A program made the translations under genes and the position numbers. 64,000 nt of DNA from Flectonema sp. DT1601 (lineage: Eukaryota). The DNA is taken from contig OZ025786.1 in NCBI GenBank assembly GCA_964019425.1, positions 186,001 through 250,000 on the forward strand. The letters are read 5' to 3'. Shown here in pieces: positions 1-64,000 of the stretch. The notes beneath the pieces are model-generated. The model worked only from the letters and a program-made list of their open reading frames with translations, was not told the origin of the DNA and made no database searches. Position 1 is the stretch's first letter, and every line of letters starts with the position of its first letter.

Positions 1-13
1 AAAAGAGAAAAAA

Positions 14-62
14 GGGTGTCACGGGGTTCGAACCCGAGACCTCCAGGTCATGGTTCGGAGGT
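14..62 (-). other. tRNA-like 3' half / Pol III B-box followed by T-run (degenerate, not a complete tRNA)
   Basis: Minus strand reads ...AGGTC-TCGGG-TTCGAAC-CCCGT-GACACCC then TTTTTTCTCTTTT; GGGTTCGAACCC at 24-35. No D-arm or acceptor 5' strand found. Confidence 0.35.
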
Positions 63-415
63 CAACAATGGCAAAAACAATGGGCTACTCCTTGAGAGCT
101 TCCGGAGCCTGCTACAATCCCTGAAGCTGAAACTCATTTCAGTGGACGATGCATCCCAGATCTACAAGGAGCTGATTAGCCCGCAGAATGCACCGAGTCG
201 AATATAGAGGGATTCGAGGAGGGAGAGTGCGTTCTTACTAACCTGTTAATAGGCCGGTCTTCACGGTACCTTGTGAGAAAAAAAAGAAGTTTACTGGTGG
301 CAAGTAAACTGATATCCCAGAGACGCATTTGATCGGGCGAACCGGAGAAAAGTCAAATAAGATGCGATTCGACCCTCGCTGAGGGCAGGGGTGTGTCAAA
401 ATGAGCTCGGCATTA

Positions 416-851
416 CTGTAAAGGGAAATATTCTTGTGGGGAAAAATCCGCGAGTTTTTTTCATTTTTTCTAAATCCGCGAGAATTTTTCCCCGCGAGAG
501 TATTTCCCTGCTAGCATACATTTTATACAGCCATTTTTTTAGTTCCTTTTTGTGAAGAAAATACACCTGTTACAAAGGAAAGCTACAGCAAAAACTATTT
601 TCATAATGCAGCATTGTTGTTTTTAGTTGTGTTTGCTAGGTAAATAATTCTTTTTTCCAGCTTGCACTTGATGGAAATGCAAGGATTCCTCACATCCTTG
701 CACTTTTGTAAAAATCCTCTGTGGCAGGGAAATATTCTTATGGGGAAAAACGCGCGAGTTTAAAAAAAAATCCCCAAATCCGCGAGAATATTTCCCCGCG
801 GGAATATTTCCCCGCAGGAGTATTTCCCCGCGAGAATATTTCCCTTTACAG
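416..851. mobile_element. Non-autonomous Tc1/mariner-pogo-type MITE (436 bp)
   Basis: TIRs CTGTAAAGGGAAATATTCT(T/C)G(T/C)GGGGAAA at both ends; TA at 414-415 and 852-853; internal CCGCGAGAATATTTCCC-like repeats; no ORF. Confidence 0.85.
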
Positions 852-861
852 TATATTAAAA

Positions 862-1007
862 TTTAATTAAAAAAGCGCCCTACGCGCCCTCCAGCGCCCT
901 ATTTTGGCCCTATTTTGGCCCTACAATGGCCCTATTTTGGCCCTACAAATTTTTGTGGCTGATTTTCACCAGGCGCCCTCCAAATTTGGAGGGCACTTCC
1001 ATCTATG
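862..1007. mobile_element. Probable right end of a larger DNA transposon (terminus reads CATAGATGGAAG on the minus strand); other end not in window
   Basis: Subterminal GGCCCTATTTT/GCGCCCT repeats, perfect palindrome GCCCTCCAAATTTGGAGGGC (975-994), abrupt junction to the satellite at 1007/1008. CATAG fits the P-superfamily CANRG terminus (inference). Confidence 0.4.
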
Positions 1008-1713
1008 TTAAATTCTTTTTATTTATTTTTTAAAGAAAAAAAAACGGAAAATAGAAATTAGTCGACAAAGTCGAACGATAAAAAAAACAATGATAACATT
1101 GTTTATTCTTTTTTTTATTTTTTTTTTATATTCTTTTTTATTAATTTTGAAAAAAAAAAAAAAAAACAATCAGTTTAGCGTCTTGACCAGGACGGAAAAT
1201 AGAAAGTAATCGACAGAATTTCGATAAGTGGGAAGTAACGGACTGGGAGCTTTTGGCTCCTGCCCTATTCCCGATGTAAACTTTCTTTTTATTTTTATTT
1301 TTTTTTTTAACAGGCCCAAAGGGCGACAATGATGGTTGCTGACCAAGGAATAATATTCAAATGAATTTTCGTTTCAAAGAAACGAACAGAATTGAGAGAG
1401 AGGCAGAGAAAAAAAAAAAAAAAAAAAGAAAGAATAGAAAAAAAAAAAATATGAAGAGGAAATAATCAAACATGAAAAAAAAAAAAAAAAAAAAATATAA
1501 ATAAAAAACGTTGTATGAAAAAGGAAAAAAAGAAAAAAAAAGATCAGAAAAGGAAAGAGAAAATGAAAAGGTATAATATTATTGTGGGGATATGAGGATA
1601 GCAGGGAGATGCTCTTTTTTTTTTTTTTTTTTTTTTTTTATTTATTATTTAAAAAAAGGAAACAATCAGTTTAGCGTCTCGATCAGGACGGAAAATAGAA
1701 ATTAATCGACATA

Positions 1714-2015
1714 CTGCAACTGGAAATATTACTGCGCTGAATAATTACTGCGGGGAAATATTACTGCGCGGAAAAATTAGTGCGGTTTTTTTGAGAAAAG
1801 ATTAGTGCGGTTTTTTCCACTTGGTGGTAGAAAAAAATTTGGTTGCTTTTTTGCTGTGTAAGGCACCAGCAGAAAAATGCATCTGGAGAAAAAATCACTT
1901 CTGAGCAGAAATATTAGTGCGGTGGAAATATTACTGCGTGGAAAAATTAGTGTGGTTTTTTGCAGATTTGGAAATTAGTGCGGTTTTTTCCGCGCAGTAA
2001 TATTTCCAGTTGCAG
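1714..2015. mobile_element. Non-autonomous Tc1/mariner-pogo-type MITE (302 bp) inserted in a satellite unit
   Basis: Perfect 24-bp TIR CTGCAACTGGAAATATTACTGCGC; TA duplication at 1712-1713 and 2016-2017; removing it restores ATCGACATAGTCGAT. Confidence 0.92.
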
Positions 2016-2056
2016 TAGTCGATCGATAGAAAAAAAACAATGATAACATTGTTTAT

Positions 2057-2089
<33 letters not shown>

Positions 2090-2346
2090 CTTTTAATTAT
2101 TTTAAAGAAAAAACAATCAGTTTAGCGTCTTGACCAGGACGGAAAATAGAAAGTAATCGACATAGTCGATCGATAAAAAAAAAACAATGATAACATTGTT
2201 TATTCCTTTTTTTTTTTTTTTTTTTTTTTTGTTCTTTTCATTTATTTTTAAAGAAAAAACAATCAGTTTAGCGTCCTGACCAGGACGGAAAATTGAAAGT
2301 GATCGACATAGTCGATCGATAAAAAAACAATGATAACATTGATTAA

Positions 2347-2381
<35 letters not shown>

Positions 2382-4232
2382 TTTTAATTATTTTTTAAAG
2401 AAAAAACAATCAGTTTAGCGTCTTGACCAGGACGGAAAATAGAAAGTGATCGACATAGTCGATCGATAAAAAAACAATGATAACATTGTTTATTCTTTTT
2501 TTTTTTTTAAATTCTTTTTATTTATTTTTAAAGAAAAAAAAACGGAAAATAAAAATTAGTCGACAAAGTCGAACGATAAAAAAAAAACAATGATAACATT
2601 GTTTATTCTTTTTGTTTTTGTTTTTTTTTATATTCTTTTTTATTAATTTTGAAAAAAAAACAATCAGTTTAGCGTCTTGACCAGGACGGAAAATAGAAAG
2701 TAATCGACATAGTCGATCAATGAAAAAAAAACAATGATAACATTGTTTATTCTTTTTTTTTTTTTTTTTTTTTAAATTCTTTTTATTTATTTTTTAAAAA
2801 GAAAAAAAAAAAAACGGAAAATAGAAATTAGTCAACAAAGTCGAACAATAAAAAAAAAAAAACAATGATAACATTGTTTATTCTTTTTTTTTTATTTTTT
2901 TTTTATATTCTTTTTTATTAATTTTGAAAAAAAAACAATCAGTTTAGCGTCTTGACCAGGACGGAAAATAGAAAGTGATCGACATAGTCGATCGATAAAA
3001 AAAACAATGATAACATTGTATATTCTTTTTTTTTTATTTTTTTTTGTATTCTTTTTTATTAATAAAACAATCAGTTTAGCGTCTTGACCAGGACGGAAAA
3101 TAGAAAGTGATCGACATAGTCGATCGATAAAAAAAACAATGATAACATTGTTTATTCTTTTTTTTTTTTTTTTTTTTTTTTTAATCCTTTTTATTATTTT
3201 AAAGAAAAAACAATCAGTTTAGCGTCTTGACCAGGACGGAAAATAGAAAGTAATCGACATAGTCGATCGATAAAATAAAAACAATGATAACATTGTTTAT
3301 TCCTTTTTTCTTTTTTTTTTTATTCTTTTTATTTATTTTTAAAGAAAAAACAATCAGTTTAGCGTCCTGACCAGGACGAAAAATAGAAAGTGATCGACAT
3401 AGTCGATCGATAAAAAAACAATGATAACATTGTTTATTCTTTTTTTTTTTGTTTTTTTTTTTTTTTATTCTTTTTATTTATTTTTTAAAGAAAAAACAAT
3501 CAGTTTAGCGTCTTGACCAGGACGGAAAATAGAAATTAGTCGACAAGGTCGATCGATAACAAAACAATGATAACATTGTTTATTCTTTTTTTTTTTTTTT
3601 TTTTTTTTTTTATTCTTTTTATTTATTTAGAAAAAACAATCAGTTTAGCGTCTTGACCAGGACGGAAAATAGAAATTAGTCGACAAAGTCGATCGATAAA
3701 AAAACAATGATAACATTGTTTATTCTTTTTTTTTTAAAATTCTTTTTATTTATTTTTTAAAGGAAAAAAAAAACGGAAAATAGAAATTAGTCGACATAGT
3801 CGATCGATAAAAAAACAATGATAATATTGTTTATTCTTTTTTTTTTTTTTTTTTTTAAATTCTTTTTATTTATTTTTTAAAGAAAAAAATGGAAAATAGA
3901 AAATAGTCAACAAAGTCGATCGATAAAAAAAAACAATGATAACATTGTTTATTCTATTTTTTTTTTTTTTTTTTTTTTCTATTCTTTTTTATTAATTTTG
4001 AAAAAAAAAAACAATCAGTTTAGCGTCTTGACCAGGACGGAAAATAGAAAGTAATCGACATAGTCGATCGATAAAAAAAACAATGATAACATTGTTTATT
4101 CTTTTTTTTTATTTTAAATTCTTTTTATTTATTTTTAAAGAAAAGAAACGGAAAATAGAAATTAGTCCGATAAAAAAAAACAATGATAACATTGTTTATT
4201 CTTTTTTTTATTTTTTTTTTTATATTCTTTTT

Positions 4233-5407
4233 GCTCCTTAAAAGCTGCTAAGTGTTTCTGCTAAGTGTTTCTCACTTAGAATTTTATTTTTATGTTCGTT
4301 TTCTATCCCTTCTCCTATCCCTTTTGTTCAAAATAAGCGGGAGGAAATTCTCTCATTCACGCTAAGATGCACTCTGAACTTTGATTTTTTGATCTGAGTG
4401 TGAGGGAATGACCTGTTAGTGCATTGGGCATAGGCTGGGCTGCAGTTTAGATGTCTTAGGTGTTAATAGGGGGTTCCTCTTAGCATTTTTCTTTGTTCCC
4501 ACCTTATGATTTTCTTGAAGAAAAAAAATAGAAGTCATAATGGTGCTTCCCTCTGGAAGGGTTGTAAGCCATGGTGTCCAACTAATTTAAAGGACAAGTC
4601 TGGGATAATCCCTGCCAGAGGGGCGAGTATTCTACCATGGTTGAAATACTCTGGCAACTGATCTTCAATTTTATGTTGTTTGTTAGCTGCTGGTGTATCT
4701 TGATTATGTGTTGATACTTGCATTTTTTTTATTTGTAATCTTCTATTACAATCCTCTTTCTGTTCTGGTCTGTTACCTCATTTGTCTTGTTTAACTTCAG
4801 TTATATCCATTTTACTTTTTATTGTTTCCCATCTACTTTTTATTTTCTATTAGTTCTGGTCAGAAACTCCTGGGCAGCAAGAAGGAAAGTAGTTAAGTAC
4901 TTCTGGGTGTTTGGCATCACCCCCCATAGTGAGCAAGTACAACAGGTAGCATTGGTAGTCTGTTGATCCTGAGTGATCCCAGCTACAGTTTTGTTTTTCT
5001 TTCTTTTTTTTAGAAGAAGATCAGGACATCCAAGCACTGCTGGATAGTTGCTGAATGCAGGGCCTGCCTGTGGCATTATAATAACAGGCTAAGTCATTTG
5101 TAGTTCATAGTTTACCTTTGATTTTATAACTTCACACAGGGTACTATGAACGATGAGAGATCCAGTGGGATCACTCAGGGTCTAGTAGAGACCACCAATG
5201 TTGTGCGTTGATAGGCAAGGTGACCAACCTTGACATTCTTTCTTTTCTCTCCTGTTGTGACAAACACAAAATACACACACAGCTTACAGTGTGTTCTTTG
5301 TGTATGTTTTCTTCAGGTGTGAGTAGTTTTTCTGTTCTTGCTCTTCAGGGAGGGCCTTAGCCAAAAGCTAACAGTCCAAATCTCACCTGGTAATTCAACT
5401 CAGACCC
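4233..5407. mobile_element. Unclassified 1.17-kb insertion in the satellite
   Basis: Satellite TATATTCTTTTT|TTATTAATTTTG resumes in register on both sides; no TIR, no clear TSD, no recognisable ORF; strongly CpG-poor. Confidence 0.6.
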
Positions 5408-6560
5408 TTATTAATTTTGAAAAAAAAAAAACAATCAGTTTAGCGTCTTGACCAGGACGGAAAATAGAAATTAGTCGACAAAGTCGAACGATAAAAAAAA
5501 ACAATGATAACATTGTTTATTCTTTTTTTTTATTTTAAATTCTTTTTATTTATTTTTAAAGAAAAGAAACGGAAAATAGAAATTAGTCCGATAAAAAAAA
5601 ACAATGATAACATTGTTTATTCTTTTTTTTATTTTTTTTTTTATATTCTTTTTTATTAATTTTGAAAAAAAAAAAACAATCAGTTTAGCGTCTTGACCAG
5701 GACGGAAAATAGAAATTAGTCGACAAAGTCGAACGATAAAAAAAAACAATGATAACATTGTTTATTCTTTTTTTTTTTTTTTTTTTTTTTATATTCTTTT
5801 TTATTAATTTTGAAAAAAAAAAAAAAAAAAAAATCAGTTTAGCGTCTTGACCAGGACGGAAAATAGAAAGTAATCGACATAGTCGATCGATAAAAAAACA
5901 ATGATAACATTGTTTATTCTTTTTTTTTTTAAAATTCTTTTTATTTATTTTTTAAAGGAAAAAAAAAACGGAAAATAGAAATTAGTCGACAAAGTCGAAC
6001 GATAAAAAAACAATGATAACATTGTTTATTCTTTTTTTTTTTTTTTATTTCTTTTTATTTATTAAAAAAAAAACAATCAGTTTAGCGTCTTGACCAGGAC
6101 GGAAAATAGAAAGTGATCGACATAGTCGATCGATAAAAAAACAATGATAACATTGTTTATTCTTTTTTTTTATTTTAAATTCTTTTTATTTATTTTTTAA
6201 AGAAAAAAAACGGAAAATAGAAATTAGTCGACAAAGTCGAACGAAAAAACAATGATAACATTGTTTATTCTTTTTTTTATTTTTTTTTTTATTCTTTTTT
6301 ATTAATTTTGAAAAAAAAAAAAACAATCAGTTTAGCGTCTGGACCAGGACGGAAAATAGAAAGTAATCGACATAGTCGATCGATAAAAAAAACAATGATA
6401 ACATTGTTTATTCTTTTTTTTTATTTTAAATTCTTTTTTTTTATTTTTGGGAAAACCCCTAATTCCACAAAAATAGTTTGCGAAATCGCCAACTCATCAC
6501 AAAAAAAAAACGTCCCACCCCGATATGAATAAAAAGAGGGAAAAAACTTTCTTTTACAGC

Positions 6561-6643
6561 GACCCGTTAGTCGAGAGGTAGTACCTCCACCTTATATCCC
6601 AGAGGTACCCGGCTCGAATCCCGATACGACCTTTTTTTTTTTT
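6561..6643 (+). promoter_or_regulatory. tRNA-like Pol III cassette (A-box, B-box, poly-T) in the MULE-1 subterminal region
   Basis: TAGTCGAGAGG (6568-6578), GGCTCGAATCCC (6611-6622), then a 12-T run; tRNA-like spacing, but acceptor and T stems do not pair properly. Confidence 0.4.
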
Positions 6644-6793
6644 ACCCAAAACCTGATGGAAAAAGAGAGCGTGACAAAGGCAATTCAAAATAAGACCAGA
6701 CGTGGCAAAAGTGTCAAAACACATGCATATGGCAATCAGAGTTTTCTTTTTAGAGAGGGATAAACATTGTTGAACAAGTCAGTGGCCAGTAAG

Positions 6794-8701
6794 TCAGTCA
6801 GAATCTGTCGTTGAAGTTGAGTAAGATGAGTAGGATGAGTAGGATGACTGTGCACTTAAAGATTGTGAGTCCGAATCAGAGGATTCACATCGCTTTCGCT
6901 TCTTCTTGACTGTCTTTGCTGCTGGCTTTGCTGCTACTTTCTTTGCTGCTGGCTTTGCTGCTGGCTTTGCTGCTGGCTTTGCTGCTGGCTTTGATGATTG
7001 CGAGGTTGGTTTCCGACAACTTCGTTTGTTGTGACCTTTAGCGTCGCAGTTGGAGCACGTCAGGGTCCTTGATTCACCGTTGGAGCGAATCCGAACCTTT
7101 CTTCTTCTCCCGACACCCTTCTGCACAACAGGGGGTTTCGTGCCGTCGAATTGAAGCTGTCCGGTAGGTATCGCCTGTGGGTACACAGAGACGCGGTAGA
7201 GCTCTCTGTAGCTGCTCATTCTGGTGTAGGGAGGCAAAGAGGTTTCGTGAGTAAAGACATTATTGCGCTGATGTGTCAATACTCTGACTGTGTGGATGCA
7301 AGGTAGGTTGTGGCGGAGGAAATCAGGACAGCCACACACTAATGTTCCATCTTTCAGACACACCAACCACCCGTGTTCTCGTCGTACTTCCCATTGTCCT
7401 TCACCCAGTGGTGTGACAGCATGGTTGTTTGCTGAGGTGGCACTCCCCCGAACGAACAACTCCACTGTCGGAACCGGATAGTTCGCAGGAACGTCAGCAT
7501 GCATCTCGCGTCGGCTGGCGTAGGTGTCCGTTGTCCAACAACGGGTGTCCTTTATCACAGATAAAAGACTCCCTTGCCGAGTCTCCTTGAACACGGCGTT
7601 GACGCATTCCGACGCGTTGGAGGTGTAGGTGTTGCATCTGGGGACACCCGAAGGCCAGTAAGCGTCTGACCACCTTTCAAGGTTTGACTTAAGCAGATAA
7701 CGATGGGCACGTTTTCCGTACTTGTCCTTTATCCCTTGAAGGCACGTCTCGGCCTCTGTTTCGATGCTTAGCTTGCTAATCTTCCACACTAACAACGTCG
7801 CATCAACCTTCGGTATCTTCGTCTGGCTGGCCACGTTGCCAACCAAGTGCTGCACGCACAAAGCATGGTGCAACACGACTCCGTGCAGGGAGGTGTCGGA
7901 CTCCAGCCCCTTCTGCCTGTCGGAAATCAAGACGAACCTTTTCAGTCGGTCGCCAAAATGGTTCTTCAGGTGGGTGTGGTGGTATGCCCATCCCTCGTGG
8001 TTTTCGACCACTCCAACCGAGTAGGCTAAAGGCATAACATGCCTTTCGGCGTCGATCCCCACGGTGATGAACAAGCACCCACCAAACGGACCCGTCAGAC
8101 TGCATGCATCGCTGCAGATGACAGGTGCCAGGTGCTCAGCTGTTTCTGGCCTCACAAAAGACCAAAACACCCTCTCAAAAGCACCATCATCTCTCTTCTC
8201 GATGTTCCAGTACATCTGGCTGTTGCGCTGTTGGAGGTCGGTGAGGTACGGTGCTATCAGGCCGTACTGCTCGCCCATCAACCCGTGGACCTTCTCCTTG
8301 GCCTTCTCCAGACCCCTCTCCACAGTCTTTTTGGGGACCGCAACGTCGCGGAATGACTTTAAGTCAATTGCCGCTTGTTTCGGCCCGTAGTCAAACTGAC
8401 TGGCTACCTTCTCTTCCAAAATACTGGAAATCCAGTCCGACGTGCCATCGCAGCCCCGCCTCGCTTCCCCAGGTGCGCAAGTGTGACTCTCCACCTTCGT
8501 CACGCGGCACTCCCCCTCCACCACCTTTGCCTTCACCGTCCATTGGCATTCGTCGTTTGGACAGGCGAGGGTGAGGTACGTGGGGCACCTTCTCTGCACC
8601 CTGCAGCTGTGTCCTAGCACAGTGTTCACCCGAAACACAGTCTGGATCAGTTCTTCCTGTGTGCGGAAGTAGTCTCCAACAGCATAAGTAGTAGCAGGCA
8701 T
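6794..8701 (-). CDS. MuDR/MULE transposase, 635 aa, intronless
   Basis: DDE motifs VICSDAC, LISDRQKGL, CVQH, TSNASECVN; SWIM finger CGC...LPCIH; CCHC knuckle CSNCDAKGHNKRSC; KPAA-repeat tail. Confidence 0.95.
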   Translation of the reverse strand: MPATTYAVGDYFRTQEELIQTVFRVNTVLGHSCRVQRRCPTYLTLACPNDECQWTVKAKVVEGECRVTKVESHTCAPGEARRGCDGTSDWISSILEEKVASQFDYGPKQAAIDLKSFRDVAVPKKTVERGLEKAKEKVHGLMGEQYGLIAPYLTDLQQRNSQMYWNIEKRDDGAFERVFWSFVRPETAEHLAPVICSDACSLTGPFGGCLFITVGIDAERHVMPLAYSVGVVENHEGWAYHHTHLKNHFGDRLKRFVLISDRQKGLESDTSLHGVVLHHALCVQHLVGNVASQTKIPKVDATLLVWKISKLSIETEAETCLQGIKDKYGKRAHRYLLKSNLERWSDAYWPSGVPRCNTYTSNASECVNAVFKETRQGSLLSVIKDTRCWTTDTYASRREMHADVPANYPVPTVELFVRGSATSANNHAVTPLGEGQWEVRREHGWLVCLKDGTLVCGCPDFLRHNLPCIHTVRVLTHQRNNVFTHETSLPPYTRMSSYRELYRVSVYPQAIPTGQLQFDGTKPPVVQKGVGRRRKVRIRSNGESRTLTCSNCDAKGHNKRSCRKPTSQSSKPAAKPAAKPAAKPAAKKVAAKPAAKTVKKKRKRCESSDSDSQSLSAQSSYSSYSSYSTSTTDSD

Positions 8702-8933
8702 CTTTTAATTTTTTTTTGTGGAAAGCTGCAACAAAAAAACTTTGTAATAAAAATTAAGAATTTTTTTTTTTAAAAAAATCTGTCAAGTTCGAGTCCCGGT
8801 GCGGTAACTTTTTTCCCTAATATTTCGGCCGATGGTCAATTTTTCGGGTCAAGTTCGAGTCCTGGTGGATAACTTTTTTTTGTAGGGAGTTGGCGATTTC
8901 GCAAACTATTTTTGTTGAATTAGAGGTTTTCCC

Positions 8934-9185
8934 TTTATTTTTTAAAGAAAAAAAAACGGAAAATAGAAATTAGTCGACAAAGTCGAACGAAAAAACAATG
9001 ATAACATTGTTTATTCTTTTTTTTATTTTTTTTTTTATTCTTTTTTATTAATTTTGAAAAAAAAAAAAACAATCAGTTTAGCGTCTTGACCAGGACGGAA
9101 AATAGAAAGTAATCGACATAGTCGATCGATAAAAAAAACAATGATAACATTGTTTATTCTTTTTTTTTATTTTAAATTCTTTTTA
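8934..9185. repeat. Satellite B+A dimer between the two MULEs
   Basis: Near-identical to the dimer at ~6190-6448. Confidence 0.9.
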
Positions 9186-12100
9186 GAGATTTTTGCTATT
9201 GGGGGGTCCAATAATTCCATTTTCGCTATTCAGTAAAAGAATTTTTTTTTTTTTCGCTGTTCACTGAATATGATAATTTTTTTTCGCTATTCACTGAAAG
9301 TGATAATTTTTTTTCTCTATTCAGTAACAAAAAAAAAAAAAATTTCGCTGTTCATGAAAAAAAAAAAAAAAAAAAAAATTCAAAAAAAAAAAAAAAAAAA
9401 AAAAAAATGACACTTTTTTTGCCACCAAAATATCCTTGAACATTTTCATACAAATCTGTGAATAAATGAATTGGTAACGGGTTGGTTAGTATTATGAACT
9501 TGATTGATTACTGTAACCTAATTTTCACTTTCGGTTTCTGTTTCTGATTCGCTTTCTACTTTTATTTTCTTTCTTGCCTTCAAGGCCGGCTTCTTCGATT
9601 TCTTTGGCGATGCCTTCTTCGCAGCTGATTGCTTAGCTGCTGCCTTCTTAGCCGCAGGTTTCGGATGGTTTGCCTCCGAGAGGGGCTCTTTGCAGGTAGT
9701 GGAGTAGTGTCCAAACCCCTGACAACGCGTACATTGTCTGCCTCCCTCTCCCTGAGACTTTATTCTCTTCTTTGGGGCACCAATTCCTCTCTGCGTTAAT
9801 GGTGGGAGGAGATCTGTTTTCAACCTCTCAATGAGGTAAACCCCAACTGGGCGGATCGGGGTGGCATACGCATTCCTGAGTGCACCATGTGTAAACTCCC
9901 TACTGACAGTGGACAGAGGGTTTATTTTTAGTGTCCTGTTTTTTGTTTTAAGGCTACATTCAAAATCATATACTGGGGAAGGTTGCAGCATACCTCAAAA
10001 AAGCACATGCATGGACACAGGGGACGCCTGTCTGTTCAGGCACCAAACAGGCGCACGTCACAATTTTTTCATTCGCGATGACCTTCACCAGGCGGGTACT
10101 TTCTCCCTTAATTACTGAAGCTGTGGGGATTACAATACAATATTAGTTTGAATGTTTTTGCAAGAGAGAGTTATAGGAATACCTTCATATACCTCCCCTA
10201 ACTTACTTACAGGTATTACATCGTAACGTGAGGCTTCGGCGTTAAGCGCCTCCACCTTGTCCTGCACGTGCTGTAGTACTCCGTCGTCGTTGCCTGTATC
10301 TTCCATGTGCCGTTCATAGAACCAACGAGAAAGCTGGCCTAGTAACCCGTTTAACAGGCCGAGGATGCTTTTCGCCCTTATCTTTGATAAGGAGGCGTTA
10401 AAGCTCTCCGCCAGGTTGGACGTTGTATGTCCATAATTCCGTGCTCTTATCTGGCACGTTGCCCATGATGTTGGGTCTTTCCCCTTCAGGTACTCCTGAA
10501 ATTCAGGATCGAGGGTGTCGAACACTTCCTCGTACCTCTCTTCCGATGACGTCATTCGAAGTTTCTTAAACTTCGACACGGCTTCCTTACTTTTGAAGGC
10601 AACCTTTATGTTGCGTTCCATGTGGGCTGAACACTTCAACCCCTTGGCCTGTGGGAACGACTTTTTCATCGCTGTGTCGAGGCCTTTCTGCTGGTCTGAC
10701 ATCAGTGCATACCCGTTGAAAAAATCTTCACCAAGCGTGCTGCGACACTTGTCAAAAAACCATCCCCAGGTTTTTTTGCTCTCGTTTCCTGTGATGGCAA
10801 AGGCAACTGGGAACTCTCGCCCAGAAGCATCCATGCCCAACAACGTTAGAAAATTCCCGACGTAGTACCCTTTCAGGGAGCACCCATCGGTCACCCCAAA
10901 ACCTTGGGGACAATGTTTTGCCCCGTCAATGCAGGGACCAAAGGCGAGGAACAAATGACAAAATCGTCCGTCCTTGTCCGCAATGTGCCACTTAGTCCCA
11001 GGGTTTGCCACCTCCGCTGCGCGGCACCACGACTCTAAGAATTTGTACCCGTCGTGGGGATCCCCGTTGATCTCCCTATCCGCCTTCTGCAGCGCGCGAT
11101 AGGCGGTGTCCTTCTTTATCACGACCCCCTTCTCCTTCATGTCTGCGATTAAACACGCCGCGGTGTATTTCTCTCCTAGAGACCTATGTTTAGTGTTGTG
11201 GCAAAAACTAATAGTAACCAACCAGACAATTATGAGGCAGGCAGGCATACCTACACTTTTCAGCAGCAAGGTATGAGACAGTATTCTTCATACCGTAGGA
11301 GCTGCTTTCTCCAACAGCACACGTGCTGTCGTGCCGAAGAACCACACGCGTTATGTGGTAGCAACCTTCGTCTGTTGCTGTGGCACATACTTTCCACCCA
11401 CATGCGTTTGTGCACGTGAATGTCACCCTTTTCCCCACTACGTGGCTTGTCTTAAACCCCCTTCCCGAAGAACAAGAAGCGAGGGTTACCCTCGCACGAA
11501 GTGCGTCAAAGGATTGAAAGGTTCCCTCAATACTAGGTCTTGTGTCAGCCAAAGCTGAGGCAGGCTGAGTTTCAGTGGCAGCAGGTTGAGTTTCAACTAT
11601 GTTTCCGGGCATCTTAGAGATTGAGAATAAGAGTTTGTAGTAAAAGAGTAAAAGCCTAGAGAGAAAGAAAAACGTTTATGATTAGGAACTTGTACGTTTT
11701 ACTGAACGAAGCATCGTAGGCGACCAGTTTCCTTCGAGAATCCGCAGATGGTGCAGGGCTAAACCGAGATGAGGAAGATAACACCCGCACACGGATGTTG
11801 AGATAACGTTTGTATGATGTTCATCTGGCTTGACGAGATTAGCAAAGACAAGTACTCACGGAAAGGTTGGGTTGTTCGTCAGGTCCTGATAGTGTGCTCA
11901 GCCTCTGAAAAATTTACTGAGTGCATGCAAAGAACGGTATGTGTGCAGGGCTGGGTCACCTTACAGAGAACTGTTGTCCTCTTACACGTCATTCCAACCG
12001 AATTTCAAAGTCAAGACACCTGCGAGTTACAGACAGCCTGGTCGCAAGCGACACTCCTGTTTCTGACCGGGTTATCAGGGTATCTAACTCATGCAAGCAT

Positions 12101-12386
12101 GAGAGCTTTTTTAAGGCTACTTTGAATTATCAAGAGCGCAGTACTGCCCGAAGGGTTCCCGCGTGTCAAGATGCATTTGCATGTACTGAGCAGAAGTTCC
12201 AGAAAGATTACTTTTATCATTTCCCAAGTCATCACATCCTTGACCGTTTGTGTTATTGGCTTTCAATCCATCCATTATCATAAATCCACAGATGAGTGTG
12301 CTGAATAGAAAGTAAAACAGCACAAAGCTCTTGTCCAAGTGACAAAAAAAATTGTTCAAGGTACCAGCATGTTCCCAGCAAAGAAG

Positions 12387-12420
<34 letters not shown>

Positions 12421-12697
12421 AAAAAAAATTTTTTTTTTTGGCAGTGGAAAAAGTTGTAACTTGTAGTGAACAGCGAAAAAAAAATTTCAACTTCTAGTGA
12501 ATAGCGAAAAAAAATTTGTAACTTGTAGTGAATAGCGAAAAAAAATTTGTAACTTGTAGTGAACAGCGAAAAAAAAAAATTTCTTTTACTGAACGGCGAA
12601 AAAAAATTATCACTTCTAGTGAACAGCGAAAAAAAAGTTACTGCTTTTAGTGAATAGCGAAAATGACATTATCAGGCACCCCAATAGCGAAAATCTC
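9186..12697 (-). mobile_element. Mutator-like DNA transposon (MULE-2), apparently intact
   Basis: Imperfect TIRs GAGATTTT(T/C)GCTATTGGGG...CATTTTCGCTATTCA; subterminal TTCGCT(A/G)TTCAC repeats inverted at the two ends; 9-bp TSD TTCTTTTTA (9177-9185, 12698-12706). Confidence 0.95.
9518..11612 (-). CDS. MuDR/MULE transposase, 4 exons (11612-11251, 11183-10183, 10120-9994, 9935-9518), 635 aa
   Basis: Three GT-AG introns (67, 62, 58 nt) join the ORFs in frame; motifs VTDGCSL, LMSDQQKGL, CSAH, TSNLAESFN; SWIM CACLVPEQTGVPCVH (exon 3, absent from the ORF track); CCHC CTRCQGFGHYSTTC; K/A/P tail. Confidence 0.92.
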
Positions 12698-12830
12698 TTC
12701 TTTTTATTTATTTTTTAAAGAAAAAAACTGAAAATAGAAATTAGTCGACAAAGTCGAACGATAAAAAAAACAATGATAACATTGTTTATTCTATTTTTTT
12801 TATTTTAAATTCTTTTTATTTATTTTTTAA
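12698..12830. repeat. Last satellite unit (type B)
   Basis: Same motifs; ends abruptly at TTTTTTAA|CAGGAG. Confidence 0.9.
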
Positions 12831-12968
12831 CAGGAGTTAAGATCACTTACATGAGTTAACACAACACAGATACGAGAGTCGCAAACTGAAGTAACACTAC
12901 CAATTCAACAAAAAATAATCAGGATCGGACACAAGGAGGAGAGTTCATTCTACCTCTCATTGTCCTTG

Positions 12969-13072
12969 CTGGTATCTTAAGTGTCTTGGTATCTCTTGTG
13001 TGTCGGTATCTCGGAAGTGCTGGTATCTCGTATGTGCGTTGGTATCTCTTGCGTGTTGGTATCTCTTGCACA
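12969..13072. repeat. Degenerate ~18-20 bp minisatellite with GGTATCT(C) core, 6 copies
   Basis: GGTATCT recurs six times with variable TG-rich spacers. Confidence 0.75.
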
Positions 13073-13289
13073 TAAAAAAAAAAAAAATATTGAGTTAACA
13101 TGATCAGTTTTATTTAACATTAAAGACAGACCGGAACTATTTGAAAATAAAATGTAGATGGGAAACAGTGAAAATTAAAATGAATGATAAGATTAAATGA
13201 GATTTATGACATAACAGACCAGATAGAGAGTAATAAAGGGAAAAGGAAAACGGGAAGGGTTCATTCACTTAGTTAAAGTTAAGACCGAT

Positions 13290-13830
13290 TAGTCAGTTTA
13301 AGGTCTTGACTAGGACCAACAAAAAAAAAAAAAAATAAATAAATAAATAACGATCAAGCTGAGCTGATCTTGTTTTTATTAAAATAAGGGGAGCGGGAGG
13401 GATGGGAGGAATAAAGGAAAAAAAAAGAAAAGGTCGATCAATTGGATCTGATCGTCGAGAAGAAGAAGACAATTATTTTAAAGGTCGATCGGCATAGCCG
13501 ATCGTTGAGAAAAAATAACCAGATATAAATACAATCAGTTTAAATTTAAAAAAAAAAAAAAAAAGATTAACGATCAAGCTGAGCTGATCTTGTTTTTATT
13601 AAAATAAGGGGAGCGGGAGGGATGGAAAGAATAAAGGAAAAAAAAAAAAAAAAAAAAAAAAGGTCGATCAATTGGATCTGATCGTCGAGAAGAAGAAAAC
13701 AATTATTTTAAAAAAAATGATCGGTATAGCCGATCGTTGAGAAAAGAACAGATATAAATACAATCGGTTTTGGTGATCGACGAGTGGAGCGATCACTTGA
13801 CAAGAAGGAAAAAAGAAAGGACCGATTAAT
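13290..13830. repeat. Diverged satellite-related family; two ~220-bp tandem copies (~13348-13541, ~13568-13769)
   Basis: Duplicated GATCAAGCTGAGCTGATCTTG...GGTCGATCAATTGGATCTGATCG...GATCGG(C/T)ATAGCCGATCG...ACAATC(A/G)GTTT; shares motifs with the main satellite. Confidence 0.8.
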
Positions 13831-14264
13831 TGGGGCTTTGGTTGTATTCCCAAGGCATGTTTTTTTTTTTTTTTTTTTTATTATTCATTTACATTTACAT
13901 TTTTTTTTTTTTTTTTTTTTTAAATTAATAATCACATTTTGTTCAAAAATATTTCATATTAGAGTAAAAGAAAAAGAAAAAAAAAGAGATAAGAGAAAAA
14001 AAAAAAAAAAACCATTGCTGGCCCCCTCACCACTCATAGAGGATGAGGAGGCCAGTAAGGCGTCACTCAAATCTATGCCAAGCCTTGGGAACTTGGATTG
14101 GGGTTTAGACCATTTACAATTAACAATTAACAATTAATCTGATTAACGTTATGATCTGACGGACATAAACATATCGACAAAATATTACAAACAAAACGAA
14201 CAATAAATAATAAATAAGCTAATAAACTAAATAAACAAAGTGATGTGAAAGTAAGGAAAAAGAA

Positions 14265-14798
14265 TTACAAGGGGGTGGAGTCACCGTGAACGTCATCAGC
14301 AGAACATCTCCTTCGATTATAACGATATCTTGATGGAGGGGTCCGTTTTTTCAGAGTTGAACGCTCAGACTTTCTCGGCGGAGTTTCAATTTCCTCATGT
14401 TCTTCTGTGTCTGGCGGACTCAAACCTTCTGCCCATGAAGCTAATTGGAACTTCAGGGCCGCAATTTGAGACCGTGCCAAGGCGAGTTGAACATTTAAAT
14501 CGCTCGCCAGTCCCGTTAACATCATGGATTGCTCAAGCTGCTCTGCGTGAGTTGTACACCGTTGGTGATTCAGCTCCGAGAGGCGAAGTTGGGCATCCAA
14601 AAGTTGTTCTGAGAGCTCTGCCGCTTTCTCGTTTGTTTCGAGAGAGTCATCTACTGCTCGACAGTAGTTCTCGAGTAAGTCAATCCTACCCTCGGACCAT
14701 TGTCTCGCAATAGGTGTATTCTCTTTAACGGAGATAACGTGACTCTCTTGTCGTAAAATCTTGGTCGGCGTGCGGTCGAGAGCTTCACTCTGCGGCAT
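14265..14798 (-). CDS. Hypothetical coiled-coil protein (177 aa), probably mobile-element derived
   Basis: ATG-initiated ORF with a heptad-like L/E/Q-rich core and basic tail; no recognised motif. Confidence 0.4.
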   Translation of the reverse strand: MPQSEALDRTPTKILRQESHVISVKENTPIARQWSEGRIDLLENYCRAVDDSLETNEKAAELSEQLLDAQLRLSELNHQRCTTHAEQLEQSMMLTGLASDLNVQLALARSQIAALKFQLASWAEGLSPPDTEEHEEIETPPRKSERSTLKKRTPPSRYRYNRRRCSADDVHGDSTPL

Positions 14799-14836
14799 TG
14801 TCGGAGGAATTGAGGCTAGAGGACAAAGAGGGGTGA

Positions 14837-16865
14837 TATAATTACGGTAAGAAGTACACTCGCAACAACCTCGATGCCATCAAGAACAACAGTGAGACAA
14901 CGATGCTCATATCGTTCAAGTTCAAACGAGGTGAGTACATGGATCGCATCAAAGTATGTGTAAAGGATAGTCTTCAGCTGATCCCATCATCGCTTGATAC
15001 ATTGTTGAAGAACCTGCCGAACAACCACAAACCTAGGATGACAGCCTTCATGTCTAAGAAGCTTGCAGATGCTGGTGCTGAAGTAAATGAGGAGAACCTA
15101 AGCTTACTCCTATCTAAAGGTGCGTTCCCATACACATGGTTTAAGAATCACAAGAGGTTAAGTGCCAAGGAGTTGCCTCCAAAGAAAGAATGGTATGACA
15201 CACTTAGCGATAAGCACATCAGCAGGGAGACGTTCGCCAAGGCAAAGAAGATATGGAGCATGCTGAAGATGAAGTCCTTCAAAGACTATCACGATCTATA
15301 TCTGGCAGGGGATGCATTGGGATTGGCTGATGTGATGGACAACTACCGCAACACATTTATAGCCTCTCATAGACTCGATCCAGTCTACTATGTTTCACTG
15401 AGCAGTTACAGTTGGGATGCGATGCTCCTGAATACCAACGTCCAACTAGACTTGATATCTGACCCAGACATGTATGCATTCTTCGAAGATCAGAAGCGAG
15501 GTGGTCTAACAATGGCTGTTCAAAGGCATGTAAAGGCAAACATCCCAAACACTGCAGACTTCAACAAGGACAAGGACCCAAGCTATCTTTGGTACACAGA
15601 TGCAAACAACCTGTATGGTTGGGCGATGATGAAGTTCTTGCCCTATGCAAACTTCCAGTGGGTGAAGGACACCTCATTTGTAACCCCAGAGTTCATAAGG
15701 AGCTATGATGATCAACAGTCAACAGGATATGCTATAGAGGTTGACCTAGAGTATCCTGAGTCGTTGCACAAGGACCACTGGGACTTCCCACTCGCCCCAT
15801 ACAACAGATCAGTAGACTATGACGAACTGTCTCCATATCAGAAGGGTGAGCTGGGTTGCAAGAAGGACAAGGCTGGTCATAAGAAGTTGATATGCGACTT
15901 CAATCCAAGAGTCAAACAGATCTACAATATCGAGTACCTGTCGTTCCTGTTAGATCACGGTTTGGTGCTGAAGAAAGTTCATCGCATTGTCAGCTATGAT
16001 CAGAAGGCTTGGCTTAGACAGTACATTGAGTTGAATACAGGGTTTAGACAGCAGGCTAAGAATGAATTTGAGAAGGACCTATATAAGTTACTGAACAACG
16101 CAGTCTATGGCAAGACACTGGAGAACGTTCGTGGTAGAGCTTCATGTAAGATAGTTGAGAACGACTATGACAAATTAGTAAAGGAACAATCTCACTATGC
16201 ATTCAAGTTCAGTAGAGTTGACATTGGTAACTTCTGCATGTTGGATATGCACAAGCGGAGCGTAACCCTCAACAAGCCTGTATATGCTGGTAGTCAGATC
16301 TTAGACTACAGCAAACAACTTATGACAGGCTTCTTCTATGACAAACTAATCCCACACTATGGACGGGACAACATATCACTCGTCTATACTGACACAGACA
16401 GCTTCATTCTACACATCAAGACAGATGACCTACATAAGTCACTGGAAGGTATCAAGGATGAACTGGACACCTGCAACTACCCAGAGGACCACTTCCTGTT
16501 CTCAAACAAACAAGAAGGTTGCGGGGTACTTCAAGGATGAGACAGATGGCAAACTGATCAGTGAAGGTATCTTCCTAAGAGCCAAGACATATGCTTACAC
16601 ATTAGTTGATGAAGCCCAAACACATGTAAAAGCTAAGGGAGTTCCAAGATCCAAGTCTGCAAAGTTTAAATTAGATGACTTCTCTAACACTCTTGAGACT
16701 GGTGAGAGTAAGTCTGTGACCTACAACTCCATAACCAGTAAGAGTACAAGACTAATGACAAAAGAGTTCCAACGTGTTGCATTAAGTAGATATGATGACA
16801 AGCGATACATCTGCCCTGATGGCAAGAGGACCCTTGCATATGGTAGCATTGAGATCCCGAAGTAA
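14837..16865 (+). pseudogene. Protein-primed family B DNA polymerase (Polinton/Maverick-adintovirus type), 5'-truncated, one frameshift near 16505
   Basis: KGAFPY, YL..D...LAD (ExoIII), LDP.YY, RGG, YTDANNLYGWAM, KLLNNAVYGKT, YTDTDS; the +1 frame continues KKVAGYFKDE, LRAKTYAY, KAKGV, DDKRYI..TLAYG. ExoI/II are missing because of an in-frame stop at 14834. Confidence 0.92.
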
Positions 16866-17101
16866 CTTTACCTGCATATCCATACTATTATTTAAATCAA
16901 TTATTTCTCCACAGGAACCTAACACATATTTAAACACAAGTCAAGTGATGTAAGCCAAACACCAGCTTCAGTTCTCAAGTAAGACAGGATGGAATGCCTT
17001 TTTTCTGTTACAATTTCATGGCTCAGTAATAAATTTGTGCAGTTTCTTACCTCAACATATATTCACAGTTAAACCCCATCCTCTATTTGCTTCTTTTAAA
17101 A

Positions 17102-18493
17102 ATGACGAAGAAGAAGGCTGTAAAAAAGGCAGCAAAGAAAACTGGGAAGAAGTCTGTAAGCAGCAGCAGCAGCAGTTCTACCAGTCACAAGGAAATGACT
17201 CCGAAACAAAAACCGAAAGCTACATCAGGTAGTCCACCCTCACCAAAGTCATCATTGAAGAAGGAAAAGAAGGCGAGAGGTAGTGATGATAATGAACCAG
17301 GTGAATATGACTTGAGGAAGGTACAATGGAATCTGGTTGTTGATGCAGAGAAAATGATCAAAGACAAAGAGGCAGATCTGAAGAAAGCTAATGACAAGTT
17401 GAATGAGTGTGTAGCTAAAGATGATTTCAAATCGAATGCATACAAGCATTGGAAAGAGCAAATAAAGAAACTGGAGGCTAGCATTAAGAGACTCGAAGGC
17501 CGAGAGGCAAGTTACCGTAAGAGTGCAGAGAATGAACAAGCGAGGAGGGTGAACACATCTTCAAGGGGATTTATGTTAAAGGGTACTGTGCCAGATGGTT
17601 TCAGCTATGGGAAGTACAAGGGGAATCTCTACAAATCTGCCGCGAACTTGCAGGGATATTCAATGAAGTGTGAATATGAAAAGACTGGAATAAGCGATTT
17701 AGCACCTGAAGGTCAATTAACAAGCAACAGCAACCTTAACGTCGAACTCTACTTCGAAACCAAGGAGAGGGCAGTGGACATGTGCAACAAGTGGGAAAAG
17801 CACCACAAACGGTTTGACCTGAATGAGATGAAACCTGTTCGTTTTGAACTTCAAGAAGCTCCTGAAGATTTCAATTTCGACTTCAATCAAAGGGTGAAGG
17901 AGAGAGATTACGACGATCAGGACACACCGAAGCGGACCTTTGCAGTAACAGAGGCACAGCAGACAGAGAGTATCCCCTCACACACCAGGGTAACCAAGGA
18001 ACAGGTCGAATACGAATCGCTGATGGACCACAGTAACGATCAGTTTTACGCCCTCAAATCATGTCACATATTAGAGAAGAGAGCGTGCAAAGGAAATAAG
18101 GCCTATGCTGACAACGATCCTGCAAACCGCCTTTTCATGAATGGAGACCTACACTCGATGTATGATGAACTTAACCTGTTGTCTGTTACCAGTGAACAAA
18201 CGAAATTCAAAAAAAACGATGACCAACGTTGCCCTGTAACCTTGCATCTTTATTTCAAGACACCAGAGCTTGCAATCCAGTACTTTTCGTGCTTACGCTC
18301 TCCAACACTGTCAGCTATTAATTCATGTGTCATTGCAGTTACAATAACTCATACAAAACCATCAGATTTTGTGAAATATCTGGTTGAACGGCATAACCGC
18401 AATATGCAAAACATGCAAGTAAGTGACAGTGTCAGTGTAAACAGCCAGCAAAATCTTGATGGTTGTGAGGAAGAAGGAACAGAAGAAAATTAA
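17102..18493 (+). CDS. Crinkler (CRN/CR)-like protein with C-terminal HNH-type nuclease domain, K/A/S-rich N-terminus and coiled coil (463 aa from first ATG)
   Basis: SCHIL...D..NRLFMNGDLHSMYD fits the HNH_2-type pattern (xHI...N.L.....H..[YF]D); flanking segments recall oomycete CRN C-terminal domains (from memory). Confidence 0.65.
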   Translation: MTKKKAVKKAAKKTGKKSVSSSSSSSTSHKEMTPKQKPKATSGSPPSPKSSLKKEKKARGSDDNEPGEYDLRKVQWNLVVDAEKMIKDKEADLKKANDKLNECVAKDDFKSNAYKHWKEQIKKLEASIKRLEGREASYRKSAENEQARRVNTSSRGFMLKGTVPDGFSYGKYKGNLYKSAANLQGYSMKCEYEKTGISDLAPEGQLTSNSNLNVELYFETKERAVDMCNKWEKHHKRFDLNEMKPVRFELQEAPEDFNFDFNQRVKERDYDDQDTPKRTFAVTEAQQTESIPSHTRVTKEQVEYESLMDHSNDQFYALKSCHILEKRACKGNKAYADNDPANRLFMNGDLHSMYDELNLLSVTSEQTKFKKNDDQRCPVTLHLYFKTPELAIQYFSCLRSPTLSAINSCVIAVTITHTKPSDFVKYLVERHNRNMQNMQVSDSVSVNSQQNLDGCEEEGTEEN

Positions 18494-18710
18494 AGTAGTG
18501 ACTAGTAGGTTTACAGTTGGTAAAGGAATACTTGCATAGACATAGTATACTAGTACTTTTTATTAGGTAGAGAACTTTCTTCCGCTGACAGATTCTTCAG
18601 TCTGTCAGCTATCTTTAGTGAGCCATCTGTTTAACAATTTGACATGGACGCTGCTTGGTGCATTGTTTGATTAAGTCTTTTTTCTCACTCAGTTGCAATT
18701 CTTTGAGAAG

Positions 18711-19690
18711 AACAGAACAGAACAGAACAGAACAGAACAGAACAGAACAGAACAGAACAGAACAGAACAGAACAGAACAGAACAGAACAGAACAGAACAG
18801 AACAGAACAGAACAGAACAGAACAGAACAGAACAGAACAGAACAGAACAGAACAGAACAGAACAGAACAGAACAGAACAGAACAGAACAGAACAGAACAG
18901 AACAGAACAGAACAGAACAGAACAGAACAGAACAGAACAGAACAGAACAGAACAGAACAGAACAGAACAGAACAGAACAGAACAGAACAGAACAGAACAG
19001 AACAGAACAGAACAGAACAGAACAGAACAGAACAGAACAGAACAGAACAGAACAGAACAGAACAGAACAGAACAGAACAGAACAGAACAGAACAGAACAG
19101 AACAGAACAGAACAGAACAGAACAGAACAGAACAGAACAGAACAGAACAGAACAGAACAGAACAGAACAGAACAGAACAGAACAGAACAGAACAGAACAG
19201 AACAGAACAGAACAGAACAGAACAGAACAGAACAGAACAGAACAGAACAGAACAGAACAGAACAGAACAGAACAGAACAGAACAGAACAGAACAGAACAG
19301 AACAGAACAGAACAGAACAGAACAGAACAGAACAGAACAGAACAGAACAGAACAGAACAGAACAGAACAGAACAGAACAGAACAGAACAGAACAGAACAG
19401 AACAGAACAGAACAGAACAGAACAGAACAGAACAGAACAGAACAGAACAGAACAGAACAGAACAGAACAGAACAGAACAGAACAGAACAGAACAGAACAG
19501 AACAGAACAGAACAGAACAGAACAGAACAGAACAGAACAGAACAGAACAGAACAGAACAGAACAGAACAGAACAGAACAGAACAGAACAGAACAGAACAG
19601 AACAGAACAGAACAGAACAGAACAGAACAGAACAGAACAGAACAGAACAGAACAGAACAGAACAGAACAGAACAGAACAGAACAGAACAG
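18711..19690. repeat. Perfect (AACAG)196 microsatellite
   Basis: 980 bp with no interruption seen. Confidence 0.98.
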
Positions 19691-19820
19691 TCTGAACGAG
19701 AATGAGCCCCTCAGTGATTAAACTCACCGCACACGCGATGCGCCGGTCCAAAGTCCGGAACCTCACCACAAGCGATGGTAAGGAAGGGTGATGGGTCACT
19801 GGGCACAAGCGATGCCCATT
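19691..19820 (-). mobile_element. Probable structured 3' end of a LINE/SINE whose tail is the (CTGTT)n tract
   Basis: GC-rich segment abutting the microsatellite; three stem-loops share the loop UCGC(U/G)UG on the minus strand. Confidence 0.55.
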
Positions 19821-19928
19821 TAGTTGTCAAAGTGACATGACGTATGGCAAACTGAACAGGTTTGACATCGCACAGCACACCAGCACCAACGGTACCATCT
19901 GGATATCACTCACTTTTTTCACTAGAAT

Positions 19929-20080
19929 TCACACATTTTCACACATTTTCACACATTTTCACACATTTTCACACATTTTCACAGGATTTCACTACCAGAA
20001 AGCAGCAAAAAATTAAGTGAAATATCGTGAAAAATCGTGAAAAATCGTGAATTTTCGTGTAGCAAAGTGAAAAATCGTGA
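19929..20080. repeat. (TCACACATTT)x5 followed by AAAATCGTGA-like repeats
   Basis: 10-bp tandem units; TTTTCAC and GTGAAAA cores are in inverted orientation, like transposon subterminal repeats. Confidence 0.7.
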
Positions 20081-20585
20081 ACACCTCCACCCTGCCGATC
20101 GCCTCATTCCACCATCCCTACATCAAACATCAGGAGAAGGTCTTCTCGGTGGAGAATGCGGATGGGCAGCGCTCAACTTCATTGCAGATCATTTATATAT
20201 CGATAGAATTAACTTCAGTTTTCTGCAAAACTACCAACAGCGATTTTATGAAGAATCTCTTAAAGTAGAACCGAACAACTCAGAGCATAAACCATCACCA
20301 GATGGTTGGTTCTCGCTACAAGTACTAAACATGGCTTGCATGACTAAATTCAACAGGAGAATCGAGTACTTCGTTAACCCAGCAGATTTCGAATATCCTG
20401 ATACAGTCGCAGCACTTATTCTGCATAAAGCGAAAACAAGGATGACTCACTTTATTGTTGCGCTAGTCTCATTTGAGTCCATGATCATCCGAGACATTCT
20501 TAAAGGCACAAAAGATTTAAGACTCCCTTTCGATCATTTTGACAAGATGTACCAAACTACGGATACCATTAAAAGCTCAGACTGA
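20080..20585 (+). pseudogene. Josephin/ataxin-3-like cysteine protease domain fragment (no ATG start), probably from a retroelement
   Basis: HQ...ECGWAALN (catalytic Cys), DGWFSLQVL (cf. GFFSIQV), ALIL.....THFI (His), IRDIL (Asp) in Josephin order. Confidence 0.6.
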
Positions 20586-20813
20586 TATGGATGTTACAAT
20601 GACACCTGCGAATATAGGACCTTTGATGATATGCGAAGATAAAATAAAACGGAAATTGGATGACGACTCAACCATTAACTCGACTGTAATAGTGAAACGA
20701 CCAGACATCAAAAATTCAAATTGAGCAAAAGCAAATAAACATTGCTAGCCCTATCCTGGCGAGCTCCGATGGATTTTTATCTTTGAACGATAGCAACTTC
20801 AACATAGAATGAA

Positions 20814-20881
20814 GTCCCTTAGAACTTACTGATGAAGGCCTAAAAAGGGACAAGTAGTATAAGATTAAGGCCTGAAACTAC
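20814..20881 (+). ncRNA. Hammerhead ribozyme, non-circularly permuted (pseudoknotted) strand order
   Basis: CUGAUGA 20829-35; stem II AGGCCU 20836-41/20868-73; GAAA 20874-77; stem III ACUAC 20877-81/GUAGU 20854-58; cleavage nucleotide A20859; stem I CUUA 20825-28/UAAG 20860-63; extra stem GUCCCUU 20814-20/AAGGGAC 20845-51. Confidence 0.7.
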
Positions 20882-21028
20882 ATATTCTATTACCCTTTGA
20901 TGTTAGGAAACTGCAGAAATGAATACTTTTCTTTTATTAATCTCTACTTTTCTTATTCTCACTTTTCTGTTCTAAAATTAATGATACTAACATGTCTTTC
21001 TAGCTTGCATTTTACTACTTCTGTAGTA

Positions 21029-22398
21029 CTGTAACTGTAAATAACATGGTGTATAAAAAATTTGGAGTATAACAACTTTGGATATAAAAAAGATGGTGGA
21101 TTCTTGGAAAAAAAACTTGGTGGATTTTTATAAAAAAGTATGAAAGTACACATTTTGACTGTAAAATGGTAGTTTTTTGAGTATGAAATTTTTCTGTAGG
21201 CAATCACACTATGCACAAATTTTTGAAAAAACGGGAGCCTTTTGAACCCCTGAAGACGTCGGTGAGCAAGGTGGAGCTGGATTTGATAAGGCAAGAGCAG
21301 AGGGTGAAAGAGCAACCAACTTCTCGCTGTTATGAGAAGTGGTCAAGGGAGGAGTTGCTTAACATCGGTGAGATGGTGAACTCTGCCACCAATGTGTCAA
21401 AGGCCATTGCCTTCTTCAACAAGGACCATAAGAAGAGATTAACAGTTGGCACGGCAGGCAGGGCAATGAAGCTCTTTACTGTGGAAGACGAAGGGAGAAC
21501 CACTAAAAGAAGGGCAGGTAAAATCTGGGAGACCCACCATCTTAACCACTGATGAGGAAGCAAGGGTGCTCGATTTAATTGAGAATATCCGTGCTTATGG
21601 TGGCTGTGTGTTTGCTTCTCTGGTTTCAAGCACAGCAAGGGGGATAGTGCTTGCAAGTGATACACCGGAATGTGTGGATTCTAGTTCCCTACAAGAAGTA
21701 TGGGCCTACAAGTTCCTGGTACGGAAGGGTTGGACACACCGTCGTGGAACCACTGCGAAAGTAGCGCCTGAAGCAGAACTTACATCAGCTCGGTCAAGGT
21801 TTCTAGAACGCATCTCCAGTGCTCGAATACATGGTTCAATTCCTGACAGCATGGTCATTAACTTTGACCACACCCAGTGCCTGATGCTTCCATCAAGCAA
21901 GTGCACCTTCAATGCCAAAGGTGCCAAGTCGGTGCCGATATCATTCACCTGATAAGCGGGGCGTCAGCGTAGTACTGGGTTGCTCGATGACAGGGGACAT
22001 GCTCCCAATGCAGGTCATCTACAAGGGAAAGACGGCTAGATCGACTCCACACAGCCGCCCTTGTCTCGAACACCGAAATGATGTGCTGTTAACCAGTAAT
22101 CTAAGAGGGTGGGCAAACGAAACAACAACCATTGAGTACCTTCAGAAGGCAATAGTCCCATACTTTATTAAAAAACGCCAGGAACTGGGACTTGAATCGG
22201 ATCACCCTGGCCTGTATATGACCAGTTTAAAAAAAAAAGGTCAAAAAAAAATTTTTTTTTTTTTGGAATCCGAATTTTGCTAAGTGTTTGTTGTGAATAA
22301 TTGTACTAAAAAAACTTTGGATATAATAAAGATGGTGGATTTGGCCATTTTTTGGCGATTTGGAGACTTTTTATACACCATGATATTTATAGTTACAG
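21029..22398 (+). mobile_element. pogo/Tigger-like DNA transposon, internally deleted
   Basis: 31-bp TIRs CTGTAACT(G/A)TAAATA(A/T)CATGGTGTATAAAAA; TA at 21027-28 and 22399-400; internal direct repeat AACTTTGGATATAA.AAAGATGGTGGATT near both ends. Confidence 0.9.
21211..22215 (+). pseudogene. pogo-family (DDE_1) transposase, frameshifted and 3'-truncated
   Basis: Three ORF pieces: HTH-like N-terminus, W...FL.R.GW..RRGTT, INFDHT, DKR.VSVVL...MTG.MLPMQVIYKGKT, WANETT...Y....IVPY; breaks off just before the second catalytic Asp. Confidence 0.85.
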
Positions 22399-22811
22399 TA
22401 TAATTATTTAGTGAATTTATGGATATCTCCTCCTTTAGTGACATTTTTTTAATCCAGGTAGGGAAAATGTGTGTTAAGGCAAGTATGGCGAAAAATCATG
22501 CTCAGTGTTGATTGTAATAAGTAATGATTTGCCTGTCATATCAAAAAAAAACATATTTCTCTCCCAACAGTACACATAGTTGAATTATGAAATGTTATCT
22601 TTGTAGATACCAGGTTGCGCAAATATCGAAAAATCACGTCACTTAACAGCTTGAATGAGAAAAAACACACAAAAACCTGTAGTGGTGGATACTGGAAATA
22701 TTATAATTGGTGATTTTTTTTTCTTTCCACACTTTTTTTCCCCACAAAACCAAAAAAAATATCAAAAAAGTACAGAACCATACCAAAAATTAAAAAAATT
22801 TTTTTTTCAAA

Positions 22812-22891
22812 AAAAAGCTAAAAAAAGCTAAATAGCTTAGCTTTAGCTCCAAAAAGCTTAGCTTTAGCTTTTAGCTTTTTGCACAAGTATG
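22812..22891. repeat. Cluster of AAAGCTA/TAGCTTT inverted repeats ending ...GCACAAGTATG; probable solo DNA-transposon end
   Basis: Repeated AGCT motifs at the boundary with the gene-rich zone; partner end not found. Confidence 0.4.
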
Positions 22892-23265
22892 CAGATTGAT
22901 GTCCAAAAATTATCCAATGCCTTGATGGATGAGGAGGAGAAGCGCAATCCAGATAAGTTCCTAGCAACACGAAGTTATTATCTACACATTTGTTATCAAT
23001 GCTGAGACGAAACAGCAGTCAAATAAATATGTATCTTGATCATCAGATGGGAGTATTTGGGTGGACACACATTTAATATTCCACACAAGTCAGTATTATA
23101 TTCGTCTTTGTGATCAATTATATTTGGCTTGCGGTTTGTTTGTAGTAGTTCATCCTACAATATAAGAAACTTGGCTTTATTCATTCATCGATTGTAGGAA
23201 AGGTGATTAAATGTTAATTACTTATCATTAGGTGTACCTTCAACACATCAATAAATGGGTGTCGT

Positions 23266-25160
23266 ATGATCCGCACAAATCGCTGGTTTCGCTGCGTCGG
23301 GTCAGTGCACTTTGATGTCTCACTTGGTCAAATAGTTGATTTAGTCTATCCAGTTGATCTTACAGAAGATGAAAGCTTCGAGATAGCATTCGCGTCTATC
23401 CCAGATGTTGGAACACATGATGAAGCGGTGGTTCACCATTTTATATTAAATGTTGGAGGGGATAGGGTTTTTGGAACCGCAAAATTCATGCAAAAATGGG
23501 ATGAAAGCGTTGATCGCGGTGCTGTTCAACGTGCTATTTTTCTTCTCTCACCACTACCATTTCCAAAATTAGCCGAACAAGTTATATCTGTTTTGAATAT
23601 CGATTCGACAAAAGATGACTTGGTACAACTGTGGAATACAATCTGTAGTTGGAATGAACCAATATGCTGCTCGGTGTTGAAGTCGTCTGTTCCTGTTGAA
23701 ATAAACTATGAGCTTCCATGTTTTAGGAGACGGGGTTATGATGGTCAAAGCCTTCCATATAGATGTCTGGTATGTGGGAAGCAACGAGTCCAGTAAGATA
23801 CCAGCATAGTACTATTACGGATGTGTCGTTTTTGATGGAGAAATTTGCTGCTCCGTTGAGCACTAAAACATCAAAAATACTCGGTGGTGCAGCGCATGAG
23901 GTTGGTCATCTTGCACTGAATCTTGCCCGAGCAGCGGCAGAGACTATGCCCGAGGACTCTCCCAAGAGTGAATCCGAATTACGAGAGCCCTCTGGACAAT
24001 CATCTGCGAGTTCATTTGTCCATCCTGGTTGCAGTACCATTAAACACCTTTATTCAGATCTTCCGCTTCTTACAGAAATCTTACCCATGCATGTGGGTCG
24101 TATTTTTAAGTTGTGGGAGCTTATCATATCAGGTCATACTGTTCAAGTAATATCTGAATCCGCGAGAGATGTTTCAATGGCAGCATTACTGTTAACCACT
24201 GTGATTGAACCACTGATTTACTGTGGTGATGTGCTGCCGTATATTACAATGCAAAGTAACAGAAATATTCATCCTCAATCATTAGTTGGTGGGGCGATTG
24301 TCGGATGTACTAATCCAGTGCTGCTATGTTCGCAAGCAGATGCTATTGATACAAAGTGTGCAGTGTTAACTATTGGTGAGGAATCAAAAATAGATGTATT
24401 AAGTAAACACAAAAAACTAACAGAAAAATCATCTCGGAAAAGTAGTGGATGCGTTAAGTCTGAGTTGCTATGCAATGGATTATTTCGGGTAAGTACGCCA
24501 GTGCTTAAACCTGTAGTGTCAGGAAAGGATATTAAGAATGAATTATCACTTTTAACACAAAGATTCATAGAACCAATTCATAACTATCTTCAAGATGTTC
24601 TTCAGCAATCGGCTCCAGGCATTTTTGTTGGAACTGCGTGGGGCTTCTTTTATACGAATAAGAATCTTGCTTCTAACTGTTCATTCGCTAATGCTTGGGA
24701 ACAGACAAGTAGTACTGATAAGCAACTCATAGAAAGACTGCCTCCCCCATTTTCGATGGCAGATTTATTAGATTTCGTCGAAAACGATTTTCTCACCAAC
24801 GGACACGTTGCAGTGGAATTACATGAAAACACACCTTCAGTTCCCTCTGTTGGTTGGAAACGAGGTAGGGATGTTCTTGACCTGTATAGGTCATTCCTAA
24901 CTACAGCGACTGCCCTTAATTTCATTGTTGATGTTTATAAAAGAGCTTTTCGTGATTTTATTTGTTCAGCAGACTTGCCGTCCCTCCTCCTTCACTTTTC
25001 TAAGTCCGAGACTAAGCTACAGTTCTTGTCTCAAATCGAATCGGTCTTTAATATTGAAAATGGAGCACCGATAGCTGATCGTTCACTTCTTAATGTTCTT
25101 CGAACATTGATGGGTCCGCTTCCTGTTTTCAGAGACGGATTAATGAAACAACTTCGATAA
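23266..25160 (+). CDS. DENND6: DENND6/FAM116-like DENN-domain Rab GEF, split over two frames (candidate 35-nt intron 23770-23804, or frameshift)
   Basis: FDVSLGQIVDLVYP...SIPD, D.SVDRGAVQRAIFLLSPLPF, LWELIISG, PLIYCGDVLPYIT, GCTNP, LYRSF. Confidence 0.8.
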
Positions 25161-25764
25161 ATTCGGTTTTGTTAGTCGGGACATCAACACCAGTAAAAGT
25201 CAGCTTCGTCTATCTGTTGTTCTACTCATTCAAATAATTAGTGTTGGTCTGCTTCGGAATAATAAATTCCGTGTAAAGTCCGTACTGCCATAATGAAATA
25301 GTAAAACCCACCTCTCAATAAATGAGTACTCTCAGAACGTTGTTCCTTGAAATGGTTTTTTTATTCTTTCGTTTCATTCTGGTACAGTTTTTTATGACAG
25401 TAAAAAATTGTTTCAAACAGGACTTTAGGTCAGGTTTCGCTTATATCTTTTTTCCTCTTCACCTCCCCCACGTTAACAAGGAACTTATATGGGTTACAGA
25501 AGATAAGATTTTCTAGCCTACAATTTTAACTCCGAGTCTTCTGTGTGAGAATGAAACCGAAAAAAATCAGCAATCAGTTTTTCTAGACTGCTGTTTTGCT
25601 TCTGCATTCCCTGTAGTTGTTTCCTGGCCACTTATACTATCCATTTGAATGAAAACTGTTGTGTTATGATGTCTTGGGAGAGGCATAAGGTTTTGATAAT
25701 GAGTGTTTCTTCTTTTAATATAAATCATTAAATAACTTACTAAACAGCTACACTAGTAATTAGA

Positions 25765-27608
25765 ATGAGTTATCGCTCAGGAAGTGTGTCTCCAAGAGAG
25801 ACTTATTCACCTCGTGATGGGTCTCAAAGATCGACTCCACGTATGGTTTCAAGCATTAGAGTGAACTCATTATCACCAGTTGGGTCAAGAAAGGCATCAT
25901 TGAGACCAAGGTATCAAAAATCAACAAAAACATCTCGAGTAAGATATAAAGATGATGATGTTACTCCTGGTGTTGGTTCATACAGCGTTTCAAGACCTTC
26001 CGTTATATCTGAAATAAGAGGTTTTGATAATAGAGGACTGCAAAGAACATCATTCGGAAACTCTCAACGCTACTTCGAATACCAATCTCACCAAGGATCT
26101 GATTCACCAGGTGTTGGTAAATACAACAACAATAAAGATATTGTTTACAAAGCAAAGAATCATCGTCATGGAGGACCACAACCGATGGGATACCAAAAAG
26201 ACAAACCTCAAGGTACAGATCCTTGTATCTATAAAGGAACACTTGTATTCCAAAGACCCAGTAACAGTGGTACTGCAGGTCCAGGAACATATGAAACTTA
26301 TAGATCGGATTTTGACTTAATTGGAGGAAACAAAAGAACACACAATGTCAAATATATTAAACAAGTTACGGAAGGTCAACGGGCTGGTCGCTCTGGATTG
26401 AATCGCCCTCAAGATCATAATATGCCAAATAGACAATTTCATTTCTCTGTTGCTTCTGCTCCCAAAGCGATGCGGAATGAATCGTCGGGTGTGAGACGGT
26501 CCATTTCAGCACCTGCTCCGGTTCGTATGTCTTCCCCGACTCCGTTACCCCCTGCAACTATCATGGAGCTTCCCATCCCTGGGATGAAGAAGGAGTATGT
26601 ATATTATTATTGTTACAACAGGTTTCTGAATAGTTAGTTAGTTGTTAGTTGTTAATTTTTTTTTTTTTGTTTTTTTTTTTTTTTGGGATTTTTATTTTGT
26701 TAGTAAACTCTTATTTGATATAAATTGATGTATTTCTCAAACTAAGAAAAACAAAACAGAAAACCAAAAGTTGCAGCCGTTTCGTTATCAAAGGTCAACC
26801 GAAATGGAAATCGACACGCCATTAACTCAAGCAGGTTAGGGAGCACCAGCTCAGTATGTGTCTTTTCTTTTATCTGATGAAGAACATAAACATGAATGAT
26901 ATTAATTTATCGAATAATCAGACATTGGGAAGTTGCAATCAGGATTTCTCATGCCAGCATTATTTGTTATTCAATGGCTAACTTGCTGAGTATGAAACAA
27001 AAAAAAAACAAAAAAACCAAAAAAAAAAAAAAAAACAGAAAACAAAGAAGCGCGCTACTCCTAACCCATACCATCGCAAGCCACCGGGTTTGTCACTGGG
27101 TACAATTAATCAGGGTTGCGTTTCATTTAACAGCGGGTCAAATGGAACGAATACGAACGCGTCATCACCAACTGTGGGAACTGGTACACCAATATTACCA
27201 CGTAGTGGTAGCATTCAGTTGGGGGCATCGGTAAACACTACGAAGCCAATAACTCCAAAGGACCCTGCAGAAATTGAAAACCGATTAAGTATTGCAGCCC
27301 AAGAAGTTGCAGACTTTTTAAATGAATTAAATCTGTCAGCATACAGTGAATCACTTGTAGATGAGGGATATGATGACATTCGATCGCTTAGAACTTTAAC
27401 GGAAAGTGATTTAGTCGAACTCGGTTTCAGAAAAGGTCATCGTGCTCGTCTAATCCAAGCAGTTAAAGAGATGACTATGACTACTCCTAGAGACACATCA
27501 ATTACTCCTCAGGAGCAATCTATGTGTGAGCAATCGCACACTCCAGAAGACCAACCATACACTCCACGGAATCCTTCTGAATCAGTCCACAGCGCAGCAA
27601 CTTTATAG
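25765..27608 (+). CDS. SHIPPO-repeat protein with C-terminal SAM domain; exons 25765-26594, 26760-26853, 27039-27608
   Basis: TPGVGSY, SPGVGKY, GPGTY repeats; two GTATGT...AACAG introns keep frame; SAM-like VADFLNELNLSAY...GYDD...DLVELG..KGHRARL. Confidence 0.8.
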
Positions 27609-28729
27609 AACGATAGGCTTTTTGAGGTACACAGAATCTCGTTGTTGTTAGTAATGAATACTAACTTAGTATCGTAGAGATGTTTCAATGTGAGTTTATT
27701 CTTTTGCCTCTGAGATTAATTATTGTACTTTGCGTCTTTGTAATCGCTTTTAAGGTTGAGGGTGTTGCCTTTTGTAGTGATAGGTGTGATTCATGGGGAA
27801 AAAAAAAAAAAAAAAAAAAGAAAAGATAAAAAGATAAAATGCTTTGTACCTGTATGCTAGAGAATTACAAGAACAAAAAAAAAAAAAAAAAAAAAAAAAA
27901 ATCTCGCAAAAATGAACAATACAAACCTATTACTTAACTTTAACAGCAGTCCTTGCAATTCTGTTGATTTTAGTGAAATTATTTTGTGTTGCTGAATTAG
28001 AAATGTATTCCTTGCTTGTTCTTAGCGAATAATTATTTATTTAATTTTTTTTTTTTTTTTTTTTTTTGGGTTGTCGTCATACCATTGATGTCCTTCTCCC
28101 CAAAAAAAAAAAAAAAAAAGAAAACATTCGACGTTCTTGGTTTGCTTCCTTTTGAAAGAGCTTTCTATTATGAGCGATTCTTATTTATATGATAATATTT
28201 ATTATTATTATTTTTATTATTATTATTTATTGTAAAGTCCTACGAGTGTTACGTCAATTTTCACCTCCTGTTTCTGAGTGAAGAGATTCGCTGATTGCCT
28301 GTCCTCCAATGAAAAAAATCTAGAAGATGGACGTGTAGAATACCCTCCCTTCCCTTCCCTTCCCTTCCCAAGGACTAGATGACGAATATTGTAAGCAAAC
28401 TCCTCCTCAGGGAAAGCTTACCCCATGATGTATAGCCTGTTAGCACAGGTATTCTTTCTGGTGTTGTGGTATTTCTTATTGTTAAACTGTTTTTTTCGTT
28501 ATTTCGGTTTGCCGGTTACAGAAAAGGGGTTTCTTTTTTTTTTTTTTTTTTTTCCCTTGTTTATTTTTATTGCTTATTCATTCATTAAAACCCTACCAGT
28601 GCTTTATATAAGTACCTGTTGCAGAACTGTTCGTATGATCGTTTAAATGTTTGTTGTGATTGTTTTGAGTTTTCTTAATAAATCCACTCTGTTGTTAGAT
28701 TCTATTGGCTCACTTCCAAAACAAATAAA

Positions 28730-29175
28730 ATGGGAAAGTCCAAGACCAACGTACGTCTCTTTCAGCCAGCTGTCATGACTGGGTTCAGACGTAGTCAGCG
28801 CCACCAGACTCAGCACACTTCTTTGTTGAAGATTAAGAACGTTCAGACCAAGGACGACACCGAGTTCTACTGCGGTAAGCGTGTCGCCTACGTCTTCAAG
28901 GCAAAGACCAAGGTATGTAAGGTTACGATGTAGCTTGTAGAAATTCTGTTGTGTACTTTTTGTGATGTTAGAAAATAAAAAAAACTAAACAACAGGCTAA
29001 CCACACCCGTTCTGCCCAGAACCCAAAGATGAAGTCGAGAGTTCGCGTTATGTGGGGACGTGTCACCCGTTCCCACGGAAACAACGGAGCCGTCAGAGCC
29101 AAGTTCTCACCAAACCTCCCAGCCCAGGCCCTTGGAAAGAAGGTTAGAGTGTACATGTACCCAAGCCGTATCTAA
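28730..29175 (+). CDS. RPL35A: 60S ribosomal protein L35a (eL33), copy 1; exons 28730-28912, 28996-29175 (120 aa)
   Basis: GFRRSQRHQ...SLLKI..V...[37 protein letters not shown]...[11 protein letters not shown]. Confidence 0.96.
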
Positions 29176-29572
29176 GTTTAGTTGGCTTTGGAAGTGCAAC
29201 CGTGAGCCTTAATATCAGTTAGTTGAATGAAGTAAAAAAAGTAATCATTTGAACGAGTTTAACTCTTTTGAGTAATAATTCATATTTAATACAGGAAGTA
29301 CTTTATGGAGAAGTCATTGGGGAAGAGGCCAGTCCGTAGAGGAAAAAATGCATCAGGCGATTATCGTTGTGGAGATATGAAGTGCGTACACATCACAAGA
29401 TATTTTTATGTATTCAGTTGGGAGAATTATTATTCACCTCTTTGAGATTGAAGTGTGAGTTATTAAAACCTTGTGAAGTCTTTCTTGACTTCGATGTGTT
29501 TCGTAAAGAAGGATGTTATTATTCTCCTTTACCCCCTCTCATTAGATTATCGTGACGAGGAAAACAAATAAA

Positions 29573-30018
29573 ATGGGAAAGTCCAAGACCAACGTACGTC
29601 TCTTTCAGCCAGCTGTCATGACTGGGTTCAGACGTAGTCAGCGCCACCAGACTCAGCACACTTCTTTGTTGAAGATTAAGAACGTTCAGACCAAGGACGA
29701 CACCGAGTTCTACTGCGGTAAGCGTGTCGCCTACGTCTTCAAGGCAAAGACCAAGGTATGTAAGGCTACGATGTAGCTTGTAGAAGTTCTGTTGTGTACT
29801 TTTTGTGATGTTAGAAAATAAAAAAAACTAAACAACAGGCCAACCACACCCGTTCTGCCCAGAACCCAAAGATGAAGTCGAGAGTTCGCGTTATGTGGGG
29901 ACGTGTCACCCGTTCCCACGGAAACAACGGAGCCGTCAGAGCCAAGTTCTCACCAAACCTCCCAGCCCAGGCCCTTGGAAAGAAGGTTAGAGTGTACATG
30001 TACCCAAGCCGTATCTAA
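29573..30018 (+). CDS. RPL35A: 60S ribosomal protein L35a (eL33), copy 2; exons 29573-29755, 29839-30018
   Basis: Same protein, offset by 843 bp. Confidence 0.96.
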
Positions 30019-30290
30019 GTTTAGTTGGTTTTGGAAGTACTTCTTAATCTTTAAGTAAGTCGAGTTGGTTCCTGGCACTAAACAAATGAAAGTTAACTAC
30101 TGAATTGTTTAGTACCACCTTTCCCGGTATCATTGATAATTGTGTTTTTGTATTATTCTTTATTTTATAATATTATTTCCTCTACAGTGCAGCTTATTAA
30201 ATATGGTGTCGAGGATAGTCTTTGTGATTTGATATGACTGTCTGAATGTTATATTATCCTTTCCACCCTTTAGTTGATTTACTCTTAACT

Positions 30291-30491
30291 ATGCCATACG
30301 CAGGAATGAGACACGCTGGGTACAACACGGGTGGTTATGGTCAGTTTCTTTCAAATGTTGATGCTCAACAAGACACTACAATCAATAGAGGATCGACACC
30401 AACTGTAAGACTTCCAAATCAATTCTTTACTGGAGGATTTAGTGATGACAGCACTTGGCAGCCAACGACATTTGGTACCAGTAAGAAGTGA
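30291..30491 (+). CDS. Unknown 66-aa microprotein, paralog 1
   Basis: Amino acids conserved with 30756-30965 despite many third-position differences. Confidence 0.8.
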   Translation: MPYAGMRHAGYNTGGYGQFLSNVDAQQDTTINRGSTPTVRLPNQFFTGGFSDDSTWQPTTFGTSKK

Positions 30492-30755
30492 ACAGTGTTT
30501 GGATAGCCAAAAAAAAAAAGGTACACAAAATAAATATCGAACCCAACCTTCACAACAGAGATATCATCAAAGTCCTCTTGTCACACCGTATGAGTATTTG
30601 TGTACCAATTGTCAACTTTCTATTTTTCTTTTTTTTTTTTTTTTGCTTATTACTTTTACACTACTTAAGATTGTATGCTTACGCTCTTTTTTAGACTCGA
30701 AAAAGGTACCCTTTTTATACCTCTCATTCTTACAGTATAACTTTACACACGAACA

Positions 30756-30965
30756 ATGCCACTTGCTGGAATGAGACACGCAGGATACAACTCGGGTAAC
30801 AATGGACAATTCCTTTCAAATGTTGACGCTCAACAGGATACGACTATTAATAGAGGAACTACCCCGACTATGAGATTACCTAATCAGTTCTTTACTGGAG
30901 GGTTCAGTGATGACAGCACTTGGCAACCAACAAAATACGGAATTAGTAAAAGAGGACAACTGTAA
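30756..30965 (+). CDS. Unknown 69-aa microprotein, paralog 2
   Basis: Shares AGMRHAGYN, GQFLSNVDAQQDTTINRG and RLPNQFFTGGFSDDSTWQPT with paralog 1. Confidence 0.8.
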   Translation: MPLAGMRHAGYNSGNNGQFLSNVDAQQDTTINRGTTPTMRLPNQFFTGGFSDDSTWQPTKYGISKRGQL

Positions 30966-31321
30966 GCATCGTTGCTTATTAGGTGAAGCACACAATATTG
31001 TTGGACTGCTTCGAGGAAAAAAAAAAAAAAAAAAGGTTTCATTCAAAGTTATCATCCTACACAAATAAAATTAGCGAAATATTTTTAAAAAGACAAAAAA
31101 AAACAAGCAAAAAAAAAAAAAAAAGCAAGTCAAATACACAACCAAGATTATCTTAAAGCCATCCATACTGAAATACTTTTTTAATTATCCTATTTTTCTT
31201 TTGCAGATGATAAGTGTTTGTCCTCACCACCAATGTAGTTATAAAGCTGTTTTTTTCTTCTTTTTTTTCTTCTTTCGCAAACTCAGTCACGTTATTATTT
31301 CAACAAAGTTTCCTAATTAAA

Positions 31322-31713
31322 ATGAACGCTTTGTCGGTGGCTACGTTTGTTGGGTGCGCACTCTTTGCGGCAGCCCAGGGACCAGGAGAAGGTGATGATG
31401 TTGTTACCATCACCGCAGAGAACTACAGAGATGAGATCGTCGGATACGATGGCTTAGTACTATTGGAGATATATGCCCCTTGGTGTGGACACTGTAAAAG
31501 CCTGGCTCCAGAATGGGCTAAGGCTGCTACCTCTCTTAAAGGTTTGTTGTAACCACTACTTCTGACTCTGTCTGATAAGTTGAATACATTTATATTAATA
31601 ATCAACTGAATATTATTTAATAAATTAACAGGAAAAGTAAAACTCGCTGCTCTTGACGCCACCGCACATGAAGAGCTCGGAAAGATGTTCGGAGCGCAGT
31701 ATGTTAATTATAA

Positions 31714-31749
<36 letters not shown>

Positions 31750-32400
31750 AAAGTAATTTCGTTCACTGGCCAGCTAATCAAAGTCAAGGAAAGAAACAAA
31801 TTAATACAAAACAGGGGATACCCAACATTAGTTACCTTCCCACATGGAGTGAAGGAAGACGATGAGGGAATTATTATCGGAAAGTACAGCGGAGGTCGTG
31901 TTGCGGATGAAATTATCGACTTCGCATCTGTTGAGTTAGATAAGGTTGGAATCGATATCACTGAAATCCAAGAGTTAGTTGACCAGGAGTCTTTCGACCT
32001 TTGCTTGGCTAAGAAGTACTGTGTTGTTTCTCTCCTTCCTCACATTGTTGACACTGGAGCAGAAGGAAGAAATGGATACTTAGAAACCATCAAGACTCTT
32101 GTCAAGACGATGGGAAGATCTAACCCTGCTGGATACACTTGGGTTCAATCAGGAAGCCAGTTCGACTTAGAGGAAGCATTCCAAGCTCAGTCCTACCCAG
32201 GTCTTCTTGTAATTAACAAGGACAGAAGTAGATACGTTATTCACAGAGGAGCGTTTACCGTTCAGGCTTTATCGAAGACTATCAGATCTCTTCAAACTGG
32301 TCGCCTTGCCGCTGAAACCTACAAAACCTTTCCAAAGATCGAAAAGAATGATCCTTGGGACGGAAAGGATTACGTCTACCCTGAAGAGGATGATTTGTAG
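31322..32400 (+). CDS. Protein disulfide isomerase, PDIA6/P5-like with a single active domain; exons 31322-31541, 31632-31698, 31815-32400
   Basis: Signal peptide, YAPWCGHCKSLAPEW, QGYPT after splicing, P5-like C-domain (LLPHIVDTGAEGRN..PWDGKD), C-terminal EDDL. Confidence 0.92.
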
Positions 32401-32755
32401 AAGAGACCTTTATAGGACAGTTTCTTTTCTTTTCTTTTTTTTTTTTTTTCGTGAAAGAAATGCGATAAAAAAACATCAACAACAACAAAAAAAACTTTTT
32501 ATGAATTTGAAGGAAATAAATAAAACAACATAAGAATTAAGGCACATTGTTGCCACTTAATGAGCCTTCTTTTGTTTGAAGTTTGTATTTTACAACAAGG
32601 CGATGGGTAATCGTGAGTCTTTATTTATTATCTCTTGTAGTAAGTTTTTTTATCGTCTTCAGTGTTTGTGACGCAGTTAGGTTCTGGAAGTTGGCACGTC
32701 TCTGTTTCCGACTTCACCCTGCCCCCCACCCCTGTAACTTCTAAGAAAAAAAAAC

Positions 32756-32786
<31 letters not shown>

Positions 32787-33426
32787 AAGCTGAAGACATT
32801 CTTCTTTTTTTTTTTTTTTTTTTATTCCAAAATGTTGTTTATAAACTAAACACAGGAAAATTAAAAAAAAAAAAGTTTAAAAAAAAAGAAAAAAGGAGGA
32901 CTATTCTCTCACATATGCTTGCTTAAAAACCGACTTTGAGTAGCTTTCCAAAACTTTTTTGTTTTGTTATGATATTCATTAGTGAAATTGCTTTGGTGCT
33001 CCTCCTTTCATTGAACCGAACCGCCACCGAACTCCACTTGTGAAAGCAGAAAGAGAGCCTTTATCCTCTCGTTTCGTTCCGCCTTCGATGTGCGAGTTTC
33101 AAAAAAAAAAAAAAAAAAAAAAGAAAACACTTTGAAAAAAAAAAAAAAAAAAAAAAAAAAGAGAGGCGAATTAAAAAGTAATGTATGAGAATTTTGGCAT
33201 TGTTATTCTGCCTATTTTTAGCGGTCGACCTGACGTCTCCAACATGTAGTTTTTTTTTTTTTTTTTTTTTTTTGCTGATAGTGTCGTTGGAATTAGCTAT
33301 CTGTTTTTAATTATTCAAACAGTCTTTTCATCTCCATTAACAGGCGTAGTAATTATGATAATTGGTGACTGTTTCCACGTAGCGTACTGACCCTAGTCAA
33401 TAATACCTTTATATAATCAGATACAC

Positions 33427-34572
33427 ATGAGACTATCACGAATAGCTCACTGCGTGGGTATTTATAGAAGGCCTCTTCCTGATGAATTAATTAGTTTTTC
33501 CTCAGATGAAGGAAAACTAATTTTTAAGGAATCTCTTGGAAGTGGTGGTTGCGAAGGTTATTTTGACCTTGCTGCACAATTTCATACCCAAGATGAGCCA
33601 GCGTATTGTGGACTAGGAAGTTTCACCATGGTAATGAACTCTTTAAACGTTGATGAAGCAGATGTGAGAAAGCGAGCGAGGCATCTCACAGAAACCTCAT
33701 TAGACTTACATATCCCGTTAGAAATTGTACAGCAAAAGGGAATCACTTTTGACGAATTCTCGTGTATGGCCAGACTGAATGGGGCCCATGTCTCAGAATA
33801 TAGAGCCTCTGATACGTCCTATGAGCAATTCATAAATGAAGTTGAGTTGGTCACGGCTGGTGGAGTTAAGAAATCTTTAATTGCGACATTCTCACGGAAA
33901 TACCTTGGACAGACTGGTGATGGTCACTTCTCTCCAATTGCTGCTTATAATCAGAAGAGATCACTTGTTCTTATTTTAGATGTTGCTCGCTTTAAATATC
34001 CACCTTACTGGGTGCGTACTGATCGCATGTGGGAAGCGATGGGACTTCTTGATGAAGAGACAGGTCTCTCAAGAGGTTATTTTTTATTATCAAAAAATAG
34101 AAATCCCAGTGTCAGTGGAATAATGCGAGCTACGATATCATGGGAACTAGTTAGGAATATGGTAACAAAAACTGTTCCGCAACATGTGGGATGTGCTGAC
34201 AGTTATATTGACATAGCCAGAGGAATTCTGGAGGCGATTAATGAAAATAAAACTTTTAAAAATGCGATTTTAAGTACCCACGATGAACAGAACATGACAG
34301 CAGATCAACTTTCTGTATATCAGGAATTAGAGAATGAGATCATGTCAACAGAATTATATTTGGTTGTCTCCAGCTTACCGCAGTCGGCAACCTGGCCGTC
34401 GGCAGCAATATCAACATTGGTAGTCAGTTCCTGGCCTGTATTGGGCGTCAGTATGGTAGCTTCAGAAAAACTATCACCGCCAACTGAGTGCAGACTACTT
34501 GACGACGAATCAAATCTTATGAGGAATCGACTGCTACTCATGTCTGGTCTTAGTTGTGATTGTCACTCCTAG
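33427..34572 (+). CDS. PCS: Phytochelatin synthase (glutathione gamma-glutamylcysteinyltransferase)
   Basis: YRRPLP, QFHTQDEPAYCGL (Cys), QTGDGHFSPI (His), LILDVARFKYPPYWV (Asp). Confidence 0.95.
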   Translation: MRLSRIAHCVGIYRRPLPDELISFSSDEGKLIFKESLGSGGCEGYFDLAAQFHTQDEPAYCGLGSFTMVMNSLNVDEADVRKRARHLTETSLDLHIPLEIVQQKGITFDEFSCMARLNGAHVSEYRASDTSYEQFINEVELVTAGGVKKSLIATFSRKYLGQTGDGHFSPIAAYNQKRSLVLILDVARFKYPPYWVRTDRMWEAMGLLDEETGLSRGYFLLSKNRNPSVSGIMRATISWELVRNMVTKTVPQHVGCADSYIDIARGILEAINENKTFKNAILSTHDEQNMTADQLSVYQELENEIMSTELYLVVSSLPQSATWPSAAISTLVVSSWPVLGVSMVASEKLSPPTECRLLDDESNLMRNRLLLMSGLSCDCHS

Positions 34573-34703
34573 AGGATACAGATTGTTCTTTTTTTTTTTT
34601 TAAAATTTTTTTTGCATTCAATTCGTTAGCCAAAAAAAAAAAAAAAATTCCAACAATCGAATGAAAAATAACACCAATTTCTTATTACAGGTTGGTGGGG
34701 AAC

Positions 34704-35741
34704 ATGTCCATGAGAAGCCAGTCAGCAGAAATAGGACTGACAAGCGATGTGAAGGCCGGACGGCTAGCAGACATGCAGCGAGCTATGGACTTCGACAGTG
34801 ACGAGAAGTGTATGAGAGTGAGATTAATGACAAATAAGATATGCACTGTCTATGAGCGTTCTGTCTCAAAAGAACGAGAAACTGACATCAACACAGGGAT
34901 GAAATGGTTAGAAGGTCAACAAAAACTTCAACAGAATTCACATCTCAGAAGCAACACTTTAAATATTGAAAGACAAGTCTTCAGCGACAAATTTAGAAGA
35001 CTTCGAACAGCAAAAGAAGAACACCTTCGTCAGGTACGTCGAGAAGATGATATTCGAAATCTTAAAAAGAAGGAAACACTTGATTGGGACATAAGACATT
35101 ATTCTCATCAGAGGGAAATGAAATCTGTTTTATCAAATCGATTCAGACAAAATGTACGCAGGGCTGAAACTAGTCTTGCGATTCAAAGAACTAAAGAAAA
35201 GGAAAACCACATCTCAGAAATGAAGAAGACACAGCAGCTATTTGACAAGCAGCGTCAAGCAGAGCATGTTCAAGTTCAGAAATCAAGTCAAAAGTTTCAG
35301 AGAAAGCGAAGTGAGGATGAGCTGCGAGAAAGGTTACGAAAGAAGGAAGCCGAGTCTGCTTTCGATAAAGAGATTTCCCGAATCAAATCAAAAGAATGGC
35401 ATCGAGTTCAGAAGGAACGATCAAATAGTGAAATCCTCACTTCACAGTTTGAGATGTCATCAAAACATCGATCGAAGTCAGTCGACTTGTCTCCCACGAG
35501 TCGTGTTATCGTAAGCCCACCACCTCCTAAACATATTCAAAACGTTGCATACACTCGTCTATTAGGTCGAACTATTGCTGAGCGAGAAGAATTCGTCGAA
35601 CGATCTCTGACTCCTTCTGAATCACCGACCCTGCAAGACTTACAACTAGAACTTCTCACAATCCAAAACAAAACTAAGAAACGTCAGGGAAACAGAGCTG
35701 CTTCCCCTCCTCCTTATGACAGAAGTGCTAAGGGTTGGTAA
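34704..35741 (+). CDS. Hypothetical coiled-coil protein
   Basis: 345-aa R/E/K/Q-rich ORF following an ACAG acceptor-like site. Confidence 0.7.
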   Translation: MSMRSQSAEIGLTSDVKAGRLADMQRAMDFDSDEKCMRVRLMTNKICTVYERSVSKERETDINTGMKWLEGQQKLQQNSHLRSNTLNIERQVFSDKFRRLRTAKEEHLRQVRREDDIRNLKKKETLDWDIRHYSHQREMKSVLSNRFRQNVRRAETSLAIQRTKEKENHISEMKKTQQLFDKQRQAEHVQVQKSSQKFQRKRSEDELRERLRKKEAESAFDKEISRIKSKEWHRVQKERSNSEILTSQFEMSSKHRSKSVDLSPTSRVIVSPPPPKHIQNVAYTRLLGRTIAEREEFVERSLTPSESPTLQDLQLELLTIQNKTKKRQGNRAASPPPYDRSAKGW

Positions 35742-36243
35742 TCCTCCTTAGAAGGGATGCGTTGATCTTTTATAAACTCTTTCAACTTTAGCAAGGAGAC
35801 GACGACATGTTAGATTATGATTTCCATGAGGTCTCTGTGATGAGTTACTTTACTTTATATCTGTTAGTGTCTGTTTTATCAAAACAACGAATCGCCAGAC
35901 AAAGTCTTTCCTCATGTTATTGTATTGTACTACTAAACGAATACTGTGGTGGCTACACGATTATTAATTTATTAATTTCCAACAACAGGTTACTGCTATC
36001 CGAGTTACGAATCTCTTTTTGTGTGGACGGCTTACTATTATCCCCTTCAGGTCTAAGCACCATATTGATGATAAGAGAATAGAGGTAAAGAGGTATAGAT
36101 TACTCTGGAAACCCCAACAGGGTACTTCAACATGCGAGCATCACTACAGTCACTGTAACCTTAGTAGATGTTGTTATGTTAATATAATAAAATTGTGTTT
36201 TACAATTATTCAACCCCCCCCTTTCAAGCTCACCAGGGACAAG

Positions 36244-39200
36244 ATGTCCAAGCAACAGGATATAAAGAGGAAACTGATAGCTCGGAGTGAGAGGGTAAAA
36301 TGTGTAGATCTTCACCCCCGGGAGCCTCTTGTGATCTGTGCTCTGTATTCAGGGCAGGTTACGTTATGGAACTTTGAGACCAGTACGATGGTAAAGTCAT
36401 TCGATATTGTAGAGCAACCTGTTAGATGTGTTCGTTTTGTTCCAAGAATGAATTGGTTTATTTGTGGATCAGATGATTTAATGATAAGAGTTTACAACTA
36501 CAACACGATGGATAAAGTACAAGAGTTTGAAGCTCATCAAGATTACATTAGAGGAGTTGCTATTCATGAGACACTACCACTATTGTTAACTAGTTCTGAT
36601 GACATGACTATTAAAATGTGGGATTGGGAGAAGGGATGGTCAAATATGATGGTCTTTGATGGTCACGTTAACTATGTCATGAATGTCGTCTTTAATCCAA
36701 AAGATCCAAACACATTCGCATCCTCATCACTCGACCGAACGATTAAGGTTTGGAACCGTTCCTCTTACCAGTGCAACTTCACTCTTGAAGGCCATCAAGC
36801 AGGAGTTAACTGCGTTGAGTATTATCCTGGAGGTGATAAACCATATTTGATTTCTGGATCTGATGACCGAACTGTAAAGATATGGGATTACCAAACAAAG
36901 GCTTGTGTTACCACTCTTACTCAACATCAGGGAAATGTAACTTCTGTTTTATTCTTCCCTGACAGACCATTTATCGTAACTGGTAGTGAAGATGAGTCAC
37001 TTTGTATATGGCATCTTCACACTTATAGATTAGAACAGTCTCTTGATTACTGTCTTCACAGAGTTTGGACTCTCTCTGCCAGGTCTGGTAGTAACAAGTT
37101 AGCAATTGGTTGTGATAAGGGAACTGTCGTTATCAGAGTTGGAAAAGAAGTTCCAGTCTTCTCGATGGATAACAATGGAAAGATTCTATTTGCTAATAAC
37201 CATGAAGTTCTTCAAATGAATGCGAGAGGCAATGTCAGTGAAGCAGGTTATGGAGAGAAAATAACACTCGCCTCAAAGGAGATGACTACCTGCGAACAAG
37301 TCCCAAAACGTCTCGAACACAACTCTACTGGACAATACGTCTGCGTGTTAAGTGAAGAAGAGTACACAGTTCACACTACTCTTGCGTGGAGAAATCAGTG
37401 CTTTGGACCTGCTGTTGACTTTGCTTGGGGTACTGAGTCGAAAACATTTGCCGTACTTCAGGACAACAACACTATAAAATTCTTTAAGAATTTTAAAGAA
37501 GTATTCACAGTGACTGACTTTCAGGGTCAGGCTGACAAAATATTTGGAGGAGCGATGTTGGGAGTCCGCAGTGACAGAATCGTCTTCTATGATTGGCGCA
37601 CATTTCTACCAATTAGAACGATCTGTGGACACGTAAAGAGTGTAACATGGAATGACTCAGGGGAACTTGTTTGTCTGACTTCTGATACTCGCTTTTACGT
37701 CCTCAGATTCCACAAAGAGCAGGTCGAAGAAGTTCTCAACAGCGGTGCTCCAATCCCCGAAGAAGGAATCCTCGAGGCTTTCACTCCAATCAACGAAGTT
37801 GAAGATCGCGCCAGACAAACTACCTGGGTGAGCGACTGCTTGATATACGTCAGCAGAACTAACAGACTAAATTATTATATGGGAGGTGAGATCTTTAACT
37901 TAGCTGTACTTGAAAGACCAATGTACCTGTTGGGATACTTACCAAAAGAGAATAGGTTATTACTAACTGATAAGGGAAGGAACATGGTTTCCTACCAACT
38001 CTGTCAGGCTGTTATTGACTTCCAAACTGCTGTTGTACGTGGAGATCTTCAATTAGCTGCTGAATCATACCTTCCAAAGATCCCAGATAATCAAAAGGAT
38101 AAGGTAGCTCAGTTCTTAGACTCTCAAGGACATAAAGAACTCGCTCTGAAGGTCGCAACTGAAGATGAGCACATTTTCAACCTCGCATTGGGTCTTCATA
38201 AGTTAGATATCGCTTCTCGTGTTGCAAACAACAAATTAAAATGGAAGCTTGTTGGAGATCTCGCAATCCAACACGCTGATTTCAAATTAGCTGCTGAGGC
38301 GCTTGCTAAGGTTTGTGTCTTTTATAATCTTACTCACATAACCTTACTTTACTCACATAACCTTACTTTACTCACATACAACATTAACACACAGGGAGAG
38401 GATTACAATGGCTTACTGCTACTCCACTCAAGTACTGGTAACACAGATGGTCTAAGAGAAGTTGTTGAAATGGCAGCTGCAAAGAATAGGTATGTGTCGT
38501 TAGTAAATCATAAACAGAACCTTCTTCTCTTGTGAGGAAGTGTTACTTTAAAACATTACTATCAAAACAGACACAACGTCGCTTTCACTGCCTCATACAT
38601 GCTGGGAGACCTAAAGAAGTGTGTTAACTTATTATGTGAGACTGGAAGAATACCCGAAGCTGGTGTATTCGCCAGAAGTTACATCCCAGAAATGGTGCCT
38701 GAGGTAGTCACAAAGTGGAAACGCTCACTGCGGTCATCGAAGTACGCTGAGGTATGTGTTTGAGTTATTGTAAAGAATTAATTGTGTTTTAGTGAACCTT
38801 TTAAAGAATAAAATAATAAAACTAATCAGGCTATTGCTGATCCAACTGAATTCCCAAACCTGTTTCCAGTTATTGGAAAACTCTTTGAAAAGAAAGAGGA
38901 AGTTGTGGCAGAACCTGAGGAGGAGGAAGCGGCACCAGAACCTGTGAAGCAGCCTGAACCAGAACCGGAACCTGTGAAGCAACCAGAACCGGAACCAGAG
39001 CCAGAACCTGTGAAACAGCCAGAGCCGGAGCCAGAGCCAGTGCCAGAACCAGAACCAGAACCTGTTGAGGAAGAAGTGCAGCCAGAACCAGAACCAGAGG
39101 TGGTGAGGGAACCTGAGCCTGAGCCAGAGGCAGAACCAGAACCAGAACCAGAACCAGTAGTCAAGGATGAAGAACCTGTCGTAGTTTCCAGTCCAACCCC

Positions 39201-39249
39201 TGCTGCAACTGCGGATTTGGACAACCTCTTTGGGTCTGATGATGACTAG
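36244..39249 (+). CDS. COPB2: Coatomer subunit beta' (920 aa); exons 36244-38310, 38395-38489, 38571-38751, 38830-39249
   Basis: [54 protein letters not shown]; three in-frame GT-AG introns; PE-repeat acidic tail. Confidence 0.96.
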
Positions 39250-40967
39250 ATTCCTATCACTTTGGTAGACACCAATCCTTTCTGCCTCACGAAGGTCAAT
39301 TCGTGACTTAGTTGTCACATGTTATTACTGTTGGTGATTCGTTTTTGTTACAAAGATCTGATTATTCCACAAACTCATATTTTAACTGAAATCAGAGATC
39401 CGGGGAGGGGAGGGGGGATGGAGTTGCTGCGTTTTTTTTTCTCTCCTTTCAATTATTTTATTTCCCGTTTTTTCCTCTTTGTTTTTCCTTTTCTTCAAAG
39501 CAGGAAAAGAATGGAACCGCCCTTTTTATCTGAAGTTTGCACTTATTTTCCGCGCTCGGGTTTCTTTTTGGGATTCATGACTGAAATTCATTTGTGTCTT
39601 ACCCGGCGAAAATTCAGAGGAGAACAAGGAGAACAAGGTTTCCCTATTGTGTTGCGGCGCTAAGAAAAAAGAAAAAAAATCACAAAATAGAGAAAGAAAC
39701 AAACAAGACACAAAAAAAAAAAAAAAAAAAAAAAGAAAATGCGAATGAATCCAAGGAGAATAAGGTTTCCCCATTTTTTTTTTTGTTTCTTTTTTTCTTG
39801 ATGTTCAATCAAAAAAAATGGGGAAAAAAAAAAAAAGAAAGAAAGGAAACGACGCCTCACTACAATAAAAGATTATTACAACCGGTTTCGTTTTATTTGT
39901 GGAAAAAAAAAGAAAATAAAAAGAGAGACACAATTTGCTTGATGCCTGCCAACTATCTTCAAATCTACCTGTTCAGCACTGAGGGTACGTTTTTTTGTTT
40001 TTTGTTTGGGCAAACTGGATGAAAGCGCGCCTGGCAGCACGTTTGACTCCGATTTACTTTCTCTTGGCCAGTGGCTTTTTTTTTTTTTTTGAAATTTGAG
40101 ATTTCGCGACTCTCTGCCTCCCACCTTCTTCCCCCTGGTTGTGGTTCCCCTTAACTGAGAGATTTTTTTTTTTTGTTTTTAATATTTTAATTTTTATCCT
40201 TTTTTTTTCTTTTCTTTTTTTCCTAACTTGAGATCTGCCTAAGAAAAAGTTTCCTTTGAGTAAAAAAAAAAAAAAAAAAAAAAACAAGTTTAAAAAGAGA
40301 ACAAAAAAAAAAGGAAAAGAAAAAAGAAACAAAAAAAAAGAAAAAAAAAAGCAGAACAAGAACAAAGCAAACAAAGAAGAAAAATAATAACTCTTTTTGG
40401 TGTCGGGAAGTACTCTGTAGTCGCGTAGTTGAAGTATTTTATTTAAGAAGGTTGCTATGCGCCCGTCTTAATGTTCTGCTGAGTTACCGTGAACTACTGC
40501 TGTCTTGCTGCCATGTTTGCCTTAAAAAGAACTTTTCTAATGAAGTGTTACCTTACTGTTCTCACGCAAATACGAACAGGAGAAGGCAGACTATTGCTTT
40601 GATAGCAGTTGTGAGTGCTGCGACCTCCCCCTCCTCAAGTATTTTATTTGTTCTTTGGAGTTCCCAACTTCCCCGCAGTGTTGAGAGAGATTCTTTTCCT
40701 TCCCCTTTTCACTTCCCAAAGAGAGACAGAGAGAGAGAAACTGAGAGTATGAGTGTTCGTCACCCTGGATTGGCGGAAAACACCTCCGCAGGCACGGCCG
40801 CTTTTTTATTGAGCATCCTTTTTTTTCTTCTTCTTTTTGCTTAACTGAACTTTGTCATTTTGTAAGGTTCAAACTGAACTCTCCATATCTAAAACATGGT
40901 CCATCATTGAGAACTAATATTGCAAAACAAAACAAAACAAAACAAAAAAAACTCAACTGCAAAAGAC

Positions 40968-40998
<31 letters not shown>

Positions 40999-41267
40999 AT
41001 ATAAAAAAAAAAACTAAAATAATAAAAGACATGAAGGTTCGAACGCAACGACTGTGACCTGCCGCGGTGCTTCTTGCGGGACGGGGTGCATGTGAAGAAA
41101 AAAAACTTCCGTCGTGGTGGTTGGTTGTCAGAAAATGATTTTTTTTCCTACATCTTTACAATCCAATTAAAATAACATGACGAGACCGCTACCAGTTCGA
41201 TGTTTATCTCAGAGAGACGCGTATGAGTAAATAATAACTCAAATCAGAATTCAAAAAAAAAAAAAAA

Positions 41268-44200
41268 ATGGAAGAGATTGGCGCCCAACTTGCAATAAAC
41301 GAATATAAAATGTTACTACCGCAAGTAACAGGACAGCGAAAGAGTAATTCAGGTTTTTCAGGTAGAGCTGTTGCTAATAATTTACTACCAAGAGGAGGTA
41401 AGAAATATCCAAAAGGTGATGTCGTGAATCACGTGACGGATAAGGATCCCTATTCAGAATACCCAAACCCTTATGCGAACACGTTAAAAGTTTATTTTTC
41501 ATCGATGGCTAAATATCATCCCAACATAAACACCAATCCTTCTTCAACTGTTAACCTCGCTAACAAAACTCTACCAAGTCCTCCAAAAGGTGGTGGAAAC
41601 GGTCTTCGTTATTTAAATATCAGAAATACAAAAGAACATCTCCAAACAAATATTCAAAAGAATCCAACAAGTGAAAGTGGCGAGAGAGTAGCATCTCCAG
41701 GTGTTACGAGAAGACTTTCTGATTGTTTAGAGTTACTGAGTCAGACTGAGGGTTCACCTAGTCAAGGAAAGACTTTTCTTACGGATCTACATCATCAAGA
41801 ACAAAGACAACAACGAGGATTTGAACAAGTTGGGATTTCAATAGAAAATATGTTCAAAAGACTTCACGCAGATGATCTGAGTGATAAATGGTTAAAAGTA
41901 AGCTGCTGGATTGACCAGTTCTTCAACGACAAGGATTGTTTTCATGTTGCTGCTGTTTGTAGAGAAGGAATCTCTTCGTACTATCAAAGAGATCTTTCGC
42001 ATCAAAGAAAACATCCAAACCCAACAATGACATCTATCGCATGTGCGATTCTAGAGCAATGCATGTCCTTACTTGAGAGACTTCAACCAGTTTTAAGTCC
42101 GGTGTGTCGAGCAGTTTGGAGGGAAATTATTGGAGCGATCTTCTTGCAACCATCTTCTCAAAGAAGAGATCAACATGATGATGAAATATCAGTACCTTCA
42201 TTGATTAATACTTCAGTAGCTGAAGGTGTTGATTTATTATCGAAGAAAGCAGACACTTTTATGTACATGAAACCATACTATGGACTTGTAAGAGACGTAG
42301 CTCATCGAATTGGACAGGCTGAGGATGAGGTTGAGGCTGCAGAAAGACGTCGAGAAAAGCAATCCGCCGCACTGGATCGAGGAATGTCATTTTGGCAAAT
42401 GGAATATCGAAAATTAATATTAAAAGCCTGGAAGATGAATATAAATATGAGAAAGAAACAAACAAATCTTGAATCAACTATCGCAACGACTGAACAAACA
42501 AACCAACACCTCCACAAGCAGATAGATTTGTTGGGTGCGGAAATCTCAAAAATTGAAGATTCTTGCGAGGATCGCATATCTGAATTACGAGATCAGATAA
42601 CTGAATTACAAAAAACTGTTTCTCAACTAGAAGAAGATCACAGGAATGACGCACAACAAAAGTGTGCTTTACATCAAAAGAATCACACAATCACTTTAGA
42701 AGTTGAAGAACTGATGGCAAAGTCAGCAGGGCTAACAAACGACAACCAACGTTATCAAGAAATCCTAAAAGAAACGATCGTAAATTGTATGGAAGGTTCT
42801 CATTGGGAAGTTAAACTTCAACAAGAATTCAACAGTTTTATCGAACCCAACACATCTGAAGACGGATCGGAAGAAGATTGCGGTATCACTGAACAGAAAC
42901 TACTACGGTGGATTAATAATTGCGCTACATCAGCATCTGGTTCTGACACCTATTGCTTAACAGACTTTACTAACGTAATTAAACAACTTGATACGTATGC
43001 CTGTGTGATGCATTATATGTCTCCTAGTCATGTTTCATTAGAGAATATGGAAGAAGTTCATGGTGCTGTAGATGTTTATGAGAAAGCACAATTAGTCATG
43101 TCGTTGTCATCAAAATTTGGTATCGACTTCCCCGTCGATATCGAAGACTTGATAAATCCAAGTGCTGTCCCTCAACATTTATTATTTATAACTTCGTTGT
43201 TTCAGAGATTTGCTGATCCTGCGATGGCGATGAGTTGTTCTCAACCAACTTTGTCGGGTCCAATTAGCGATAGTGACATTCATCCTTTGTGGGAAGAAAT
43301 ACCATCGACACCCGATGGTTGGAAAAAAAGACTTGAACAGGCTTGGACCCGTTCTACTCGATGGAGAGGAGTTGGTGCGACGTCACAAAATATCGCAATG
43401 GAATCTGTTGTCGATAAGTTAGCTGGTAGAACACAAAAAGTTGTTACAGCTCAAGAACGGGTTCTCCGAAGTGAATTCTGCGATGCCCCAGCACAGTCAG
43501 CAGCGATAACCTGTCTACTTCCAAAGAAGGATACTGATAAGGCTTTTCAATTATCTCAAGTCAAAGATAAGTTACAAAATAACTTCAGAGCTTTGAATAA
43601 GATATTCAGCTACTACTCGAGCAGCGACAGTCGATCATGCGACAACGAGATCTCTGCTGATGAAGTATGGAAACTGATAACTGATGCGAAGCTAACAAAA
43701 GTAGTTTCTCGAACAGCTCTTGTAAACTTGTTTAAGAAAAGTAACTCTCAGCTTGGTGCTCCAGGACAAAAAGAAACACTTGGACCTCAGGAGTATTCAC
43801 AATTATTATTACATCTTGCATCAGAGATGAAAGCTGAGGGAGGATTACAAGGAAAGTTAGATTACCTACTAAGAAAACACGTCTTACCACAATGTAACTG
43901 GACTGATGCGAGTGAGTTTAGAGATCGTTTATATAAAACTGATATTCAGAGAGTATTAAAAACTCACAGAGAATTCGCAGCTCAAGTCTTTGGATGGTAC
44001 ATTCAGCAATCGTCAGGCTTAGAACAACGTGGATCAAATAAACCAAAAATGAGGATGGAAACCTTTTGTGACCTCGTATCAGATTTACACATCGTAGACT
44101 CCGTGTTGACACACGAGTCTGTTCGTCAGATATTTCTCCGAATGCAAGATGCTAATAATCCTGATACTTATTTAGAATTTTACGAATTTCTTGAGTGTCT

Positions 44201-44336
44201 TTGTGCATTAGCAGCCTTTAAAAATCCAGCTCCGTACCTCCCCCTCTTTAAGAGGATCGCTCGATTCTTTGAGGTCTGGTTTGTACCTACTTTGAGCACT
44301 CCAGCAATTAAACGTTTCCATAAAAGTGATTTTTAA
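41268..44336 (+). CDS. Large coiled-coil protein with calponin-homology-like and EF-hand-like regions (1022 aa)
   Basis: Central heptads; EQKLLRWINN...LTDF...LLFITSLF resembles a CH domain; C-terminal L.KIFSYYS and LEFYEFLECL resemble EF-hand-like helices. Confidence 0.75.
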   Translation: MEEIGAQLAINEYKMLLPQVTGQRKSNSGFSGRAVANNLLPRGGKKYPKGDVVNHVTDKDPYSEYPNPYANTLKVYFSSMAKYHPNINTNPSSTVNLANKTLPSPPKGGGNGLRYLNIRNTKEHLQTNIQKNPTSESGERVASPGVTRRLSDCLELLSQTEGSPSQGKTFLTDLHHQEQRQQRGFEQVGISIENMFKRLHADDLSDKWLKVSCWIDQFFNDKDCFHVAAVCREGISSYYQRDLSHQRKHPNPTMTSIACAILEQCMSLLERLQPVLSPVCRAVWREIIGAIFLQPSSQRRDQHDDEISVPSLINTSVAEGVDLLSKKADTFMYMKPYYGLVRDVAHRIGQAEDEVEAAERRREKQSAALDRGMSFWQMEYRKLILKAWKMNINMRKKQTNLESTIATTEQTNQHLHKQIDLLGAEISKIEDSCEDRISELRDQITELQKTVSQLEEDHRNDAQQKCALHQKNHTITLEVEELMAKSAGLTNDNQRYQEILKETIVNCMEGSHWEVKLQQEFNSFIEPNTSEDGSEEDCGITEQKLLRWINNCATSASGSDTYCLTDFTNVIKQLDTYACVMHYMSPSHVSLENMEEVHGAVDVYEKAQLVMSLSSKFGIDFPVDIEDLINPSAVPQHLLFITSLFQRFADPAMAMSCSQPTLSGPISDSDIHPLWEEIPSTPDGWKKRLEQAWTRSTRWRGVGATSQNIAMESVVDKLAGRTQKVVTAQERVLRSEFCDAPAQSAAITCLLPKKDTDKAFQLSQVKDKLQNNFRALNKIFSYYSSSDSRSCDNEISADEVWKLITDAKLTKVVSRTALVNLFKKSNSQLGAPGQKETLGPQEYSQLLLHLASEMKAEGGLQGKLDYLLRKHVLPQCNWTDASEFRDRLYKTDIQRVLKTHREFAAQVFGWYIQQSSGLEQRGSNKPKMRMETFCDLVSDLHIVDSVLTHESVRQIFLRMQDANNPDTYLEFYEFLECLCALAAFKNPAPYLPLFKRIARFFEVWFVPTLSTPAIKRFHKSDF

Positions 44337-44751
44337 GAATACGAATTCTGTAAAGTAAGTTACACCTGAGTTAGTAATTCTATTCTTTTACAAGAAGGGG
44401 TTGTTGACAAATTATTATTATTTTTTTTTTAAAACTACTTATTTAGTTAAGGATTTTGATCTTTTTTTTAGTAGGAGTTTGTTCTCGTTATCTTTAACAA
44501 GTTTTCAGGACTAGAATTGATCGGACTCAAAGTAATTATTACTCTTTAGTAATTTAATTATTTCATTTTCATATGATATATCCAGGAAACAGAAAAAAAA
44601 AAAAAAAAGAGATTGGGAAAAGCGCTCTGTGTTACATAGACAGGTTGAACCAACAAATTCAAAAAAAAAAAAAAAAGTTGGCGTTTTCTTACGCTTAATA
44701 TAATCAATTCATTTTTACCACAAGGAATATCGAAGTACCAAAGGAGTTGAA

Positions 44752-45363
44752 ATGGGATGTTGTTTTGGTAAAAGCGAACAAGCAAGAGAAGAGCCTCTAC
44801 TTGACAAGAATGATAAAGAAGAAGCAGAGGGTGGACAGAGTCGAGAATTAGCTCCAGCAGAGAGTAGCAAGTCAGAAGGCAAGAGTGATGCTACAGCAGC
44901 CCCTCCACCGTTGAGCGAGAAGAAGTCAGGATCGCCATCAGCAAAGAAAAAGACAGGAAAAACAGAATCGAAATCCCCAGAAAAAGACAAAAGTCCAGCC
45001 AAGAAAGACAAAGAGAAGTCAAAGGAAAAGGAAACACCTAAAAAATCAACGGGCAAAGACACCAAAGCTAAGGAGAAGAAGGAAGACAGCCCGACGAAAA
45101 AGGAAAAGTCACCAACAGCTTCTGAGGCGGAAAATAAATCACCAACTACCGTAATCGATAAGTCTCTTAAAATTCAAGGAAGGGGTGGAGAGTTACCAAA
45201 ACCAAAAGAAGGGACATCAAACCTCAACCTGAATGGAAAACCGAGCACTCAGGTTGGTACCAACGGCCGTTCTGCGGCAACTGTCACGAGACTCAAACGT
45301 TCAAACAATTGTATTGAAGATTGCCGAATGGAAATTGATCTCTCTTCAGGTAAACTATCCTAG
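44752..45363 (+). CDS. Lys/Glu/Ser-rich protein with N-terminal dual acylation motif
   Basis: MGCCFGK (myristoyl-Gly, palmitoyl-Cys) and a low-complexity charged body. Confidence 0.7.
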   Translation: MGCCFGKSEQAREEPLLDKNDKEEAEGGQSRELAPAESSKSEGKSDATAAPPPLSEKKSGSPSAKKKTGKTESKSPEKDKSPAKKDKEKSKEKETPKKSTGKDTKAKEKKEDSPTKKEKSPTASEAENKSPTTVIDKSLKIQGRGGELPKPKEGTSNLNLNGKPSTQVGTNGRSAATVTRLKRSNNCIEDCRMEIDLSSGKLS

Positions 45364-47538
45364 AGGACTACTCTCGAATGTATTTATTTATATGTTTTGC
45401 CAAACCTCTTTAGTGAGCCTAGCATGGCAGAGGTTTCAACTCACTGCAGTCTCCTCAAGGAGGATTCTTATGGTGAGACACGGACTGTTCCCACCTGAGA
45501 TCAGTGGGCCTTTCCTTTAATCGACCTCTTAAGTGAGCCCATCAGCAGTGTGTCAAAAAAAAAAAAAAAAGATCTCTGATGATGAACAATATACCACTAG
45601 CTGTAACAACAATGTGTTTCCGACAGACCTCTTCAGTGAGCTATCTGACCTCTCTATGAGGGTGGGGATTTAGCCACAGTTTTATAAGAAAATAAGATAT
45701 TCTTCTTCTTCTTCTTTTTTTTTTTTTTGATCTATTTTTGCGCGAACATCGCGTGTCAGTGTGGAGATCAAACAAGAGCTGACCTATGTCTTTTTCTTTC
45801 CCCAGTTTTTCTTTTCCTCAAGCAATTCCACTGCTGTTTGACTGTGAATGTCGGCGGTGGTTGCCATACGATCCTTTTTTAAGGGTGCAATGAAATACTG
45901 ACCGCAAGTGTGGGCCATGAATCTCACTTGATATATAGTCACTTGTAGGGCTGTTTTTCTTTTTTTTCTTTTCCATTTCTTTTTTTTTTTTGTGACTTTT
46001 CTTTTTATGATGGTTCTCGCGATGGATAGGTTTCTTAAAAACAGAGCGAAAAAAAAAAGAAATTCGAAATGGGAAAAAAAAAAAAAAAAAAAAAAAAGAA
46101 AAATGTTTTGGTACACCGCCTGCGCACAGAGGTCTTCCTCCATCGGGTTGCTTTTATCGTTTCGTATAAGATAATGGTAACCCTGTTTTTTATTTTCATT
46201 TTCATTTTTTTTTTTTTTTTTTTTTACGAAAGAGCAAGAATCTCGAAATTCACACGCGTGTTCCTTTCTGGCTCCCGATGTTGGTAATTATTGATATTTT
46301 TTTGTTAGTTAAAGTAAGGTAATAAATCTACTTTTTTTTTTTAAATTTTCTTTTTTGTATTTTACCAATGGATTTCCATTTTCGTACGTCTTTGATACGT
46401 ACAAAAAAATTAGACGAATTCGGAAACGATCGCAATCAGAGCGCTCTTACAGGTTTCTATCCTAACGCTACTTCCAACACAGACAGATTTTGTAACCAAA
46501 AAAAAAAAAAAAAAAAAGGATAAAATTATTGATATTTCGGTTTTAGTATGCAATTCGCTTGCTGCCCCTTTTTTTTTTTTTTTTTCTCACCCCAACTATT
46601 TTTTTTTTTGTTTTGCATGACTGTGACTAAAAAAATTATTTTTTCGTGTTATTTTTTGTATCCCCCATTTTACTATAATACAAGGTTTAAAAAAAAAAAC
46701 AAAAAAACAAGAAAACAAAAAAAAAAAAAATATAAAAAAAAACAAAAAAAAAAAAAAAAAAACAGAGGATGTTGTGTCCATGCCACGGAGGAATGACGTT
46801 TATGTTGCTTTTGTTATTCTGTTGTTTTGTTATTTTATTTTTTAAAAAAAATCGTTCATAGCTCTCTTTTAACTATTATCTGTTATCTTTTAACTGGCAT
46901 TCGTGTGATGGCTATTTTTCATTAACTCCGCAGCTGTTGGGAGTAGTTTTGAGTTGCTGCCGTTAAACGAATGGAAATAAAAGTAAAAAAAAAAATTTTT
47001 CTTCATTCAGAATTCAACTCTGACGTGGGAGTACGTACGACCACAGCAGTCCTTATTTATCCCGCTAGGTCATTACTTGTTAGCAAAAAAATAATGTAGA
47101 GCACAGAAATATAATTTTCGTATATAATAGAGAAATATTCCTTGGCTACCTTGATGCTAGCAAATGATTTAATTAAAAAAAAAAAAAAAAAAAAGGAGCT
47201 GCTGCAAAAAATATTCCCCTCGTCCCCTTTTATTTTTTTTTTGTTGTTGTTGTGGTGTTACTAAATGGCATGGCACGTCGCCGTCCTTTTCAAGGGGGCA
47301 GTGGAGGGGGAGAGACCTCCTTATATAGCTTCTGGGTACTTGTTACTATATGTAAATAGTCCCCAACGGTTTACACCAAGTATTTCATTGTTAAGGGAAG
47401 AGAAAAAATATTAATTTAAACAGCTGTACAACATTAAGGATATTCGGGATGCATCGGGAGTGAGTTTAATGTTTGTTTTGTTTTATTTTTCTTTTCAATC
47501 AGGTTTACCAACCCAAAAAAAAAAAAAAAGCATTTAAA

Positions 47539-48000
47539 ATGTTCAGTTCGCAACCAGCGACAAGTATGCAAGATCCTGGGAGTAACAAGCCTTCACGACC
47601 AGATAGACCTGGGAGAGGGAGAAGAGAGCCTGGAGCTAAGCAAGTACAGGAGGTTCAGCAGCAGGTTCAGCAGCAGCAACAGGTTCAAAGTGTGCAGCCA
47701 CAACAACACCACCAGCAATCACATCATCAAAATATACAACAAGCTGCAAGATATCAAGATGGTGGTGTTCCAGTAGATATTCACAAACATCGTTATCAAC
47801 AACAACAACACCAACAACAAACTTACCAACCTCATCACTCTAAACCAGTCTCTCCAGTCGTCACTGCCGCTCAACAGATTCAGCAGCAACGGTCTTCTGG
47901 GTTCTCTATGTCGCAACCAGCAGCTTCACTTTCAGCACCGACATCACAGTCCCATCACCACCACGGACCTAAGGGATATCATTTAAATAGGAATAATTAG
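47539..48000 (+). CDS. Hypothetical Gln/His-rich protein (153 aa)
   Basis: ATG after an A-rich leader; coding-like composition; SQPA(T/A)S motif near both ends. Confidence 0.65.
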   Translation: MFSSQPATSMQDPGSNKPSRPDRPGRGRREPGAKQVQEVQQQVQQQQQVQSVQPQQHHQQSHHQNIQQAARYQDGGVPVDIHKHRYQQQQHQQQTYQPHHSKPVSPVVTAAQQIQQQRSSGFSMSQPAASLSAPTSQSHHHHGPKGYHLNRNN

Positions 48001-48363
48001 AGTTGTTAGGATATTTCTTATTATTATGGAACAAGGAACGAAAGAAAAAAAAAAAAAAAAAAAATGTTCTTAAGAAAAATAAGAATGTTTTTATAGAGAA
48101 AAAAAAAAAAAAAAAAAAAAAAAGACATCCACTCCTTTTAGATGAAATATTTTTTCAACAACCTGTTTAAACTTTTTTTTTGTTTTTTTTAATTTTTTTC
48201 GCCCCTCCTCCCTTCCCCATTAGAGCTAATGTTTTTTTTTAATATTTTCTCATCCTCATCGAAGACGATCCATTTAACAAACCCCATTTATTTACAACAG
48301 AAATACCAACTACGCGATATGAATTAGTAGTTCTCAGTCAATACAAATGCGCAATACCATATC

Positions 48364-51300
48364 ATGAATGAAGAATTAGAGGCAGCATTCATTTCATTAG
48401 AGAAACACTTCGGGACTAACGGTGTTAATGAAGAGGAATATAAAAAAGTCATCGATGAGTTGCCAGGAGATACCCTGCGAGGGTTGAGAGAATGTTTTGA
48501 CCTAATTGACACTGATGGGACTGGAAAGGTTCCGTGGAATGATCTGTATCAATATATAATTCACATAGCAGTGTCATCTGATCAACAGTTGGGAGTGGCA
48601 AGGAGATATTCTGAACCTCAGAAGTCGATAACATTTCCGAGAAATGTCGACTCTAGAAGATCATTTTACTGTCCTGGACTAGGTCTCGTATCGTGTCTGA
48701 GAGCTGAGAAATCCGGAAGCGGATATTTAGGAACTGTCATCATGGAGCCTGTTACCTGGCAACCTTTAGCACATGTTGCTGAAAGGAATATCTGTTCAGC
48801 ATCTTTTTCTCTTCGTCATCGCGTTCTCGGTATTTGTGATGAGTGTGAAATAAGATTATCGTTCTACTCAACCAACAAAGTTATCCCAGCAAAGGCAGAC
48901 ATATTCGATGATGGGGTTGGTTTACCTCGACCGTTTGTACATCCGGCAATACGTCAAAAACGATATATTCTTGAGGGTCAATGCCAAACAGTAACGGAAA
49001 CATATCCTCTACTCGGAACAATATATACAAAGACTCGTCACTTGCATATCATTTCGGGAAAAGGAAATTTAAATAGTACTTTCATAACGGCGGATCGAAC
49101 TGGTAGAGTTTACCTTTGGGACAGCACTCGTATAGATGTGTTGAGAAGCAATCCGTTCTCAGTTGGAATTTCTTCTAATTTATTACTTTTTAATAAAAGA
49201 ATTCATTCTGACATGATTGGTTCAATATTGTGTACAACAGAAAACATCATATCATCAACACCGGGTGGTCATATTGCAGTGTTGGATCCATTAAGTGAGT
49301 GTGTTGTTCAAGAAATAAAATCAACAATCGATGCGACAGACTACGAACTCACATCAATTTCAACTTTGGGATGGTCAGCTCATTATAAACTTATTATAGC
49401 TGGTGGTGTGACGGGTGATATCTCTCTTTGGGCTTATGCAGGACAGAAATCTGAAAGACAACAGCGTTTGATTTTGAGAGATAGTGAACGTCGTCATTTT
49501 CGTTGTATTAAAGGAATAGAAACAATTCCTGACAATCCTCATCACATAGTTAGCAGTGATTCGATGGGTCTTGTTAAGATTTGGGATTTGAGAAGACTTC
49601 AATGTATTCAGACACTTCATCATACATCAAGTATAGATGCTGCTCATTCAAAGGATGCTAAACAAGTCCTCAACAGTATAACAATACTACCGAAAGGTGG
49701 TATTCTTGCTCTGGGTCAACCAACATGTCTCTATGAACCTTGTAAAGCGATGGGTTTAGGAGCGGCAACACCAGATCAAGTAATCGGCATAGCAATACAG
49801 CTATGTACGCTGTCTTTGTGGTCGTGGAGTAGTCATTCTATTCAAAGATGGTCTCTTGTCAGTACAATGATGGTGGCGCAATATCATTTTCCAGAAATAT
49901 CAATTTTACATGTCATCCCACCGATTAAAGAAACACCTCGTTGGGTTATTGTCTCTCACAAAGTTGGGATAGTTATTCTCAACAGAGACCATGGACTACA
50001 ATTAGCAAGCCACTCAATGTCAACACCACCGATGTTAATATCGATAAAAAAGATTCGCGACAGTGTCTTTTCCCTTACTTGTTACTCTGGTAGTAAGGAT
50101 CGAGATGCGCAGATAATAACTTTAGAATATCGATGTGAGCGTCTTGAAACTAATAGTTCAGTTAAAAAAAATGAAAAAGAAATTATAGAAAGAGACTTAG
50201 AAGAAATAATGTTATCATGCAACGATCCTATTGAAGTAGTACGAAAAGAGTTCGTGAGTGAAGGTCCTGTTTTGGTTTGCACATCAAGTCGAGTAGTGTC
50301 AGGTTGTGGAGGATTCATTGGATGGTTTCCTGTAACTGAATTGTTCACAACATATTTAAACTCTGATCAGTCTCACGTTAAAGGAATAGCTTTATATAAA
50401 TCTGGTTATCAAGTCATGACATCTGACTGTGTTAAAACTACTGTTGATGGTCTATCAGAGTTTTGTGAACCCATTCCGGAATCAACTTCTTCCCCTCAAA
50501 GAAGTAATTTTAAAACCACTCCTGATAGGCGAACATCTTCAATTCATCAAAACAAAGCTGTGAATTGTGCCAAGTCTCGTGACTATCCTCAAATAGTAAC
50601 GTGTGTTGAGCTTCATGAAACAGGTGTTATTGTTCTGGCGGATACTTTTGGAGGGTTGACTATTTGGTTGTTGAATCCCCCGTTTCAAAAAGTTGGAACA
50701 CTTGAAAATCTATCAGTTGGTCACCAAACAACATCTTTATCATATTACAAGTCAAGAATGAAATTATATGTCGGTGATGACTTTGGTTGTATCACTTCAT
50801 ACGCGATGGTTGAAATATTTAACGTTTCGTCCAGCATCAAACGTGTTCCTGTTCATGTTGTTGCGGACACATCCGATTGGCATACCCTCCCAGTACAGCA
50901 GCTTCGAATTGAAATTTCATCATTGCTAATATCAACCGCTGGGAGAGAAATATTCTTATGGAGTGATTCTTTAACAAAATTAACAGCACTCTCGTCACAG
51001 AGATCGGAACTTCCTTTGGGTTACGAACTTCCGTTTCACGTGGAGGAAACAGAACCTGAAGACTTGTCAAAATATTTAAAAGTTGTAATTCCTCAAAGGA
51101 TGACTCATGTTAATAAAATTGGATATTTATACATCTCTGAGATTTGTGAAGAAAAAGATATCGAAGACCTCGTTTTCACAGAGACAGCGAATTCAACCCA
51201 TGAGAGTCCTTACAGGTATGTGTTATTGTTGTATTTGAAAAGAACACTTTAGGAAAAAAAAAAAAAAAAAAAATCAGATCGTTATCTCACTTTTGGAATC

Positions 51301-53777
51301 AATCGAGGCTATCGACAACAGAACAAATGAGGTCTTCATCTATAGCACCCCCGGCGTGGACCAAATTAAACAATTCGGTGGGTGAGCTATCGTTGGATTC
51401 ATCCTCGAGTGAAACATACGTTTTTAAACCCTCTCGTCACAATGACAGAAATCGGTCTGAAAACGACATAGTTGAGGGGATCTCTGATAACAACTTCAAT
51501 AAATTTAATAAAATAAACGAAAATACTTCCTGCGAACCATCAAATAGTAAAGAAGTTGGATTCGAGTCTGAAAATGAAAATATTTATAAAGACGAGAGTG
51601 ATTATTGTATTTCTCTAAAGTCATGGAAACCCGATATTAATAACAACGACACTGACGACCATCAGCCAACGATAATAAAATCAGCTCTTAAGAAGACAGC
51701 TCAGGATAATCAAAAAGAACATGAACTTGATTTTCTCAAATCGTGGACTCCAAAAGATGACGCGTTGTTTGATTTTCAACAAAATGACATCAACAAACAA
51801 ACTGATGATTGCGTTAAGTTACTTCTTGATGAGAATATTTCTGAAGATCAATTCAAGAGTTCAGATATTTCAAATACTGAAAGTGAACCGACACCAGACG
51901 ACGACTACTACGACGACGATAATTTTGATCTACAGAATGTCTCAAATGAGTCGATATCATCAAAGAGTTTCATCATGTCATCCGAAAAGGGATATTTACT
52001 TTTCCGAGGATACCTTTCCCTTGTTGGAATAACGTTCCCTCTGCATAACATAAAATTAACACTACGAATACTGCAATATTTGTCTTCAGAGACTCCATCA
52101 TTTCCGAACAAAATGACCCTCCGACATGTGTTGTGGAAACCTGCAACTGTAGCAGCCGACATCACAAAATTATATTTGTTTGGTATTTTGAAAAATAAAT
52201 CACTGAAAACCAATACTGTTGTAGCTGTTATGAATTATGTAGACGTGACTTGCACACCTCCATATCGGATGAAACGAAAGGAAGTATGGGTTCTCATTAG
52301 AAAATTATTTACTATTTTAGACTCTTTCTTAATACTTCAATTCTACAAAGGAGACGCTAGTGATGAAATTTTTTCCAGATATTCTCGTTGCAGATTACAA
52401 GATACGAATAAAAGATCATCTTCAACAGTCAGTTCCCTCAGAAGTGATCAAAGTAATAAAATAAAAATCAACAGAGAGAGTATTGCTCGAGCTTTAACAG
52501 AAGTTCAGTTTATGGAAAGTTTTCAAGTAGTAAAAGAATCACTTAATTCAGTCAACGCGTCTCCGTATGGTGAAGGTCTTGACGGATCTGAAATAAATAA
52601 AAGTATTCTCTCGAAACCTCAACACAGAGGTAAACGTGATAAAAAGAAGGTCAGGGTTAGTACCAAAGTCCAATCAGTCGTCCTCGACGACAAGAATGAT
52701 TTGGTAACTACTGCGGTAGTAGAGTCCTCTCGTAGTGTTGTGTTTTCTAAGAAGAAGAAAGTAAGATTAAATTCATCTCAATTACCTCATGGTTGTATTA
52801 TGACAGACGGATTTCTCACAGGCAGAATTGGAAAATTACGAAAGGAAAAAGGAAAACGGATAACTTCACCAACACGAGGATTACTTCCATCTGATGCACA
52901 TTTTGATTCTCAAGTTTGTTTTAGTGTTCCAACTGGTGATGATCAAGATTCAGACACCAACCATGACCATCAATCAGATACCTGTCGTATATCTTCTCCT
53001 TCTAATGAAATAAGAAAACCCTCATCAGATTACAGAAAGTGTAGTTTATTTGCTGATGAAGATGAATCAGATTTGTCGACTACGGAAACCAGATTCGGGA
53101 ATCATGAGTTTGGTGTTGCTCAACATCATACACGTGATTTCAATAAGAGAGGAAGTTCTAAGACACGTCCAATTCAGACTCCAAGAGTCAGATTGAGAGC
53201 TGAAGCTACAGTCTTTCATCAGCGAGTATCACAAGCTGAGTCCATTTCAAAGAATCGCATTCTCGTAAAGATGTGGATTACTATTCGTGTTATTTGTGAC
53301 ACACCTGATGCCTGTCGTATCTTCAGCTACCTCACAGGAATTGAAATGACATTAAACAAACTGGGTAAGAGTCCTAAGAAGGTTGTATTTAAAAAAAGTG
53401 CAAATTCTGTTGGTGGGAAAATACAAAGACCCTGGTGGAGATCTCATCAGAAAAACAATCAAGTAACGAGTGCTGGTGATGAAGAGTTGATCTCGTCTGT
53501 AAAAACAGATGCGAGTGACCCTCGTGCGAAGGTTGTTTTTCGAAGGTTTGCATCAGAAAATCCAATTCCGGTGCCTCCATCGAAATCAGCTGTTCGAAGA
53601 TCTGCGAGGCAGGTCTGTTCTAAACCAATTCAAACTGTTTTACAACGTCATCAACCAGGATGGATAGCTCTACCTGATACCCCAATCGGTTTAATCAGTA
53701 TCCCTCACCAAATTAGACAATCACCTTCAAGAGAGTGGGATCGACTACTTCAAAATGGAGTACTAAATTTAAAATAG
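48364..53777 (+). CDS. EF-hand plus WD40 repeat protein (WDR49/EFCAB8-like), ~1783 aa; exons 48364-51215, 51278-53777
   Basis: FDLIDTDGTGKVPWNDLYQYI; WD repeats (IVSSDSMGLVKIWDLRRLQCIQT); a GTATGT...ATCAG intron joins the two ORFs in frame. Confidence 0.8.
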
Positions 53778-54000
53778 TCATTTACACTATAACTGTGTTA
53801 TATATTTTTTTTAAAGAAGTTTTTTTTTATATTTTTTGTTGGTACATTTTTGTTTAAAAAAATTTTCCCCCTAACAGGTAATCGACAACAACAAATTTGA
53901 TTTCACTTCCGAACTCCAAATAATTCTATAATTAAATATTTCCTTTTAAAAAAAAAAAAATTATTATTTTTCCATACTAAACGAATCACAGAAGCAAACC

Positions 54001-54783
54001 ATGTCTAAATATTTAAGAGAAGTACTGAGGTTAAAACCAGCAAGAGACCTGTTGTCAGGGATTCATAAAACACTACCTAACCCTTGTGTCGTTGATCTAG
54101 GATGTGGTGATGGTTATGTTATTCCTCACTTACGACAGCATTGGCCAAGAGGAGATATTATTTGTCTGGACTCGGATAAAGATCAACTACGAGAAGCGAC
54201 TTCAAATTGTATTGATTCTGGAGTCGCATTCGTACATGGGACTATTGAAGAGTGGAAGCCCATTGATAAAAAACCTGATGTGATTTTCGCGAATTCAGTC
54301 TTTCACTTAGTTCCTAACCACACAGAAGTCATTCAGAGACTGTTCTCAATGCTTCCTCCTGGTGGTGTGTTAGCATTCCAAATGCCGATCATTGAGAATT
54401 CACCACAATCTAAAATCCTACGAGAAGCAATTAAGGAATTGGGTTTTGAAGACCCCGATAGATTAAAAGTTCACACCCCAGAAGTGTATTATAATCTGAT
54501 TCAAGACAGATGTAATTCTATTGAGTCTTGGACTACTAGTCATCATCATTTTGTGTCTCCGAATGATGTTATAAACTTGTTGACTACTCCAGGTACTGGC
54601 GGGTCTATTTGGAAAAGTTACACCAAATCGATACCTGTTGCACAACATCAGAAATTATCTGAATTAGCTTCGAGTAAATTTACCTCAAAAGTTGGTGATG
54701 AGAAAACTTGTTTTTCGATTGAAAGGTTTTACATGGTCGCAGTGAAGGAGGGCCACGGACCTACTTTGGGGTTTAGAGCATAG
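54001..54783 (+). CDS. tam: Trans-aconitate 2-methyltransferase-like SAM-dependent methyltransferase
   Basis: R..PARDLL, VVDLGCGDG, DVIFANSVFHLVPNH, L.PGGVLAFQMP. Confidence 0.8.
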   Translation: MSKYLREVLRLKPARDLLSGIHKTLPNPCVVDLGCGDGYVIPHLRQHWPRGDIICLDSDKDQLREATSNCIDSGVAFVHGTIEEWKPIDKKPDVIFANSVFHLVPNHTEVIQRLFSMLPPGGVLAFQMPIIENSPQSKILREAIKELGFEDPDRLKVHTPEVYYNLIQDRCNSIESWTTSHHHFVSPNDVINLLTTPGTGGSIWKSYTKSIPVAQHQKLSELASSKFTSKVGDEKTCFSIERFYMVAVKEGHGPTLGFRA

Positions 54784-55649
54784 TACATTCCGTGTGTAAG
54801 TTCAGTACAGCTTACAGATCGTGTTTCCGAGGTTCGCAGAGTCTCTCCAGACACTGATCCGGCAGTATCTTCAATGCGCTGTTTGCCATCCTTTTAACAT
54901 CCTAGATTTAATTTGTGATTTTGATTTTCCGTTTTTTTCTTTCTTCTTTCTTTCGCACCGACGAAATCGGAGAACTATTTGGAGCTGTGAGGTTCAGATA
55001 TAAATGCTATTATCTGAATGGTTTTTAATTTTTCTTCTTCAAAAATAATACCATACAAAGGAGACGACTAAACAGCTCCTAAGGGGAGGTAGCCGGCCCT
55101 CCAGATTAATGGGCGCCTGAGCGTTTTTTTTTCTCTCCTAAATTACTTTGTTTGACGCTTCAGTGCGACTTTTTGTTTGTTTGTTTTTATTTGCTACTTT
55201 ATGTATTTGATTTGAATATCTATTTCTATTGTCAGAATTAGTCAGGCAGGAATTTTTGTCAAGAATCGAGGTACCAGTTTTGTCGGTGACGGGCTGCTTT
55301 ATGTATAATAATTTTTTCTTCCTTTTCTTTTTTTTTTTCTCTTTTGGAAGTATACTTTGGCACACAAGAATAGATATGTAACATGGAAGCACTCTCGCTC
55401 TGTAGTTGCGATCTCGTTGTCTATTGTAGGAAAGGATCAGAAAACAAGTTGTCTCTGCTGGTGATAATTGTTGTTTTGGAAGGCCCCTTCTCTTCTTCCC
55501 TTTTTTTTTTTTTCTTCTTCTTCGCCATATATTGATGTGCCCAGAATTGGCCATCAAAGCATTAGCATCTTATTATATTAGTGAGTGCGTGATTGTAGAT
55601 TTCTATTTCGCTATCAGTTAATATCAAAAAAAAAAAAAAAAAAAAAAAC

Positions 55650-55913
55650 ATGAATACCTTATCACGTGTGACAAGATCCCTTGGTACCCGTTGGTGCAGC
55701 AGCTCGCCAGTCGATATCGCGTTTAAGCCTAATGAGGTGTGTAAATGATTTTTTTTTTTTTTTTTTTTTTTGTGGTTGAAAAAATCATCAAAACCAACAA
55801 ACCAACAGGACGGGTGGGGTTACAACAAAAACTACGGAGATAGCTTTGAGAGAATTTTTGGTAACAAGAAGGAGCCTACAGAAGCCCCTAAAGAAAAGAA
55901 AGAAGAGAACTAA
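55650..55913 (+). CDS. Small spliced protein (63 aa) with mitochondrial-type presequence; exons 55650-55736, 55809-55913; not in the ORF track
   Basis: MNTLSRVTRSLGTRWCSSSPVDIAFKPNE|DGWGYNKNYGDSFERIFGNKKEPTEAPKEKKEEN*; phase-0 GTGTGT...AACAG intron. Confidence 0.75.
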
Positions 55914-56390
55914 ACCGATTTCAACTCATCACGGTATACTTCTCTAAGAAACTGTAGCAGTTCGTCGTGCTACATAATTGTGGTTGGGTATGGGTAAATC
56001 CTCTGTGAGGGCTTATTACTTCGGTATCAGCGTTTTATTGACTGAATTCTGTTTTTTTTATTGGTTGGCTTTTGTTTTTTTGTATCACCGTTTTTTTTTC
56101 TTTTTTTTTGCAATGCCTGAGAGGCAGCCACTGCGTGTGCAGTGCGACAACTCGTGTGGGATCATGCAAAGAATTCTTCTGTTTCTACAGCGTTAAATGT
56201 GTGTAAGAATAAAAAACAAAACAACCAATTCATCATCTTTAAGAAGCAAACCAAAACAACAACGAACACTTTCATTTTGTAAAAAAAAAAAATATAGTAT
56301 AATTCCGATGTTACTAAAAAAAGTAATTATTTTATATCAGACAAAAAGCACGAGGGGGGAAGAGTCGAGCTTTAAAAAAAAAATAAAAAA

Positions 56391-59300
56391 ATGCCATTCT
56401 TTCCTCGAAAGGGGAGTGCGGGATCACCAATGTCACCAGGCAGTGGTAAGAATGTTACATTCAACACTCCGATTTCACATGAGAGTAGGAGTGGAAGTTT
56501 TTCTCCGATTCCTGAAAAATATCAGATGACTCCTGAAAAAGAAGAACATCACAAAAGAAACAGAGAATCCTTTGAAAGACTTGGACACATAACTCGTGAT
56601 AGAGAACGAGCAAGAGTATTACAACGACATCTGACTCAAATTCCGAAAAACTTATTTCTAAACCGCGTTGACTTAAACGTCGCATGCTGCACTTGGAATG
56701 TCGCAGAAACATCTGGTCAAGGAATCACTTCATTAGAAAAATGGCTTCAAACAAAAAGAGGAGCCGACCTCATCGCTGTTGGATTACAAGAAGTTGATAT
56801 GTCAGCGAGGGCACTCGCTACTTCTAATACTGGAAAAGCTGATCCCTGGGTCGACTGTTTAAACAGACATGCGATTCCATTTAATTTTAAAAAGTTATCA
56901 TCCCAATCACTTGTTGGACAACTCCTCGTTGTATTCGTCAGATCAGAATTATTCCCAGAAATTGAACATCTTTCTTCAAAAGAAGTAAAATTAGGAAGCG
57001 GTGGGTTCACTGGAAACAAAGGAGCCTTAGCAACATCATTCTACCTTCATTGTAAGAGATTTCTTTTTATAAATAGTCATTTTGTACCTCACACTGAGAA
57101 TACAGAAAGGAGAAATGAAAATTTCAATTTCGTCTTAAACCACCTTACGAAACAAGATCAGCCAATAACAACCACCTCGAACTGTCCTTGTACTAATCTG
57201 ATCGCATTCGGAACAACAGGTGAAGTAGGACAAAGCAGATCGATAGCTAGTGTTGATAAAGGGTTTTTTGGTTCTCCAAAAGCAGGTCAATTAGCAACTG
57301 TCAGCAACAGCATCATGGGAACAACGGATTATATATTTTGGATGGGTGATTTGAATTATAGAGTCGAAGGAGACTATGATGATGTAATGCAAGCCATCGC
57401 TCACAAACGTATTAAAGCGATCTTATCAAGTGACCAACTCACAAAAGAGAAAGAACGAGGAAAAGTATTTCAAAATTTCACTGAATCCACGATAACATTC
57501 CTCCCAACTTACAAATTTTTAAAAAACAGTGAGGTCTACAACACCAGTAAGAAAGGTTCAAAACGAAGAATCCCAGCATACACCGACAGAGTATTATACT
57601 ATAAGTTAAAAACACCAAAAGCAGATGACTTTCTACCAGTTGACAGTAATGTTATCAGATCAGTAAAATATAAAAGTTACGTAAACACGGTATCTGATCA
57701 TCACCCTGTGTGTTGTCTTCTTAAGGTAGCCGTCTATGAAGTGATGCCTATGATCATTGAGTCCGTTCTTGATATGGGAACTTCTGGAATGAGTCCCACA
57801 CAAATAGCAGTAAAACTATCAGAGCAGACTAACAAGCCTCAAGATGAGTCTTCCTTATGGATTCAAGATCATAATGGAAAAGTTGATCCATCGATATGCG
57901 GTCCTGGAACTTGCTATTCATCAGACGAGGATAGAGAAACTGTTGAGCAAAAACAATCAAAACGACTTGAGGATCGACTTGCTGCTGTTGAAAGTATTCT
58001 AACTCAAGGACCTCTTCCTGGAGATCAAACACTTGATAAACTTAAAGAAGGTCAAACAGGATTAGCTTCACGTGTTGAGATACTCGCATCAAGACTTCAA
58101 GACTTACCTGTTACACCTCATGAAGAGATTAATCTATTGGGTGAATCAATGACTCATGTTCTCGATAAGTTACATTCTGTTGAGGGTATTTTAGGTGTTC
58201 CTCATCAGGCAGAAGGACCTGATGAACAATTAACGAAGAGTGTCGACATTTTAAAAAAACAATTCTCACAAATATCATCTCGGATGGATCTCTTCATCAC
58301 CACAGTTGGAGCTGCTTCGAATGGCGGAGTACTTGCGACGGATATGATTCCCTTGGAGTATCTTGATGAGCCATCGCTATCAGAACAAGAAAGAATTCTT
58401 AGATCAGAAATGAGAAGTATCTACCTCGCTGGTTTCACAGCTGGTAATTTGGGAAGCAGTAAAGAAGACGCCAGTTTTGAAGAAAAAATGGAAGAGCGGC
58501 AATCGATTCTCGCCAGACGAGAAGAAGAACTTCGTTCGATGATGTCTCACAGAGAAGTAGAATGTGAAAGAAGAGAAAGAGAAGTACTCATGAGAGAGAA
58601 TGAAGTAAAGAACAGATCTGACACTTTAGAGAAATTACAAAAGTTCTTGAAGATAGGATTAAAGCTGCGGAATCTCTCTCCCACACGGAAGCGACTGCTG
58701 CTGATTCGCTTCAACGTCGCGAGGAAGACGTTCGCGAACAAGAANNNNNNNNNNNNNNNNNNNNNNNNNNNNNNNNNNNNNNNNNNNNNNNNNNNNNNNN
58801 NNNNNNNNNNNNNNNNNNNNNNNNNNNNNNNNNNNNNNNNNNNNNNNNNNNNNNNNNNNNNNNNNNNNNNNNNNNNNNNNNNNNNNNNNNNNNNNNNNNN
58901 NNNNNNNNNNNNNNNNNNNNNNNNNNNNNNNNNNNNNNNNNNNNAATCAAACCAACAGCTTGAGGCTGGCAGAGACACATTCACATCTCAACTTCATCAA
59001 CGAGAAATGTTCCTTGGGCAGAGAGAGTCACAACTAAACGCTGCTGAGAATAAGATTGGCGGCATAGCTTACGACTCAACTCCTTATAACACAACCAGAT
59101 CACCTTCACCAATGCAAGCATGGAAAGGTGTATTGGAAGGTCCTGTCACGGATAAGTCACCAGCAAGACTAAGAGGAGCATATCAAGATAGGAGTAACAG
59201 TCCGTTGACGGAATTACTTCGAGAAAATAATTTATACGACACGTCAAATGAAGTAGAAAGACAGAACTCGCTTTCTGTGTCGAGATATCCGTTTATGAAA

Positions 59301-59651
59301 CCAGAGCGATCATTATCACCGTCACCATCACCTGCACCTGTTCGTGCCTCAAGCATCCCTCAATCACCAATACTAGGAAGACGTCCTGTTGATAAGGTCG
59401 CGTCATTGTTAGCACCGTTTGCAACAGATTCCAGAATACCATCAAACTTCTCACGTATTGGTGCTGCTCGATTCCCTGACTCTTTTGTTTACTCTTTTGG
59501 TTCTCGTCAGATTACCATAAGACCAATTGGTGAAGTAAAAAAAGAAGCTCGTGTCTTAATTGGATCCGGTTGGATGCCATTTTCTGACTTTGTTACAAAA
59601 TTTGGAGATTCTGAACAACGTCGACTAATAAGAAAGAGTGGTCCCACGTAA
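56391..59651 (+). CDS. Inositol polyphosphate 5-phosphatase with coiled coil and C-terminal GAR/GAS2-like domain (spans an assembly gap)
   Basis: TWNV, GLQE, GNKG, NSH, FWMGDLNYR, PTYK, PAYTDRVLY, SDHHPV; C-terminal YSFG...RVLIGSGWMPFSDFVTK. Confidence 0.9.
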   Translation: MPFFPRKGSAGSPMSPGSGKNVTFNTPISHESRSGSFSPIPEKYQMTPEKEEHHKRNRESFERLGHITRDRERARVLQRHLTQIPKNLFLNRVDLNVACCTWNVAETSGQGITSLEKWLQTKRGADLIAVGLQEVDMSARALATSNTGKADPWVDCLNRHAIPFNFKKLSSQSLVGQLLVVFVRSELFPEIEHLSSKEVKLGSGGFTGNKGALATSFYLHCKRFLFINSHFVPHTENTERRNENFNFVLNHLTKQDQPITTTSNCPCTNLIAFGTTGEVGQSRSIASVDKGFFGSPKAGQLATVSNSIMGTTDYIFWMGDLNYRVEGDYDDVMQAIAHKRIKAILSSDQLTKEKERGKVFQNFTESTITFLPTYKFLKNSEVYNTSKKGSKRRIPAYTDRVLYYKLKTPKADDFLPVDSNVIRSVKYKSYVNTVSDHHPVCCLLKVAVYEVMPMIIESVLDMGTSGMSPTQIAVKLSEQTNKPQDESSLWIQDHNGKVDPSICGPGTCYSSDEDRETVEQKQSKRLEDRLAAVESILTQGPLPGDQTLDKLKEGQTGLASRVEILASRLQDLPVTPHEEINLLGESMTHVLDKLHSVEGILGVPHQAEGPDEQLTKSVDILKKQFSQISSRMDLFITTVGAASNGGVLATDMIPLEYLDEPSLSEQERILRSEMRSIYLAGFTAGNLGSSKEDASFEEKMEERQSILARREEELRSMMSHREVECERREREVLMRENEVKNRSDTLEKLQKFLKIGLKLRNLSPTRKRLLLIRFNVARKTFANKXXXXXXXXXXXXXXXXXXXXXXXXXXXXXXXXXXXXXXXXXXXXXXXXXXXXXXXXXXXXXXXXXXXXSNQQLEAGRDTFTSQLHQREMFLGQRESQLNAAENKIGGIAYDSTPYNTTRSPSPMQAWKGVLEGPVTDKSPARLRGAYQDRSNSPLTELLRENNLYDTSNEVERQNSLSVSRYPFMKPERSLSPSPSPAPVRASSIPQSPILGRRPVDKVASLLAPFATDSRIPSNFSRIGAARFPDSFVYSFGSRQITIRPIGEVKKEARVLIGSGWMPFSDFVTKFGDSEQRRLIRKSGPT
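58745..58944. other. Assembly gap (200 N)
   Basis: Run of n. Confidence 1.
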
Positions 59652-60073
59652 AGTTGGGTTCAGTCACTACTTTGATGGTTATCGCAGAGCCATTTTCCGT
59701 TTTTTTTTTTTTCAAAAAAAAAAAAAAAAAAAAAGCGCTGAACGCTTTAAGAAACCTGAAAATCAGTTACATGTCACCACCTATTTGTATTTTTTTTCTG
59801 TAATCTTTTATATGATGATTCTTGATCCTCCTTTCACTCCCCTTTTGTTATAAAGTAATTCTGTTTTGCTAGAACTCATATCGTGTTGATCATCTTCTAT
59901 TATTTATCTTAGATAAAAAAATAGAGAGACAGACAGACTTGTGTATACTAAATCTATTTGTCAATTAACAGATAATTCCCACATGTGATGTTTTGATCGT
60001 AATATTAATTAATTAGTTAACAATCTTTTTCATTCTTTTGTTTTAAAAGGAATTCAAACCTTTGCTTATATCA

Positions 60074-61531
60074 ATGCAGACGTTGGGCAAGACACTGGCA
60101 GTTGGACGAACTCCTTTTACACGTTATTGTAGTGGTGGTAAGTTTGGGGATATGAGTACTGAAGAATGGACGAAGTCATTCAAGAAAGAAACAGTTGATC
60201 TTGCTGCAATGGATGTCGACACTATCACATATCAAGAGTCGGCAGAGAGAATGAGAAAACTATTGAAAACTGGACTCCTACAACACACTGACCTACACAC
60301 TCATCCAGAACGATTCTTTCTGGCTCACAGACTGCTTGCTGAAAAAACACCTGTGTTAGGACCTGGTTTCTGGATTCGTTTCACAGTTCACTACAACTTA
60401 TGTGCCGGTACTGTTTTAGCTCTTGGCTCTGAAGATCAGTTAAAAGTGTTGAGTGAAATGCAAACAAATGGTCTTCTCGGTTGCTTCTCTCTAACTGAAA
60501 AACTAGCTGGCGTTAGTTCTGGTTTAGTTGTGAATACAGTGGCTGAGTTTGATTCAGAGAGTGATACTTTTGTAATATCATCACCTGAAGGTGGAGCACA
60601 AAAGAATTGGATCTCTCAAGGACTAGTTGCTGATAAAACTGTTGTTGTTGCTGACTTGCGTTCTAATGGAAAGTCATTTGGTCCTCACGCGTTTTTGATA
60701 AACCTGAGAATTGATGGAAAGGTTGTCCCAGGAGTAGATCACGGTGACATGGGTAAGAAGACTGTTGGAAATGACCTCGATAATGCTTGGATAGCATTCA
60801 ATGGTGTAAGGGTACCCAAATCCTCATTGTTAAACAGATACGCTGACATTACTTCTGATGGATATGTTCAAAAAGTTAAAGGTGTCCCTGTATTCCATAT
60901 GATTGGACAACGATTATTCACTGGTAGAGTTGCTGTAGCACAAGCAGCGCTTGAGTTCCGCAGATCATTGTTTCACACGACCAGACAGTTTGCCGATGGT
61001 AAGACTTGTTGGGCTCCAAAAGGTACGCGACCGCTGAGTTCAATCCCGCAGTTGAAAAAACTGTTTGAAGAAAATAGTGAAAACATGAAACTTTTAGATA
61101 CTTTTGTATCCAAGTGTGAGTCTCAGCTTTGCTCGTCACTTCGCAATAACGAAATGCCGAGTCTGTCTTTAGTGGAAGCGATTGCCGTAGCGAAAGTTAA
61201 ATGTGTCGAAGATTCTATCGACTTCGTCCACAGACTACGAAATGAAATTGGATCTTATGCTCTTATGCATGGCACCGGTTTTGAACAAACTGATTTTCTC
61301 ACTTGTTGCAAATTCGCAGAGGGAGATAGCAGAATTCTAATGCAGAAGATGTCAAGAGACCTTTTACGTTTGTATTCAAAGAAACCTTCTGCTGTTGTTC
61401 CTAACGAAGCTGCTTTATGTGAAAAACTATCCTCATTGAAGGAGGAAGATGCAGAATTCTCTGAAGGTATTTACTCACTGGCGGGGTTGATATTGGAAAG
61501 GACTACTCGGGCGGTAGTTTCAAAATTATGA
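60074..61531 (+). CDS. Acyl-CoA oxidase/dehydrogenase-family flavoprotein with PTS1
   Basis: GCFSLTEKLAG, AQKNWISQG, DMGKKTVGNDLDNAWIAF, GRVAVA, FAEGDSRILMQK; ends in -SKL. Confidence 0.9.
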   Translation: MQTLGKTLAVGRTPFTRYCSGGKFGDMSTEEWTKSFKKETVDLAAMDVDTITYQESAERMRKLLKTGLLQHTDLHTHPERFFLAHRLLAEKTPVLGPGFWIRFTVHYNLCAGTVLALGSEDQLKVLSEMQTNGLLGCFSLTEKLAGVSSGLVVNTVAEFDSESDTFVISSPEGGAQKNWISQGLVADKTVVVADLRSNGKSFGPHAFLINLRIDGKVVPGVDHGDMGKKTVGNDLDNAWIAFNGVRVPKSSLLNRYADITSDGYVQKVKGVPVFHMIGQRLFTGRVAVAQAALEFRRSLFHTTRQFADGKTCWAPKGTRPLSSIPQLKKLFEENSENMKLLDTFVSKCESQLCSSLRNNEMPSLSLVEAIAVAKVKCVEDSIDFVHRLRNEIGSYALMHGTGFEQTDFLTCCKFAEGDSRILMQKMSRDLLRLYSKKPSAVVPNEAALCEKLSSLKEEDAEFSEGIYSLAGLILERTTRAVVSKL

Positions 61532-62147
61532 AAGGGGAAAAAAAAAAAAAAATCGTCTTTTTATTTATTTTAATATTGTGTCATAAACTAACCAAAGCAA
61601 ACCAACTACGGATTTTTGATTTTGATTTGATTTTTTTTTTTTTTTTTTTTGATTGAGCTGGTGATTATTAATACTAACTAAGCAAAGCAAGAAATTTGGA
61701 ATAAAGTCCCCCTAAGAACTTATATATTGATGAAAAGTCAAAAAAAAAAAAAAAAGGAGGACAAATAGTATAAGATTATAGCCTGAAATGCATTTTTGTT
61801 TTTTAAATTATTTTCTTTTTTTTTACAATAAACTCATACTAACGAAGCTAAAGTAGAAAGTATTTTACCGAACGCTACTTCATACTTTTGCGCATACAAT
61901 TTTACACTTTTGTTTCATACTCTGAATTATATTTGGACAAAAAAAAAAAAAAAAACGATGTTCAAAATAATTTCGAATTTATAAATAAATAAATAAATAA
62001 ATAAATAAAAGACTATTCAGATAAGTCTTACATTTCATTGAACGCAGAGAGAATGAGAAAATAGATAACATTCGACCAACGGACTTTAATAGTTTATTTC
62101 TCTGATATAAAAGTTACCCAACCCAAAAAAAAAAAAAAAAAAAAAAT

Positions 62148-63904
62148 ATGGCGGAATTAGAAGGGCTCGAAAGACTGCTTCCTGTTGTTAACCAGCTTCA
62201 GGATGTGTTCTCAAAAGTTAATATGGTTCACGAACTTGATTTACCGCAAATTGTTGTTGTTGGTGCTCAAAGTACCGGAAAGTCGAGTGTCTTAGAAAAC
62301 ATTGTTGGAAAAGATTTCCTTCCAAGAGGCTCTGGAATCGTCACCAGAAGACCTCTGGTTCTGCAAATGACAAAGTTGACCGCTGAAGAAGAAGAAAGTA
62401 GAAAAAGTCGTTCTGAAGCAACCGAGTGGGGTACATTTTTGCACAAACCGGGTGTTGTGTATACTGACTTCGTAGAAATAAAAAATGAAATCTCAAGAGA
62501 AACTGAACGACTCTGTGGTGACAAGAAAGGTGTCAGCTCTGACCCTATAAGACTTAATGTAACATCTCCAAACTGCTTGGACCTGACAGTTATTGATTTG
62601 CCTGGTCTGACTAAGATTGCTGTTGATGGTCAACAAGAAAATATAAAAGAAGCAATTGAGGACATGGCAATTGAATATTGCAAACCTAAGAACACAATAA
62701 TACTCGCAGTCACAGCAGCTAATACTGACATTGCAAACTCTGACGCTCTTCAATTAGCGAGAAGGGTTGATCCTCAAGGTGATCGTACTATCGGAGTGTT
62801 AACTAAATTAGACTTAATGGATGCTGGTACCAACGCTCTTGATGTCCTTAAGGGTAATGTCGTTAAGTTAAAAAGAGGTTTTGTAGGACTTGTCAACAGG
62901 TCTCAAAGAGACATTGATATGATGAAAAATGTTAAGGATTCGTTGGAATCAGAGATGGATTTTTTTAAAAGTCATCCAATCTACTCAAAATATGCCAACA
63001 AGCAGTTAGGAACTAAATTCTTAACTCAGACTCTGAGTGATAATTTATTAGTTCATATTAGGAAATGTCTTCCTGAGTTAAAACAGAATATCGAAAACTT
63101 ACTAAAGCAAACTGACCTTTTACTTAAAGAGTACGGCCAAAGTGAAATGGGACCTGGTTCCAAACTGCTACAGCTACTCTCATCATACTCAACCAGTATT
63201 ATTCAAAACTTAGACGGATCAAACGTACCAGGACAGATTAGCAGTAAGATTGAAAAGACCAGAGGAGGGGCTAAGATCAACAGCATGTTCTCGACGGCAT
63301 TCGTTCCTCACTTAGAAAAATTATCACCTCTGGATAGCATTGACGATGATCAGGTTCAAACAATAATTAGTAGTTGTCAGGGAACTAGAAATAAACTTTT
63401 TATTCCTGAACAGGCTTTTGAAGCACTTTGTAGAATCTGTATCAGGTCTCTCGAGAGTCCTTCTTATAAATTAGTTGACCTCGCTCATGATGAATTAGTT
63501 AACTTAACTGAGGATACTTCACAGTCTTTGGCAAGATATCCTAAATTGCAATCATGTGTATCAGACTACATGAAAATATTTCTTCTTGAGTACAAAGAAC
63601 CTTTGACAGCATTTGTAGGAAACTTAATGGACATGGAAACCGCTCACATTAACACAAACGTATGTTTCTTTTTTTTGGTGACGGGCTAAGGCAAGAACAG
63701 AAATCTCACGTAGAGCATAAGGGTAAAAACTTGCTCGATACGCGATCTTCAGTACCGATCCACGGTGTGAAAGCATGGCCTAATAACTTTATCACTTTTC
63801 TATTCATTCAAACACAGCATCCTGAATTCTACAACGGAGGATCAATTGATTCTCTGATCGTGAGCTGGACGCAGTCAAAGCCTGATACGACTCCCCAGAC
63901 AGCG
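62148..63904 (+). CDS. Dynamin-related GTPase (Drp1/Vps1-like), continues beyond the window; exons 62148-63659, 63818-63904
   Basis: LPQIVVVGAQSTGKSSVLE, LPRGSGIVTRRPL, DLPG, TKLD; INTN|HPEF across the intron. Confidence 0.95.
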
Positions 63905-64000
63905 GTATGTTATTTCTTTTTTTGCACCAAACGAAGTCTGAGAAGAAACTATTCAGATTAAAAGCCGTTTATTTATTATGTCAAATGTTATCTATTTCCC

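What the first reader, a model, noticed from the sequence alone, without database searches (positions are those of the whole stretch)
20814..20881. Hammerhead ribozyme with rearranged (non-circular) strand order, downstream of a Josephin-like ORF
Seen: every core nucleotide is present (CUGAUGA, GAAA, GUA cleavage triplet) and all three stems pair perfectly (I 4 bp, II 6 bp, III 5 bp). The substrate strand GUAGU-A-UAAG (20854-63) lies inside the loop of stem II. The strand order is therefore [I'-core-II], [III'-UH-I], [II'-GAAA-III], which is none of the circular types I/II/III. A fourth 7-bp stem (GUCCCUU/AAGGGAC) and 2-4 nt linkers fit the hammerhead geometry, with short links between the adjacent tips of stems I and II. 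Knowledge: hammerheads mark Penelope-like elements and retrozymes; I recall rare non-circularly permuted hammerheads being reported, and standard models would miss them. Inference: a retroelement family here uses a pseudoknotted hammerhead to process its RNA end.
Basis: partly seen in the sequence, partly recalled or inferred. Interest (0 to 1): 0.88.

Follow-up and report, generated by a model that had tools for sequence, protein, structure and literature searches.

The report
Rearranged hammerhead ribozyme in Penelope retroelement
The tail of a Penelope-type jumping gene in a protist holds a perfectly paired hammerhead-ribozyme motif whose three parts come in a rare scrambled order, which is predicted to cut the element's own RNA and suggests that a retroelement group reported to mostly lack such ribozymes likely carries them in a disguised form.

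Summary
20814-20881 has every hammerhead core base, stems I, II and III (4, 6, 5 bp) and a 7-bp extra helix, all Watson-Crick. No shuffled control gave such a motif. The block order C-S-G is the type-CSG permutation of Eckert et al. 2023, known there from two unique soil-metagenome sequences with no known host, both cleaving in vitro. The 'Josephin-like ORF' is the last ~210 residues (94% identical) of a 1350-aa Chlamys-type Penelope-like protein: GIY-YIG, CxC, DKG, RT, Josephin fold. The motif lies 89 nt after its stop, in a 5'-truncated copy; the named relatives are from diplonemids. Craig et al. 2021 reported that Naiad/Chlamys elements mostly lack canonical hammerheads. Reading their consensus file by eye, 7 of 54 Naiads (6 nematode, 1 spider; a lower bound) end in complete type-CSG hammerheads with different stem sequences, including 4 of their 8 unexplained 'half-core' cases. 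My paper searches found no report of this link. Cleavage is untested, covariation within this family was not seen, and the most similar published Chlamys family shows no hammerhead. New variant of a known kind.

The parts
20814..20881 (+). Type-CSG hammerhead ribozyme (blocks C, S, G plus helix P4 joining the stem I and stem II sides); predicted cleavage between A20859 and U20860
   Evidence: Sequence and pairing; topology compared with PMC10085705
20814..20851 (+). Helix P4, 7 bp (20814-20 with 20845-51), enclosing block C
   Evidence: six of its seven pairs form in the MFE fold
20825..20841 (+). Block C: stem I 5' strand, CUGAUGA core (G5 = 20831, G8 = 20834), stem II 5' strand (palindromic)
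20854..20863 (+). Block S: stem III strand, GUA triplet (20857-59), stem I 3' strand
20868..20881 (+). Block G: stem II 3' strand, GAAA, stem III strand
20107..20724 (+). 3' end of the Penelope-like ORF (about residues 1140-1350 of P0031, 94% identity): Josephin-fold domain with Cys, His and Asp at triad-like positions; frameshift from a 16-17-nt deletion near 20561; stop TGA 20722-24
   Evidence: tblastn; insertion seen in run X4; alignment; model and fold search
20107..20110 (+). 5' truncation junction with 4-nt microhomology: one X1 contig joins here from upstream element sequence, another follows the flank to 20110 and then leaves
   Evidence: tables 7 and 8; one contig each, depth 2-2.5
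20725..20991 (+). 3' UTR / presumed pLTR region that holds the ribozyme; the 3' end is not fixed (two contigs stop matching at 20887, others run to 20918-20991; a DNA-transposon inverted repeat begins at 21027)

Best explanation
20814-20881 is a type-CSG (non-circularly permuted, pseudoknotted) hammerhead motif in the 3' UTR of a 5'-truncated Chlamys-type Penelope-like retrotransposon copy, predicted to cut the element's transcript 3' of A20859 and so likely to trim read-through or tandem transcripts to unit length. Shown: the pairing, the topology, the position 89 nt after the ORF stop, and the protein architecture of intact relatives. Inferred, step by step: (1) on transcription the nested helices P4 and III form first, and stems I and II close across them as pseudoknots; (2) the standard core gives a 2',3'-cyclic phosphate end 135 nt after the stop and a 5'-OH product (hammerhead chemistry, from knowledge); (3) in partial tandems the 3' UTR of one copy is the pLTR and leader of the next, so one cut would set both ends of the RNA; (4) the GIY-YIG endonuclease and RT then insert it by target-primed reverse transcription, which here stopped early and left this truncated copy.
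For: Perfect core and four helices; null controls empty. Same order, helix set and size as CSG-1/2, which cleave at the predicted site at 0.004 and 0.026 per min (PMC10085705). Upstream DNA matches P0031 at 94%. P0031 has an N-terminal GIY-YIG without the two Cys zinc-finger motifs, CxC, DKG and RT; relatives hit GIY-YIG, RVT_1 and Josephin or UCH in Pfam. The domain model's best matches are Josephin-2 (Z 10.1, rmsd 2.9, 118 aligned) and an ataxin-3-family Josephin (Z 9.7). The family looks young: 15 listed of 59 cluster members are 94-99.7% identical to P0031. The ribozyme is a conserved island in other runs: a 1869-nt X2 contig aligns only at 20820-20887 (2 substitutions, 1 gap) plus a 21-nt piece upstream, and two short X3 contigs align only at 20820-20873 and 20821-20870 (X2 and X3 are one sample). 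A 709-nt metatranscriptome contig spans 20233-20918 with 42 substitutions, 38 of which are listed and all fall before 20804. By eye, 7 Naiad consensus ends in PMC8557442 File S5 hold full CSG folds with different sequences in every stem.
Against: No cleavage data. Compensatory changes within this family were not seen, because the letters of the related contigs are not in hand. The island matches start at 20820-21, so the 5' strand of P4 is not shown to be kept in them. One X2 contig has 2 extra letters in the stem II 3' strand behind 20871. Four of the 42 substitutions in the X4 contig are unplaced, and an RNA-library contig does not prove transcription. Stem I is 4 bp, three of them A-U (isolated duplex +0.3 kcal/mol), and pair 10.1-11.1 is A-U where CSG-1/2 have G-C. 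The nested MFE fold ties up the stem I 5' strand with core bases. No CSG fold was seen in the Chlamys passages displayed, including the whole 3' UTR of Chlamys-1_cBra, the published family that also carries a Josephin-like tail. In the Anolis PAc element cleavage needed the protein, was not needed for insertion in vitro, and RNA ends were not found at the site. Pattern scans of viral and metagenome contigs gave no further true CSG.
Confidence: 0.8

Rival explanations
1. The fold is real and conserved, but cleavage is slow, protein-dependent or incidental. The structure serves mainly as a binding or RT-initiation site, or is a passenger that the element does not need.
For: PAc hammerhead mutants insert normally in vitro and show no cleavage without protein (PMC11167929). 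Craig et al. note that Naiads proliferate without canonical hammerheads and that hammerheads may parasitise PLEs. Weak stem I and a competing nested fold. No core seen in the last ~500 nt of Naiad_Ppac and Naiad_Asuum, or in the Chlamys-1_cBra UTR.
Against: The catalytic bases and the NUH site, not only the helices, are intact here and in all 7 Naiad examples across nematodes and a spider.
Confidence: 0.12
2. The motif cleaves only as a dimer or in trans: the palindromic stem II strands let two copies exchange blocks and build a conventional three-way junction.
For: Both stem II strands are the same self-complementary hexamer. Minimal PLE hammerheads are proposed to act as dimers (PMC4209133).
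Against: CSG-1/2 cleave as single transcripts. Stem II is not palindromic in the 7 Naiad examples. P4 and the 2-4-nt linkers fit a monomer.
Confidence: 0.04
3. The ribozyme belongs to a separate small non-autonomous element (retrozyme-like) that sits in or beside the Penelope-like copy.
For: Contigs in X2 and X3 share the ribozyme but not the flanks. Animal retrozymes are reported as PLE-derived non-autonomous units (bioRxiv 10.64898/2026.07.22.740005; title and passages).
Against: A diverged contig (X4, 709 nt) runs continuously from the coding region through the ribozyme. No tandem repeat overlaps the ribozyme. Naiad consensus sequences carry the same fold after the ORF.
Confidence: 0.03
4. 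Chance arrangement of short motifs in AT-rich DNA.
For: Loose descriptors do give chance hits (4 in 20 shuffled windows), and one chance-looking CSG parse lies inside a 964-codon ORF among the pattern-scan loci (L069 = L084).
Against: 0 strict hits in 60 shuffled windows and in 20,000 shuffled 2-kb stretches; a fourth helix that the descriptor did not ask for; position in a retroelement 3' UTR; island conservation.
Confidence: 0.01

Closest known systems
Type-CSG hammerhead ribozymes CSG-1 and CSG-2 (Eckert et al. 2023, PMC10085705)
   Same: Block order C-S-G, full core, extra helix from the 5' end to the strand after stem II, 2-nt link into stem III, short link from stem I to stem II', about 66-68 nt.
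   Different: No shared stem sequences; stem I 4 bp instead of 6; A-U at 10.1-11.1; 4- and 3-nt linkers beside P4 where CSG-1/2 have none; GUA instead of GUC. It lies in a eukaryotic genome inside a retroelement, while CSG-1/2 came from soil metagenome DNA with no host or role. The two published RNAMotif CSG descriptors would miss it: they need G after the core, C before GAAA and at most 10 nt between stem II and stem III (12 here).
Chlamys Penelope-like elements, especially Chlamys-1_cBra of Chara braunii (Craig et al. 2021, PMC8557442)
   Same: N-terminal GIY-YIG without CCHH and CX2-5CxxC, CxC motif, DK motif, RT, C-terminal Josephin-like extension, 5' truncation.
   Different: The sections and family lists that I read name green-lineage and slime-mould hosts; named relatives here are diplonemids (Diplonema papillatum, Flectonema neradi, and an EukProt 'Rhum' entry that I read as Rhynchopus from recall). 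Chlamys are described with no hammerhead or a canonical type I; this one has type CSG.
Naiad elements with 'HHR_half_core' (Craig et al. 2021, Files S1 and S5)
   Same: Core in the 3' UTR with the second half 35-50 nt away (38 nt here). By eye 4 of the 8 flagged families are complete type-CSG folds.
   Different: Naiads are animal elements with zinc-finger motifs in the endonuclease and a DKA motif. Their CSG folds have longer P4 helices (9-16 bp) and G-C at 10.1-11.1.
Canonical type I and minimal hammerheads in pLTRs of Penelope/Poseidon, Neptune, Hydra, Athena and Coprina (Cervera and de la Pena 2014, PMC4209133)
   Same: Hammerhead core in the terminal repeat region of a PLE; presumed processing of precursor RNA.
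   Different: Those are three-way junctions in circular order, often dimer-dependent; this one is a doubly pseudoknotted fold with a full stem III, predicted to act as a monomer.

Membership tests
Hammerhead ribozyme, type CSG | CUGANGA flanked directly by stem I and stem II strands (block C) | tested here: met
Hammerhead ribozyme, type CSG | GAAA flanked by stem II and III strands, A15.1-U16.1 pair, UH cleavage site (blocks G, S) | tested here: met
   A20877-U20858, GUA at 20857-59
Hammerhead ribozyme, type CSG | 5'-to-3' order C, S, G | tested here: met
   definition
Hammerhead ribozyme, type CSG | Extra helix bringing stems I and II together | tested here: met
   P4, 7 bp; compare Supplementary Figure 10 text
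Hammerhead ribozyme, type CSG | Covariation of the stems among homologues | tested here: inconclusive
   No homologous loci were retrieved as sequence. Island conservation only. Different stems in 7 Naiads were read by eye; they are distant and not aligned.
Hammerhead ribozyme, type CSG | Site-specific self-cleavage lost in the G5 mutant | not testable with these tools
   Needs in vitro transcription
Chlamys (N-terminal EN+ Penelope-like elements) | GIY-YIG endonuclease N-terminal to RT in one ORF | tested here: met
   In intact family members, not in the truncated window copy: P0031 motif at 237, RT core about 838-965. Pfam GIY-YIG is weak for P0031 (E 0.15) and P0035 (E 0.007), and E 5.7e-5 for relative P0059.
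Chlamys (N-terminal EN+ Penelope-like elements) | CxC motif and DK(x) motif between EN and RT | tested here: met
   CxC at 560, DKG near 682
Chlamys (N-terminal EN+ Penelope-like elements) | No CX2-5CxxC linker and no CCHH in the endonuclease (separates Chlamys from Naiad) | tested here: met
   no CX2-5CxxC, no Cys within the GIY-YIG core; definition
Chlamys (N-terminal EN+ Penelope-like elements) | Insertion-in-fingers domain between RT3(A) and RT4(B) | tested here: inconclusive
   A-to-B distance 76 aa (62-90 in two other relatives); no canonical PLE was measured for comparison
Chlamys (N-terminal EN+ Penelope-like elements) | Placement in the Naiad/Chlamys clade on an RT tree | not tested
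   No reference Naiad or Chlamys proteins were available as fetched sequences
Chlamys (N-terminal EN+ Penelope-like elements) | Partial tandem insertions forming pLTRs; microsatellite insertion bias | tested here: inconclusive
   One truncated copy only; no genome held. The (AGAAC)196 array ends about 416 nt before the junction, so it is not shown to be the target.
Josephin (MJD) cysteine protease domain | Papain-like Josephin fold with Cys-His-Asn/Asp triad | tested here: met
   VIA-align Z 10.1 and 9.7 to Josephin structures, model pLDDT 73.7. A profile of the domain hits the Pfam-Josephin-bearing relatives at E about 1e-5 to 1e-8 in a 16-protein set. No direct Pfam Josephin hit; Foldseek E 0.17-0.18 at best for Josephin entries.
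Josephin (MJD) cysteine protease domain | Deubiquitinase activity | not testable with these tools
   Needs an assay

The most novel reading that the evidence does not exclude
Non-circularly permuted hammerheads are the usual ribozymes of the Naiad/Chlamys clade of Penelope-like elements, from diplonemid protists to nematodes and spiders. Type CSG, known from two orphan sequences, is then a common genomic ribozyme. A related undescribed form in cnidarian, ostracod and octopus Naiads, in which CUGANGA runs into an extra helix and the stem II strand lies upstream of block S, would be a further hammerhead architecture. The clade with permuted protein domains would also be the clade with permuted ribozymes.
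Probability: 0.6. Interest if true: 0.87.

Novelty: new variant of a known kind. Interest (0 to 1): 0.77.

Why it matters
Eckert et al. found type CSG in two unique sequences, called the evidence for its biological relevance weaker, and found none in a known organism's genome. This gives the type a host lineage, a genetic context and a likely job. It also offers an answer to a stated puzzle in Penelope biology: Naiad/Chlamys elements were said to thrive without canonical hammerheads, with eight unexplained 'half-core' cases. If the ribozymes were only invisible to circular-order descriptors, the hammerhead is close to universal in PLEs, and the high-copy Naiads become a large natural set for covariation, structure and the open question of how non-circular RNA permutations evolve. 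The tests are cheap: rescan published consensus files and transcribe 70-nt RNAs.

Tried and rejected
Rfam gathering scan: 0 hits. No whole genome is held, so copies could not be counted. Related loci by protein in viral contigs: none. Family-specific DNA pattern: 0 in viral and 0 in prokaryote genome contigs. Degenerate CSG patterns: 11 and 39 viral loci, 55 metagenome loci (some are the same contig or gene). Of 78 parses, 45 were printed; besides the window only L069 = L084 reached stems II and III of 4 bp or more, and L069 lies inside a 964-codon ORF, so I rejected it as chance. None of the 105 loci had a tblastn hit to the four element proteins used. These collections are mostly prokaryotic and the patterns fixed stem I, so this is no evidence of absence. 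Sequence search of PDB: nothing for the domain or the RT profile. Pfam 'Longin' hits are below cut-off and were ignored. The idea that the (AGAAC)n array is the insertion target was dropped: about 416 nt of other DNA lie between. A search for the putative empty-site continuation in the window gave only a 2-mismatch match at 7874-88, not followed up. ESM Atlas did not place the host below Eukaryota. Earlier scan notes: nothing by sequence or place; one unrelated coral note by words. Small-share runs X2-X4 were not used to name a habitat. By eye I could not resolve the ends of Naiad-3_Dst, Naiad_Esco and two further core-bearing passages in part 17 of the supplement.

Full report
Observation. 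The sequence at 20814-20881 is as described. CUGAUGA lies at 20829-35, GAAA at 20874-77 and the GUA triplet at 20857-59. Stems I (4 bp), II (6 bp), III (5 bp) and a fourth helix P4 (7 bp) are all Watson-Crick. A descriptor for all six block orders finds this motif alone on the two strands of the window. It finds nothing at strict, post hoc thresholds in 60 shuffled windows, and 4 hits, none CSG, at loose thresholds in 20. A strict CSG count was 0 in 20,000 shuffles of the surrounding 2 kb. Rfam misses it. The nested MFE fold (-17.9 kcal/mol, z -2.26, 6 of 200 shuffles as good) forms most of P4 and all of stem III, the two helices that do not cross; it also pairs the stem I 5' strand with core bases, a possible inactive form.

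What kind of ribozyme. Eckert et al. 2023 (PMC10085705; I read parts 1-6 of 8 of the text, which cover the main text, and supplement passages; no figures) divide the hammerhead into blocks C, S and G. The order here is CSG. They found two unique CSG sequences, in soil metagenome DNA; both cleaved at the predicted site (0.004 and 0.026 per min), both have the extra helix, and none lay in the genome of a known organism. Their two RNAMotif CSG descriptors demand G after the core, C before GAAA and at most 10 nt between stem II and stem III; this motif has A, U and 12 nt, so those descriptors would miss it.

What it sits in. Homology searches with the upstream reading frame returned proteins in which this domain follows a reverse transcriptase. 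The longest, P0031 (1350 aa), has a GIY-YIG motif at 237, CxC at 560, DKG near 682, the RT core and the domain at about 1140-1290. The window matches residues 1134-1292 and 1298-1350 at 94% with a frameshift near 20561, and nothing upstream. The true stop is 20722-24, so the ribozyme starts 89 nt downstream and the cut would fall 135 nt downstream. Contigs of run X1 mark the 5' truncation at 20107, with a 4-nt overlap with the flank (one contig each, low depth). The cluster has 59 members and a sister family 24; 15 listed members are 94-99.7% identical to P0031; one of them, P0021, is probably the window's own ORF and is not independent. Named relatives are from Diplonema papillatum and Flectonema neradi, so the host is probably a diplonemid; this is an inference from the element, and the host gene tested gave only 'Eukaryota'. 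The C-terminal domain folds (pLDDT 73.7) most like Josephin-2 and an ataxin-3-family Josephin (Z 10.1 and 9.7), though Foldseek E-values were not significant and Pfam gave no Josephin hit. Of 13 RT relatives, 6 carry a Pfam Josephin match (two below the curated cut-off) and 3 a UCH match. The architecture fits Chlamys as defined by Craig et al. 2021 (PMC8557442; I read passages, sections 6 and 9, and supplement parts 1 and 45 plus passages). No tree with reference elements was built.

Conservation. Four runs were laid on 19700-22400 (contigs only; X2 and X3 are one sample). A 1869-nt X2 contig aligns only at 20820-20887 and over 21 nt upstream; two X3 contigs align only at 20820-20873 and 20821-20870; an X1 contig leaves the window at 20887. 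A 709-nt contig of the metatranscriptome X4 spans 20233-20918 with 42 substitutions: the 38 listed all precede 20804, and 4 are not shown. Against this, one X2 contig has two extra letters in the stem II 3' strand, and the island matches do not include 20814-19. The letters of these contigs are not in hand, so covariation within the family stays open.

The wider link. Craig et al. state that Naiad and most Chlamys elements lack canonical hammerheads, and flag eight Naiads whose two core halves lie 35-50 nt apart; here the spacing is 38 nt. I looked up core motifs and record ends in their consensus file and paired the passages by eye; no program checked these pairings. Seven of the 54 listed Naiads end in a complete CSG fold (stems I/II/III/P4 in bp): Naiad_Parc 6/5/12/11, Naiad-1_Nbra 5/5/11/11, Naiad-2_Nbra 5/5/6/12, Naiad-3_Nbra 5/4/6/9, Naiad_Hcon 6/5/11/13, Naiad_Hpol 5/5/9/16, and the spider Naiad_Smim 4/5/11 with one mismatch/10, with a U after the core. 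That is 6 of 8 nematode families (no core in the last ~500 nt of Ppac and Asuum) and 4 of the 8 half-core families. It is a lower bound: eight core variants were looked up, 4 of 23 places of one of them were not displayed, and motifs broken by a line end are missed. The stems differ in sequence from family to family and from the window, yet pair. No CSG was seen in the Chlamys passages displayed, including the full 3' UTR of Chlamys-1_cBra. Several other Naiads show a different odd fold (see Noticed in passing).

Mechanism. Shown: pairing, order, position, element type. Inferred: cis cleavage after A20859 by standard hammerhead chemistry, with P4 and the 4-nt link between stems I and II doing the work of the loop I-II contact; release of unit-length RNA from tandem or read-through transcripts, as proposed for PLE hammerheads (PMC4209133, passages). 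The role is the least certain step: in the Anolis PAc element cleavage needed the protein and was not needed for insertion in vitro (PMC11167929, passages). Stem I is weak and 10.1-11.1 is A-U, so the rate may be low.

Novelty. The topology is known, the context is not, as far as the held library shows. Searches for non-circular permutation with hammerhead, type-CSG/SGC, Naiad with hammerhead, Naiad with Chlamys and ribozyme, Penelope-like with nematode and pseudoknot, non-circularly permuted with retrotransposon, and Diplonema with Penelope gave no paper that links CSG ribozymes to Penelope-like elements. Passages of bioRxiv 10.64898/2026.07.22.740005, PMC13159263 and PMC13725137 do not make the link; the supplement of the preprint was not seen, and subscription journals are largely outside the library. 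Other listed papers were seen as search listings only. Verdict: a real feature, a new member of type CSG, and a new variant of the PLE-hammerhead association; interest 0.77.

Noticed in passing
PMC8557442 File S5: ends of Naiad_Amil, Naiad_Aacu, Naiad_Anas, Naiad-2_Movir, Naiad_Ovul, and unassigned passages in parts 12 and 19: A different rearranged hammerhead, read by eye: order [X'][hairpin][stem II strand] S G C-core [X]. CUGANGA is followed not by stem II but by an extra helix X, and the stem II 5' strand lies upstream of block S. In Ovul the X helix and hairpin were not resolved. It breaks the assumption that block C cannot be interrupted; I did not see it described in the papers read.
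   Followed up: partly
Proteins P0059-P0071, P0013: Chlamys-like RTs related to this family carry a C-terminal deubiquitinase-like domain of either Josephin or UCH type, and a diplonemid non-LTR element with AP endonuclease and RT (P0013) carries the same Josephin-like domain at its N-terminus: a swappable protease module.
   Followed up: partly
window 14903-16865 (+): B-family DNA polymerase (Pfam DNA_pol_B_2, E 5.9e-10) split over two overlapping frames; Polinton-like remnant (label from recall). Followed by a 468-aa ORF at 17087-18493 with no significant Pfam match.
   Followed up: no
window 18709-19690: Perfect (AGAAC) array, 196 copies, 100% matches.
   Followed up: no
window 21027-22400: DNA transposon remnant: 33-bp terminal inverted repeats at 94% around three short ORFs, one with a DDE_1 match (E 3e-4); it lies just after the retroelement's 3' end.
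   Followed up: partly
window 6794-8701 and 10130-11269 (-), with ~110-150-bp tandem repeats at 2016-6448: Two MULE transposase ORFs among long AT-rich tandem arrays.
   Followed up: no
window about 20754-20774: A 21-nt stretch in the 3' UTR is shared with the X2 contig that otherwise matches only the ribozyme (joint table): a possible second conserved cis element.
   Followed up: no
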